DNA from: a virus
Lineage: Duplodnaviria > Caudoviricetes
DNA length: 34,919 nt
Reading direction: 5' to 3' (one strand)
IMG/VR virus record: IMGVR_UViG_3300027653_000036
Span: 1-34,919 of that record
Position 1 is the first letter of the stretch; the number at the start of each line of letters is the position of its first letter. The notes beneath the pieces were generated by a model that was not told the origin of the DNA, ran no database searches, and was given only the letters and a program-made list of their open reading frames with translations. A program made the position numbers and the translations under genes. Of the stretch, positions 1 to 34,919 are shown in pieces.

Positions 1-763
1 CCTCCTTGGATTCAGACCACTTGGATTTTCCCATATCGTCCCAAACGAGAACGTCAACTTTTATCGCATCGCTGATGATTCTGTTTAATGTTTCTCCACC
101 ATCACCCATCATTCGTGCACTTGTTAAATCTTCCATGAAGGTAATGTCTGATACACAAAGCACTCGACATCCACGTTCATATCTTGAATATTGTCCTGGT
201 GCTATTTCGTCACGAATTTTAACATTGTTCAAAATCCACTTAGCGGCTGCAATTTGCAAATGTGTTTTTCCGAGTCCAAAGTTATTATGCTTATCTTTTG
301 CGACATACCTTGCTTCACCTTGCATGGATCTGATTCTGCTTTCTCCTAGTACGGCAATAAACCCTAAGCTATTATGCTTGTCTCCTGTTCTAAGAATTTC
401 GTTGAATGATTTTAAATATTCTTGTGTTGCTTCAAACAATGTTTTTGTTGTGTTGTCGAAAATTTCGTAATTATCAAATCTAGCATTTTTAAATTCATCT
501 GGAATGAGTGCATTTTTGAATCTATTTTTAAGACTTTTCTTTTCAACGCAGTGACACGGACGACCAAAATCTTTTTCAATAACATTTCCGTAATATTCGA
601 CTTCTTTAGATTCGATAATCATGCCAGTATCGCTACAATCTTTGCATTCAACGGTTGAAGGTTCTTCTTGCGAGTTCTGCTTCTCGTATTGCTTGCTCAT
701 AGCTTGTGCCCTTTTTAAAACCTCTTGCATCGCTGTTCCTAAGTCCGTGAATCCGTGTGACAT
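1..763 (-). CDS. dnaC: DnaC/IstB-like helicase loader ATPase (3' end beyond window)
   Basis: Not in the ORF track. Manual translation from ATG 763 (RBS AGGAGG) gives MSHGFTDLG...CKDC...CHC (Zn site), Walker A GLGKTHL and Walker B VLVWDDMG. It follows the initiator. Confidence 0.88.
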   Translation of the reverse strand, partial: MSHGFTDLGTAMQEVLKRAQAMSKQYEKQNSQEEPSTVECKDCSDTGMIIESKEVEYYGNVIEKDFGRPCHCVEKKSLKNRFKNALIPDEFKNARFDNYEIFDNTTKTLFEATQEYLKSFNEILRTGDKHNSLGFIAVLGESRIRSMQGEARYVAKDKHNNFGLGKTHLQIAAAKWILNNVKIRDEIAPGQYSRYERGCRVLCVSDITFMEDLTSARMMGDGGETLNRIISDAIKVDVLVWDDMGKSKWSESKE

Positions 764-1517
764 TGTTTTTTCCCTCCTGTTCTTTGTAATGACGATCGAA
801 TATATAACCCACACAATATTCGAGACTGTTAATCGTGTCTCGCTTGTGTTTCTTTCTACTCTCATAATCAACGAAACAATCTTCTAAATATTTAATAACG
901 TCTTTTAAAGGTATTTGTTCTTTCGCAATTTCTTCAGCTGCCATTTCGTCTTTAGGACTAAAATGCATTGATTTTTTTAGTTGCATATATTTATTTAAAA
1001 TTGCTAATTTCACATCATCCGAATTTTGAAAATCCTCGTGCGTATCAGCAGCAGTAATATTATTATCATTATTAGAATTATTAACATTATTGTTTGTGGA
1101 CATTTGTTGGTCATCTGTTGGACTTTTGATGGACAATTGATGGTCAGTTTCTTGGACAACTTTATTAAACACACCTTGATAAGTATCATAGTTATCAATG
1201 GTTACAATGGAATATTTGTTGGTGCTTTCGATGGTCAACATTCCCCATGTTTCGAAGTTTTGTAAGTACCTAAACCAAGTCCTGTTATTTAAGCGTTGTT
1301 TCGGTTTTACTCCACGATTCATTTCTTCTGACAGAGCGTTTCTACCAGTGATGAACTGACCTCTTTTCAATTTAACTATTTCATTTCCAATTAGTTGCTC
1401 ACGATCTTTATGAGATGCTTCAAACAGACAGTGTATCCAAAGTTTTAAATAATTCGGATCAGTCCATACTGGATTATCTTTCAATTTACGGTGTAAACTT
1501 ATAAAACCTTTACTCAA
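648..1517 (-). CDS. Phage replication initiator (replisome organizer/DnaD-like)
   Basis: GFISLHRKL...LKLWIHCL...RGQFITGR N-terminus, Asn-rich linker with iterons, upstream of the loader. The TTG start at 1517 has RBS GAGGTG and is preferred over the track start at 1670. Confidence 0.85.
   Translation of the reverse strand: MSKGFISLHRKLKDNPVWTDPNYLKLWIHCLFEASHKDREQLIGNEIVKLKRGQFITGRNALSEEMNRGVKPKQRLNNRTWFRYLQNFETWGMLTIESTNKYSIVTIDNYDTYQGVFNKVVQETDHQLSIKSPTDDQQMSTNNNVNNSNNDNNITAADTHEDFQNSDDVKLAILNKYMQLKKSMHFSPKDEMAAEEIAKEQIPLKDVIKYLEDCFVDYESRKKHKRDTINSLEYCVGYIFDRHYKEQEGKNNVTRIHGLRNSDARGFKKGTSYEQAIREAELARRTFNR
1056..1158. repeat. Putative replication origin: five ~11-bp tandem iterons next to an AT-rich tract
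   Basis: TTTGTTGGTCA, TCTGTTGGACT, TTTGATGGACA, ATTGATGGTCA, GTTTCTTGGACA at 1103-1158, beside AT-rich 1056-1095 inside the initiator gene. Confidence 0.7.
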
Positions 1518-1530
1518 CTTTTTCACCTCT

Positions 1531-1693
1531 CTATCTGCCAATCTCACAAATCGCAAACCCGTCTTTAACTTTTTAATGGTATAATTCGGATACCTACGCA
1601 TATAATCTAGTACAAGCTGTCTTAATAACTTTTTATCGTCCCCTGCCTTCTCGAAAATCCAAGAAGGCAAAAGGACTCTTTTATGTTATGCAT
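1531..1693 (-). pseudogene. Frameshifted small phage gene (MHKRVLLPSWIFEK...KVKDGFAICEIGR)
   Basis: ATG 1693 with GGAG RBS. A CATAA duplication breaks the frame; a second shift in the A-run near 1570 gives a frame ending at TAG 1531-1533, right at the initiator RBS. Confidence 0.5.
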
Positions 1694-2501
1694 AAATTAA
1701 ATCTCCAACTTCAATTTCTCCGTTTAGCTTTTTGGTAGACCTACAATACTCACATTTTTCACAACGTTCCGGCTCAATTTTTCCGTTTTTGACATCCAAT
1801 ATCCGTTCAATCGTTCCTTCAACATACTGATATTCAAAGTCGAATCTTGATTCATCAAAATATACAACTGCTTTATTTGGTATTTTTTCTTTACTTACTG
1901 CGACAATATAAGGTGTGTAAAGCTCCCCTGTGTTTTGTTCGATGATTTTGCGATATATAGCCATCTGGAGAAGATAATCCCACTTTTCGATGAAAGATAC
2001 CCAACCGTCATATTTCTCGCTCCAATGACGCTCAAATATGTTTCTAGTAGTCTTTATATCTGCAAATCTCTTAGCTTGGTGATTAATAACGTCTACTTTC
2101 ATTTTCCAATCACAACCGAATAGATTAGCAGTCAGAATTTGTTCTTTTTCTCCATCGAGTGCAAACATTGCAAATTCATCGTTTTTAAGTGCTTCAATCA
2201 TTCTGTCCGCTTGTTCATAATCTGCATATTTGCCACCGTTTTTCTTGAAAATAACGCTGTTGTTTTCTTCTAAAAACTCATTGAATACTTCATCACTTTC
2301 GAATGCTGCATGAACGTAACTTCCAACTAACATTGCTGCATTTGGTGGATCATCATATTCTCCGTTTAAAACAGCCATCGTTTTAGCTTCACACTCTAAA
2401 AAGTTTTTGAATTGGGAGACGGACATATATTGCCTGTCCACCTCCAAAGAATAATAGTTACTCGATGTCAAATTCGGCTTGTTCTCCGTTACTGTCGCCA
2501 T
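1686..2501 (-). CDS. PD-(D/E)XK exonuclease (DUF3799/YqaJ-like recombination nuclease)
   Basis: MSVSQFK, GSYVH, K.D...DIKT and Y..QMAIY motifs, C-terminal CEKCEYC. Confidence 0.85.
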   Translation of the reverse strand: MATVTENKPNLTSSNYYSLEVDRQYMSVSQFKNFLECEAKTMAVLNGEYDDPPNAAMLVGSYVHAAFESDEVFNEFLEENNSVIFKKNGGKYADYEQADRMIEALKNDEFAMFALDGEKEQILTANLFGCDWKMKVDVINHQAKRFADIKTTRNIFERHWSEKYDGWVSFIEKWDYLLQMAIYRKIIEQNTGELYTPYIVAVSKEKIPNKAVVYFDESRFDFEYQYVEGTIERILDVKNGKIEPERCEKCEYCRSTKKLNGEIEVGDLIYA

Positions 2502-3375
2502 CCTCTTTCACGTCCTTTTTAGGCTCGTTTTTGGGTTTCTGTGCATTCTTGGTATCTTTGGCCTGCTCTTTCTTAAACGCTTCAGATAGATCGGATTTAC
2601 TTTCCTTTTTAACCTCTTTAGAGAACCAGTCATCAACCTTTGACATACCATCTTTTAACGAGTTGAATATTTTCACTAAATCAAGTAAATCCCTTTCGGT
2701 AAATGCATCGATGTTGTAACCAAATCGTTCCTCGATTTGCTCTTGGGTAACTCGATATTGCTCTTTAAATCCACTCAATGCTCTAGCTAAACGGTCTTTT
2801 AAAGGACTTTCGTTTGTACCCGCCAATGTTCTGTTACATTCTGCGACTGCTTTTTCTACTATGTCACCTGGTATTATTCCGAGGATGCACGCCCTTAATC
2901 TTCTTGCTCCGTTATTTGCTACTAATTCATAAATATCTCGTGGATCATCAAGTTTTCTAATCTTTCCTCTAGCTTTTCGGCTGTGTGGAACAGTGAATAC
3001 TTTTTCTTCCCTAACGTTTGTTTCTAAATCCCACGCATAAGCCATAGCAACTGACTCCCCGGGACGTTGTTCTAACTCTTTAATGCCAAACGCAAGGTTT
3101 CCCCAATTTTGTGCTAGAACTTCAGCTAAACGAATACTGGGACCTTCAACTTTAGTTCCACCTCTTGGATAACTGTAGATAGCCGTTTCAGCTAAACTCG
3201 GACGTTTACACGCATCTAGAATTCGTTGTTCAGACTGAAATACGTTTCTTGGAAATTGCCTTGCCATAAAAATTTGACCCTTTACTTCCTCCATTTCTCG
3301 ACTTGCAGATGACTGTGCCATAACTCCGTTTTGGTGATTTTCCTGTTGATTAAATTGCTGTTGTAGTTCGCTCAT
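2458..3375 (-). CDS. Probable single-strand annealing/recombination protein
   Basis: 305 aa with FPR, GPSIRLAE..A..WGN and AWDLETN motifs and a charged disordered tail. It sits directly upstream of the exonuclease; function inferred from synteny. Confidence 0.55.
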   Translation of the reverse strand: MSELQQQFNQQENHQNGVMAQSSASREMEEVKGQIFMARQFPRNVFQSEQRILDACKRPSLAETAIYSYPRGGTKVEGPSIRLAEVLAQNWGNLAFGIKELEQRPGESVAMAYAWDLETNVREEKVFTVPHSRKARGKIRKLDDPRDIYELVANNGARRLRACILGIIPGDIVEKAVAECNRTLAGTNESPLKDRLARALSGFKEQYRVTQEQIEERFGYNIDAFTERDLLDLVKIFNSLKDGMSKVDDWFSKEVKKESKSDLSEAFKKEQAKDTKNAQKPKNEPKKDVKEDGDSNGEQAEFDIE

Positions 3376-3547
3376 TGATTAATTCCTCCCACTCTTTTTG
3401 AGACTGTTTACGAAAAACATCATCAACTTTTTTCAAATCATCTATAGTTCCTGTAACTGCAATTGTTGAAGCGACAGCACCAAATGCAGTCAGTGAATCG
3501 TGCTTACGATCTATCAATCGTTTATATTGCTCAACAAATACGTTCAT
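3350..3547 (-). CDS. Hypothetical protein
   Basis: 65 aa with strong RBS AGGAGGAG. Confidence 0.75.
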   Translation of the reverse strand: MNVFVEQYKRLIDRKHDSLTAFGAVASTIAVTGTIDDLKKVDDVFRKQSQKEWEELINERTTTAI

Positions 3548-3562
3548 TCGTTCTCCTCCTAT

Positions 3563-3602
3563 ATTTTCCTGCCCTCATGTGGTATAATGAGAGCAGGAAA
3601 AT
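3563..3602 (+). promoter_or_regulatory. Antisense extended -10 promoter embedded in a 16-bp inverted repeat
   Basis: TGnTATAAT at 3580-3588; arms ATTTTCCTGCCCTCAT / ATGAGAGCAGGAAAAT. Confidence 0.55.
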
Positions 3603-3622
3603 GAATTTATGTGGATTTTTGA

Positions 3623-3648
3623 GACCCTTTTTTAAGGGTTCTTTTTTT
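3623..3648 (+). terminator. Intrinsic terminator
   Basis: GACCCTT..AAGGGTT stem followed by a T7 run. Confidence 0.65.
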
Positions 3649-3859
3649 ATACAATTCTTCTTTCTGCTCCGCAGTTCTCTAATATTTCTTCTTCTCTATA
3701 AGACAAATCGTCTATTAAGTAAATATCATCTTCATATACAAATATCTCGTCACCTTCGTAAACGTCATTACCTAATGCATCGATTCCGTAATATCTGCGT
3801 TCTTCATAACCCGCTGGATAGCCTGTTCTTTCGATTTCTTTAATCATTGGATGATCCAT
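3647..3859 (-). CDS. YqaI-like phage protein
   Basis: MDHPMIKEIERTGYP...DALGNDVYEGD pattern; ATG 3859 with RBS GGGGTG. Confidence 0.65.
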   Translation of the reverse strand: MDHPMIKEIERTGYPAGYEERRYYGIDALGNDVYEGDEIFVYEDDIYLIDDLSYREEEILENCGAERRIV

Positions 3860-3864
3860 TATTT

Positions 3865-4083
3865 TCACCCCCAAGTACCATCTGGATAATATTTGTACCA
3901 CTCATGCTTATAGTGGACTTCAAAACATTTTTCTTTTTGATTGATTTTGACCGACTTTAAATTTTCGATTGAGTGTTTCTCTTTTTCAGCTTCACTCATG
4001 CTCGACAAATGATTATGTCGAATCATACTAAACATTGCTTTTGTCGCTTTGTTAAACTTACTGAAACCTTTCACACTTTCCAT
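3865..4083 (-). CDS. Hypothetical protein
   Basis: 72 aa, RBS GAGGTGA. Confidence 0.75.
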   Translation of the reverse strand: MESVKGFSKFNKATKAMFSMIRHNHLSSMSEAEKEKHSIENLKSVKINQKEKCFEVHYKHEWYKYYPDGTWG

Positions 4084-4087
4084 AAAC

Positions 4088-4264
4088 TCACCTCACTAAC
4101 AAGATTTCTTCTGGCAAAACTCGCCCAGGATTAACGCCTTTATTCTTAAATAGATGATGTCCTTCTTTCGTCGGATATTTCTTGTGCAAAGTCCTTAAAC
4201 AATCCGCTTTGCTACCTTTTGCATAAACCTTATTAGTTCTTAGACCGATCGCTTTGTAGATCAA
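4088..4264 (-). CDS. Hypothetical basic protein (58 aa)
   Basis: Manual ORF MIYKAIGLRTNKVYAKG..., TTG start with RBS AGGAGG; fills the operon gap. Confidence 0.7.
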   Translation of the reverse strand: MIYKAIGLRTNKVYAKGSKADCLRTLHKKYPTKEGHHLFKNKGVNPGRVLPEEILLVR

Positions 4265-4275
4265 CTCAATCCCTC

Positions 4276-4380
4276 CTAAAAACTTTTTATAAAACCGAAT
4301 ATGATGAGCAGGATGATCAGAACCTCAAAACTCGCAATCAACAAATCTCGAAAATTATAATCCTTAAACAAATTTTTCAT
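4276..4380 (-). CDS. Small single-TM membrane protein (34 aa)
   Basis: MKNLFKDYNFRDLLIASFEVLIILLIIFGFIKSF; RBS AAGGGGTG. Confidence 0.6.
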   Translation of the reverse strand: MKNLFKDYNFRDLLIASFEVLIILLIIFGFIKSF

Positions 4381-4443
4381 TCGAACAACACCCCTTTAAT
4401 GTCGTAATAGACACAGACTAATAGTGCCAGCCCTATCCAAACG

Positions 4444-4656
4444 TTAATCGTTAACGCTATTCCCGCCATGCACGATAGAGCCAATGAGGATAACTGTTTC
4501 ATCTGAACTCAACCTTTCTACTTCGTTAATTGATTTGAGTGCGTCTTCAAGTAGCATTCTTGTAAGTCTTAAATTTCCAACCGATACACTAACTCGTGCT
4601 AATTTAATACAGTCGTCAATGCATTTAACCTCTCTTGCGATTAACTGATCTTTCAT
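4444..4656 (-). CDS. Hypothetical protein
   Basis: 70 aa, RBS AGGAGG, ATGA overlap with the upstream gene. Confidence 0.7.
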   Translation of the reverse strand: MKDQLIAREVKCIDDCIKLARVSVSVGNLRLTRMLLEDALKSINEVERLSSDETVILIGSIVHGGNSVND

Positions 4657-4925
4657 AATATCCCTCCTAAAATAGTTAGTGTCATACCTGCATCAATGAT
4701 TTTTTGCAATATGTTTAAGCCATCCATTCCGCATATAAATGCGACCATTACTTCTTGCGATTGCGTATTTGTAACCCATGAATGTAATAATGAAATCGTA
4801 GGCTCTTTAGCGTCGTTCTCGTACTTACTTACATCTGACTGATTAATATGTAGCATGTCCGCCAATTCCTCTTGATTTAATCCTGCACGAGTCCGACAAG
4901 CCTTCAAAATGGCTCCGACCCTCAC
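4653..4925 (-). CDS. XRE-family HTH regulator
   Basis: GLNQEELADMLHINQSDVSKYEN HTH; GTG start with RBS AGGGGGTG. Confidence 0.85.
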   Translation of the reverse strand: MRVGAILKACRTRAGLNQEELADMLHINQSDVSKYENDAKEPTISLLHSWVTNTQSQEVMVAFICGMDGLNILQKIIDAGMTLTILGGIL

Positions 4926-5006
4926 GTTTACACCCCCTTTCAATATTCCGAATTGGAATTTTAATTTGTTTGAAAGCGTAATATAATAGATTCACAACCT
5001 CTTAGA

Positions 5007-5252
5007 TCAAGGCATTAGAATTCTAAGTTTTCCGTAGTTGTCATCTTTGTCTTCCTCACTCTTGGGTTCGTTGATGATTTTCGGTTGAGAACGTTCATAC
5101 ACCCAAGCGTCCACAAGGTCCTTCCTAAACACCCATTTCCGCCTGCCTGGGAATTGAAGGACCGGAAGCCCTCCCTCATGGACGTATTTTCGTAGAGTGT
5201 TAACGTGAACTCCTAGATATGCAGCCGTTTCTTTTGAATCCATATGTTCCAA
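5007..5252 (-). CDS. Excisionase-like HTH (HTH_17/MerR-like)
   Basis: MDSKETAAYLGVHVNTLRKYVHEGGLP...W.FRK.LVDAW pattern. Confidence 0.8.
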   Translation of the reverse strand: MEHMDSKETAAYLGVHVNTLRKYVHEGGLPVLQFPGRRKWVFRKDLVDAWVYERSQPKIINEPKSEEDKDDNYGKLRILMP

Positions 5253-6056
5253 TTAGATCAACTCCTTGTTAGGTTTTATGTTATTTTTTATAGCCATTTC
5301 TTTAACGACTGTTACGTAAATTTCTTTCAATCTGTCATCTTCTGAAATGACATCCATTTTGTTAGCACGGTCAATTGCAGTTTTTGATGCTCCTGCTTTT
5401 CTCATTCGCTCACGTTTGTTTTCTAAGCGAATATCGAGATTACATCTAGCACGATCTTCGAGACGTTTATATGATTCGCTTCTAGTTTCACGGTAAGCAT
5501 CTAACGAATTTTTAGTTTTAGAGATTTTAACTATTAAGTCATTAACTTCTTTTCGCCAGTTCTTTGGATTGATTATGAAAATTTGTCGAACATCTGAAAT
5601 TTCTTGTTTCGCTTCTCGTACTTCATTTTTAACTTCTTTAGTTTCCAATTCTTGTCTAGCTAAAGACTTGAGCATATTGTTCATGATTTGTAGTTCTGGG
5701 CTTAGTTGTGTTGTATCGATGTTGTAGCTACCTGTTTTGCGGATTGATGGTAAAACTTCCGATGTAATCCATTTTCTAAATTTTTTAGCTTCTGGCTTTC
5801 GGCTGTCCAGAATTACATCGTATAGACCATCTTCATCTACATAAGTTGCAATTTGAGTTCTTCCTAACCTATCAACGATGGGGTGATTATAAATCACGTC
5901 ATCATCTAAACGCCTTTTAACTCCTGCAACTTGTCCAAGTCCTAAAATGTTACATAGATCTCTAAGCAAAAACTTTGGTTCACCGTCATTGAAAATTGTT
6001 AATTCTTTACCTTCAAATACTTTTGATATGTGCTCAACTGAATTCAACTGACTCAT
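5253..6056 (-). CDS. BRO-N domain phage antirepressor
   Basis: EDGLYDVILDSRKPEAKKFRKWITSEVLPSIRKTGSY. Confidence 0.9.
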   Translation of the reverse strand: MSQLNSVEHISKVFEGKELTIFNDGEPKFLLRDLCNILGLGQVAGVKRRLDDDVIYNHPIVDRLGRTQIATYVDEDGLYDVILDSRKPEAKKFRKWITSEVLPSIRKTGSYNIDTTQLSPELQIMNNMLKSLARQELETKEVKNEVREAKQEISDVRQIFIINPKNWRKEVNDLIVKISKTKNSLDAYRETRSESYKRLEDRARCNLDIRLENKRERMRKAGASKTAIDRANKMDVISEDDRLKEIYVTVVKEMAIKNNIKPNKELI

Positions 6057-6277
6057 TAAACTGCCTCCTTTTGAATAATTGATAGTGGTGTTAAATTCGT
6101 GAATAAACCTTGCTGTCTTGATTTATTAAATGACTTTTCTGTGTAACCGAAAGCCCAATCTTGACCGTGGTGTTCAAACATTAACTTTTCGGCTTCTTCC
6201 ATCGAATTAGCTATGATCGGTTGAAAATTGTCGCAATGTTTTCGATTGATACCGAATGTGAAGATGTACATATTCAT
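6056..6277 (-). CDS. Hypothetical protein (73 aa)
   Basis: ATG 6277 with RBS AAAGGAGG; MNMYIFTFG...WAFGY. Confidence 0.75.
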   Translation of the reverse strand: MNMYIFTFGINRKHCDNFQPIIANSMEEAEKLMFEHHGQDWAFGYTEKSFNKSRQQGLFTNLTPLSIIQKEAV

Positions 6278-6299
6278 GAGAAAACCTCCTTTCGTATAA

Positions 6300-6554
6300 T
6301 TAAATAACCTGTTCATTTCGCAACGTTTGGTTGCCTGTCGGTTCAAAAAAAATGGTCCACTCAATATCTAATACTTTAGCGATTGACTTAGCTACTTCTA
6401 CGGACGGTCTACGATCACCGTTTTCAATCATTCCGTAAAATTGTCTACTTATACGTTTTCCATTATATGAAGCTAATGCAGCAACCTGTTCATGTGTATA
6501 GTTTTTTTTGGTTCTTGCATCAATTAAAGTTTGTTTTAAATTTTTTTCAGTCAA
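6300..6554 (-). CDS. Cro-like XRE regulator
   Basis: ISRQFYGMIENGDRRPSVEVAKSIA; divergent from the repressor. Confidence 0.88.
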   Translation of the reverse strand: MTEKNLKQTLIDARTKKNYTHEQVAALASYNGKRISRQFYGMIENGDRRPSVEVAKSIAKVLDIEWTIFFEPTGNQTLRNEQVI

Positions 6555-6569
6555 AATGATTCACCCCTT

Positions 6570-6697
6570 TTTCGCAACGTTTGGTTGCCATCTACATACT
6601 ATTATACGCAACTTTAAGTTACTGTCAAGGGTGAATTGCAACTTTTTATTACCTTTTTGTTATATTCCTTTCAAGCAACTGGTTGTTGCATTATAAT
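6570..6697. promoter_or_regulatory. Lysis-lysogeny switch: divergent promoters with four GCAAC-N5-GTTGC-type operators
   Basis: Operators at 6574-6588, 6608-6622, 6638-6652 and 6675-6689. Leftward TTGACA(6628-6623)-16-TATAAT(6606-6601); rightward TATAAT at 6692-6697. Confidence 0.8.
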
Positions 6698-6726
6698 TAT
6701 ATTTAATTAAAGAAAGGGATGATAAA

Positions 6727-7074
6727 ATGTTCCCTGATAGATTGAAAGAATTAAGAATTGAAAAAAAGTTAACTCAACAAGAAATGGCTGACTTTTTAGG
6801 AATAACAAGACAGGGTTATGCTAAATATGAGAACGGTCAAGCTGAGACGGATCTAGAAACTTTGAAGAAGTTAGCAAATTTCTTTGATGTATCTACTGAC
6901 TATTTGACTGGTAATACCGATGATATAGAATTCATGACCGATGAAGAGATCAACGAAGAAATAAAAAAGATTACAAAGGAATTAAATGTTTGGTATAAAG
7001 AAGATCCGAAAAGTAAGCGTGATGAATTAGAAACGCTAAGAGACATAATTAGAGCATACACAAAGAAAAAATGA
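6727..7074 (+). CDS. Immunity repressor (ImmR-like XRE, no S24 peptidase domain)
   Basis: LTQQEMADFLGITRQGYAKYENG...FFDVSTDYLTG; linked to ImmA. Confidence 0.9.
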   Translation: MFPDRLKELRIEKKLTQQEMADFLGITRQGYAKYENGQAETDLETLKKLANFFDVSTDYLTGNTDDIEFMTDEEINEEIKKITKELNVWYKEDPKSKRDELETLRDIIRAYTKKK

Positions 7075-7168
7075 CACCACGATCGACATCACAGTTGTTT
7101 GTGGTGTATTATTTTAACTATACATATCCAATATTTAACTAAGTTGGAAAATGCATAAGGAGGATTGC

Positions 7169-7639
7169 ATGAGGAAAATATCGTTCTTTCTCTTATTAAT
7201 ACTATTGGTAGGTTGTTCTAGTTCTAGTGTTACAGAAGGAATACCAATTGAAACGGTTAAAGATAATTGGCATCAAAACACAGATCATTTAGGGCACGAT
7301 TTAGAGTTAGGTGAACTGAATGAAGAGAACTTGACCAGAATTGGTGATGAACCAAACTTGCTATTTGGAGTGGATGACCCAGAAAATGTAACTGAAATTC
7401 AAATCATTTCAAGGAGTGGGCACTCTTCGGAAAACTTGGATAAGATGATTGCTATTATGGGGGCTTTAATAACTACGCTTGATGATGATTTAACTATGAG
7501 TATTGATGATATTGATTATATAGAGAATTGGTTAGTTAACAACGAAAACAAAGATTTAAATGACCACCATTTTCGAGTTGACGGTGATATTGAAGACACA
7601 CATTATATATTTGCCTATGTTAATCATAACAAAGAGTAA
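7169..7639 (+). CDS. Lipoprotein, possible superinfection exclusion
   Basis: MRKISFFLLLILLVG|C lipobox; RBS AAGGAGG; lies in the lysogeny module. Confidence 0.75.
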   Translation: MRKISFFLLLILLVGCSSSSVTEGIPIETVKDNWHQNTDHLGHDLELGELNEENLTRIGDEPNLLFGVDDPENVTEIQIISRSGHSSENLDKMIAIMGALITTLDDDLTMSIDDIDYIENWLVNNENKDLNDHHFRVDGDIEDTHYIFAYVNHNKE

Positions 7640-7676
7640 GCCACGCATTTCTTTTTTAATTCTTTAACTCTATTCA

Positions 7677-7703
7677 GGTATACACAGAACTGTATACCTT
7701 TTC
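7677..7703 (+). terminator. Intrinsic terminator
   Basis: AGGTATACA..TGTATACCT followed by a T run. Confidence 0.6.
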
Positions 7704-7717
7704 TTGTACAATTAAAT

Positions 7718-7731
7718 AGAACATACATTCC
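7718..7731. promoter_or_regulatory. Putative LexA (Cheo) box upstream of immA
   Basis: AGAACATACATTCC versus the Bacillus consensus GAAC-N4-GTTC (1 mismatch). Confidence 0.5.
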
Positions 7732-7747
7732 GTTAGGTGGTGATTGA

Positions 7748-8251
7748 ATGAATCATACCGAAAGATTTATTGCTCGATTCTATCAATCTATAAACAAAAC
7801 GCAGCCAGAAAATTTAACGATCGAGTGTATTTCTGACAAGTTAAACATTGAAGTATGCTATTGGCATCGATCAAGTGCGATGTCTGAGCTAAACGGTGAG
7901 TATATGCTGTTTATAAATGAAAAATTAAGCGAACAGCAACAATGGCAAGAGTTTGGGCATGAGATGTGTCACTATTTTCGTGATCGTTCTAATAGAAATC
8001 TTTTGTTTAGTAGTTTTGTAGATTATAGCGAAACAAAAGCAGATTATTTTGCGTATCATTTCTGCGTGCCAACTTTTATGTTATGTGAAATTAAAGGAGT
8101 TGATGTGTATGACGTGATGAATCTATTTAATGTCGAGTTTGATTTTGCACTACGGCGATTAGAGATGTACCAAAACAAGATTTTAAGCAGGAGTGAAAAG
8201 TTATGGCAAAAGGACATGCACGACCGCGTGGAAACGGCAAATGGCAATTAG
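7748..8251 (+). CDS. immA: ImmA/IrrE-family metalloprotease (anti-repressor)
   Basis: HEMCH (HExxH) motif plus ETKADYFA; lies between the repressor and the integrase. Confidence 0.9.
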   Translation: MNHTERFIARFYQSINKTQPENLTIECISDKLNIEVCYWHRSSAMSELNGEYMLFINEKLSEQQQWQEFGHEMCHYFRDRSNRNLLFSSFVDYSETKADYFAYHFCVPTFMLCEIKGVDVYDVMNLFNVEFDFALRRLEMYQNKILSRSEKLWQKDMHDRVETANGN

Positions 8252-9453
8252 AAGTCGATTTAGGTAGTTACACTGATCCGAAAACCGGCAAAGTAAAAAG
8301 GCACAGAAAATTTAAAACGATTACAGCAAAAAATCAAAGTGAAGCTGACACGAAACTTGCAAAATTTGTTGTAGAACTAACAAGTGGAGAGTATCATGAG
8401 CCAAAAAAAATTAATTTTGTAGATTTTGTCAATGAACATTGGTTATCAAAATGTGCAACAAAACGTTTGTCACATACTACATTAGAAACGCATATTGAAT
8501 ATTTAGAAAAGCGTATTCTTCCCGCTTTTCAGTATTTTAGACTAGATCAAATAAAACCGATTCACATTATTGATTTTTTGGACAACCTTCAAGAGGATGG
8601 TATGAGGTTAGATAAAGAAAAAGACGAGGAAGGAAATCTTGTTAAGAAAAAAGGTAAATTAGCAAGTAGCACGATTTTTTATCATTACAGAATTTTAAAT
8701 AACATTTTTAATTTTGCAGTAGAAATTAAGTTTTTAAAAGAGTCACCACTTGTTGGTGTGCAAAAACCGTCTGTGGATTACAAAGAATCAAATGTCTATA
8801 ACGATGAAGAAGCATATAAGCTATTGCAATGCTTAGAATCAGAGACAGACGTACCGCATTGGCAAGTAATAGTTAAGTTAGCAATCACGACTGGAATGCG
8901 GCGATCAGAATTGTTTGGACTAGAATTCAAGCACATTGATTTAGATAACAAAGTAATACATGTTAGACAAGCATTGACTTATTCTACAAGAGACGGCTAC
9001 CAGATACACGAGATTAAGAAAGGAAGTCGCAGTGCTAAAAAACGTGATATTGTTTTGTCTGATGCTTTGATTGAACCAATTGAAAAATTGAAATTGCAAC
9101 GAAAAACTGAACAGTTTGCACTAAAAAAAGAAGATAGATGGAGGAAAGGAAAACACGATTTCGTATTGTGCGATGAAACAGGAAAACCGTTTCATCCTCA
9201 GTCGATGGCAAACTGGTGGAAAAGATTTTTAAAACGTCATAAATTAAAGTACATTAACATTCATGCGTTGAGACATACTTCGGCAACATTGCTAATAAAT
9301 GAAGGTGTGCATCCAAAAATTATTAGTGAGCGTTTAGGACATGCAGATATAAAAACGACGATGAACATTTACGGTCACGCACTTAAAAAGGCAGATAAAA
9401 TTGCTACTGCTAAATTGGATAATGTACTTTTTAGAGACAGCAAAACACAATGA
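8203..9453 (+). CDS. int: Tyrosine integrase
   Basis: TGMRRSE, HALRH, LGH and YGH catalytic motifs; N-terminal arm-binding domain. Confidence 0.97.
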   Translation: MAKGHARPRGNGKWQLEVDLGSYTDPKTGKVKRHRKFKTITAKNQSEADTKLAKFVVELTSGEYHEPKKINFVDFVNEHWLSKCATKRLSHTTLETHIEYLEKRILPAFQYFRLDQIKPIHIIDFLDNLQEDGMRLDKEKDEEGNLVKKKGKLASSTIFYHYRILNNIFNFAVEIKFLKESPLVGVQKPSVDYKESNVYNDEEAYKLLQCLESETDVPHWQVIVKLAITTGMRRSELFGLEFKHIDLDNKVIHVRQALTYSTRDGYQIHEIKKGSRSAKKRDIVLSDALIEPIEKLKLQRKTEQFALKKEDRWRKGKHDFVLCDETGKPFHPQSMANWWKRFLKRHKLKYINIHALRHTSATLLINEGVHPKIISERLGHADIKTTMNIYGHALKKADKIATAKLDNVLFRDSKTQ

Positions 9454-9475
9454 AAAACATGAAAAAATATGGTTT

Positions 9476-9497
9476 TGCCGTCAAACTGCCGTCAAAA
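9476..9497. repeat. Integrase arm-type sites (left pair)
   Basis: TGCCGTCAAA twice with 11-bp period. Confidence 0.75.
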
Positions 9498-9570
9498 GAG
9501 ATAAAAATAAAAAAATATAGCAATTTCTAAAACCTCTAAAAATCGCTATACATCAATGGTTTTGAAGCAA

Positions 9571-9614
9571 AGCTTCCAGCCGGATTTGAACCGGCGACCT
9601 CTTCCTTACCATGG
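9571..9614 (-). other. attP core: 3' half of tRNA-Thr(GGT)
   Basis: Minus strand reads CCATGGTAAGGAAGAGGTCGCCGGTTCAAATCCGGCTGGAAGCT: anticodon loop with GGT, T-arm and 3' acceptor strand. The 5' half is absent. Confidence 0.9.
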
Positions 9615-9719
9615 GGAGAATGTAGAAAATATTGAGAAATGCTAAGTCATAAAAACATTGATCCAACAACAGATTAAACACATTTAGTCACAACTTAATT
9701 TATATTAAAACAAAAATCC

Positions 9720-9740
9720 TGCCGTCATTCTGCCGTCAAA
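9720..9740. repeat. Integrase arm-type sites (right pair)
   Basis: TGCCGTCA twice with 11-bp period, same orientation as the left pair. Confidence 0.75.
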
Positions 9741-9747
9741 ATTTTTT

Positions 9748-9777
9748 GCAGGAAATTAATCACATTTTGTCGAATAA
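9748..9777 (+). promoter_or_regulatory. Sigma-H-type promoter
   Basis: GCAGGAAAT-12 bp-GTCGAATAA matches RNAGGAWWW-N11/12-RNNGAATWW. Confidence 0.7.
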
Positions 9778-9795
9778 AAAAGCAGGAGGGATAAT

Positions 9796-9960
9796 ATGCA
9801 CGATATTACTGATTATATAAAAATGATAGCGGATGGAATGGGAGTAGAGTTAAGCGATGAAAGACTAAAGACAGTCGCTCACGATCTACTCAACCATCGA
9901 GACTACAATAAGATGCTCTCTTATCTTGAAAACTCAATACGTGCAATAAAGGACGCTTAA
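9796..9960 (+). CDS. Small hypothetical protein (54 aa)
   Basis: MHDITDYIKMIADGMGVELSDERLK...; RBS AGGAGG, with its own promoter and terminator. Confidence 0.75.
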   Translation: MHDITDYIKMIADGMGVELSDERLKTVAHDLLNHRDYNKMLSYLENSIRAIKDA

Positions 9961-9973
9961 TGCGTTCTTTTTT
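9948..9973 (+). terminator. Intrinsic terminator
   Basis: AAAGGACGC..GCGTTCTTT followed by a T run. Confidence 0.7.
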
Positions 9974-10073
9974 CTTTAAAAAATTTAAAATATTTTTTTG
10001 ATGATTTTTACGAAAACCGCTCAAAGCCTTATGCATCAAGGGTTACAGCGTTTTATTTATTTTGCTTATAAAT

Positions 10074-10102
10074 TTGACGTACTTTAAAAAGTACGATATA
10101 AT
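10074..10102 (+). promoter_or_regulatory. Strong sigma-A promoter with palindromic operator (copy 1)
   Basis: TTGACG-17-TATAAT; CGTACTTT-AA-AAAGTACG at 10078-10095. Confidence 0.88.
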
Positions 10103-10156
10103 ATAATTAAGCAGTCAGGGAGATGCATAAAAAACAAATCAAAGGGAGCGATTGAA

Positions 10157-10540
10157 ATGATGAGACAAGTAATGACAAAAGCGGTAGCAATTGCAAGAAC
10201 TTTAGAAGGTGACTGGGTAGCTAGAATGAAGATGGCTCTTAAAATGGCTTGGGCGATCATTAAGAACGAAAGCAAGAAAACAATGGAAGATATAGCAGAA
10301 ATAATTAAGTCAAAATTAAATGGTGTGCAAGTTAATGTATGGGAGCGTTACGGAAAAAGACGTATCTACATCAATAAAGGTTATAAAAATACTGTAGCAA
10401 TGTTAGAGTTTGACCAAGACGATAATTACATTGGTGATTATCGAGAGTTAGGTCCAATGGATTTAATGGCAGCGGGACAAAACGGAGTTGAAGACGAGAT
10501 CATCGCAATCAACGAAATAAAAAAGGAGTTAGTTGCTTAA
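10157..10540 (+). CDS. Hypothetical protein, candidate anti-defence protein
   Basis: 127 aa, RBS AAGGGAG, first gene behind the operator-controlled promoter. Confidence 0.8.
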   Translation: MMRQVMTKAVAIARTLEGDWVARMKMALKMAWAIIKNESKKTMEDIAEIIKSKLNGVQVNVWERYGKRRIYINKGYKNTVAMLEFDQDDNYIGDYRELGPMDLMAAGQNGVEDEIIAINEIKKELVA

Positions 10541-11019
10541 TGGAAAAACGAGGACATAACTTTTTGGATATAACAGGCAAAAGATTTGGGCGTTTAATTG
10601 CAGTTAAACCGGTGACCGGAGTGGGAAAGACTGTATGGCTTTGTAAATGCGATTGTGGCAATGAAAAAGAAATTCTTGTGTCGTATTTAACGAGCGGTGA
10701 TACAAAGTCGTGCGGATGTTTAAAAGAAGAATTAGAAGAAAAACATCTGCGTGAAAAATATGATGATAAACGTGTTGATGGTGTGGCAATGCATTTATTT
10801 GGAGATGAACCTAGAAAAGATAGCAAGACCGGTTATAGAGGGGTTTTTGAATATCGTACAAGAGTATCTAAGCAATTGCGTTATGGTGCATGGATAACTG
10901 TTGCAGGAAAACGATATTATAAAAAAGGTTTTGAAACTGCAGAAGATGCTTATTATAACGGTAGATTAAAATTAGAAAAAGAATATTTACCTAAAAAGGA
11001 TGATAAAAATGATAATTGA
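10540..11019 (+). CDS. AP2-domain DNA-binding protein with N-terminal Cys-rich motif
   Basis: DITGKRFGRL...WLCKCDCGN...SCGC, then TGYRGV...Y.AWI...F.TAEDA (AP2-like). Confidence 0.82.
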   Translation: MEKRGHNFLDITGKRFGRLIAVKPVTGVGKTVWLCKCDCGNEKEILVSYLTSGDTKSCGCLKEELEEKHLREKYDDKRVDGVAMHLFGDEPRKDSKTGYRGVFEYRTRVSKQLRYGAWITVAGKRYYKKGFETAEDAYYNGRLKLEKEYLPKKDDKNDN

Positions 11020-11461
11020 TACAAACAAAGTACGAGCGTTATTGGATGACAAGTCGGTCACTTACGATCACATATCAGATGTTACTGGATTGAGTAAGGG
11101 AGCGATCTACCCTTACCGATCTGGTAAACGTGATATAACAGCGATGAGTATAGAGGTTGCTAACAAGCTACAAACGTTATATGAGGATTTACAAAAAGGA
11201 GATGGTGACGTGGATGTTAAAATCAAGGGTTTGAAAAAAGCTGTTGGAGAGTTTAATGATTGGAAGGAGCAAGCAAGGATCTATTTTGATAAAGAAGAAT
11301 TAGAAGTATGGACGAACGTTTATCCTGGTGGCAATAAGTCTTGGGAGGAGTACCATGATAAAAACATTGTGGAAGTAATTAACAAACGTGGTATGGTCGC
11401 TAATGACAATGATTATTTATCAATGAGAGAGTTAAAAAATATTTGTGTAAATAAGTTGTAG
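11009..11461 (+). CDS. HTH-fusion protein (Aca-like N-terminal HTH plus unknown C-terminal domain)
   Basis: LL...ISDVTGLSKGAIYPYRSGKRDITAMSIEVANKL HTH; in-frame internal RBS/GTG at 11210. Confidence 0.8.
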   Translation: MIIDTNKVRALLDDKSVTYDHISDVTGLSKGAIYPYRSGKRDITAMSIEVANKLQTLYEDLQKGDGDVDVKIKGLKKAVGEFNDWKEQARIYFDKEELEVWTNVYPGGNKSWEEYHDKNIVEVINKRGMVANDNDYLSMRELKNICVNKL

Positions 11462-11478
11462 AATCTTCAATTTGCCCC

Positions 11479-11507
11479 TTGACGTACTTTTAAAAGTACG
11501 ATATAAT
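11479..11507 (+). promoter_or_regulatory. Strong sigma-A promoter with palindromic operator (copy 2)
   Basis: TTGACG-17-TATAAT; perfect palindrome CGTACTTTTAAAAGTACG at 11483-11500. Confidence 0.88.
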
Positions 11508-11537
11508 GAGTGTAACGAATCCAAGGGAGAGATTGAA

Positions 11538-11915
11538 ATGATCGATAAAATTAGAGAGTTAGAAAAAGAATTCTGCTGGATAAACGGAGACGGAAGCTAC
11601 ATAGTTGGAGTAAGATTTGAAAGTAAAAACAGAGAAATCGGAGAAGAGATCGAAAACAGCCGCCATAACTTAGATCGAGAAGACGAAAGAGAAATGCCGG
11701 AATACGGTACAGAAGAGTATGAGGAAGCGTTTGAACTAGACGGAGCGAGTGCTTATGAAATAGATGCTATCGTAGAAATGCTAGAAAATGGCGTACAGTT
11801 TGACGGAGAGCATTGTTACTTTATCATAGGTACAAACGAGACAAACTTAGACGATGCACTTGATTACGGTGAGGTAGTAGTTGAAAACGCAAAAGTAGCT
11901 TATAAGTTTTACTAA
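11538..11915 (+). CDS. Highly acidic hypothetical protein (125 aa), candidate anti-defence protein
   Basis: ATG 11538 after RBS AAGGGAG; 34 D/E versus 11 K/R by manual count. Confidence 0.8.
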   Translation: MIDKIRELEKEFCWINGDGSYIVGVRFESKNREIGEEIENSRHNLDREDEREMPEYGTEEYEEAFELDGASAYEIDAIVEMLENGVQFDGEHCYFIIGTNETNLDDALDYGEVVVENAKVAYKFY

Positions 11916-11916
11916 G

Positions 11917-11942
11917 AGAGGGCAACTAAGCCCTCTTTTTTT
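11917..11942 (+). terminator. Intrinsic terminator between the island and the convergent lysin gene
   Basis: AGAGGGC-aactaa-GCCCTCT followed by a T run. Confidence 0.8.
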
Positions 11943-12828
11943 AAAACGTACCTGCATTAAGTCTCCGTTGCAGCTCTTTTACTACTAATGACGGACGTGA
12001 CAATTTACCGTCAACAATAGTTCCGAGATATTTTTGTAATGCTCTAATTGTAGCGGAACCTAATAATCCATCAACTTTTAAACCGCCTAGCTTACGTTGT
12101 AATGCTCTTACGACTAGACTATTACCACTATTACTAAAACGTATTGTACTACCATAAAAAGCGTTAGTGACAGCGTTACGTCTTTGATTACTGATAATAC
12201 CATCTACAGTTGTACCTAATGCACTTTGTAACGCACGAGTAGTAGCGTTGCCCCATTTGCCATCAACTTTTAAACTTGCACCTGTTGACGTATTTTTAAC
12301 AGTTGTACTTGCAGTCTGTTTTTTAGGTGGTTTGTATGTTTTGTTGCCTCCTAATTCAAATATAAAATCATTCCACGTAACACCTTTTTCGCCCGATCGT
12401 AAATAGCGTGGACAATTCTTACCGCTAGCTTGATTATGTTGGATAACATTGCTTACGGATATGTTGTACTTGTCCATCAAATACTTAACGAGATCGACAG
12501 CATTATCAACAGCCTTTTCAAAGTCTCCGTCACTGTTTACGCATATTTCAATACCAATTGATTGTTCGTTGTACCTTCTATTGCCAGCGTGCCAGCACTG
12601 TGCGTTATCGCTAAACGATTGGATTATTTCTTTATCGTCTACTTGATAATGCCAACTAGCATTACGACTGTTACCGTTAGCTTGCAATCGTCCGTGAGCA
12701 TCTGCATCGGCACCTTTTGACGTGTTTGCCGTTTCGTGGATTACGATATATTTTTTTGAGTTAATACCGCTATAAGTGACTTTGTCAGCTACGCTTTTTG
12801 AAACGATATTTTTGCGTATTTTAACCAT
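11941..12828 (-). CDS. Endolysin, N-acetylmuramoyl-L-alanine amidase (Amidase_2) with peptidoglycan-binding repeats
   Basis: IVIHETAN, ASWHY, WHAG, SIGIEIC, HN...KNCP motifs; C-terminal VDG..G..T.RALQ repeats. Confidence 0.95.
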   Translation of the reverse strand: MVKIRKNIVSKSVADKVTYSGINSKKYIVIHETANTSKGADADAHGRLQANGNSRNASWHYQVDDKEIIQSFSDNAQCWHAGNRRYNEQSIGIEICVNSDGDFEKAVDNAVDLVKYLMDKYNISVSNVIQHNQASGKNCPRYLRSGEKGVTWNDFIFELGGNKTYKPPKKQTASTTVKNTSTGASLKVDGKWGNATTRALQSALGTTVDGIISNQRRNAVTNAFYGSTIRFSNSGNSLVVRALQRKLGGLKVDGLLGSATIRALQKYLGTIVDGKLSRPSLVVKELQRRLNAGTF

Positions 12829-13252
12829 TCTTATCATCCTCACTTAAAAATTCGTCTTTAATTTCTTCCTCTACACGTTTTCCGCTAGATTCAATAGATC
12901 GTAATTTTTCTGCTAGTGACGTGGGTACGAGTACGCCAACTTTTGCAAGATTTTCTAATATGGATAAACCTTCGTTTGCAATATAAAAAAGCACTGTCGC
13001 ATAAGCAACAGCACCCTGTAATCCCAATATTTGATCAACCACATTAGCCAAGATGATAACCACCAAAATTAATATTTTTCGTGCATATCCAAATAGCGAT
13101 TTACGACTCCAAAGATTTTCATTTTTAATTGCTTTTGCTACACCTGTCACGATGTCTAGTGCCATCAAAAGTAATAATAAATGTAAAAACTTTACGTCTC
13201 CAAATAGAAAAAATCGTGCAGCTTCTAAATATTCCAAGTTAACACCGCCCAT
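12821..13252 (-). CDS. Holin (phage holin 4/toxin-secretion family)
   Basis: TM segments, DIVTG, NEGLSILENL; directly upstream of the lysin. Confidence 0.92.
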   Translation of the reverse strand: MGGVNLEYLEAARFFLFGDVKFLHLLLLLMALDIVTGVAKAIKNENLWSRKSLFGYARKILILVVIILANVVDQILGLQGAVAYATVLFYIANEGLSILENLAKVGVLVPTSLAEKLRSIESSGKRVEEEIKDEFLSEDDKNG

Positions 13253-13349
13253 TTTTTACCCATCTCCTTCATTTTTGTATCCCCTTCCTGTTTTCGAGTG
13301 GGGAAAACTTCCTATTTATTCCCCTTGAGTTTTTTGATAATATAAAAAT

Positions 13350-13415
13350 AACCGTCTATCATCCCTTGAGGGTAGACGGCTAGGAGGGGGGCTTCATCCC
13401 CTCCGCTATGCTTTT
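13350..13415 (+). ncRNA. Candidate two-hairpin structured RNA element upstream of the holin
   Basis: CCGTCTATC/GGTAGACGG and GGAGGGG/CCCCTCC stems in an intergenic gap. Confidence 0.35.
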
Positions 13416-13432
13416 AGACATAAAAATAACGC

Positions 13433-13792
13433 TTATTCAGCGTTTTCGTCTTTCAATATTTTATTTAGTAAATTTAATGAACTTGGTTTGATTGATATAT
13501 CCTCTAATTCATTTATTTTGATTTCCTGCAAATCGACATCAACATCTTGTTGCATGAGTTCATCTATTTTCTTTATACCTTCATCAGTGAGCTTTACAGA
13601 CCCGTCATCAAATTTCTCTTTTTGATGCTCTTTAATTATTTTTTGCCTCACTTTGTCACTTGAAACAAGCTCCTCGCTAACATTCTTTTGATTGCGTTGA
13701 ACTTTAAGTGATGTAGAGATAGGCAATTCTTTATCTGCTAAATCATTTAATCCTAGCGACAGATTATATAAATCTGATACTTTAATTTTCAT
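13433..13792 (-). CDS. Hypothetical protein after the tail spike gene
   Basis: 119 aa, TGATG-coupled to the upstream gene. Confidence 0.8.
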   Translation of the reverse strand: MKIKVSDLYNLSLGLNDLADKELPISTSLKVQRNQKNVSEELVSSDKVRQKIIKEHQKEKFDDGSVKLTDEGIKKIDELMQQDVDVDLQEIKINELEDISIKPSSLNLLNKILKDENAE

Positions 13793-16149
13793 CAGACTGC
13801 TCCTTTCAGCTTTTCGATTTCTTGTTCGAGTTTGTCGATTCTATTTTCGATTGTTCCAAAACGATTGTCATATTCATTTAATCTATCCTCATGGTCTTTT
13901 GTAATTGGTATTAGCAATGTCCATAGTCGGTCATACATCAAACCATCGACTTCATTGTTTTTATAGTGCACAAAACGATTTAGTCCTAATTCATGTGCTT
14001 GATTTGCACTTAGTCCTGGAATCCTTCGTATTAGTGGTAAATCTTCTTCTTTAACATCAAAGCCTTTGTTTAATATATCTGCATATTCTTCCACACTTCG
14101 TTTGTCGTAATAGTCAAAAACGTTCATTTCCAATAACTTATATGGGTTAACAGATATGTCTTGCATTAAGAGTTTTTCGGATTCTCTAGAGGTAGAAAGA
14201 GGAACCCCATTGTAATATATATCCCATAATATGTGTATTCTTTCATTATTCAGCCGAAATGACATTGGATGATCATCACTAGCAATAAACTGTACCCATT
14301 CATAGAAAGAGTTATAAAAAATATCAAATTTACGGTCGGTTGATGATGCGTTTGCACCCAAACTTATCCCGTGACCAACTTGTATTCTCCCGTCATTTGT
14401 AATTCTTAAATTCTCTACATAATTACCATTAGAGCGATGTGAACGTATCCTAAACATTGGGTCATTGCTTATAATTCTTCTTTCTGGGTAAATAGTTAAA
14501 CTATCATCAGTGTTATGTCTGGTGATGACGTGTCCACCTATATTTATACCCCTACTTACCGCTTTAGTAGGTATATAAATTTGACCATCATCTATGATTC
14601 TTAAAGCTTCAGTATTGCCTTTGACAATAGCTATATCGTTTTCTGACTGAAACTCTAAGTCTATTTTGGAGTATACGCTTGCCTTTTCACCATCTTGATT
14701 AATCTCAAATACAGATTCGCCATCATCAATTAATGTGAGACCTAATGCATTATCTATTCCTTGAGTACCACCCAATAAAATAGCGGCCCTAAGATCACCA
14801 TCCGTATTAAAAATCTTTAACCCGTCATCATCTACTCTCATAGTTCCGTCTGTACCGATTTGCTCAAACACAGAACCAGTAAATATACCGCCAGTAAACG
14901 TATTACCACCAAAACTACCGCTCATTATCGTCTCAGCGACAATCCCATCACCAGTAATAGCTGTTTCAAACGTGTTCCCACCATCGCTACTAATCCCAAG
15001 ACCGGCAGAATTATAAACGACAAGTTTGTTCGGATCTGTCTTGTCTACGGCGACAATTCCGCCACTTTCAGGGAATTGTAATTCAGTTCGTGCATTATGA
15101 ATGGATTCGGTAGCAACTCTGACAGCTTCATCTAATACACTAGTTCTAACTATTCCATCTTCATCAACAATCTCTGCTAGCTGTTTTCGCACGTTATCAA
15201 ACATTGTTCCTGCAAATGATTTTTTATGATTTGATAGAGTAACTTCTGTTTTGATGACGTTTAAATTAACGTCAAAATACTCTACAATCTCCATAATTCT
15301 AGTTTCGATTAACAAATCATCCATTGGCTCGTAAATAACCCAAACTCGGTCGCCCTCGTTAGGTACTGTATATGGATAACCCGCAGCTCGTAAATCTACA
15401 AAATCGATCGTGAGTGTAACTAGTGGTTCGTCTTGTAAACGTGAAATCATTTCTTCTAGTAATGCAGGTTCAGATTTAAACCGCTCATCATTAACTGGTG
15501 GAGCATCTAGTTCGCCAAATATATCAGCGTTATCACTTCGATAATACGCTTCGATTCCTAGTTCCGGGTCACCAGTTCCGCTAATGACAGTAGCTAAATT
15601 CGTTGTATCGATATCTCGCTTAATCGCTTTTATGTTGTGACCGAAACGAAACTGGAAATCTGTATCGTTTCCAATTTGATGTCTAAAACGTACTTGATTA
15701 CCTACTAACTCAAACTCCGCTTGAAATCGCTCTAAACCTTTTTGCAGTAACGCTAGCCTATTTTCATTTCCTAGGTTTTCGAATGACCTGGCATTAAACT
15801 GATCTATAGCAACAAACGTGTAGCCTGTGTCTTCAAAAACTAGGTTCATATAATTATTAAACGTAATAGAGCCATTGTGGATTTTAGGCTGTTGCTTATT
15901 AATTAAGTCCACATAAAACTTATGGATTGCTGTTACTTGCTTAATGTATTTCTTACCACGTGACTGCTCTGTTAACTTTTTAATGATGTACTTATCATCA
16001 AGTGCATTGACCGATGACTCTTCAACAATTAAATCAAACGTGTTTTCGTTTTCTTCAAACGGTATAGCCGTAAATTCGATTACTTTCTCTCCGTTAACTC
16101 GTCTTGTGCGTTTAAAGCCTTTAGGTTTTATGTCTGCTAAATCGTACAA
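13792..16149 (-). CDS. Tal/tail spike: prophage-tail endopeptidase-like N-terminus, beta-rich body, C-terminal S74-like intramolecular chaperone
   Basis: FQFRFGHNIKAI...T.ISG.G; C-terminal S.....K, GLSAN, YDRL and coiled coil. TTG start at 16149 with RBS GAGGTG. Confidence 0.85.
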   Translation of the reverse strand: MYDLADIKPKGFKRTRRVNGEKVIEFTAIPFEENENTFDLIVEESSVNALDDKYIIKKLTEQSRGKKYIKQVTAIHKFYVDLINKQQPKIHNGSITFNNYMNLVFEDTGYTFVAIDQFNARSFENLGNENRLALLQKGLERFQAEFELVGNQVRFRHQIGNDTDFQFRFGHNIKAIKRDIDTTNLATVISGTGDPELGIEAYYRSDNADIFGELDAPPVNDERFKSEPALLEEMISRLQDEPLVTLTIDFVDLRAAGYPYTVPNEGDRVWVIYEPMDDLLIETRIMEIVEYFDVNLNVIKTEVTLSNHKKSFAGTMFDNVRKQLAEIVDEDGIVRTSVLDEAVRVATESIHNARTELQFPESGGIVAVDKTDPNKLVVYNSAGLGISSDGGNTFETAITGDGIVAETIMSGSFGGNTFTGGIFTGSVFEQIGTDGTMRVDDDGLKIFNTDGDLRAAILLGGTQGIDNALGLTLIDDGESVFEINQDGEKASVYSKIDLEFQSENDIAIVKGNTEALRIIDDGQIYIPTKAVSRGINIGGHVITRHNTDDSLTIYPERRIISNDPMFRIRSHRSNGNYVENLRITNDGRIQVGHGISLGANASSTDRKFDIFYNSFYEWVQFIASDDHPMSFRLNNERIHILWDIYYNGVPLSTSRESEKLLMQDISVNPYKLLEMNVFDYYDKRSVEEYADILNKGFDVKEEDLPLIRRIPGLSANQAHELGLNRFVHYKNNEVDGLMYDRLWTLLIPITKDHEDRLNEYDNRFGTIENRIDKLEQEIEKLKGAV

Positions 16150-16194
16150 AATATCACCTCTTTTCAAAAGAAAAAGCACCTCGAATGAGATGCT

Positions 16195-16452
16195 TTATAC
16201 TAGAGTATCTATATATTTTATTACTTCATCTTTTATTTCTGGACTGATCTTTAATGTCGCTTGCATGGTCGAATAGTTGTTATTATCATCGTCAAGTTCG
16301 ATTTCAATATATGGGGTATTCGTCACCTTTTCCGACTCAAATTTTTCAAGAACCTTATCGTAAGTTGCATTCCTAGACTCTCGTTTTTCAAACTTCCAAT
16401 CATAACACTCTTCTCCAGACACTATTAATCTGATGTAATAATTATTACTCAT
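16195..16452 (-). CDS. Hypothetical moron protein
   Basis: 85 aa, RBS AGGAGGGG, followed by a hairpin terminator at about 16171-16195. Confidence 0.75.
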   Translation of the reverse strand: MSNNYYIRLIVSGEECYDWKFEKRESRNATYDKVLEKFESEKVTNTPYIEIELDDDNNNYSTMQATLKISPEIKDEVIKYIDTLV

Positions 16453-16519
16453 TTATATCCCCTCCTGTCACCATAATACGACAAAAAGAGGAAGGTTGCT
16501 ATCCAATTAAAGACGTGCG

Positions 16520-16735
16520 TTAGTTGAGTATGCCTTTTTGCTTACACCTATCAAAAAATCTTTTGTACCCTAGTACACCACCGTCAATCGAGATATATTC
16601 ATGATATGATCTTTTATCTTCAACGTCTTTAAATATCTCTTTAAACACATCGACATCGACGCTTTCTGTTTCAGATAAGTGCAACGTATTAATTGAAATA
16701 CATCTTTCAAAAACATCTTCCACTTTAACAGACAA
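16520..16735 (-). CDS. Hypothetical protein
   Basis: 71 aa, TTG start, RBS AGGAGGT. Confidence 0.65.
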   Translation of the reverse strand: MSVKVEDVFERCISINTLHLSETESVDVDVFKEIFKDVEDKRSYHEYISIDGGVLGYKRFFDRCKQKGILN

Positions 16736-16736
16736 A

Positions 16737-17270
16737 TCAATTACCTCCTATAAAAATAACTTCTATCGAACCCTCAGTTGTTGCGAAATTATTATTAGTA
16801 TATTCTAAAGCACAGTACAAACTAGGATTTTTAAGCTCTGGAAATTCACTGGGCATAAGCACTTGCCTTGCACCACTAGCCACAGATTTATCTGTGGAAA
16901 GTCTGTATAATGGGGGGTTACTTGGTGTCTCCGTAGCTCTATTTTCTTTTTCAACAAACACAACCCCTAGATTTGTCAATTCTACGTTAGTCTTGTTGTG
17001 TATATATATAAAAAGATTCCTGTAATTTCTTATATCCACCGCTTGCGGAAAAGCGGTAACACCAGTTATACCTATCCGACCTACCCGAAAACCTGTAATA
17101 CCACTGCTAACTTCCGTTTTCGCTAACACCACATTACTCCCAGTTAGTCGAACATCGTTAGCTCCATCTTGTCCTGTCAGCGGTTTAAATTCTTGTTCTG
17201 TTATATCCCAATACTGCGGTATTAAATCACCGTTCGCATCACGTAGCATTTGTTTTGTGCTATATGGCAT
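16737..17270 (-). CDS. Putative tail/baseplate accessory structural protein
   Basis: 177 aa, beta-rich, directly after Dit, RBS AAGGAGTG. Confidence 0.6.
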   Translation of the reverse strand: MPYSTKQMLRDANGDLIPQYWDITEQEFKPLTGQDGANDVRLTGSNVVLAKTEVSSGITGFRVGRIGITGVTAFPQAVDIRNYRNLFIYIHNKTNVELTNLGVVFVEKENRATETPSNPPLYRLSTDKSVASGARQVLMPSEFPELKNPSLYCALEYTNNNFATTEGSIEVIFIGGN

Positions 17271-17281
17271 TTTATCACTCC

Positions 17282-18139
17282 TTAAAACATAAATTTAAAC
17301 TCGAATGTAATAGGTTTTTTCTTTTGTTCAACCGGTATTCTCTTGCGTGGTAAGTTTGCTTGTACTGCGTATTCTCTTGCATCGGGAGCACCGCTAATTT
17401 CAAATTCGTTCCAGCCATGGTCTAGAGTGATTAATCGTTTGTTGGTATCCCTAAATATGGATAGGTTGTTTTTCGTTGACCGAATACCTTCTAAGACGAT
17501 CTCGTCACCGACATTACTACTTCCATTATAAGCCCACTCATCGCCTGTCGTTATATTTTTAATGCGTAAATTCTCGCTGTTACCCTTATACGATATTTTT
17601 AAATAGTGATTGATGTTGCGTGGGTCTATTGGTTTACCTGGGTTGTATATTTTAAATTTTGTAGCGTAAATATCTTGATAATCTGTGTAAGTTACGGGTA
17701 AATCTTGCAAATGCTCAAATGTACTTGCCATTGTTGACGTTCCGATTGATTCTGCGTACCCGTTAAATGCAATAAAATTCACTTCAAAGTCACCAAATAA
17801 TCCTTCTTGTGGTATCTCGTATTGTCCATTCGTTTTTACTTTCCAACGCTTTTCTGGCTGCCTTTTATCAATCAGATAAAATGATTGTTTACCGTCAAAC
17901 AAAGAGAAAATATCGTCTCTTATTCTCCCAAAATCTATCCAATCATCTGAAGCAAACTTGAATAACGCTCGAATTGTTCTTGGTGACAACGTTGAACCGA
18001 GAACAACTACGCCGTCCATCCCTTCTATTGATTCTGTTGTATGTTCATATGAAGGGGCAGCGACAATGAAGTCTTTTGTACGCACGCCTAATTCGTGTAA
18101 ATCAATTGGGGATTGCCCTTCTCTTTGTACGTATGTCAT
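17282..18139 (-). CDS. Distal tail protein (Dit, Sipho_tail family)
   Basis: Follows the tape measure gene; EGMDG...R.I...F, AESIG, NPG..IDPR, L..GWNEFEI motifs. Confidence 0.88.
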   Translation of the reverse strand: MTYVQREGQSPIDLHELGVRTKDFIVAAPSYEHTTESIEGMDGVVVLGSTLSPRTIRALFKFASDDWIDFGRIRDDIFSLFDGKQSFYLIDKRQPEKRWKVKTNGQYEIPQEGLFGDFEVNFIAFNGYAESIGTSTMASTFEHLQDLPVTYTDYQDIYATKFKIYNPGKPIDPRNINHYLKISYKGNSENLRIKNITTGDEWAYNGSSNVGDEIVLEGIRSTKNNLSIFRDTNKRLITLDHGWNEFEISGAPDAREYAVQANLPRKRIPVEQKKKPITFEFKFMF

Positions 18140-20505
18140 TAACGCTCCCCCCTCATAAACGCTTCAAGTGTTAATTTATCAGACATACCGTCATCAATGT
18201 ACGGTTCTGTGATTCTAGCGACTTCTTCACCGTCAACATTCATAACTACTTCAATTGTTTTTGTACCACCGCCACCTTCACGATATGGGCCTGCGTGTTC
18301 GGCAGGTACTACAGCCTCACCTCTGTGCAACATAGCTAACCCATCTGCGGTTACAAGGTTAGTCCCAACGTTTAATTCTGGTATTCGTGGCATACTTGGA
18401 AAACTGATATTTAATTGTCTGCCACCATAACGAGGTACCCAATCAGGTATTTTAGGTGTCCTTATGCTAATATTACCAATACCACTTAACATACCGTTTA
18501 TAGCTCCAATGACTCCGTTTATAGCACCTTTCACCGAATCAACAATACCGTCCCATATTCTTGACGTGGTTCTTTTAACTCCATTCCAAACTCTTGAAAT
18601 AGTGCTGCTTATTCTGTCGAAAACTCTTGAAACCGTTGAACTAACATTGTTGACGATCCTACTTATTGTGTTTTTGATACCATTCCAAACCCTGCTAGTC
18701 GTGTCTTTAATCGAACCCCAGATGTTGGATATGGTATTTCTGATTCTCGAGATTATATTTGATACAGTATCCCTGATTCCATTCCAAATATTCGACAGAA
18801 AACCGCTTATCGCATTAAAGATAGTAATGGTGGTTTCTTTTGCATTTTCCCAACTCTCACTAAAGAAATCGATGATGGCTGAGACTACAGTTGATACAGT
18901 TTCTTTGATTGACTCCCATGTTTCAGATAAAAATTCACTTATTATGTTAAAAGCCTCGATTGTGTATTCTTTAATTTCATCCCAATTTTCAATGATTAGA
19001 CCAATCAAGATTCCTATCGGTCCCAAAATTACCGCTAGAATGGTTGTACCCCATTCTTCGAAAAACTCTAGAATCGAGTTAAAGACATTAACCGCTGTCT
19101 CTTTGATCCATTCCCAGGCTTCAGTGAAAAATTCACTAATACTTGACCATACTTCTATAGCTGTCTCCTTTATCCACTCCCACGTCTCGGATAAAAAATC
19201 ACCAATTGCGGTAAATACCGTGATTGTAACTTCTTTTATTTCATCCCAATAAATTACCACTAAAGCAACTAACCCAGCTATTGCGGCAATAATTATAGCC
19301 GGCCAACTGGCAAGGAACGACAAGGCACCAGCGACAGTTTTTATAACCGGTAATATTGTTGTAAATGCAGATAATAACGGTCCAATTGCCGCCGCAATAC
19401 CGCCAACTAAAACAATTAGCCTTTGGGCGTGTGGTGATAGGTTTTGAAACCATTCGGCTACGGTCGTTACACCTTCGATTAATGGAGGGATGGCTTGTTT
19501 TGCTAAATCTATAAGGATTTTCCCTAGCGGCTCCAAAGCTAGTGTTGTTTGGTTTTTCAGTATTTGAAATTCTTCTCCAATTGTCCTGGTATCTTCTGTT
19601 GCTTCTTGGATAATGCCGCTTGAATCCTCAAAAGTTTCTCCCATATCATCCAGTGCAGGGATAGCACCATTTCTAACCGCATCCACCATTCGCTGCGCAC
19701 CCTGAGCACCAAATACTTCGGTAGCTATCGCTAGTGCTTCTGTTTCACTTTCTGCATCTTGCATAGCTATAATAGTTTTGTTTAGTTCTTCTCTGGAATT
19801 TTTACCTTCATCCGCCCATTTTCTAGTAGCTTGGTTTAAGCCTGGCATAATTCGAGTAACAGAAATACCATTAGCCTCGAGTCTTGCCATAAAGTCAGCT
19901 ACTTCGTCCATTTCAAAACCTGCGTTTTTCAGTGTTGTTCCATGAGCTGTGACCAATCCACTTAATTCACCTAATCCAACACCGTACGTTTGAGAAAGGT
20001 TATACAAATGGTCTAAATGCCCCTGTGCTTCTTCCGCCGGAATATTCCATGCGTTCAAGGCTTTACCGAAGGCTTCGGAAGTGGCAACACCATCTTCTCC
20101 CATGGTTCTAGCTGCATCTAACACGTTTTGTGTCAATCCTTCTAGCACTTCGCCTGTCCAACCTGTATACGTATTTAAGTTAGATAAAGCCGTAGCAACC
20201 TCATCGGCACTGTCGGGTACACCTACAAAAACAGTTTCAAATGACTGTTTTAAATTTTCCAGTTCGTCACCTGTTGCACCTGTACCGATTCTGATTTCTC
20301 GATAAGCCTTATCAACCGTATCAGCTGCCGCAAATGCGACTGTGCCTAATCCGACAATTGGAGCAGTGATTGCAGCACTCATTTTTGTGCCTACACCTTT
20401 TAGTTTGTCGGCTGCACCGTTTAAGTTTTTCTGCATGTCGCTTATGCCACGTTTAATACCGTCTTGATCAATCTTGGTATCAATCTTTATAGTTCCATCA
20501 GCCAT
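18139..20505 (-). CDS. Tape measure protein
   Basis: About 788 aa, MADGTIKIDT start, central hydrophobic segments, Trp/Phe periodic repeats. Confidence 0.95.
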   Translation of the reverse strand: MADGTIKIDTKIDQDGIKRGISDMQKNLNGAADKLKGVGTKMSAAITAPIVGLGTVAFAAADTVDKAYREIRIGTGATGDELENLKQSFETVFVGVPDSADEVATALSNLNTYTGWTGEVLEGLTQNVLDAARTMGEDGVATSEAFGKALNAWNIPAEEAQGHLDHLYNLSQTYGVGLGELSGLVTAHGTTLKNAGFEMDEVADFMARLEANGISVTRIMPGLNQATRKWADEGKNSREELNKTIIAMQDAESETEALAIATEVFGAQGAQRMVDAVRNGAIPALDDMGETFEDSSGIIQEATEDTRTIGEEFQILKNQTTLALEPLGKILIDLAKQAIPPLIEGVTTVAEWFQNLSPHAQRLIVLVGGIAAAIGPLLSAFTTILPVIKTVAGALSFLASWPAIIIAAIAGLVALVVIYWDEIKEVTITVFTAIGDFLSETWEWIKETAIEVWSSISEFFTEAWEWIKETAVNVFNSILEFFEEWGTTILAVILGPIGILIGLIIENWDEIKEYTIEAFNIISEFLSETWESIKETVSTVVSAIIDFFSESWENAKETTITIFNAISGFLSNIWNGIRDTVSNIISRIRNTISNIWGSIKDTTSRVWNGIKNTISRIVNNVSSTVSRVFDRISSTISRVWNGVKRTTSRIWDGIVDSVKGAINGVIGAINGMLSGIGNISIRTPKIPDWVPRYGGRQLNISFPSMPRIPELNVGTNLVTADGLAMLHRGEAVVPAEHAGPYREGGGGTKTIEVVMNVDGEEVARITEPYIDDGMSDKLTLEAFMRGER

Positions 20506-21148
20506 TGTCCTCACCCCTTCCTCCAAAAGCCGTAATTAGTTGGTCAAATACGTCATCAGCATTCTTTTCTTCTTGTTCGATTGCATATTTTTTCTTAAGC
20601 TCAATAATCTTTCGTTTATGTTTTTCGAATGAGTTTTTGTGGTCGTCCTTCTTTGGCACTTCCATCATTCGGATGTTAACAACTTGCATAAATGGTGTTT
20701 TTTCACTCAAACCGCCCAGTAATGCAAGGAATTTTCGCCAATCTAATTTGCCTTGTTGTTCAAATAAATCGATATTGTAATCCATTAAAAAAGACGCGTA
20801 TATCCTTTCCGCGTCAATTTTAAAATCAAATTCTTTTTGTTTTATCGATTGTTTTTCTGTGGATCCACCTTGTTGTTCTTCCTGTGCTTGCTTTTTGTTT
20901 AAATCCTGCCCTAGAAACTCAATCATGATATATTCAAAAATTTCATATTGCTCGTGTGGTGAGAGGTGTTTTATTTTGTGGTAATTATAAATAAGTGCTT
21001 CTAATCCCCAAAACAATTTATGCTCTTCTAGTAAGTGATCATCTTCTAACAAATCGTGAAATCGCAATATATTATCAAATGACATGTCCAACTCTAGGAC
21101 TACATCACCCCAAATAAATTCTGTTTCTAAATTTTGCGACAAATCCAT
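20498..21148 (-). CDS. Gp15-family tail assembly protein (A118-like)
   Basis: LDMSFDNIL, DAERIYASF..DYNIDL, LDWRKF.ALL.GL...T. Confidence 0.88.
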   Translation of the reverse strand: MDLSQNLETEFIWGDVVLELDMSFDNILRFHDLLEDDHLLEEHKLFWGLEALIYNYHKIKHLSPHEQYEIFEYIMIEFLGQDLNKKQAQEEQQGGSTEKQSIKQKEFDFKIDAERIYASFLMDYNIDLFEQQGKLDWRKFLALLGGLSEKTPFMQVVNIRMMEVPKKDDHKNSFEKHKRKIIELKKKYAIEQEEKNADDVFDQLITAFGGRGEDNG

Positions 21149-21151
21149 ACG

Positions 21152-21541
21152 CTATTTCTTTCTTTTTTGCACGTATTTTTGTTTCATCTTTTCATTTTCT
21201 TTTTGCTGTTTGTCATAGAGATAATCAATTACTTGATAGAGCACATCAGCCATGACATAGATAGATTCGTTTGTTTTTGGGTATATTTTTTCAAATGCAC
21301 CTTCACCAAGAACGAAATTAGTAGATTCTTTTAGAAGATTCTCCACTTCCTCAATAGCTTGTAACTGCTCCTCCTTAGTTGCATCCTCTGACATATCCTC
21401 AATTTCTTTAGCTTTTTCTTGTAGTTCATGACCTTTTAAAACCATTTCCTTTACATTCGATGTGGTAATGTCTACTTCAAACTGCATACCTTCTATATCA
21501 ATTGTTTCTGTTTCTTGTTTTTTAATATTGAAACTTTTCAT
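21152..21541 (-). CDS. Tail assembly chaperone
   Basis: VLGEGAFEKIY motif; lies between the major tail gene and Gp15. Confidence 0.8.
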   Translation of the reverse strand: MKSFNIKKQETETIDIEGMQFEVDITTSNVKEMVLKGHELQEKAKEIEDMSEDATKEEQLQAIEEVENLLKESTNFVLGEGAFEKIYPKTNESIYVMADVLYQVIDYLYDKQQKENEKMKQKYVQKRKK

Positions 21542-21563
21542 TGTTTATCCTCCTAAAAGAAAA

Positions 21564-21588
21564 GAGAAGCCGCGATATGCAGCTTCTT
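21564..21588. terminator. Intrinsic terminator
   Basis: AGAAGC..GCTTCT stem with a U-rich tail on the minus strand. Confidence 0.55.
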
Positions 21589-21998
21589 TAAACCTCAAAT
21601 CCTTGTGCCTGATTTACCGGCATGCTTCCGTATTTGCGTACAATTTTAACTACTTCACCCTCTGTTACTGAGTGCGTGGTATAACCGATGTGAGCACCTT
21701 CTTCTGGTCTGTAGGTCTTCACCCTCCCGTCAGTGTCGCACATAACAAGCGTTCCGGCTGGTAGGTTTTGTGACGCCTCAACTTCCCAAATTGGGTTATT
21801 CGCAATTGACACATTCACAAAACTACCCTCCTCCAAGTCTGCACTTGTATAAAAGTCCGGTATCCATCCTAATTCCGATAGTTTTAAATAAATCGTCTCC
21901 CAACCTTCTTCGGTATTTCCGTCTGAATCAATCCCGCCCAAAGCCAAAAGTCGATTGGCGGGGATGTTTTGTATTACCTTCGCCTCTAGTCTGATCAT
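21588..21998 (-). CDS. Putative decoration/cement-like structural protein (DUF2190-like)
   Basis: Two related halves (IPANRLLAL / LPAGTLVMCDTDGRV...IGY...EGEVVKI). Confidence 0.5.
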   Translation of the reverse strand: MIRLEAKVIQNIPANRLLALGGIDSDGNTEEGWETIYLKLSELGWIPDFYTSADLEEGSFVNVSIANNPIWEVEASQNLPAGTLVMCDTDGRVKTYRPEEGAHIGYTTHSVTEGEVVKIVRKYGSMPVNQAQGFEV

Positions 21999-22462
21999 TA
22001 ACCTTCAACTCCATTGCCATTTTCTTCGGCTGGTGTGTATTCCGGCTTTCCTGCGAAGTGTATTTCAAATGAAATTGCACCTTTTTCACCTGCTGCTCCA
22101 CCAGGTCCAACAATGTTCGCAATCGTACATGGACCTTCAAATGTTGCTCCGTCCGGTAGAGTTAACCGGAAATCGGTACGTCTAGCAGGCCCAAGCTCCA
22201 TTTGTAAACCATAAATGAAGTCTTGTGCTTCATCACCGTATTTACGATGTCCGCTGACTGAAACGATTAATTGTGCACCTGTTACATCCGTTTCTCCGAA
22301 TCCATCACCGTCAAAATAATTATCTTGTGCAAGTTCTTCATTCGGGTCTGGTTCCATGTCTGTAATTCCAGCTGCTAAACGTGCCCACGTTTCCTCTCCA
22401 CTGCCTGGTGTTGTATTAATTTCCAATAAGTTTTCAGATTGCAATAAAAATCCTTCTGGCAT
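21998..22462 (-). CDS. Major tail protein
   Basis: WARLAAGI...Y.DG.G...DVTG.Q....SGHR..GD.AQDFI, typical of A118-like tails; position fits. Confidence 0.88.
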   Translation of the reverse strand: MPEGFLLQSENLLEINTTPGSGEETWARLAAGITDMEPDPNEELAQDNYFDGDGFGETDVTGAQLIVSVSGHRKYGDEAQDFIYGLQMELGPARRTDFRLTLPDGATFEGPCTIANIVGPGGAAGEKGAISFEIHFAGKPEYTPAEENGNGVEG

Positions 22463-22464
22463 GT

Positions 22465-22863
22465 TCATTCATCTCCTTTAATGTATAAATCCGCTTGAAA
22501 AATTGCCGTCCACAACACACCGTAACTTGTCTTTTGAACAAAATTAGGCGTTGTCGTGCATTGCATTGAAACCAAACTAAAAGAGCCATCACTCGACGTG
22601 ATAGCCCTTGAATTTAAGTTGTCTAATGTACTTGTTAACTGATTCAACGAGTCATAAGCAATAGCATTGCTCCTATTATGCATTAGAATTTGAAACGAAA
22701 ACGGATAAATTTTACCTTCCTCCATGTATCTTTCGTTAATATTAGAAGGTGCCGGACGTATTGCTACGCTGTTTCCGTTCTCGCTATATACTCCGATATT
22801 CACAACAGAAGGAGTGGATGGTAGTCCTTCCATAAACTCTTTTAATCGGTCTATAAAGTCCAT
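22465..22863 (-). CDS. Tail terminator-like (minor capsid 3 family) protein
   Basis: Position before the major tail gene; FQIL, S.DGSF, TTPNFV. Confidence 0.75.
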   Translation of the reverse strand: MDFIDRLKEFMEGLPSTPSVVNIGVYSENGNSVAIRPAPSNINERYMEEGKIYPFSFQILMHNRSNAIAYDSLNQLTSTLDNLNSRAITSSDGSFSLVSMQCTTTPNFVQKTSYGVLWTAIFQADLYIKGDE

Positions 22864-22873
22864 TGCACCCCTC

Positions 22874-23221
22874 CTATATTCTTGATTTCACTGCTTTTTC
22901 AGCTATTTCTAACCACTCTTTGCGTTTTTCCGCTTTGGCAGCTTCCCACCACAACCCACGTGCGTTAGGGTTCTTATCTGTGCTAAAGTTGTATTGCGGA
23001 TTGTAGTAAAGTCTGCGAGCGTATGGAGTCATCCAATACAGTTCTCCATCACCCAATTTTGAATGTAGCAAGCTACTATCCCTTAAATTCCATTGATCAG
23101 CAGGAATATAAAAATTAGAGTCCTTTAAAGCTTGTTCGTCTAACACATATTGCCCATATTCAAACGCTGACGGCACTTTTACCGGGATAGTTCCCATGTT
23201 TACATGTACTCTGCCAATCAT
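22874..23221 (-). CDS. Neck/tail completion (minor capsid 2 family) protein
   Basis: DSNFYIP, TPYARRLYY, NPNA.GLW.E.AK. Confidence 0.82.
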   Translation of the reverse strand: MIGRVHVNMGTIPVKVPSAFEYGQYVLDEQALKDSNFYIPADQWNLRDSSLLHSKLGDGELYWMTPYARRLYYNPQYNFSTDKNPNARGLWWEAAKAEKRKEWLEIAEKAVKSRI

Positions 23222-23225
23222 ACTA

Positions 23226-23558
23226 TCACCGCAATTCCAGTTCGTAATGATGGATTTCTCGACCAAACGCATAGAAAGACTTTACGTCAACAACTTCTCT
23301 ACTAATCTCATTAAACGTTACTCTATCGCCCACATTGAAGTTAGGAAATTGGCTAGAATGCTTACGGTCGACAAATACAACGTGACTAACGACCTCGCCT
23401 TGCGAATCACTACCACGTTGCAACCGACTTGTCGCTTCCACTCTTACATTTTTTATAGTGACAGGTTCTTCGTATTCTGGATCCCAGCCATCATCATTGA
23501 TTAACCGTTCGTGCTCAATAGAGTGTATTAGCAATTTCTTGGGTATTTGTTTAACCAT
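23226..23558 (-). CDS. Head closure (minor capsid 1 family) protein
   Basis: IPKKLLIHSI, I.NVRVE, HHYELEL. Confidence 0.8.
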   Translation of the reverse strand: MVKQIPKKLLIHSIEHERLINDDGWDPEYEEPVTIKNVRVEATSRLQRGSDSQGEVVSHVVFVDRKHSSQFPNFNVGDRVTFNEISREVVDVKSFYAFGREIHHYELELR

Positions 23559-23949
23559 AAGTGCCAACTCCTGTATAAAGTAGTCCTGTGTGCTTTAAAT
23601 AAGCCAATGCGGATGGACTCACTCTTTTTGCTTGTCTGTTTTGTGTATTGCCTGCAGAATCCCTGCCGCTTGAATAGCTAAATGAGCCAATGGAGACGTT
23701 TGATAAGTCCTCACCTGCATCTAGTTCAGCGTAACCACCATTCACTTGGTAGAACTCAATTTGAGAGCATACGGCTTTCTTGATTTGCGTTTGTATGAAT
23801 TCGGGCATGTTTTCGAGGTCTTTAATACGATAGTTCGTTAGTTGGTCTATAACCTCGCTTGCTCGCTTTGAAAATCGAGGGAAGTCCGACTGTTCAATCG
23901 GTTCCCCCATGTATTCGTTGTTGTAGTAATCTTCGTCTACATAAGGCAT
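23551..23949 (-). CDS. Head-tail adaptor
   Basis: YV..DYY, RAS..ID.LT, KKAVC.Q.E, SIGSFSYS, L..TGLLY.G. Confidence 0.85.
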   Translation of the reverse strand: MPYVDEDYYNNEYMGEPIEQSDFPRFSKRASEVIDQLTNYRIKDLENMPEFIQTQIKKAVCSQIEFYQVNGGYAELDAGEDLSNVSIGSFSYSSGRDSAGNTQNRQAKRVSPSALAYLKHTGLLYTGVGTYG

Positions 23950-24257
23950 CAAGCATCACCATCATCAATCAACGCCAAAAGAGCATCTACCTGCTCTTGA
24001 GTAAATTGCGGTTCAGCATCCTGTCCTGGTGGACCTTGTTCTCCGGGAGGGCCTTGTTCACCTTGCGGACCTTGCTCTCCTTGTGGTCCTTGAGGTCCAA
24101 CTAAAGACTGCAACCATTCCTCTTCAGTTCCTTCAAATCCATGCCTAACTGCTATTTCATAAGCAGACTCTCCAGCACCACCACCCACACCAGATACAGG
24201 TAGTGGGTTATCTTCCGATACAGGCTTTCCGTTTGGATGATATAAAACCTCAGCCAT
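23949..24257 (-). CDS. Collagen-like head fibre/decoration protein
   Basis: SAYEIAV..GF.GTEEEWL.SL followed by nine Gly-X-Y triplets. Confidence 0.75.
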   Translation of the reverse strand: MAEVLYHPNGKPVSEDNPLPVSGVGGGAGESAYEIAVRHGFEGTEEEWLQSLVGPQGPQGEQGPQGEQGPPGEQGPPGQDAEPQFTQEQVDALLALIDDGDA

Positions 24258-24500
24258 TTAATCACCCTCTTCTAATGCTTTTATTAATTCTTTTTTCTTC
24301 ATATTGCTATATCCTTCAATGTCTTTTTCCTTAGCTATTTCTTTAAGTTCTGGGACGGTCATTTCATTTAACGTCTTCGCTTCTTTCTTTTCCTGTTTTG
24401 TTTCAATCTCCTGTCCTTTTTCCCGCCCGGCTTCACTCTTCCTTTTTTGCTCAATGGATTTATCCTCCTTCAAGCGTTCTTTATAACGATAAATGAGCAT
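24258..24500 (-). CDS. Rho-N/HeH domain small protein
   Basis: LNEMTVPELKEIAKEKDIEGYSNMKKKELI; RBS AGGAGTG. Confidence 0.82.
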   Translation of the reverse strand: MLIYRYKERLKEDKSIEQKRKSEAGREKGQEIETKQEKKEAKTLNEMTVPELKEIAKEKDIEGYSNMKKKELIKALEEGD

Positions 24501-24516
24501 TTTATCACTCCTAAAA

Positions 24517-24545
24517 AACAGCAAGGGAAGTATACCCTCGCTGTT
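24517..24545. terminator. Terminator after the major capsid gene
   Basis: AACAGC.AGGG / CCCT.GCTGTT stem with a U run on the minus strand. Confidence 0.65.
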
Positions 24546-25366
24546 TATCCTTCTACGTCGCTACCAGTAATGATTTTAACTGCTTTTGATTCATCATATA
24601 AATGAGCACCATAATGTTGATCAGCAGTGATTACAGTAGTTTTATGAATAATATCACGGTCACTTTCTGTTTCAACGTTACGTTTCATGTAAATTGCAGT
24701 AGCACCGCTTTTCACAAGGTAAGCTGTTCCTTCCTCGATTTTACGAGAACGAACAATTTGAGCACCTAAAACCTCACCGAAAACACCACGTACAAGGATG
24801 TCATCCCCTAAATCAGACGCACGAGTCCAATCTTCCCCAGCACTTTTACGTAACGTACCAGCATCTTTCGGATTAACGAATAGAACCATTGGCTCTGGAT
24901 CCTCATCATTGAAAATTGCTTGTGCTGCATCAACTGCATCAAATGTAATGCCTTCAGCAGATTCATAAACAAGTGATGTCGTGTCAAGTGCTTCGAGAAC
25001 GTCATTATCTACTTTATTAGCAATAGACATAAGCAACTGATTTTCTGCTTCACCGATAGGGTCTCCTAAGCCAGATAAGACAGCTTCGTCAGTGATTTCT
25101 ACACCTTTTCCTGCTTTCTTGATGGTAAAGTCTTCAGTAGCAGTTTCAAGCTTCGCTAAATCAATAGCCTCCCCCTCTGCCACATCCTCAGCATCACCGA
25201 TATATTTAAAGCGTGGTACTGTTACCGTACTTCCAGGACGACCTTGTAACGTCGTATCTACTCGAGAAATTGGCGAAAAACGGATGGCATCCTCCAATTG
25301 TGCTGAAATCATATCTGCTAGTACTTCTGGGTCTACCATGTTTTCTAAATATGTTCTGTTTGGCAT
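24545..25366 (-). CDS. Major capsid protein (N4-gp56-like family, HK97 fold)
   Basis: DPEVLADMI, TLQGRPGSTVTVP...YIGDAEDVAEG, KKAGKGVEITDEA. Confidence 0.93.
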   Translation of the reverse strand: MPNRTYLENMVDPEVLADMISAQLEDAIRFSPISRVDTTLQGRPGSTVTVPRFKYIGDAEDVAEGEAIDLAKLETATEDFTIKKAGKGVEITDEAVLSGLGDPIGEAENQLLMSIANKVDNDVLEALDTTSLVYESAEGITFDAVDAAQAIFNDEDPEPMVLFVNPKDAGTLRKSAGEDWTRASDLGDDILVRGVFGEVLGAQIVRSRKIEEGTAYLVKSGATAIYMKRNVETESDRDIIHKTTVITADQHYGAHLYDESKAVKIITGSDVEG

Positions 25367-25382
25367 AATCAATTACCTCCTG

Positions 25383-25991
25383 TTATTTTCCGACCAATGA
25401 ATTGTATTGATCTGGATTCTCCTGTTTTAGTTTTAATCTTTCTTTGTAAGACATTTTCTTGAAATCATCAGAAGTGATAGTGCCACTTCCTTTTTGGTGA
25501 TTACCAAGTGTAAAGTTTGGTTTTGGGTCATTATTTGGCTCTTCTTCTTTGAATAAGAATGATTTGGACTCCTTCAAACCTTCCACCTGTTCATCAAGTC
25601 CAACAATCTTATCTCCATCAATAACAAGTTTTTCTTTGTCAATAAGACTTGCTGCAAGTTCTTCATCATGTACTTTACCTGCAAGTGCTAATTTAATAGC
25701 ATTTGTGATTGCATTGTCTTTTAACTTAGTTTCAAATTGCTCTTTTTGCTCTTTGTTTTCGTTCTCCAAATCAGTAATGCGGTTTGTTAATTCCTCGTTG
25801 TCTTTTACTTCTTTCTTGAGGTTAGCAAGCTGTGTGTCGCGATCATCCAGTTGCTCTTTTAAGTTATCTCTTTCAGTCGTCACTGTTTCAAGCTCTTCTT
25901 TCGTGCTGTTAACTGTTTTTCCGTGTTCTTTCATAACTGCTTCGATTTGTTCATCGTTAAGCCCTTGTTCTTTTAAAAACTCTCTATTCAT
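25383..25991 (-). CDS. Capsid scaffolding protein (Phage_GP20 family)
   Basis: MNREFLKEQGL..EQI..VM.EHGK, coiled coil, GLDEQ...LKES..FLF. Confidence 0.9.
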   Translation of the reverse strand: MNREFLKEQGLNDEQIEAVMKEHGKTVNSTKEELETVTTERDNLKEQLDDRDTQLANLKKEVKDNEELTNRITDLENENKEQKEQFETKLKDNAITNAIKLALAGKVHDEELAASLIDKEKLVIDGDKIVGLDEQVEGLKESKSFLFKEEEPNNDPKPNFTLGNHQKGSGTITSDDFKKMSYKERLKLKQENPDQYNSLVGK

Positions 25992-26006
25992 CAATATCTC
26001 TCCTTA

Positions 26007-26113
26007 CATAATTTTTACGTGTATGACCACGATAGGATAGCTATTTAACGCATTAGCTGCGAATGATTGCATAATAAACAAGCCTGTTTATGTCGTCTAT
26101 TGCTTAAAGACGA
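26007..26113 (-). promoter_or_regulatory. Structured 5' leader of the scaffold gene (three tandem H-type pseudoknots)
   Basis: Three stems whose loops each pair with a downstream segment (see findings). Confidence 0.55.
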
Positions 26114-26170
26114 GTTGTGTTAGTAAAGCGTTAGATATGCCATTTTCTTACGAGTCATGGCGACCACCTC

Positions 26171-26317
26171 CTAATCGAAGTATTGAGGTTTCTTATCTTT
26201 TTCCAATTCACGTACTTTTCTGATTAAAACTGCCATATCGTAATTCATGGCTTGGATGGTCTTTTCTAGTTGCTCCACCTTATTTTCAAGTTCAGCAACT
26301 TTTTTGCCACTAAACAT
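26171..26317 (-). CDS. Small coiled-coil protein (48 aa)
   Basis: MFSGKKVAELENKVEQLEKT..., TGATG-coupled to the minor capsid gene. Confidence 0.6.
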   Translation of the reverse strand: MFSGKKVAELENKVEQLEKTIQAMNYDMAVLIRKVRELEKDKKPQYFD

Positions 26318-27420
26318 CAATAAACACGCTCCCTGTCGTACCGCCTTGTGCGACCTGTACGCTTAGTAAACTCTCTTGCATCAGCTTGTCTATCTAACAT
26401 TTTTCTATGAGCCTTAGCAGCACCTTCTTCGTCTCCAATTTCAGTAAGCATGGCTTTTTCACGTTTAGCGTATCTTATTTGTCTTTCGAGATAGCGTTGT
26501 TTTTGTGAGTTCTCATATTGCCGTTCATTGACTTCTTGGTCTCTCGGTGTATATCGCTTATTACTAATTCCAGGAACATACGCATATTTAACATGCCCAC
26601 AATTGATGCCAAACAAGCCCGCTGGCTCTCCAATACTTGTATCTGCAAGTGCTGGATAGTTGGTATCATTGCCACTTCGTGAAAATATACGACCTTGATA
26701 TGGAGCACATAACGGTCTTGCACCATCATGAGCACTAACTTCTACTAAATCAACGCCGTATTCATCAAATCTAGCGTCTTGCATATCGTTAGCCACATTA
26801 TTACTGACCGAACGAAAAATCATGCTAGAATAAGCTTCTGGACTCCATCTTTTGCCTGCTCTATCAATCAATGCAGGAACTCCTGTCTCGCTCCATTCGG
26901 ATATTGTAGAACGCATGGCTTGTTGAGCAGTCACATTGCCGGACATCACTTTCCCTGTTGTTTGATTAAGTATGTCGATATAAACTTGTTGGGATTGATC
27001 TAGCATTGTCGTGTTAACAAGATTAAAAGAATTCAGTGCTTGTCGTTCATACGATTCTAGGATATTTAGTAGTGTGGTGCTTTCCATCATGTCTGGTGCC
27101 TCGTTCAACCTTCCCGCCTTCACACCACGTTTTAATGTTCCCTCGTTTTCACGAATGGAATCAAAACCAGCTTTTTCAAGCTGTTTTCTTACCTGTTCAA
27201 CAGTTTTCCCCGAATATTCTGCGATGGTTCGTAAATTTTCCATCGAAAGTGACTCAACTTCATTCAAAGCTTGCATTTGCCAGGCAACGATATCATCATC
27301 TGTAAGTAGTGAATAGTGCTTTCTAAGTCTTTTAGCGATGTTCATGAGTAATTGTTCTTCAATCTCCAAATAAACGTCTACAACAGGCTGGGATAGTCTT
27401 TGGAGTTTGTCTTTGTCCAT
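26317..27420 (-). CDS. Minor capsid protein (Phage_min_cap2, A118 gp4-like)
   Basis: D.AGKRWS.E.Y, VSAH.GARP.CAPYQG, GLFGINCGH, QR.LERQIR. Confidence 0.9.
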   Translation of the reverse strand: MDKDKLQRLSQPVVDVYLEIEEQLLMNIAKRLRKHYSLLTDDDIVAWQMQALNEVESLSMENLRTIAEYSGKTVEQVRKQLEKAGFDSIRENEGTLKRGVKAGRLNEAPDMMESTTLLNILESYERQALNSFNLVNTTMLDQSQQVYIDILNQTTGKVMSGNVTAQQAMRSTISEWSETGVPALIDRAGKRWSPEAYSSMIFRSVSNNVANDMQDARFDEYGVDLVEVSAHDGARPLCAPYQGRIFSRSGNDTNYPALADTSIGEPAGLFGINCGHVKYAYVPGISNKRYTPRDQEVNERQYENSQKQRYLERQIRYAKREKAMLTEIGDEEGAAKAHRKMLDRQADAREFTKRTGRTRRYDRERVY

Positions 27421-28904
27421 TAGCTACCCCTCCCACCAAAGAAGTTAACTGATTCCTCGGTTTGTGTTGCTCTTTCTTCGTTGATTTCATCCATGAGCTT
27501 TCTTGCTTCTTCTTCTGTATAGCCATGAATAACCATGATTGCTTTTAATCGTGATTGAAGCCTATTGTTAACAAGTTGAATCTGCCGTCTTTCTTCTGCC
27601 TCACTATCTTCGACAATCGAATCATCAAAAGTAACAGTGATTTCTAAGTCATCTGGTGCACTGACTAAATCATAATAGCTGCCAATCTCGACAATTGACT
27701 GAATGAGTTCTTGTAGTCCTGCTTCGATGATAATTTCATGAGACTTCTTAGACTTGAACGTCTTAGATTGCTCACTTACTACCTCTGTAGCTGTCTTCAT
27801 GCTTTCGCCATCAAAAGTGAATGTTCCACTTGAAAAGCCTGTCTGCATGGAGAATAAGTTTAATAGAGCGTTGATTGCTCCAACGTGTTCTTCCACTCGT
27901 AATTCTACAGAGATATCTTGAATTTTGTTATCGTCCATTTCTCCGCTATTGAATGCCTCGTATGTTTCATCTGTAGAATCAAAATAACGATGTGCTGCAC
28001 CTGTCTCCGGGTCAATTACTGTCTTAACCATATGAGCAGGAATAATGATTCTCTTTCTACCTAGCCTAAATTCACGATGAAAACTATCAAACGCCGTGTC
28101 GATTGCCTTCATGGTGTCCATAGCATTGGCGAAAATAGAAATGCCTAGTGGTGATTGAATGTCAATATTGTTCGCTGTGTTCGGCTTGATGTAAACGAAT
28201 ATAGGCTTCTTAACCTTAGGCATTCCTACAACTGGATCTAATCCAGGATAAAGAGTTTCTAATGGTATTTGTTTTCCTAAATCAGCACCTGTTTGTGATT
28301 CATAAAGTTCATTGGTGATTGTATAAACGCCATTTTCCCAAGTGTGCCATTCTAAAAGCGTGTATTTCTTTCTCCCTTTTTGTGTTTCGTTTATGAAAAC
28401 ACCTTCTGTAATCGTCTCATTACTCCAAGCGATAGGAATGAAGCAATCAGCAGTAACAAAGGACAACTTCATTTTGTCATCTTCTACATACGGTTTTATG
28501 ACCATACCACCATGAGCGAATGAGTATTCAAGGAAGTCCTGGAATTTCTTGTTGAACTTATTATGCCTAAATACTTCATCGATGAATTTAGCTGTTTCGT
28601 TTTCTCCATCACCTATGGATATTTCGCATTTCTCATTAAAAACAAGTGAAGCCATTTCGGCAGCACTCGTTTTAGCCATGTTTAACGTCATCATGCGGCG
28701 TGTTTTTTGTCCATCTATCGTATTGTATCTAACTAAATGCCACGGCTCGTGATAGCCCTTGTACAACGCCTGCCACGTTTCGATATGGTTATACATTTCT
28801 TCATTAATGTAAATGTCTTTATGATCTGCTACAGATTCAATAGATTTCATAAGTCCGATTCTCATCAAGCCTCCTTTCAAGAAATCCATTATTTTACGCC
28901 ACAA
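27420..28904 (-). CDS. Portal protein (A118 family)
   Basis: MASLVFNE, YTLLEWH, SPLGISI, FDDSI; follows TerL. Confidence 0.93.
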   Translation of the reverse strand: MWRKIMDFLKGGLMRIGLMKSIESVADHKDIYINEEMYNHIETWQALYKGYHEPWHLVRYNTIDGQKTRRMMTLNMAKTSAAEMASLVFNEKCEISIGDGENETAKFIDEVFRHNKFNKKFQDFLEYSFAHGGMVIKPYVEDDKMKLSFVTADCFIPIAWSNETITEGVFINETQKGRKKYTLLEWHTWENGVYTITNELYESQTGADLGKQIPLETLYPGLDPVVGMPKVKKPIFVYIKPNTANNIDIQSPLGISIFANAMDTMKAIDTAFDSFHREFRLGRKRIIIPAHMVKTVIDPETGAAHRYFDSTDETYEAFNSGEMDDNKIQDISVELRVEEHVGAINALLNLFSMQTGFSSGTFTFDGESMKTATEVVSEQSKTFKSKKSHEIIIEAGLQELIQSIVEIGSYYDLVSAPDDLEITVTFDDSIVEDSEAEERRQIQLVNNRLQSRLKAIMVIHGYTEEEARKLMDEINEERATQTEESVNFFGGRGS

Positions 28905-28918
28905 GTTGAATCACCGCC

Positions 28919-30235
28919 TTAGAATTTCAATCCTAGCTTTCTTAAATTATCGTTAACGTAATACTGGAACATATCAGCTGTATGGTCGTCGATCTCGATC
29001 GGGCGAGGCTTCGACGTCCTTAAGCTATCCGCATCCCAACGGTATTTCTTGTGTTCTTCAATAAAAACCTGGTTATTTGGAGTGTCTAAATAATAAAAAC
29101 GACCTTGTGCTAAAAGGTCGTGAACGTTGTCAATCATATCTATTTTTGTTTTCTTAGCGATCGGATGCATTCTGATTCCATAATCTTTAAATACTTGGTT
29201 TCGTAAAGCACCCTCAGCACTATCAATGGTTTCTTTGTCGATGTTTTTCTTGTAAGCTTCAAGTATGCTACTTCTCCACTCAAAAAACTCTTGTGATAGC
29301 TCGCTTGGTGCTTTTTTGTTCACTTTTCCGCTTGGTGAATAATAGTAAGTATCTAGTAATATAACGTTTTGTTTTGCCGTTAATGCGAACGCTCCATGTG
29401 TTGTTGCTGATACTTGATGCCCTGTGTCTGTCGATGTATCAATCAATATAATTGGATCATCGTCAGGCAATTCTTTCAGTGGTTTAAACAGATTCATATT
29501 GTAAACATTCGTTCCTAGTCCTACTGGCTCACCAAGATATAAATATCTATAATAATCGTAATCATTACGTTTAATACGATTAATATCTGCAAGCATCTGC
29601 TCAGTAACGAAACCTAGTTCATCATCCTTGTATGACGATTCGTGTACTAAATAGTCATCCTCACCTTTCATACTGTCTGACCATTCATTTATCCATGCAT
29701 ATGGATTTCTAGGTGGGTTATAACTCCAAAAAAACTGCACAAATGGTGCTAATTCATGAACTTGTCGCATGAAAGTAACGTTGGTTTGGTCAAACTCTTC
29801 TACACTATCGAATTCAGCTGATTCTTCGTACCAAACAGCGATAATATCGTTAATGTCATTCGACTTTAACTTTTCAAACTGATCTAAGCCGTAGAAATAA
29901 AACGTTGAGCCAGTTCCAATGTGCGTGATTTTAAATGGTGCGACCGTCATTTTAAATTGATTAGTCATTCCAAACTTGCCAATCGCCCATTGCATTTTGT
30001 TGTAAACCGAATCTCTTATCGTACTAGCGACTTTACGAATAACGACTACATTTGCCCTTTTACCTCGCATGATGTACCACAGCATCATGAAAACGAGTTT
30101 TAACGCTATGACAGATGATTTAAAAGAGTTACGTCCACCACGTAAAATGTTGTAAGGTTTTTTAGATGTCCAAACATCTTTAAAGTGAGGATTGACGTTT
30201 TTCTGAATGTCGATAGTAACTTTACTCATCGGCAT
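28919..30235 (-). CDS. terL: Terminase large subunit, PBSX family
   Basis: GGRNSFKS Walker A, WYEE Walker B, SYNPP, DDHTAD nuclease motif. Confidence 0.96.
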   Translation of the reverse strand: MPMSKVTIDIQKNVNPHFKDVWTSKKPYNILRGGRNSFKSSVIALKLVFMMLWYIMRGKRANVVVIRKVASTIRDSVYNKMQWAIGKFGMTNQFKMTVAPFKITHIGTGSTFYFYGLDQFEKLKSNDINDIIAVWYEESAEFDSVEEFDQTNVTFMRQVHELAPFVQFFWSYNPPRNPYAWINEWSDSMKGEDDYLVHESSYKDDELGFVTEQMLADINRIKRNDYDYYRYLYLGEPVGLGTNVYNMNLFKPLKELPDDDPIILIDTSTDTGHQVSATTHGAFALTAKQNVILLDTYYYSPSGKVNKKAPSELSQEFFEWRSSILEAYKKNIDKETIDSAEGALRNQVFKDYGIRMHPIAKKTKIDMIDNVHDLLAQGRFYYLDTPNNQVFIEEHKKYRWDADSLRTSKPRPIEIDDHTADMFQYYVNDNLRKLGLKF

Positions 30236-30995
30236 CAGTCCAAGCGTCTACAATTGTGATTTCTGGTGGAGCATCGTTTGTATTCTCTTTGTTGATTTTC
30301 TCAATTTCAGCGTTATTTTTATCAATGATAGATTGCATTCGTTTAACTTCTAATAATCTATCATCGTCATAATTAGCGATTTCAACATATTGCTTTAACA
30401 TATTTCGTAACTCTGCCATTGACCTACTAAGCGAATTCATAAAAGTAGCTTGCTTATCCCAAGAAGCATGAACTTCATACGTTTCCTCAATGGTGAATTC
30501 ATCTTCTTTTTCTTTGGTCTTGAAAGTAGTGTGATCTTCTCTATCTTCAACAAACATAATCTGTTGTGCTCTTAAAATTGATGCAAATTGCATTTTGATG
30601 TTCATGTATAGTATTTCTAACGGGTCTATGTCATCTATCTCATTTACAATGTTCAACGTTTCCTCTGGCAAGTATTTGGAGAATAAACCGTGAGTCACTG
30701 CTGCCCTGTTCCGTTTTGTAAATTGATTCTTTGGGTTAGGGTTGCCGCTTCTGTTTTTCTGTTTATTAGATGAAGTTTTCTTTTTTTGTCTCGGTTGCAT
30801 CCCTTCGTTTTTTTGGGTTGCATCCTTTTCGATGGTTGCATCTTTTTTTGGAGTTGCACCCCTCGACCATTTTTCACGACTTCGGCGACTTTTTAAGGTG
30901 CCAAGTTTAACGTCGTGTTTTTCTGCTAAATCCTTAAACGTGATCTTTGTTGTTTCCCATTCATGTCTAATTTCTTCCCAATTAGGTTTTGACAT
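30222..30995 (-). CDS. terS: Terminase small subunit
   Basis: N-terminal HTH (LAEKHDVK.GTLKSR.SREKW), N..A.THGLFSKYLP; upstream of TerL. Confidence 0.9.
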   Translation of the reverse strand: MSKPNWEEIRHEWETTKITFKDLAEKHDVKLGTLKSRRSREKWSRGATPKKDATIEKDATQKNEGMQPRQKKKTSSNKQKNRSGNPNPKNQFTKRNRAAVTHGLFSKYLPEETLNIVNEIDDIDPLEILYMNIKMQFASILRAQQIMFVEDREDHTTFKTKEKEDEFTIEETYEVHASWDKQATFMNSLSRSMAELRNMLKQYVEIANYDDDRLLEVKRMQSIIDKNNAEIEKINKENTNDAPPEITIVDAWTDADE

Positions 30996-31166
30996 TTACA
31001 TGCACCTGCCACCTCCGAAGATTATTTTTATATATGTAAACAATGTTTTTTAAAATGTTTAAACCACCCACTAACCGATTGTTAGCAGGTGGCTCAAAAG
31101 GAGGAAAGTTATGAGTAAGGTGGAGCATTTTACCGCACCGCACCTACCTCCAATTATAATCTTTTG

Positions 31167-31628
31167 TTAAGAATTACAACTAATTACTTTATTTTTCGTT
31201 ATTTGTTCGTTTTGTTCAGTTTTGTAACATTCATACATATCGTTTACAATCATTTCCTTTCTGTTACTAATGCCTGATAGTGACATGTTCATTTCTTTTG
31301 CGATATCTCTCATCGGTTCTCCGTTTAAAAGTTTACTTAAAATTATTTGATTTTTTACTCCTTTTACTTTCTTAGAATATTTCTGAATGAACATGACTTT
31401 TTGTGTAATCTTTTCGTTGTACACATCGTTTTTTTCTAACCTAAGCACTTCTTGATAAACAGGATCGCTATTTGTTCCTTGTGGTTTAGGAAGAGTTGCT
31501 TCAATTCCATATACTGTAGTTAAACCCTGACTAGTTCCTGTGGCTTCAAGCCTACTTGAAATAAGCATTCTCATCATCCAGTTGTAATCTTTAATCATTT
31601 CGTGGATTTCCCGCTTATTTATCTTCAT
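31167..31628 (-). CDS. Late transcriptional activator (ArpU/RinA-like, sigma-70 region 4-type HTH)
   Basis: YGIEATLPK..G..SDPV, C-terminal MRDIAKEMNMSLSGI HTH; last gene before terS. Confidence 0.78.
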   Translation of the reverse strand: MKINKREIHEMIKDYNWMMRMLISSRLEATGTSQGLTTVYGIEATLPKPQGTNSDPVYQEVLRLEKNDVYNEKITQKVMFIQKYSKKVKGVKNQIILSKLLNGEPMRDIAKEMNMSLSGISNRKEMIVNDMYECYKTEQNEQITKNKVISCNS

Positions 31629-31758
31629 TCCACCCAGCCCCCTCTTTGAATAGCGATTCTGCGTACTTGCTTCTTTCAATCGGCTCAGGTGGCTTTTTGA
31701 TTTTCCTTCGCCATGGATTGAATCCGAATTTGATTACAATCGGTTTCTTATTTTTCAC
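31615..31758 (-). CDS. Small basic hypothetical protein (47 aa)
   Basis: Manual ORF with GTG start and RBS GGGGGCGG. Confidence 0.5.
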   Translation of the reverse strand: MKNKKPIVIKFGFNPWRRKIKKPPEPIERSKYAESLFKEGAGWNEDK

Positions 31759-31813
31759 AAGACCGCCCCCAGTTTGTGATTTGTGGTATAATTTATTTAG
31801 ACTATTTAACTTA

Positions 31814-31840
31814 GGACTGGGAGCGATCCCGGTCTTTTTT
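31814..31840. terminator. Intrinsic terminator downstream of a plus-strand TGnTATAAT
   Basis: GACTGGGA-gcga-TCCCGGTC followed by T6. Confidence 0.7.
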
Positions 31841-31982
31841 ATTTATAACTACAATCTTCACAGTAAGTAGCTACCATCTTTCCTTTTCTCATTACGAAAA
31901 GTGCGTTTAATCCTTTTTCAATGTGCTTCATGCAGATACTACAAAACACGTGATTCTTCTTTACTTTTGTTAATGTTCTCAT
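31839..31982 (-). CDS. Small zinc-finger-like protein (47 aa)
   Basis: CSIC...CEDC; RBS AAGGAG. Confidence 0.65.
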   Translation of the reverse strand: MRTLTKVKKNHVFCSICMKHIEKGLNALFVMRKGKMVATYCEDCSYK

Positions 31983-32017
31983 TTTCTCGCTCCTTCGTTG
32001 TTTAATCGAACTGTGAA

Positions 32018-32326
32018 TTAATATTCAGTTGAGGCAATAATGCAAGGTGCATTTAGTTTTTCACTTTCTATGACTTGGGAAAATGTTTTTCGAACCCATA
32101 AATCGTTTCCTTGTCTAATCATTTGTTGTGCCATTTTTTGTTCTTCAATTGGTAATTCATCAATATGAATTAAAGTTGTTCCTTTGTTTGGATCAATTTC
32201 CTCAAAAAATTGTTCATCGTATGCTTCATCTTTTTCTAATCCAGTTTGATTCATATACCATTCAAGTGCTTGCTCTACATTTTCTGCGTAAACCCAATCA
32301 TATTCATTCAATCTAAACACTTTCAT
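32018..32326 (-). CDS. Hypothetical protein
   Basis: MKVFRLNEYDWV...IIASTEY; RBS AGGAGG. Confidence 0.8.
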   Translation of the reverse strand: MKVFRLNEYDWVYAENVEQALEWYMNQTGLEKDEAYDEQFFEEIDPNKGTTLIHIDELPIEEQKMAQQMIRQGNDLWVRKTFSQVIESEKLNAPCIIASTEY

Positions 32327-32449
32327 TTCAATCCTCCTAACGACACAGTTTTTGTCAACTGTTCGGTAAATTCCGATCAGTTCTACTCCACCCAATCAAA
32401 TGCTAACTTCATAACTCCATAAGTTACTAGGCCGATTAATAAAGCTAAA

Positions 32450-33142
32450 TTAATAACCATTTTCTTGCCTTTCGTGATTGATCTCGTTCTTTTTGTAATA
32501 TGCATCAACTATTTGTTCCCAAGTGAAGCCTAGCATTTCGCCTAAACCAAGAAACAACTGAACTACAAATTGATACTGCCCTGCAATTTCACCTTCAGTT
32601 CCAAATTCACGTTCGAAAATGCAGTCCTCTAAATATCCAATGTTGTCAAATAGCCTATTTAACTGTTTTGTTATGTTTTTATATTTAACAACTGATTGAA
32701 CTCCGGAAATGTTTAGATTTACAGGAAACCTTGCATGGTCATATTGTTCGTATTCTTCCAACCCAATACTCAATATAAAGTGCAAGCAATCAACGTATTC
32801 TTCTAGGAGTGGGTTTCTGTCTATAACTAAAAACCCTGCACATTTTTCGCAATAATACCAATGGTTTCCTAGTCCGTGTGTGCCATGCTTTTTGTCTTTT
32901 GGTGGATTACCTCTGTAATATCCTTTTTCGAGACAATCAGGGCAACTTTCTCTTTTGAATACATTCGCCCTCCGATCCTCACTCCAAAACTTAAACCCTC
33001 GCCAATTTTGTGCTAACTCCCCAAGTTCTACTTGCAAAGCTAGAATCTTTTTATCTAGTAAATCCTGCCCCTGTAACCCTTTTTCCTCTACGATTTTATT
33101 GTCTAATTCTCTTTGTGTTTCGAACAGTTTAGTTAAATTCAT
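32450..33142 (-). CDS. dut: Dimeric dUTPase (dUTPase_2)
   Basis: ALQVELGELA..WRGFKFWS, LLEEYVDCLHFILSIG, KNEINHERQ. Confidence 0.92.
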   Translation of the reverse strand: MNLTKLFETQRELDNKIVEEKGLQGQDLLDKKILALQVELGELAQNWRGFKFWSEDRRANVFKRESCPDCLEKGYYRGNPPKDKKHGTHGLGNHWYYCEKCAGFLVIDRNPLLEEYVDCLHFILSIGLEEYEQYDHARFPVNLNISGVQSVVKYKNITKQLNRLFDNIGYLEDCIFEREFGTEGEIAGQYQFVVQLFLGLGEMLGFTWEQIVDAYYKKNEINHERQENGY

Positions 33143-33381
33143 TTACACTCTCCTCCTCTTGTTTTATCAGCGATCATCATTGCAAAATTAGCTATATCCG
33201 CACATTCTTCGATTGCACCGTCATAATCTCTGTCCTCTAGGCAGGAAACCAACTCATTAAATTCGTCATCAAGTCGGTGCATTAAGAAAACATACGAACA
33301 ATCATCCCGCCCACCCTTATGGTCGTTATCTCTTAATTTCGATTCCATTTCATTAGCGAACCATCTTACTGATTCTCTCAT
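33139..33381 (-). CDS. MazG-like/all-alpha NTP-PPase-type small protein
   Basis: E..EL...EECADIANFAMMI. Confidence 0.65.
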   Translation of the reverse strand: MRESVRWFANEMESKLRDNDHKGGRDDCSYVFLMHRLDDEFNELVSCLEDRDYDGAIEECADIANFAMMIADKTRGGECK

Positions 33382-33566
33382 TCGATATATCCCCTCTCCC
33401 TCATAAGCTCCCAAGTCTCCCTATCAAACACATGCCTTTTCTGCGTCCTCCGTCCAAATTGCTCTGTGACTAAATCAGCAAGTAAATACTGCTCATCTAT
33501 CTCAATCACATCAATAACGCTTATGATCTTTATCTGAACGTCTTTTAAAAATGTATTTTCATGCAT
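33378..33566 (-). CDS. Hypothetical protein
   Basis: 62 aa with overlapping start/stop coupling. Confidence 0.65.
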   Translation of the reverse strand: MHENTFLKDVQIKIISVIDVIEIDEQYLLADLVTEQFGRRTQKRHVFDRETWELMRERGYIE

Positions 33567-33720
33567 TGATTAACAACAACCTTCGTTTATGAGTCCACTT
33601 GCGATTTTCGGCTTTAACAGTTTCCTTAATTTCACCGACCGCATATACTTCAATGACTTGTAGCAAATCTCTTTCTTGATTAATTGCTTTTCGCTCAATC
33701 ATCCATCGTGGAGTTCTCAT
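33559..33720 (-). CDS. Hypothetical protein (53 aa)
   Basis: Manual ORF MRTPRWMIERK..., ATGA overlap, RBS GGAG. Confidence 0.55.
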   Translation of the reverse strand: MRTPRWMIERKAINQERDLLQVIEVYAVGEIKETVKAENRKWTHKRRLLLINA

Positions 33721-34124
33721 ATCTCCACAAACCTCCCTTTTTCTAGCTTCACAAGCGTTAACTTATGCGGGTACTTGTGATTAAAAAGTTTTTCCTTTAT
33801 TCTAAACACCTGCGTAAGCGGTGCTCCCTTCACGTCCACAACCTCTATCGAGCCATCACGATGATGTATTTCAAAATCTGCTATGTAATCGATGGCTCTG
33901 TGTCTTTTCCCATGTTTCTCGAATGAATCTAGCAATCTATATCTTGGTTGTGTCCTAAAAAAGAGTATTTCCCCTGCTTTTTCACGTAATTTCAATTCTG
34001 AATAGTAAAGTGCCTCTGCCTTCGAATCGAACGTCAGACCGTCTATTTCGACCTTTCTGTTGCCGTATTTATTGCGACGTTTTCGGTTCATCTGTCTATA
34101 CTGTTTTGCTGTCATCCGTTTCAT
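33717..34124 (-). CDS. DUF1064-family endonuclease-like protein
   Basis: KYGNRKV..DG..FDSK.EA..Y, YIADF, VVDVKG. Confidence 0.88.
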   Translation of the reverse strand: MKRMTAKQYRQMNRKRRNKYGNRKVEIDGLTFDSKAEALYYSELKLREKAGEILFFRTQPRYRLLDSFEKHGKRHRAIDYIADFEIHHRDGSIEVVDVKGAPLTQVFRIKEKLFNHKYPHKLTLVKLEKGRFVEI

Positions 34125-34297
34125 CTCGCAACACCGTGTAAATAAGCAAATACATGCTCAGGCTTACACTTTTCGGTGATGTACATGTACTCTAATTCCG
34201 CTAAACTATAATCGTATAAAGGTTTGCGAAGATAGATAATCGGATCGAGTCTGAATAATTCATCGATTAAAAATTCCTTTCTTTTTTGTGCCTGCAT
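34121..34297 (-). CDS. FbpA-like small protein (58 aa)
   Basis: RK.FLIDEL...LYDYSLAELE pattern; RBS AGGAGG. Confidence 0.6.
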   Translation of the reverse strand: MQAQKRKEFLIDELFRLDPIIYLRKPLYDYSLAELEYMYITEKCKPEHVFAYLHGVAR

Positions 34298-34308
34298 TTG
34301 TATACCTC

Positions 34309-34569
34309 CTAAAACAGTGTCATTTGTTTTTCTGACTCTCCGAACTGTCTTGTATATTCTCTTTTAAACTTCGTCTCCAAATCTCCGAAAAACCGTTTGG
34401 GTATGTGTTTTGTTAAGCCTTCGACCGTGAAAATCTCGATGTAGTCATATTCATACAATTCGTCAATGCTGTTACAAAATCCAATTACGGGTATGAATTC
34501 GCGACCGTCATAATGTCCTCTTAGGTGCATGCCTTCTTTACCTTTTGTAATACTGAATATCATTAGCAT
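34309..34569 (-). CDS. Hypothetical protein
   Basis: Ends QMTLF; TGATG-coupled start. Confidence 0.65.
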   Translation of the reverse strand: MLMIFSITKGKEGMHLRGHYDGREFIPVIGFCNSIDELYEYDYIEIFTVEGLTKHIPKRFFGDLETKFKREYTRQFGESEKQMTLF

Positions 34570-34706
34570 CAAAACCAACTCGCATGAGGACTCTCAACAA
34601 CTCTATCCTCGTTCATGATTTTGTCTTTCATTCTCACGTCATAGCACGATTCGCATAAGTGACCTTTTTCAATCTTCGTATCGCAATCAACGCATTTCAT
34701 TTTCAT
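34569..34706 (-). CDS. Small zinc-finger-like protein (45 aa)
   Basis: CVDC...CESC; RBS GGAGG. Confidence 0.6.
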   Translation of the reverse strand: MKMKCVDCDTKIEKGHLCESCYDVRMKDKIMNEDRVVESPHASWF

Positions 34707-34919
34707 CGACCTCCGTCACCTCAACTTCTACAAAGTCAAAGTTTTTCGAGATGTTCTCCCACCCAAAATTACGTATCGAGTTTTCTCCGTATTCCCTAAT
34801 CATGATTTCATCGTGTTTTTTCATAATTTCTATCCATTCTTCTTTGTCATAATAGATATCTGCTCTGCTTAAATCTTCTGTTAAAAAATCAACTGAATCG
34901 TCAGAACGTAAATATAATG
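34687..34919 (-). CDS. Hypothetical protein, 5' end beyond window
   Basis: Open frame from the window edge to TGA at 34687-34689. Confidence 0.6.
   Translation of the reverse strand, partial: LYLRSDDSVDFLTEDLSRADIYYDKEEWIEIMKKHDEIMIREYGENSIRNFGWENISKNFDFVEVEVTEVDENEMR

Follow-up and report, generated by a model that had tools for sequence, protein, structure and literature searches.

A putative self-repressing anti-CRISPR cassette in a temperate phage with a CasPR candidate and a predicted ADP-ribosyltransferase-like protein

What might four small genes do for a temperate phage when they are placed between its attachment site and its lysin gene and oriented against the late operon? The locus lies in a viral record of 34.9 kb (CheckV completeness 72%), and the whole stretch of 34,919 nucleotides that was analysed is referred to as the window. 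The window contains genes typical of temperate phages, namely a tyrosine integrase (8203-9453), an ImmA-type protease and an Xre repressor. The closest relative of its lysin comes from Aeribacillus phage AP45 (58.7%), which points to a Bacillaceae-type host. The original prediction, made from the sequence alone, regarded the four genes as an autoregulated locus directed against CRISPR or another defence system. We consider it probable that genes A to D constitute a self-repressing anti-CRISPR cassette, likely aimed at type I-C systems, in which C would serve as the repressor, B as a silencer of cas genes and D as an enzyme inactivating Cascade. The architecture itself is most likely that of the known Aca11/AcrIIA15-type autoregulated anti-CRISPR unit.

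Layout of the cassette and its predicted repressor

The four ORFs were found as predicted, between attP and lysin on the plus strand, facing the lysin gene of the late operon on the minus strand (Table 1). Each start codon is preceded by a ribosome-binding site (RBS). In all five Bacillales-type genomes searched, the attP core matched tRNA-Thr(GGT) over the 3' half of the tRNA. An 8-nt repeat brackets the core as two pairs, which are four of its five copies in the window (0.57 expected). The same cassette, with a gene C of 100% identity, is present on a longer contig (L044). Since the ends of the RBS regions resemble that of a type I repeat, we asked whether the window holds a solitary CRISPR repeat; Rfam gave no support for one, and the idea was discarded.

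Table 1. Positions of the cassette features and of the flanking elements in the window
Feature	Position	Strand	Remarks
Likely integrase arm repeats	9476-9494 and 9720-9738		either side of the attP core
attP core (3' half of tRNA-Thr(GGT))	9571-9614	-	tRNA match
Promoter P1, sigma-A type, TTGACG-17-TATAAT	10074-10102	+	operator palindrome 10078-10095 between -35 and -10
Gene A, 127 aa	10157-10540	+	Gp111-like N-terminal helical motif and C-terminal domain; candidate anti-defence protein
Gene B, 159 aa	10540-11019	+	one CapR-type Cys cluster (C35/37/39/58/60) and AP2-like domain
Gene C, 150 aa	11009-11461	+	N-terminal AcrIIA15/Aca11-type HTH (about aa 1-64) and 83-aa modular domain
Internal RBS and in-frame GTG in gene C	GTG at 11210	+	
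Promoter P2, TTGACG-17-TATAAT	11479-11507	+	perfect operator palindrome 11483-11500 between -35 and -10
Gene D, 125 aa, acidic	11538-11915	+	predicted ADP-ribosyltransferase-like fold; conserved R26, G69, S/C71, D109, E112
Intrinsic terminator hairpin	about 11914-11942	+	faces lysin stop; -15.1 kcal/mol, T run; inverted repeat I14
Late operon including amidase lysin	lysin 11941-12843	-	

Two near-consensus promoters carrying one and the same palindrome had been proposed. Both promoters are present, sharing 97% identity across 29 nt, and they are the sole sites in the window that combine a perfect -10, at most one mismatch in the -35 and a 17-nt spacer. The 18-bp palindromes are near-identical rather than identical, since the copy in P2 is perfect and the copy in P1 has one mismatch. 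The palindrome occurs only at these two sites, with 0.08 matches expected in the window at up to three mismatches. At the other end of the cassette, the proposed closing terminator was recovered as a hairpin followed by a T run; this hairpin is missing from the list of the terminator scanner.

The description of one gene as an HTH fusion was borne out by both profile and structure. A profile of 24 homologs of gene C matched the N-domain of AcrIIA15 (E 5e-6) and Aca11 (E 9e-6) among the PDB sequences. The structural model of C superimposed on 8jfr with a Z score of 10.9 (rmsd 1.2 over 61 aa) and on 9lx2 with a Z score of 10.6 (rmsd 2.8 over 67 aa). The best matches, all AcrIIA15 or Aca11 proteins, scored 10.9, 10.7 and 10.6, whereas the next best reached 7.0. 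HTH matches filled the rows of the whole-protein structural search, and the match to the full-length AcrIIA15 structure (8jfo) ends at about residue 65. AcrIIA15 and Aca11 are described as demonstrated repressors acting on inverted repeats in acr promoters (PMC12658196, PMC12282945, PMC10901769). We thus predict that the HTH of gene C likely binds the palindrome in both promoters and shuts the cassette off. Very probably, P1 and P2 would fire upon entry of the naked genome, and a C dimer would then bind the CGTAC-N8-GTACG half-sites and damp both transcription units.

The resemblance extends to the layout. Aca11 is reported to control two duplicated promoters, one of which drives acrIIA3 and an AP2 gene (PMC12658196, PMC12282945). 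Our cassette shares with this locus (acrIIA25.1-aca11 / acrIIA3-AP2) the HTH type, an AP2 gene in second position of one operon, and a duplicated promoter, both copies of which hold the inverted repeat between -35 and -10. It differs in the operator sequence, in the fusion of its HTH to another domain, in having a gene A other than AcrIIA3, and in gene D, to which no Acr name could be given. Both the HTH match and the promoter layout support the proposal of an autoregulated acr locus.

Does the operator travel with gene C? We surveyed relatives of C in 36 metagenome loci. In four of the four close relatives whose contigs reach the promoter (L045-L048; 72-75% identity), the operator lies inside a promoter of the TTGAC..TATAAT type, with the half-sites kept and a variable centre. 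Gene C is the sole gene that these four loci have in common, and one of them is shuffled to the order promoter-D-CasPR-like-C-promoter (L046). Another contig (L049) is cut short, and the more distant relatives of C lack this operator. The same operator-promoter also occurs in a locus (L043) where the flanking 3 kb to the left and to the right (6 kb in all) contain no C-type HTH, which speaks against a unique pairing of operator and C. The small gene 3' of the operator-promoter in that locus is presumably AbrB-like. The HTH-operator pair offers a handle for finding further acr genes.

The remainder of gene C is a domain of its own. Like C, AcrIIA13-15 combine an N-terminal HTH of the same fold with a variable C-terminal domain, according to the descriptions in PMC7104187 and PMC10901769. 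The C-terminal domain of C differs from that of AcrIIA15, has a pI of 5.8 and is preceded by a conserved internal start. An identity with the Cas9-inhibiting C-domain of AcrIIA15 was rejected, as no match was found and the domain is near neutral; a search for a link of the domain to Cas9 found none, and the ESM Atlas returned no usable match. The in-frame internal start was found at the same codon in seven of the ten displayed HTH-fused homologs, the identical copy included. The domain also stands alone in several loci (L029, L030, L058, L067-L077), paralleled by AcrIIA13b, described as a C-terminal domain alone (PMC7104187). Elsewhere it is joined to a different N-terminus (P0056) or to ArdC-N (L078), and it adjoins LPD29 genes in two loci (L069, L073).

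Gene B as a candidate cas silencer, and gene A

The second gene had been called an AP2-domain gene, and all three putative effectors had been said to be without a match to any named Acr. Both statements hold in part. The Pfam AP2 model gave no match to gene B itself. AP2 is assigned to B because full-length homologs match this model, one above the cut-off (L009) and two below it (L015, L046). No Acr could be named for A or D: direct scans of A to D with Pfam, PHROGs and NCBIfam found no named Acr, and PDB sequence searches with A, B and D found no match. Gene B, however, fits the named CasPR family. CasPRs are described as proteins of CapR+AP2 anatomy whose binding within cas8b or cas9 prevents transcription (bioRxiv 10.64898/2026.02.23.707548).

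Gene B aligned end to end with proteins of Listeria phages 184 and A006 (29.8% identity, E 1e-8 to 5e-8, 96% of B covered), and it is 44-46% identical to Streptococcus phage proteins. The Listeria proteins have the Cys and Arg numbering of CasPRIB1, and B was compared with CasPRIB1 through them. Like CasPRIB1/AcrIB14 and CasPRIIA1, gene B has a single CapR and an AP2-like domain and an acr-type position in a temperate phage of Bacillota, and the spacing of its five cysteines equals that of CasPRIB1 (C33/35/37/56/58). R138 and R149 are presented as essential AP2 arginines of CasPRIB1, with conservation stated for the Listeria homologs (bioRxiv 10.64898/2026.02.23.707548). Gene B keeps the equivalent of R149 (R142), whereas the equivalent of R138 is Gly, preceded by two Lys. 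It differs further by the identity of only about 30% to the Listeria proteins and by the type I-C context of its family; the characterised CasPRs covered by that report all target type I-B or II-A, none I-C. On the basis of this sequence comparison, gene B is probably a CasPR, a member of a family already named rather than of a new one, and likely an effector rather than a regulator. We find it fairly likely that its Zn-binding CapR and AP2 modules would attach within the coding sequence of a cas gene and so stop RNA polymerase, chiefly during lysogeny, although some CapR+AP2 genes are reported as inactive in assays elsewhere. The burst of early expression followed by shut-off that was originally predicted may describe only part of the regulation, since the CasPR that has been characterised is reported to act during lysogeny and not in lytic infection (bioRxiv 10.64898/2026.02.23.707548). 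With gene B, a third CRISPR type would gain a candidate CasPR.

Could B instead be a local regulator or the decayed DNA-binding remnant of a homing endonuclease, in a moron for lysogenic conversion or superinfection control that is unrelated to defence? The sole family matches of B are PHROGs of HNH endonucleases, and AP2 genes from acr loci of Listeria and C. difficile earlier gave no inhibition. Against this, a search of B for an HNH-like motif found none and B has the anatomy of tested CasPRs, the HTH of C is specifically of the Aca11/AcrIIA15 type, and the links to type I-C at the family level, presented below, would not be expected. We therefore regard such a moron as very improbable and retain gene B as a CasPR candidate.

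For gene A, 24 of 24 precomputed rows carry Pfam PF07410.18 (Phage_Gp111), and the local.16 model gave no match; the likeness to the Gp111 family is limited to a short N-terminal helical motif. Genes of the Gp111 family occur in seven of the scanned loci with relatives of gene D and beside homologs of C (L027, L028, L048). An assignment of A to AcrIIA3 was rejected: NCBIfam gave no match, though its AcrIIA3 model matches the Listeria protein. In a profile comparison of A with AcrIIA3 the E value was 0.1 among 11 sequences. We give even chances to the idea that A and the C-terminal domain of C would be further anti-defence proteins; translation from the internal start probably yields this domain as a separate product as well.

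Gene D and the predicted ADP-ribosyltransferase fold

The last gene is indeed as acidic as originally described, with a pI of 4.13 and 34 D+E against 11 K+R residues. Its family, which forms 216 clusters when grouped at 50% identity, has a median pI of 4.27 and sequences that are mostly 24-50% identical to D. Pfam gave neither an ADP-ribosyltransferase (ART) family match nor any Pfam name for 121 family members, and the literature searched held no description of the family. D is thus the new element of the cassette and represents an unnamed acidic family. A, C or D may have a match among the named Acrs in the CasPR, Listeria AcrIB3-16 or EVADES sequence lists; five short motifs from the three proteins were not found in nine supplementary files of PMC7391736.

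The structural model of D (pLDDT 88.7) pointed to ART-type folds by enrichment rather than by score. In the structural list for D (VIA), ART-type folds occupy 12 of the first 14 rows and about 30 of the first 50, including Arr, TreX/TreTu, scabin, PARPs, Tpt1 and AcrIF11; some of these family assignments are presumed by us. For comparison, the 50 structural rows of C contain no recognised ART-type fold. The best Z score to an ART-type fold was 5.5 (rmsd 5.7 over 96 aa), which lies below the background of 7-8 typical of this tool, and the comparison with Arr gave 4.7 (rmsd 3.5 over 83 aa). A Foldseek search of the PDB with the model gave no match at E<=0.001, the E values being above 0.5. The ESM Atlas returned no usable match to D, and BFVD returned one uncharacterised match (E 2.6e-4).

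Conservation provided the second line of evidence. We aligned D with 120 of the 150 listed representatives, long fusions and fragments being excluded (n=121). R26 and G69 were conserved in 121/121 sequences, S or C at position 71 in 120/121, D109 in 119/121 and E112 in 120/120. The motif R-S-E was present in 91 of the 121 sequences, and R-[S/C]-E in 119. R26, S/C71 and E112 fall on or at the predicted strands 21-28, 70-73 and 112-116. In the R-S-E clade of ARTs, the R, S and E residues are located on strands 1, 2 and 5. The order of the residues on the predicted strands of D is that of this clade, as defined in PMC9503650, a comparison based on the model and the alignment rather than on a residue-level superposition. 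Because of the enrichment of ART rows, the topology and the conservation, we consider it likely, on the strength of the model, that D has an R-S-E ART fold. That it is an active NAD-dependent enzyme has slightly better than even odds, and we treat D as a candidate.

AcrIF11 is described as a small phage protein of ART fold in an Aca-controlled unit (PMC12421852), and it serves as our model for an enzymatic inactivation of Cascade by D. However, D has no sequence similarity to AcrIF11, has R-S/C-E as key residues in place of H-F-H-D, and occurs in the context of type I-C in Bacillota instead of type I-F in Pseudomonas. The model of D reached a Z score of just 2.3 with AcrIF11. Homology between the two was rejected, as D profiles gave no PDB sequence match and the key residues differ.

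Is D instead an acidic mimic of DNA that acts stoichiometrically and uses a degenerate scaffold of ART-like type, with the CasPR doing the silencing of type I-C in self-targeting lysogens? The acidity of D and its family is like that of DNA-mimic Acrs such as the C-domain of AcrIIA15, the structural scores to ARTs are low, and perfect self-targets, described below, occur solely where a CasPR-like gene flanks D. On the other hand, the invariant R, G, D and E together with the S/C switch across 121 sequences resemble an active site, not a charge surface. Moreover, remote homologs have lost the acidic loop motif and kept R, G-T-[C/A] and D-x-x-E. A DNA mimic thus appears unlikely to us, and the predicted ART fold remains the preferred reading of D.

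The type I-C link of D relatives

The neighbours of D relatives connect the family to CRISPR systems. Within about 5 kb of D, a CapR-type gene is present in 12 of 24 loci, nine of them with the full CapR+AP2 form, and absent in the other 12. These linked loci collapse to about five independent lineages, two loci being the same (L007 = L016) and four being 81-97% alike (L006, L013, L015, L017). Further pairs of D with a B-like gene were found in L046, L079, L083, L084 and L086. In one locus (L008), the gene following D contains a C-terminal fragment of Cas8c fused to an HTH (E 1.8e-5, below the cut-off), which recalls AcrIB4 as described in bioRxiv 2023.06.24.545427. A full solitary type I-C repeat lies 3' of D in L009, and a shortened one in L001. 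This company of CasPR-like genes, a Cas8c fragment and solitary I-C repeats supports the acr locus proposal. The neighbourhood check for known acr genes that had been suggested gave a divided answer. The Listeria phage homologs of B adjoin acrIIA1 or acrIIA1-3 type genes, whereas NCBIfam found no named Acr among 123 of the 169 ORFs neighbouring D, the AcrIIA2 and AcrIIA3 controls being matched.

Cas8c was present in seven of eight D-carrying genomes and in one additional genome (G111), while Cas8b TM1802 was present in one of the eight. Cas9_REC matched none of the eight, but its control gave no match either. Taken together, eight of nine genomes with a strong D homolog carry Cas8c, compared with 2.6 expected (P about 2e-4, with kinship ignored). 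The expectation was derived from backgrounds of 55/151 in Paenibacillaceae and 28/151 in the order of G002, the latter also being applied to G001 and G008, whose order was taken as the same. Among genomes with remote D homologs, Cas8c was found in two of three.

We collected 274 spacers from nine arrays in 12 cas regions. Seven of the 274 had a match of at least 30 nt, all in the D locus of their own genome; the D loci made up 68.5 of the 537 kb searched, and no match of at least 30 nt was found elsewhere in it. None of the spacers matched the window beyond 15 nt. Three spacers are perfect self-targets with a TTC PAM, one in G003 and two in G002. In G111, two spacers match inside the D gene itself, with 2-3 mismatches and a TTC flank. 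A second self-match in G003 has one mismatch and a TTT flank, and the one in G007 has two seed mismatches. The ORF sizes and order fit an intact cas3-cas5-cas8c-cas7, of which Pfam confirms just cas8c. D-carrying prophages are thus self-targeted by type I-C spacers, which supports the acr locus proposal, and such lysogens need either an inhibitor or an idle CRISPR system.

Which gene would provide the inhibition? Both genomes with perfect self-targets carry a CasPR-like gene beside D, so that inhibition cannot be assigned to D. Two genomes without a CasPR-like gene within 5 kb of D (G004, G006) had no perfect self-target in the arrays tested. The self-targeting signal, drawn from D-carrying genomes alone, belongs to the cassette type and not to D, and fits CasPR or another gene equally well.

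Gene D could also be an enzyme or binder handling NAD or ADP-ribose that acts against a non-CRISPR defence, such as restriction, NAD-depleting or ADPR-signalling systems, or on a housekeeping protein of the host; its place in anti-defence islands would then be no more than company. The portal and polyvalent-type fusions would suit this, many D loci have no CRISPR-linked neighbour, and ART folds include NADases and small-molecule modifiers. Furthermore, an ArdC-N gene is found near D in one locus (L019), and ArdC-N is fused to the domain of C in another. The excess of Cas8c, the I-C spacers of G111 aimed at the D gene itself and the I-C-specific neighbours argue against it, and we judge it rather unlikely. 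The preferred reading of D as a type I-C inhibitor would, by analogy with AcrIF11 and type I-F, have D modify a subunit of the type I-C Cascade, with the acidic surface of D attaching where Cascade binds DNA; we hold this step to be less likely than not.

Enzymatic anti-CRISPRs are described as scarce (PMC12421852), and our literature search found no Acr that acts by ADP-ribosylation, either against type I-C or in Bacillota. An ART-type D active against type I-C, if true, would inhibit this CRISPR type by a new enzymatic route, and together with a type I-C CasPR it would allow one cassette to poison the existing Cascade and block its resupply. Should D prove to be inert or to lack enzymatic activity, the locus would simply add one more acr cassette to a class already known. 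The family offers named candidate catalytic residues in 216 clusters and natural self-targeting pairs of host and prophage, and a direct test is therefore possible.

In its boldest form, which we hold to be doubtful, the proposal would make D the founder of a widespread family of R-S-E ART anti-CRISPRs with which Bacillota phages inactivate type I-C Cascade by covalent modification, arisen independently of AcrIF11, delivered from portal fusions elsewhere and paired here with the first CasPR silencing type I-C. The D domain forms the C-terminal domain of portal proteins in two homologs, and portal-protein fusion is described as a known setting for phage ARTs (PMC9503650).

Promoters and regulators

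Near-consensus promoters often precede homologs of D, the acidic 125-aa protein with a predicted ADP-ribosyltransferase-like fold, and their spacers look palindromic but differ in sequence (L006, L007, L008, L013, L018 and L025). These differing spacers suggest that D homologs may have been captured repeatedly by different Aca-type regulators. At L043, two genes, one acidic and one of 54 aa, come after the shared operator-promoter in place of a C-type HTH gene; the 54-aa gene looks AbrB-like. The window's own 54-aa ORF gave zero matches in family scans (Pfam, PHROGs and NCBIfam).

Features at the cassette and related loci
Locus	Position	Strand	Feature
Window	9796-9960		54-aa ORF between attP and P1, the gene A promoter; strong RBS, own terminator (9948-9970)
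L043	3001-3633		Same operator-promoter as window cassette, after lysin, unrelated phage
L008	5364-5831		Prophage gene directly after D homolog; HTH_17 fusion with a putative Cas11c-like fragment (C-terminal part of Cas8c)
L009	5447-5478	-	Full solitary type I-C repeat, a short distance downstream from D homolog
L001	3150-3179	-	Shortened solitary type I-C repeat
L014	3716-4648		Near D homolog; Cas_VVA1548 hit, weak and narrowly under the cut-off (E 2.3e-5)
L019	6698-6769; 8940-9012		Pistol ribozymes, D locus
L011	8635-8705		Pistol ribozyme, D locus

Neighbours of D homologs

The L014 product is possibly a phage ring-nuclease-like protein. Both solitary repeats are candidate RNA anti-CRISPRs. 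The L008 fusion product is a candidate decoy subunit against type I-C, and in this it resembles AcrIB4 (bioRxiv 2023.06.24.545427).

Domains in other contexts

The D domain also occurs in larger proteins (P0203, P0216 and P0201), at the C-terminus of phage portal proteins, as fusions, and within a 1387-aa protein. The C-terminal domain of C, the predicted repressor, forms a stand-alone gene in L067-L077, contigs that hold several palindrome-bearing strong promoters together with LPD29 genes and in these respects resemble the anti-defence leading regions of conjugative elements.
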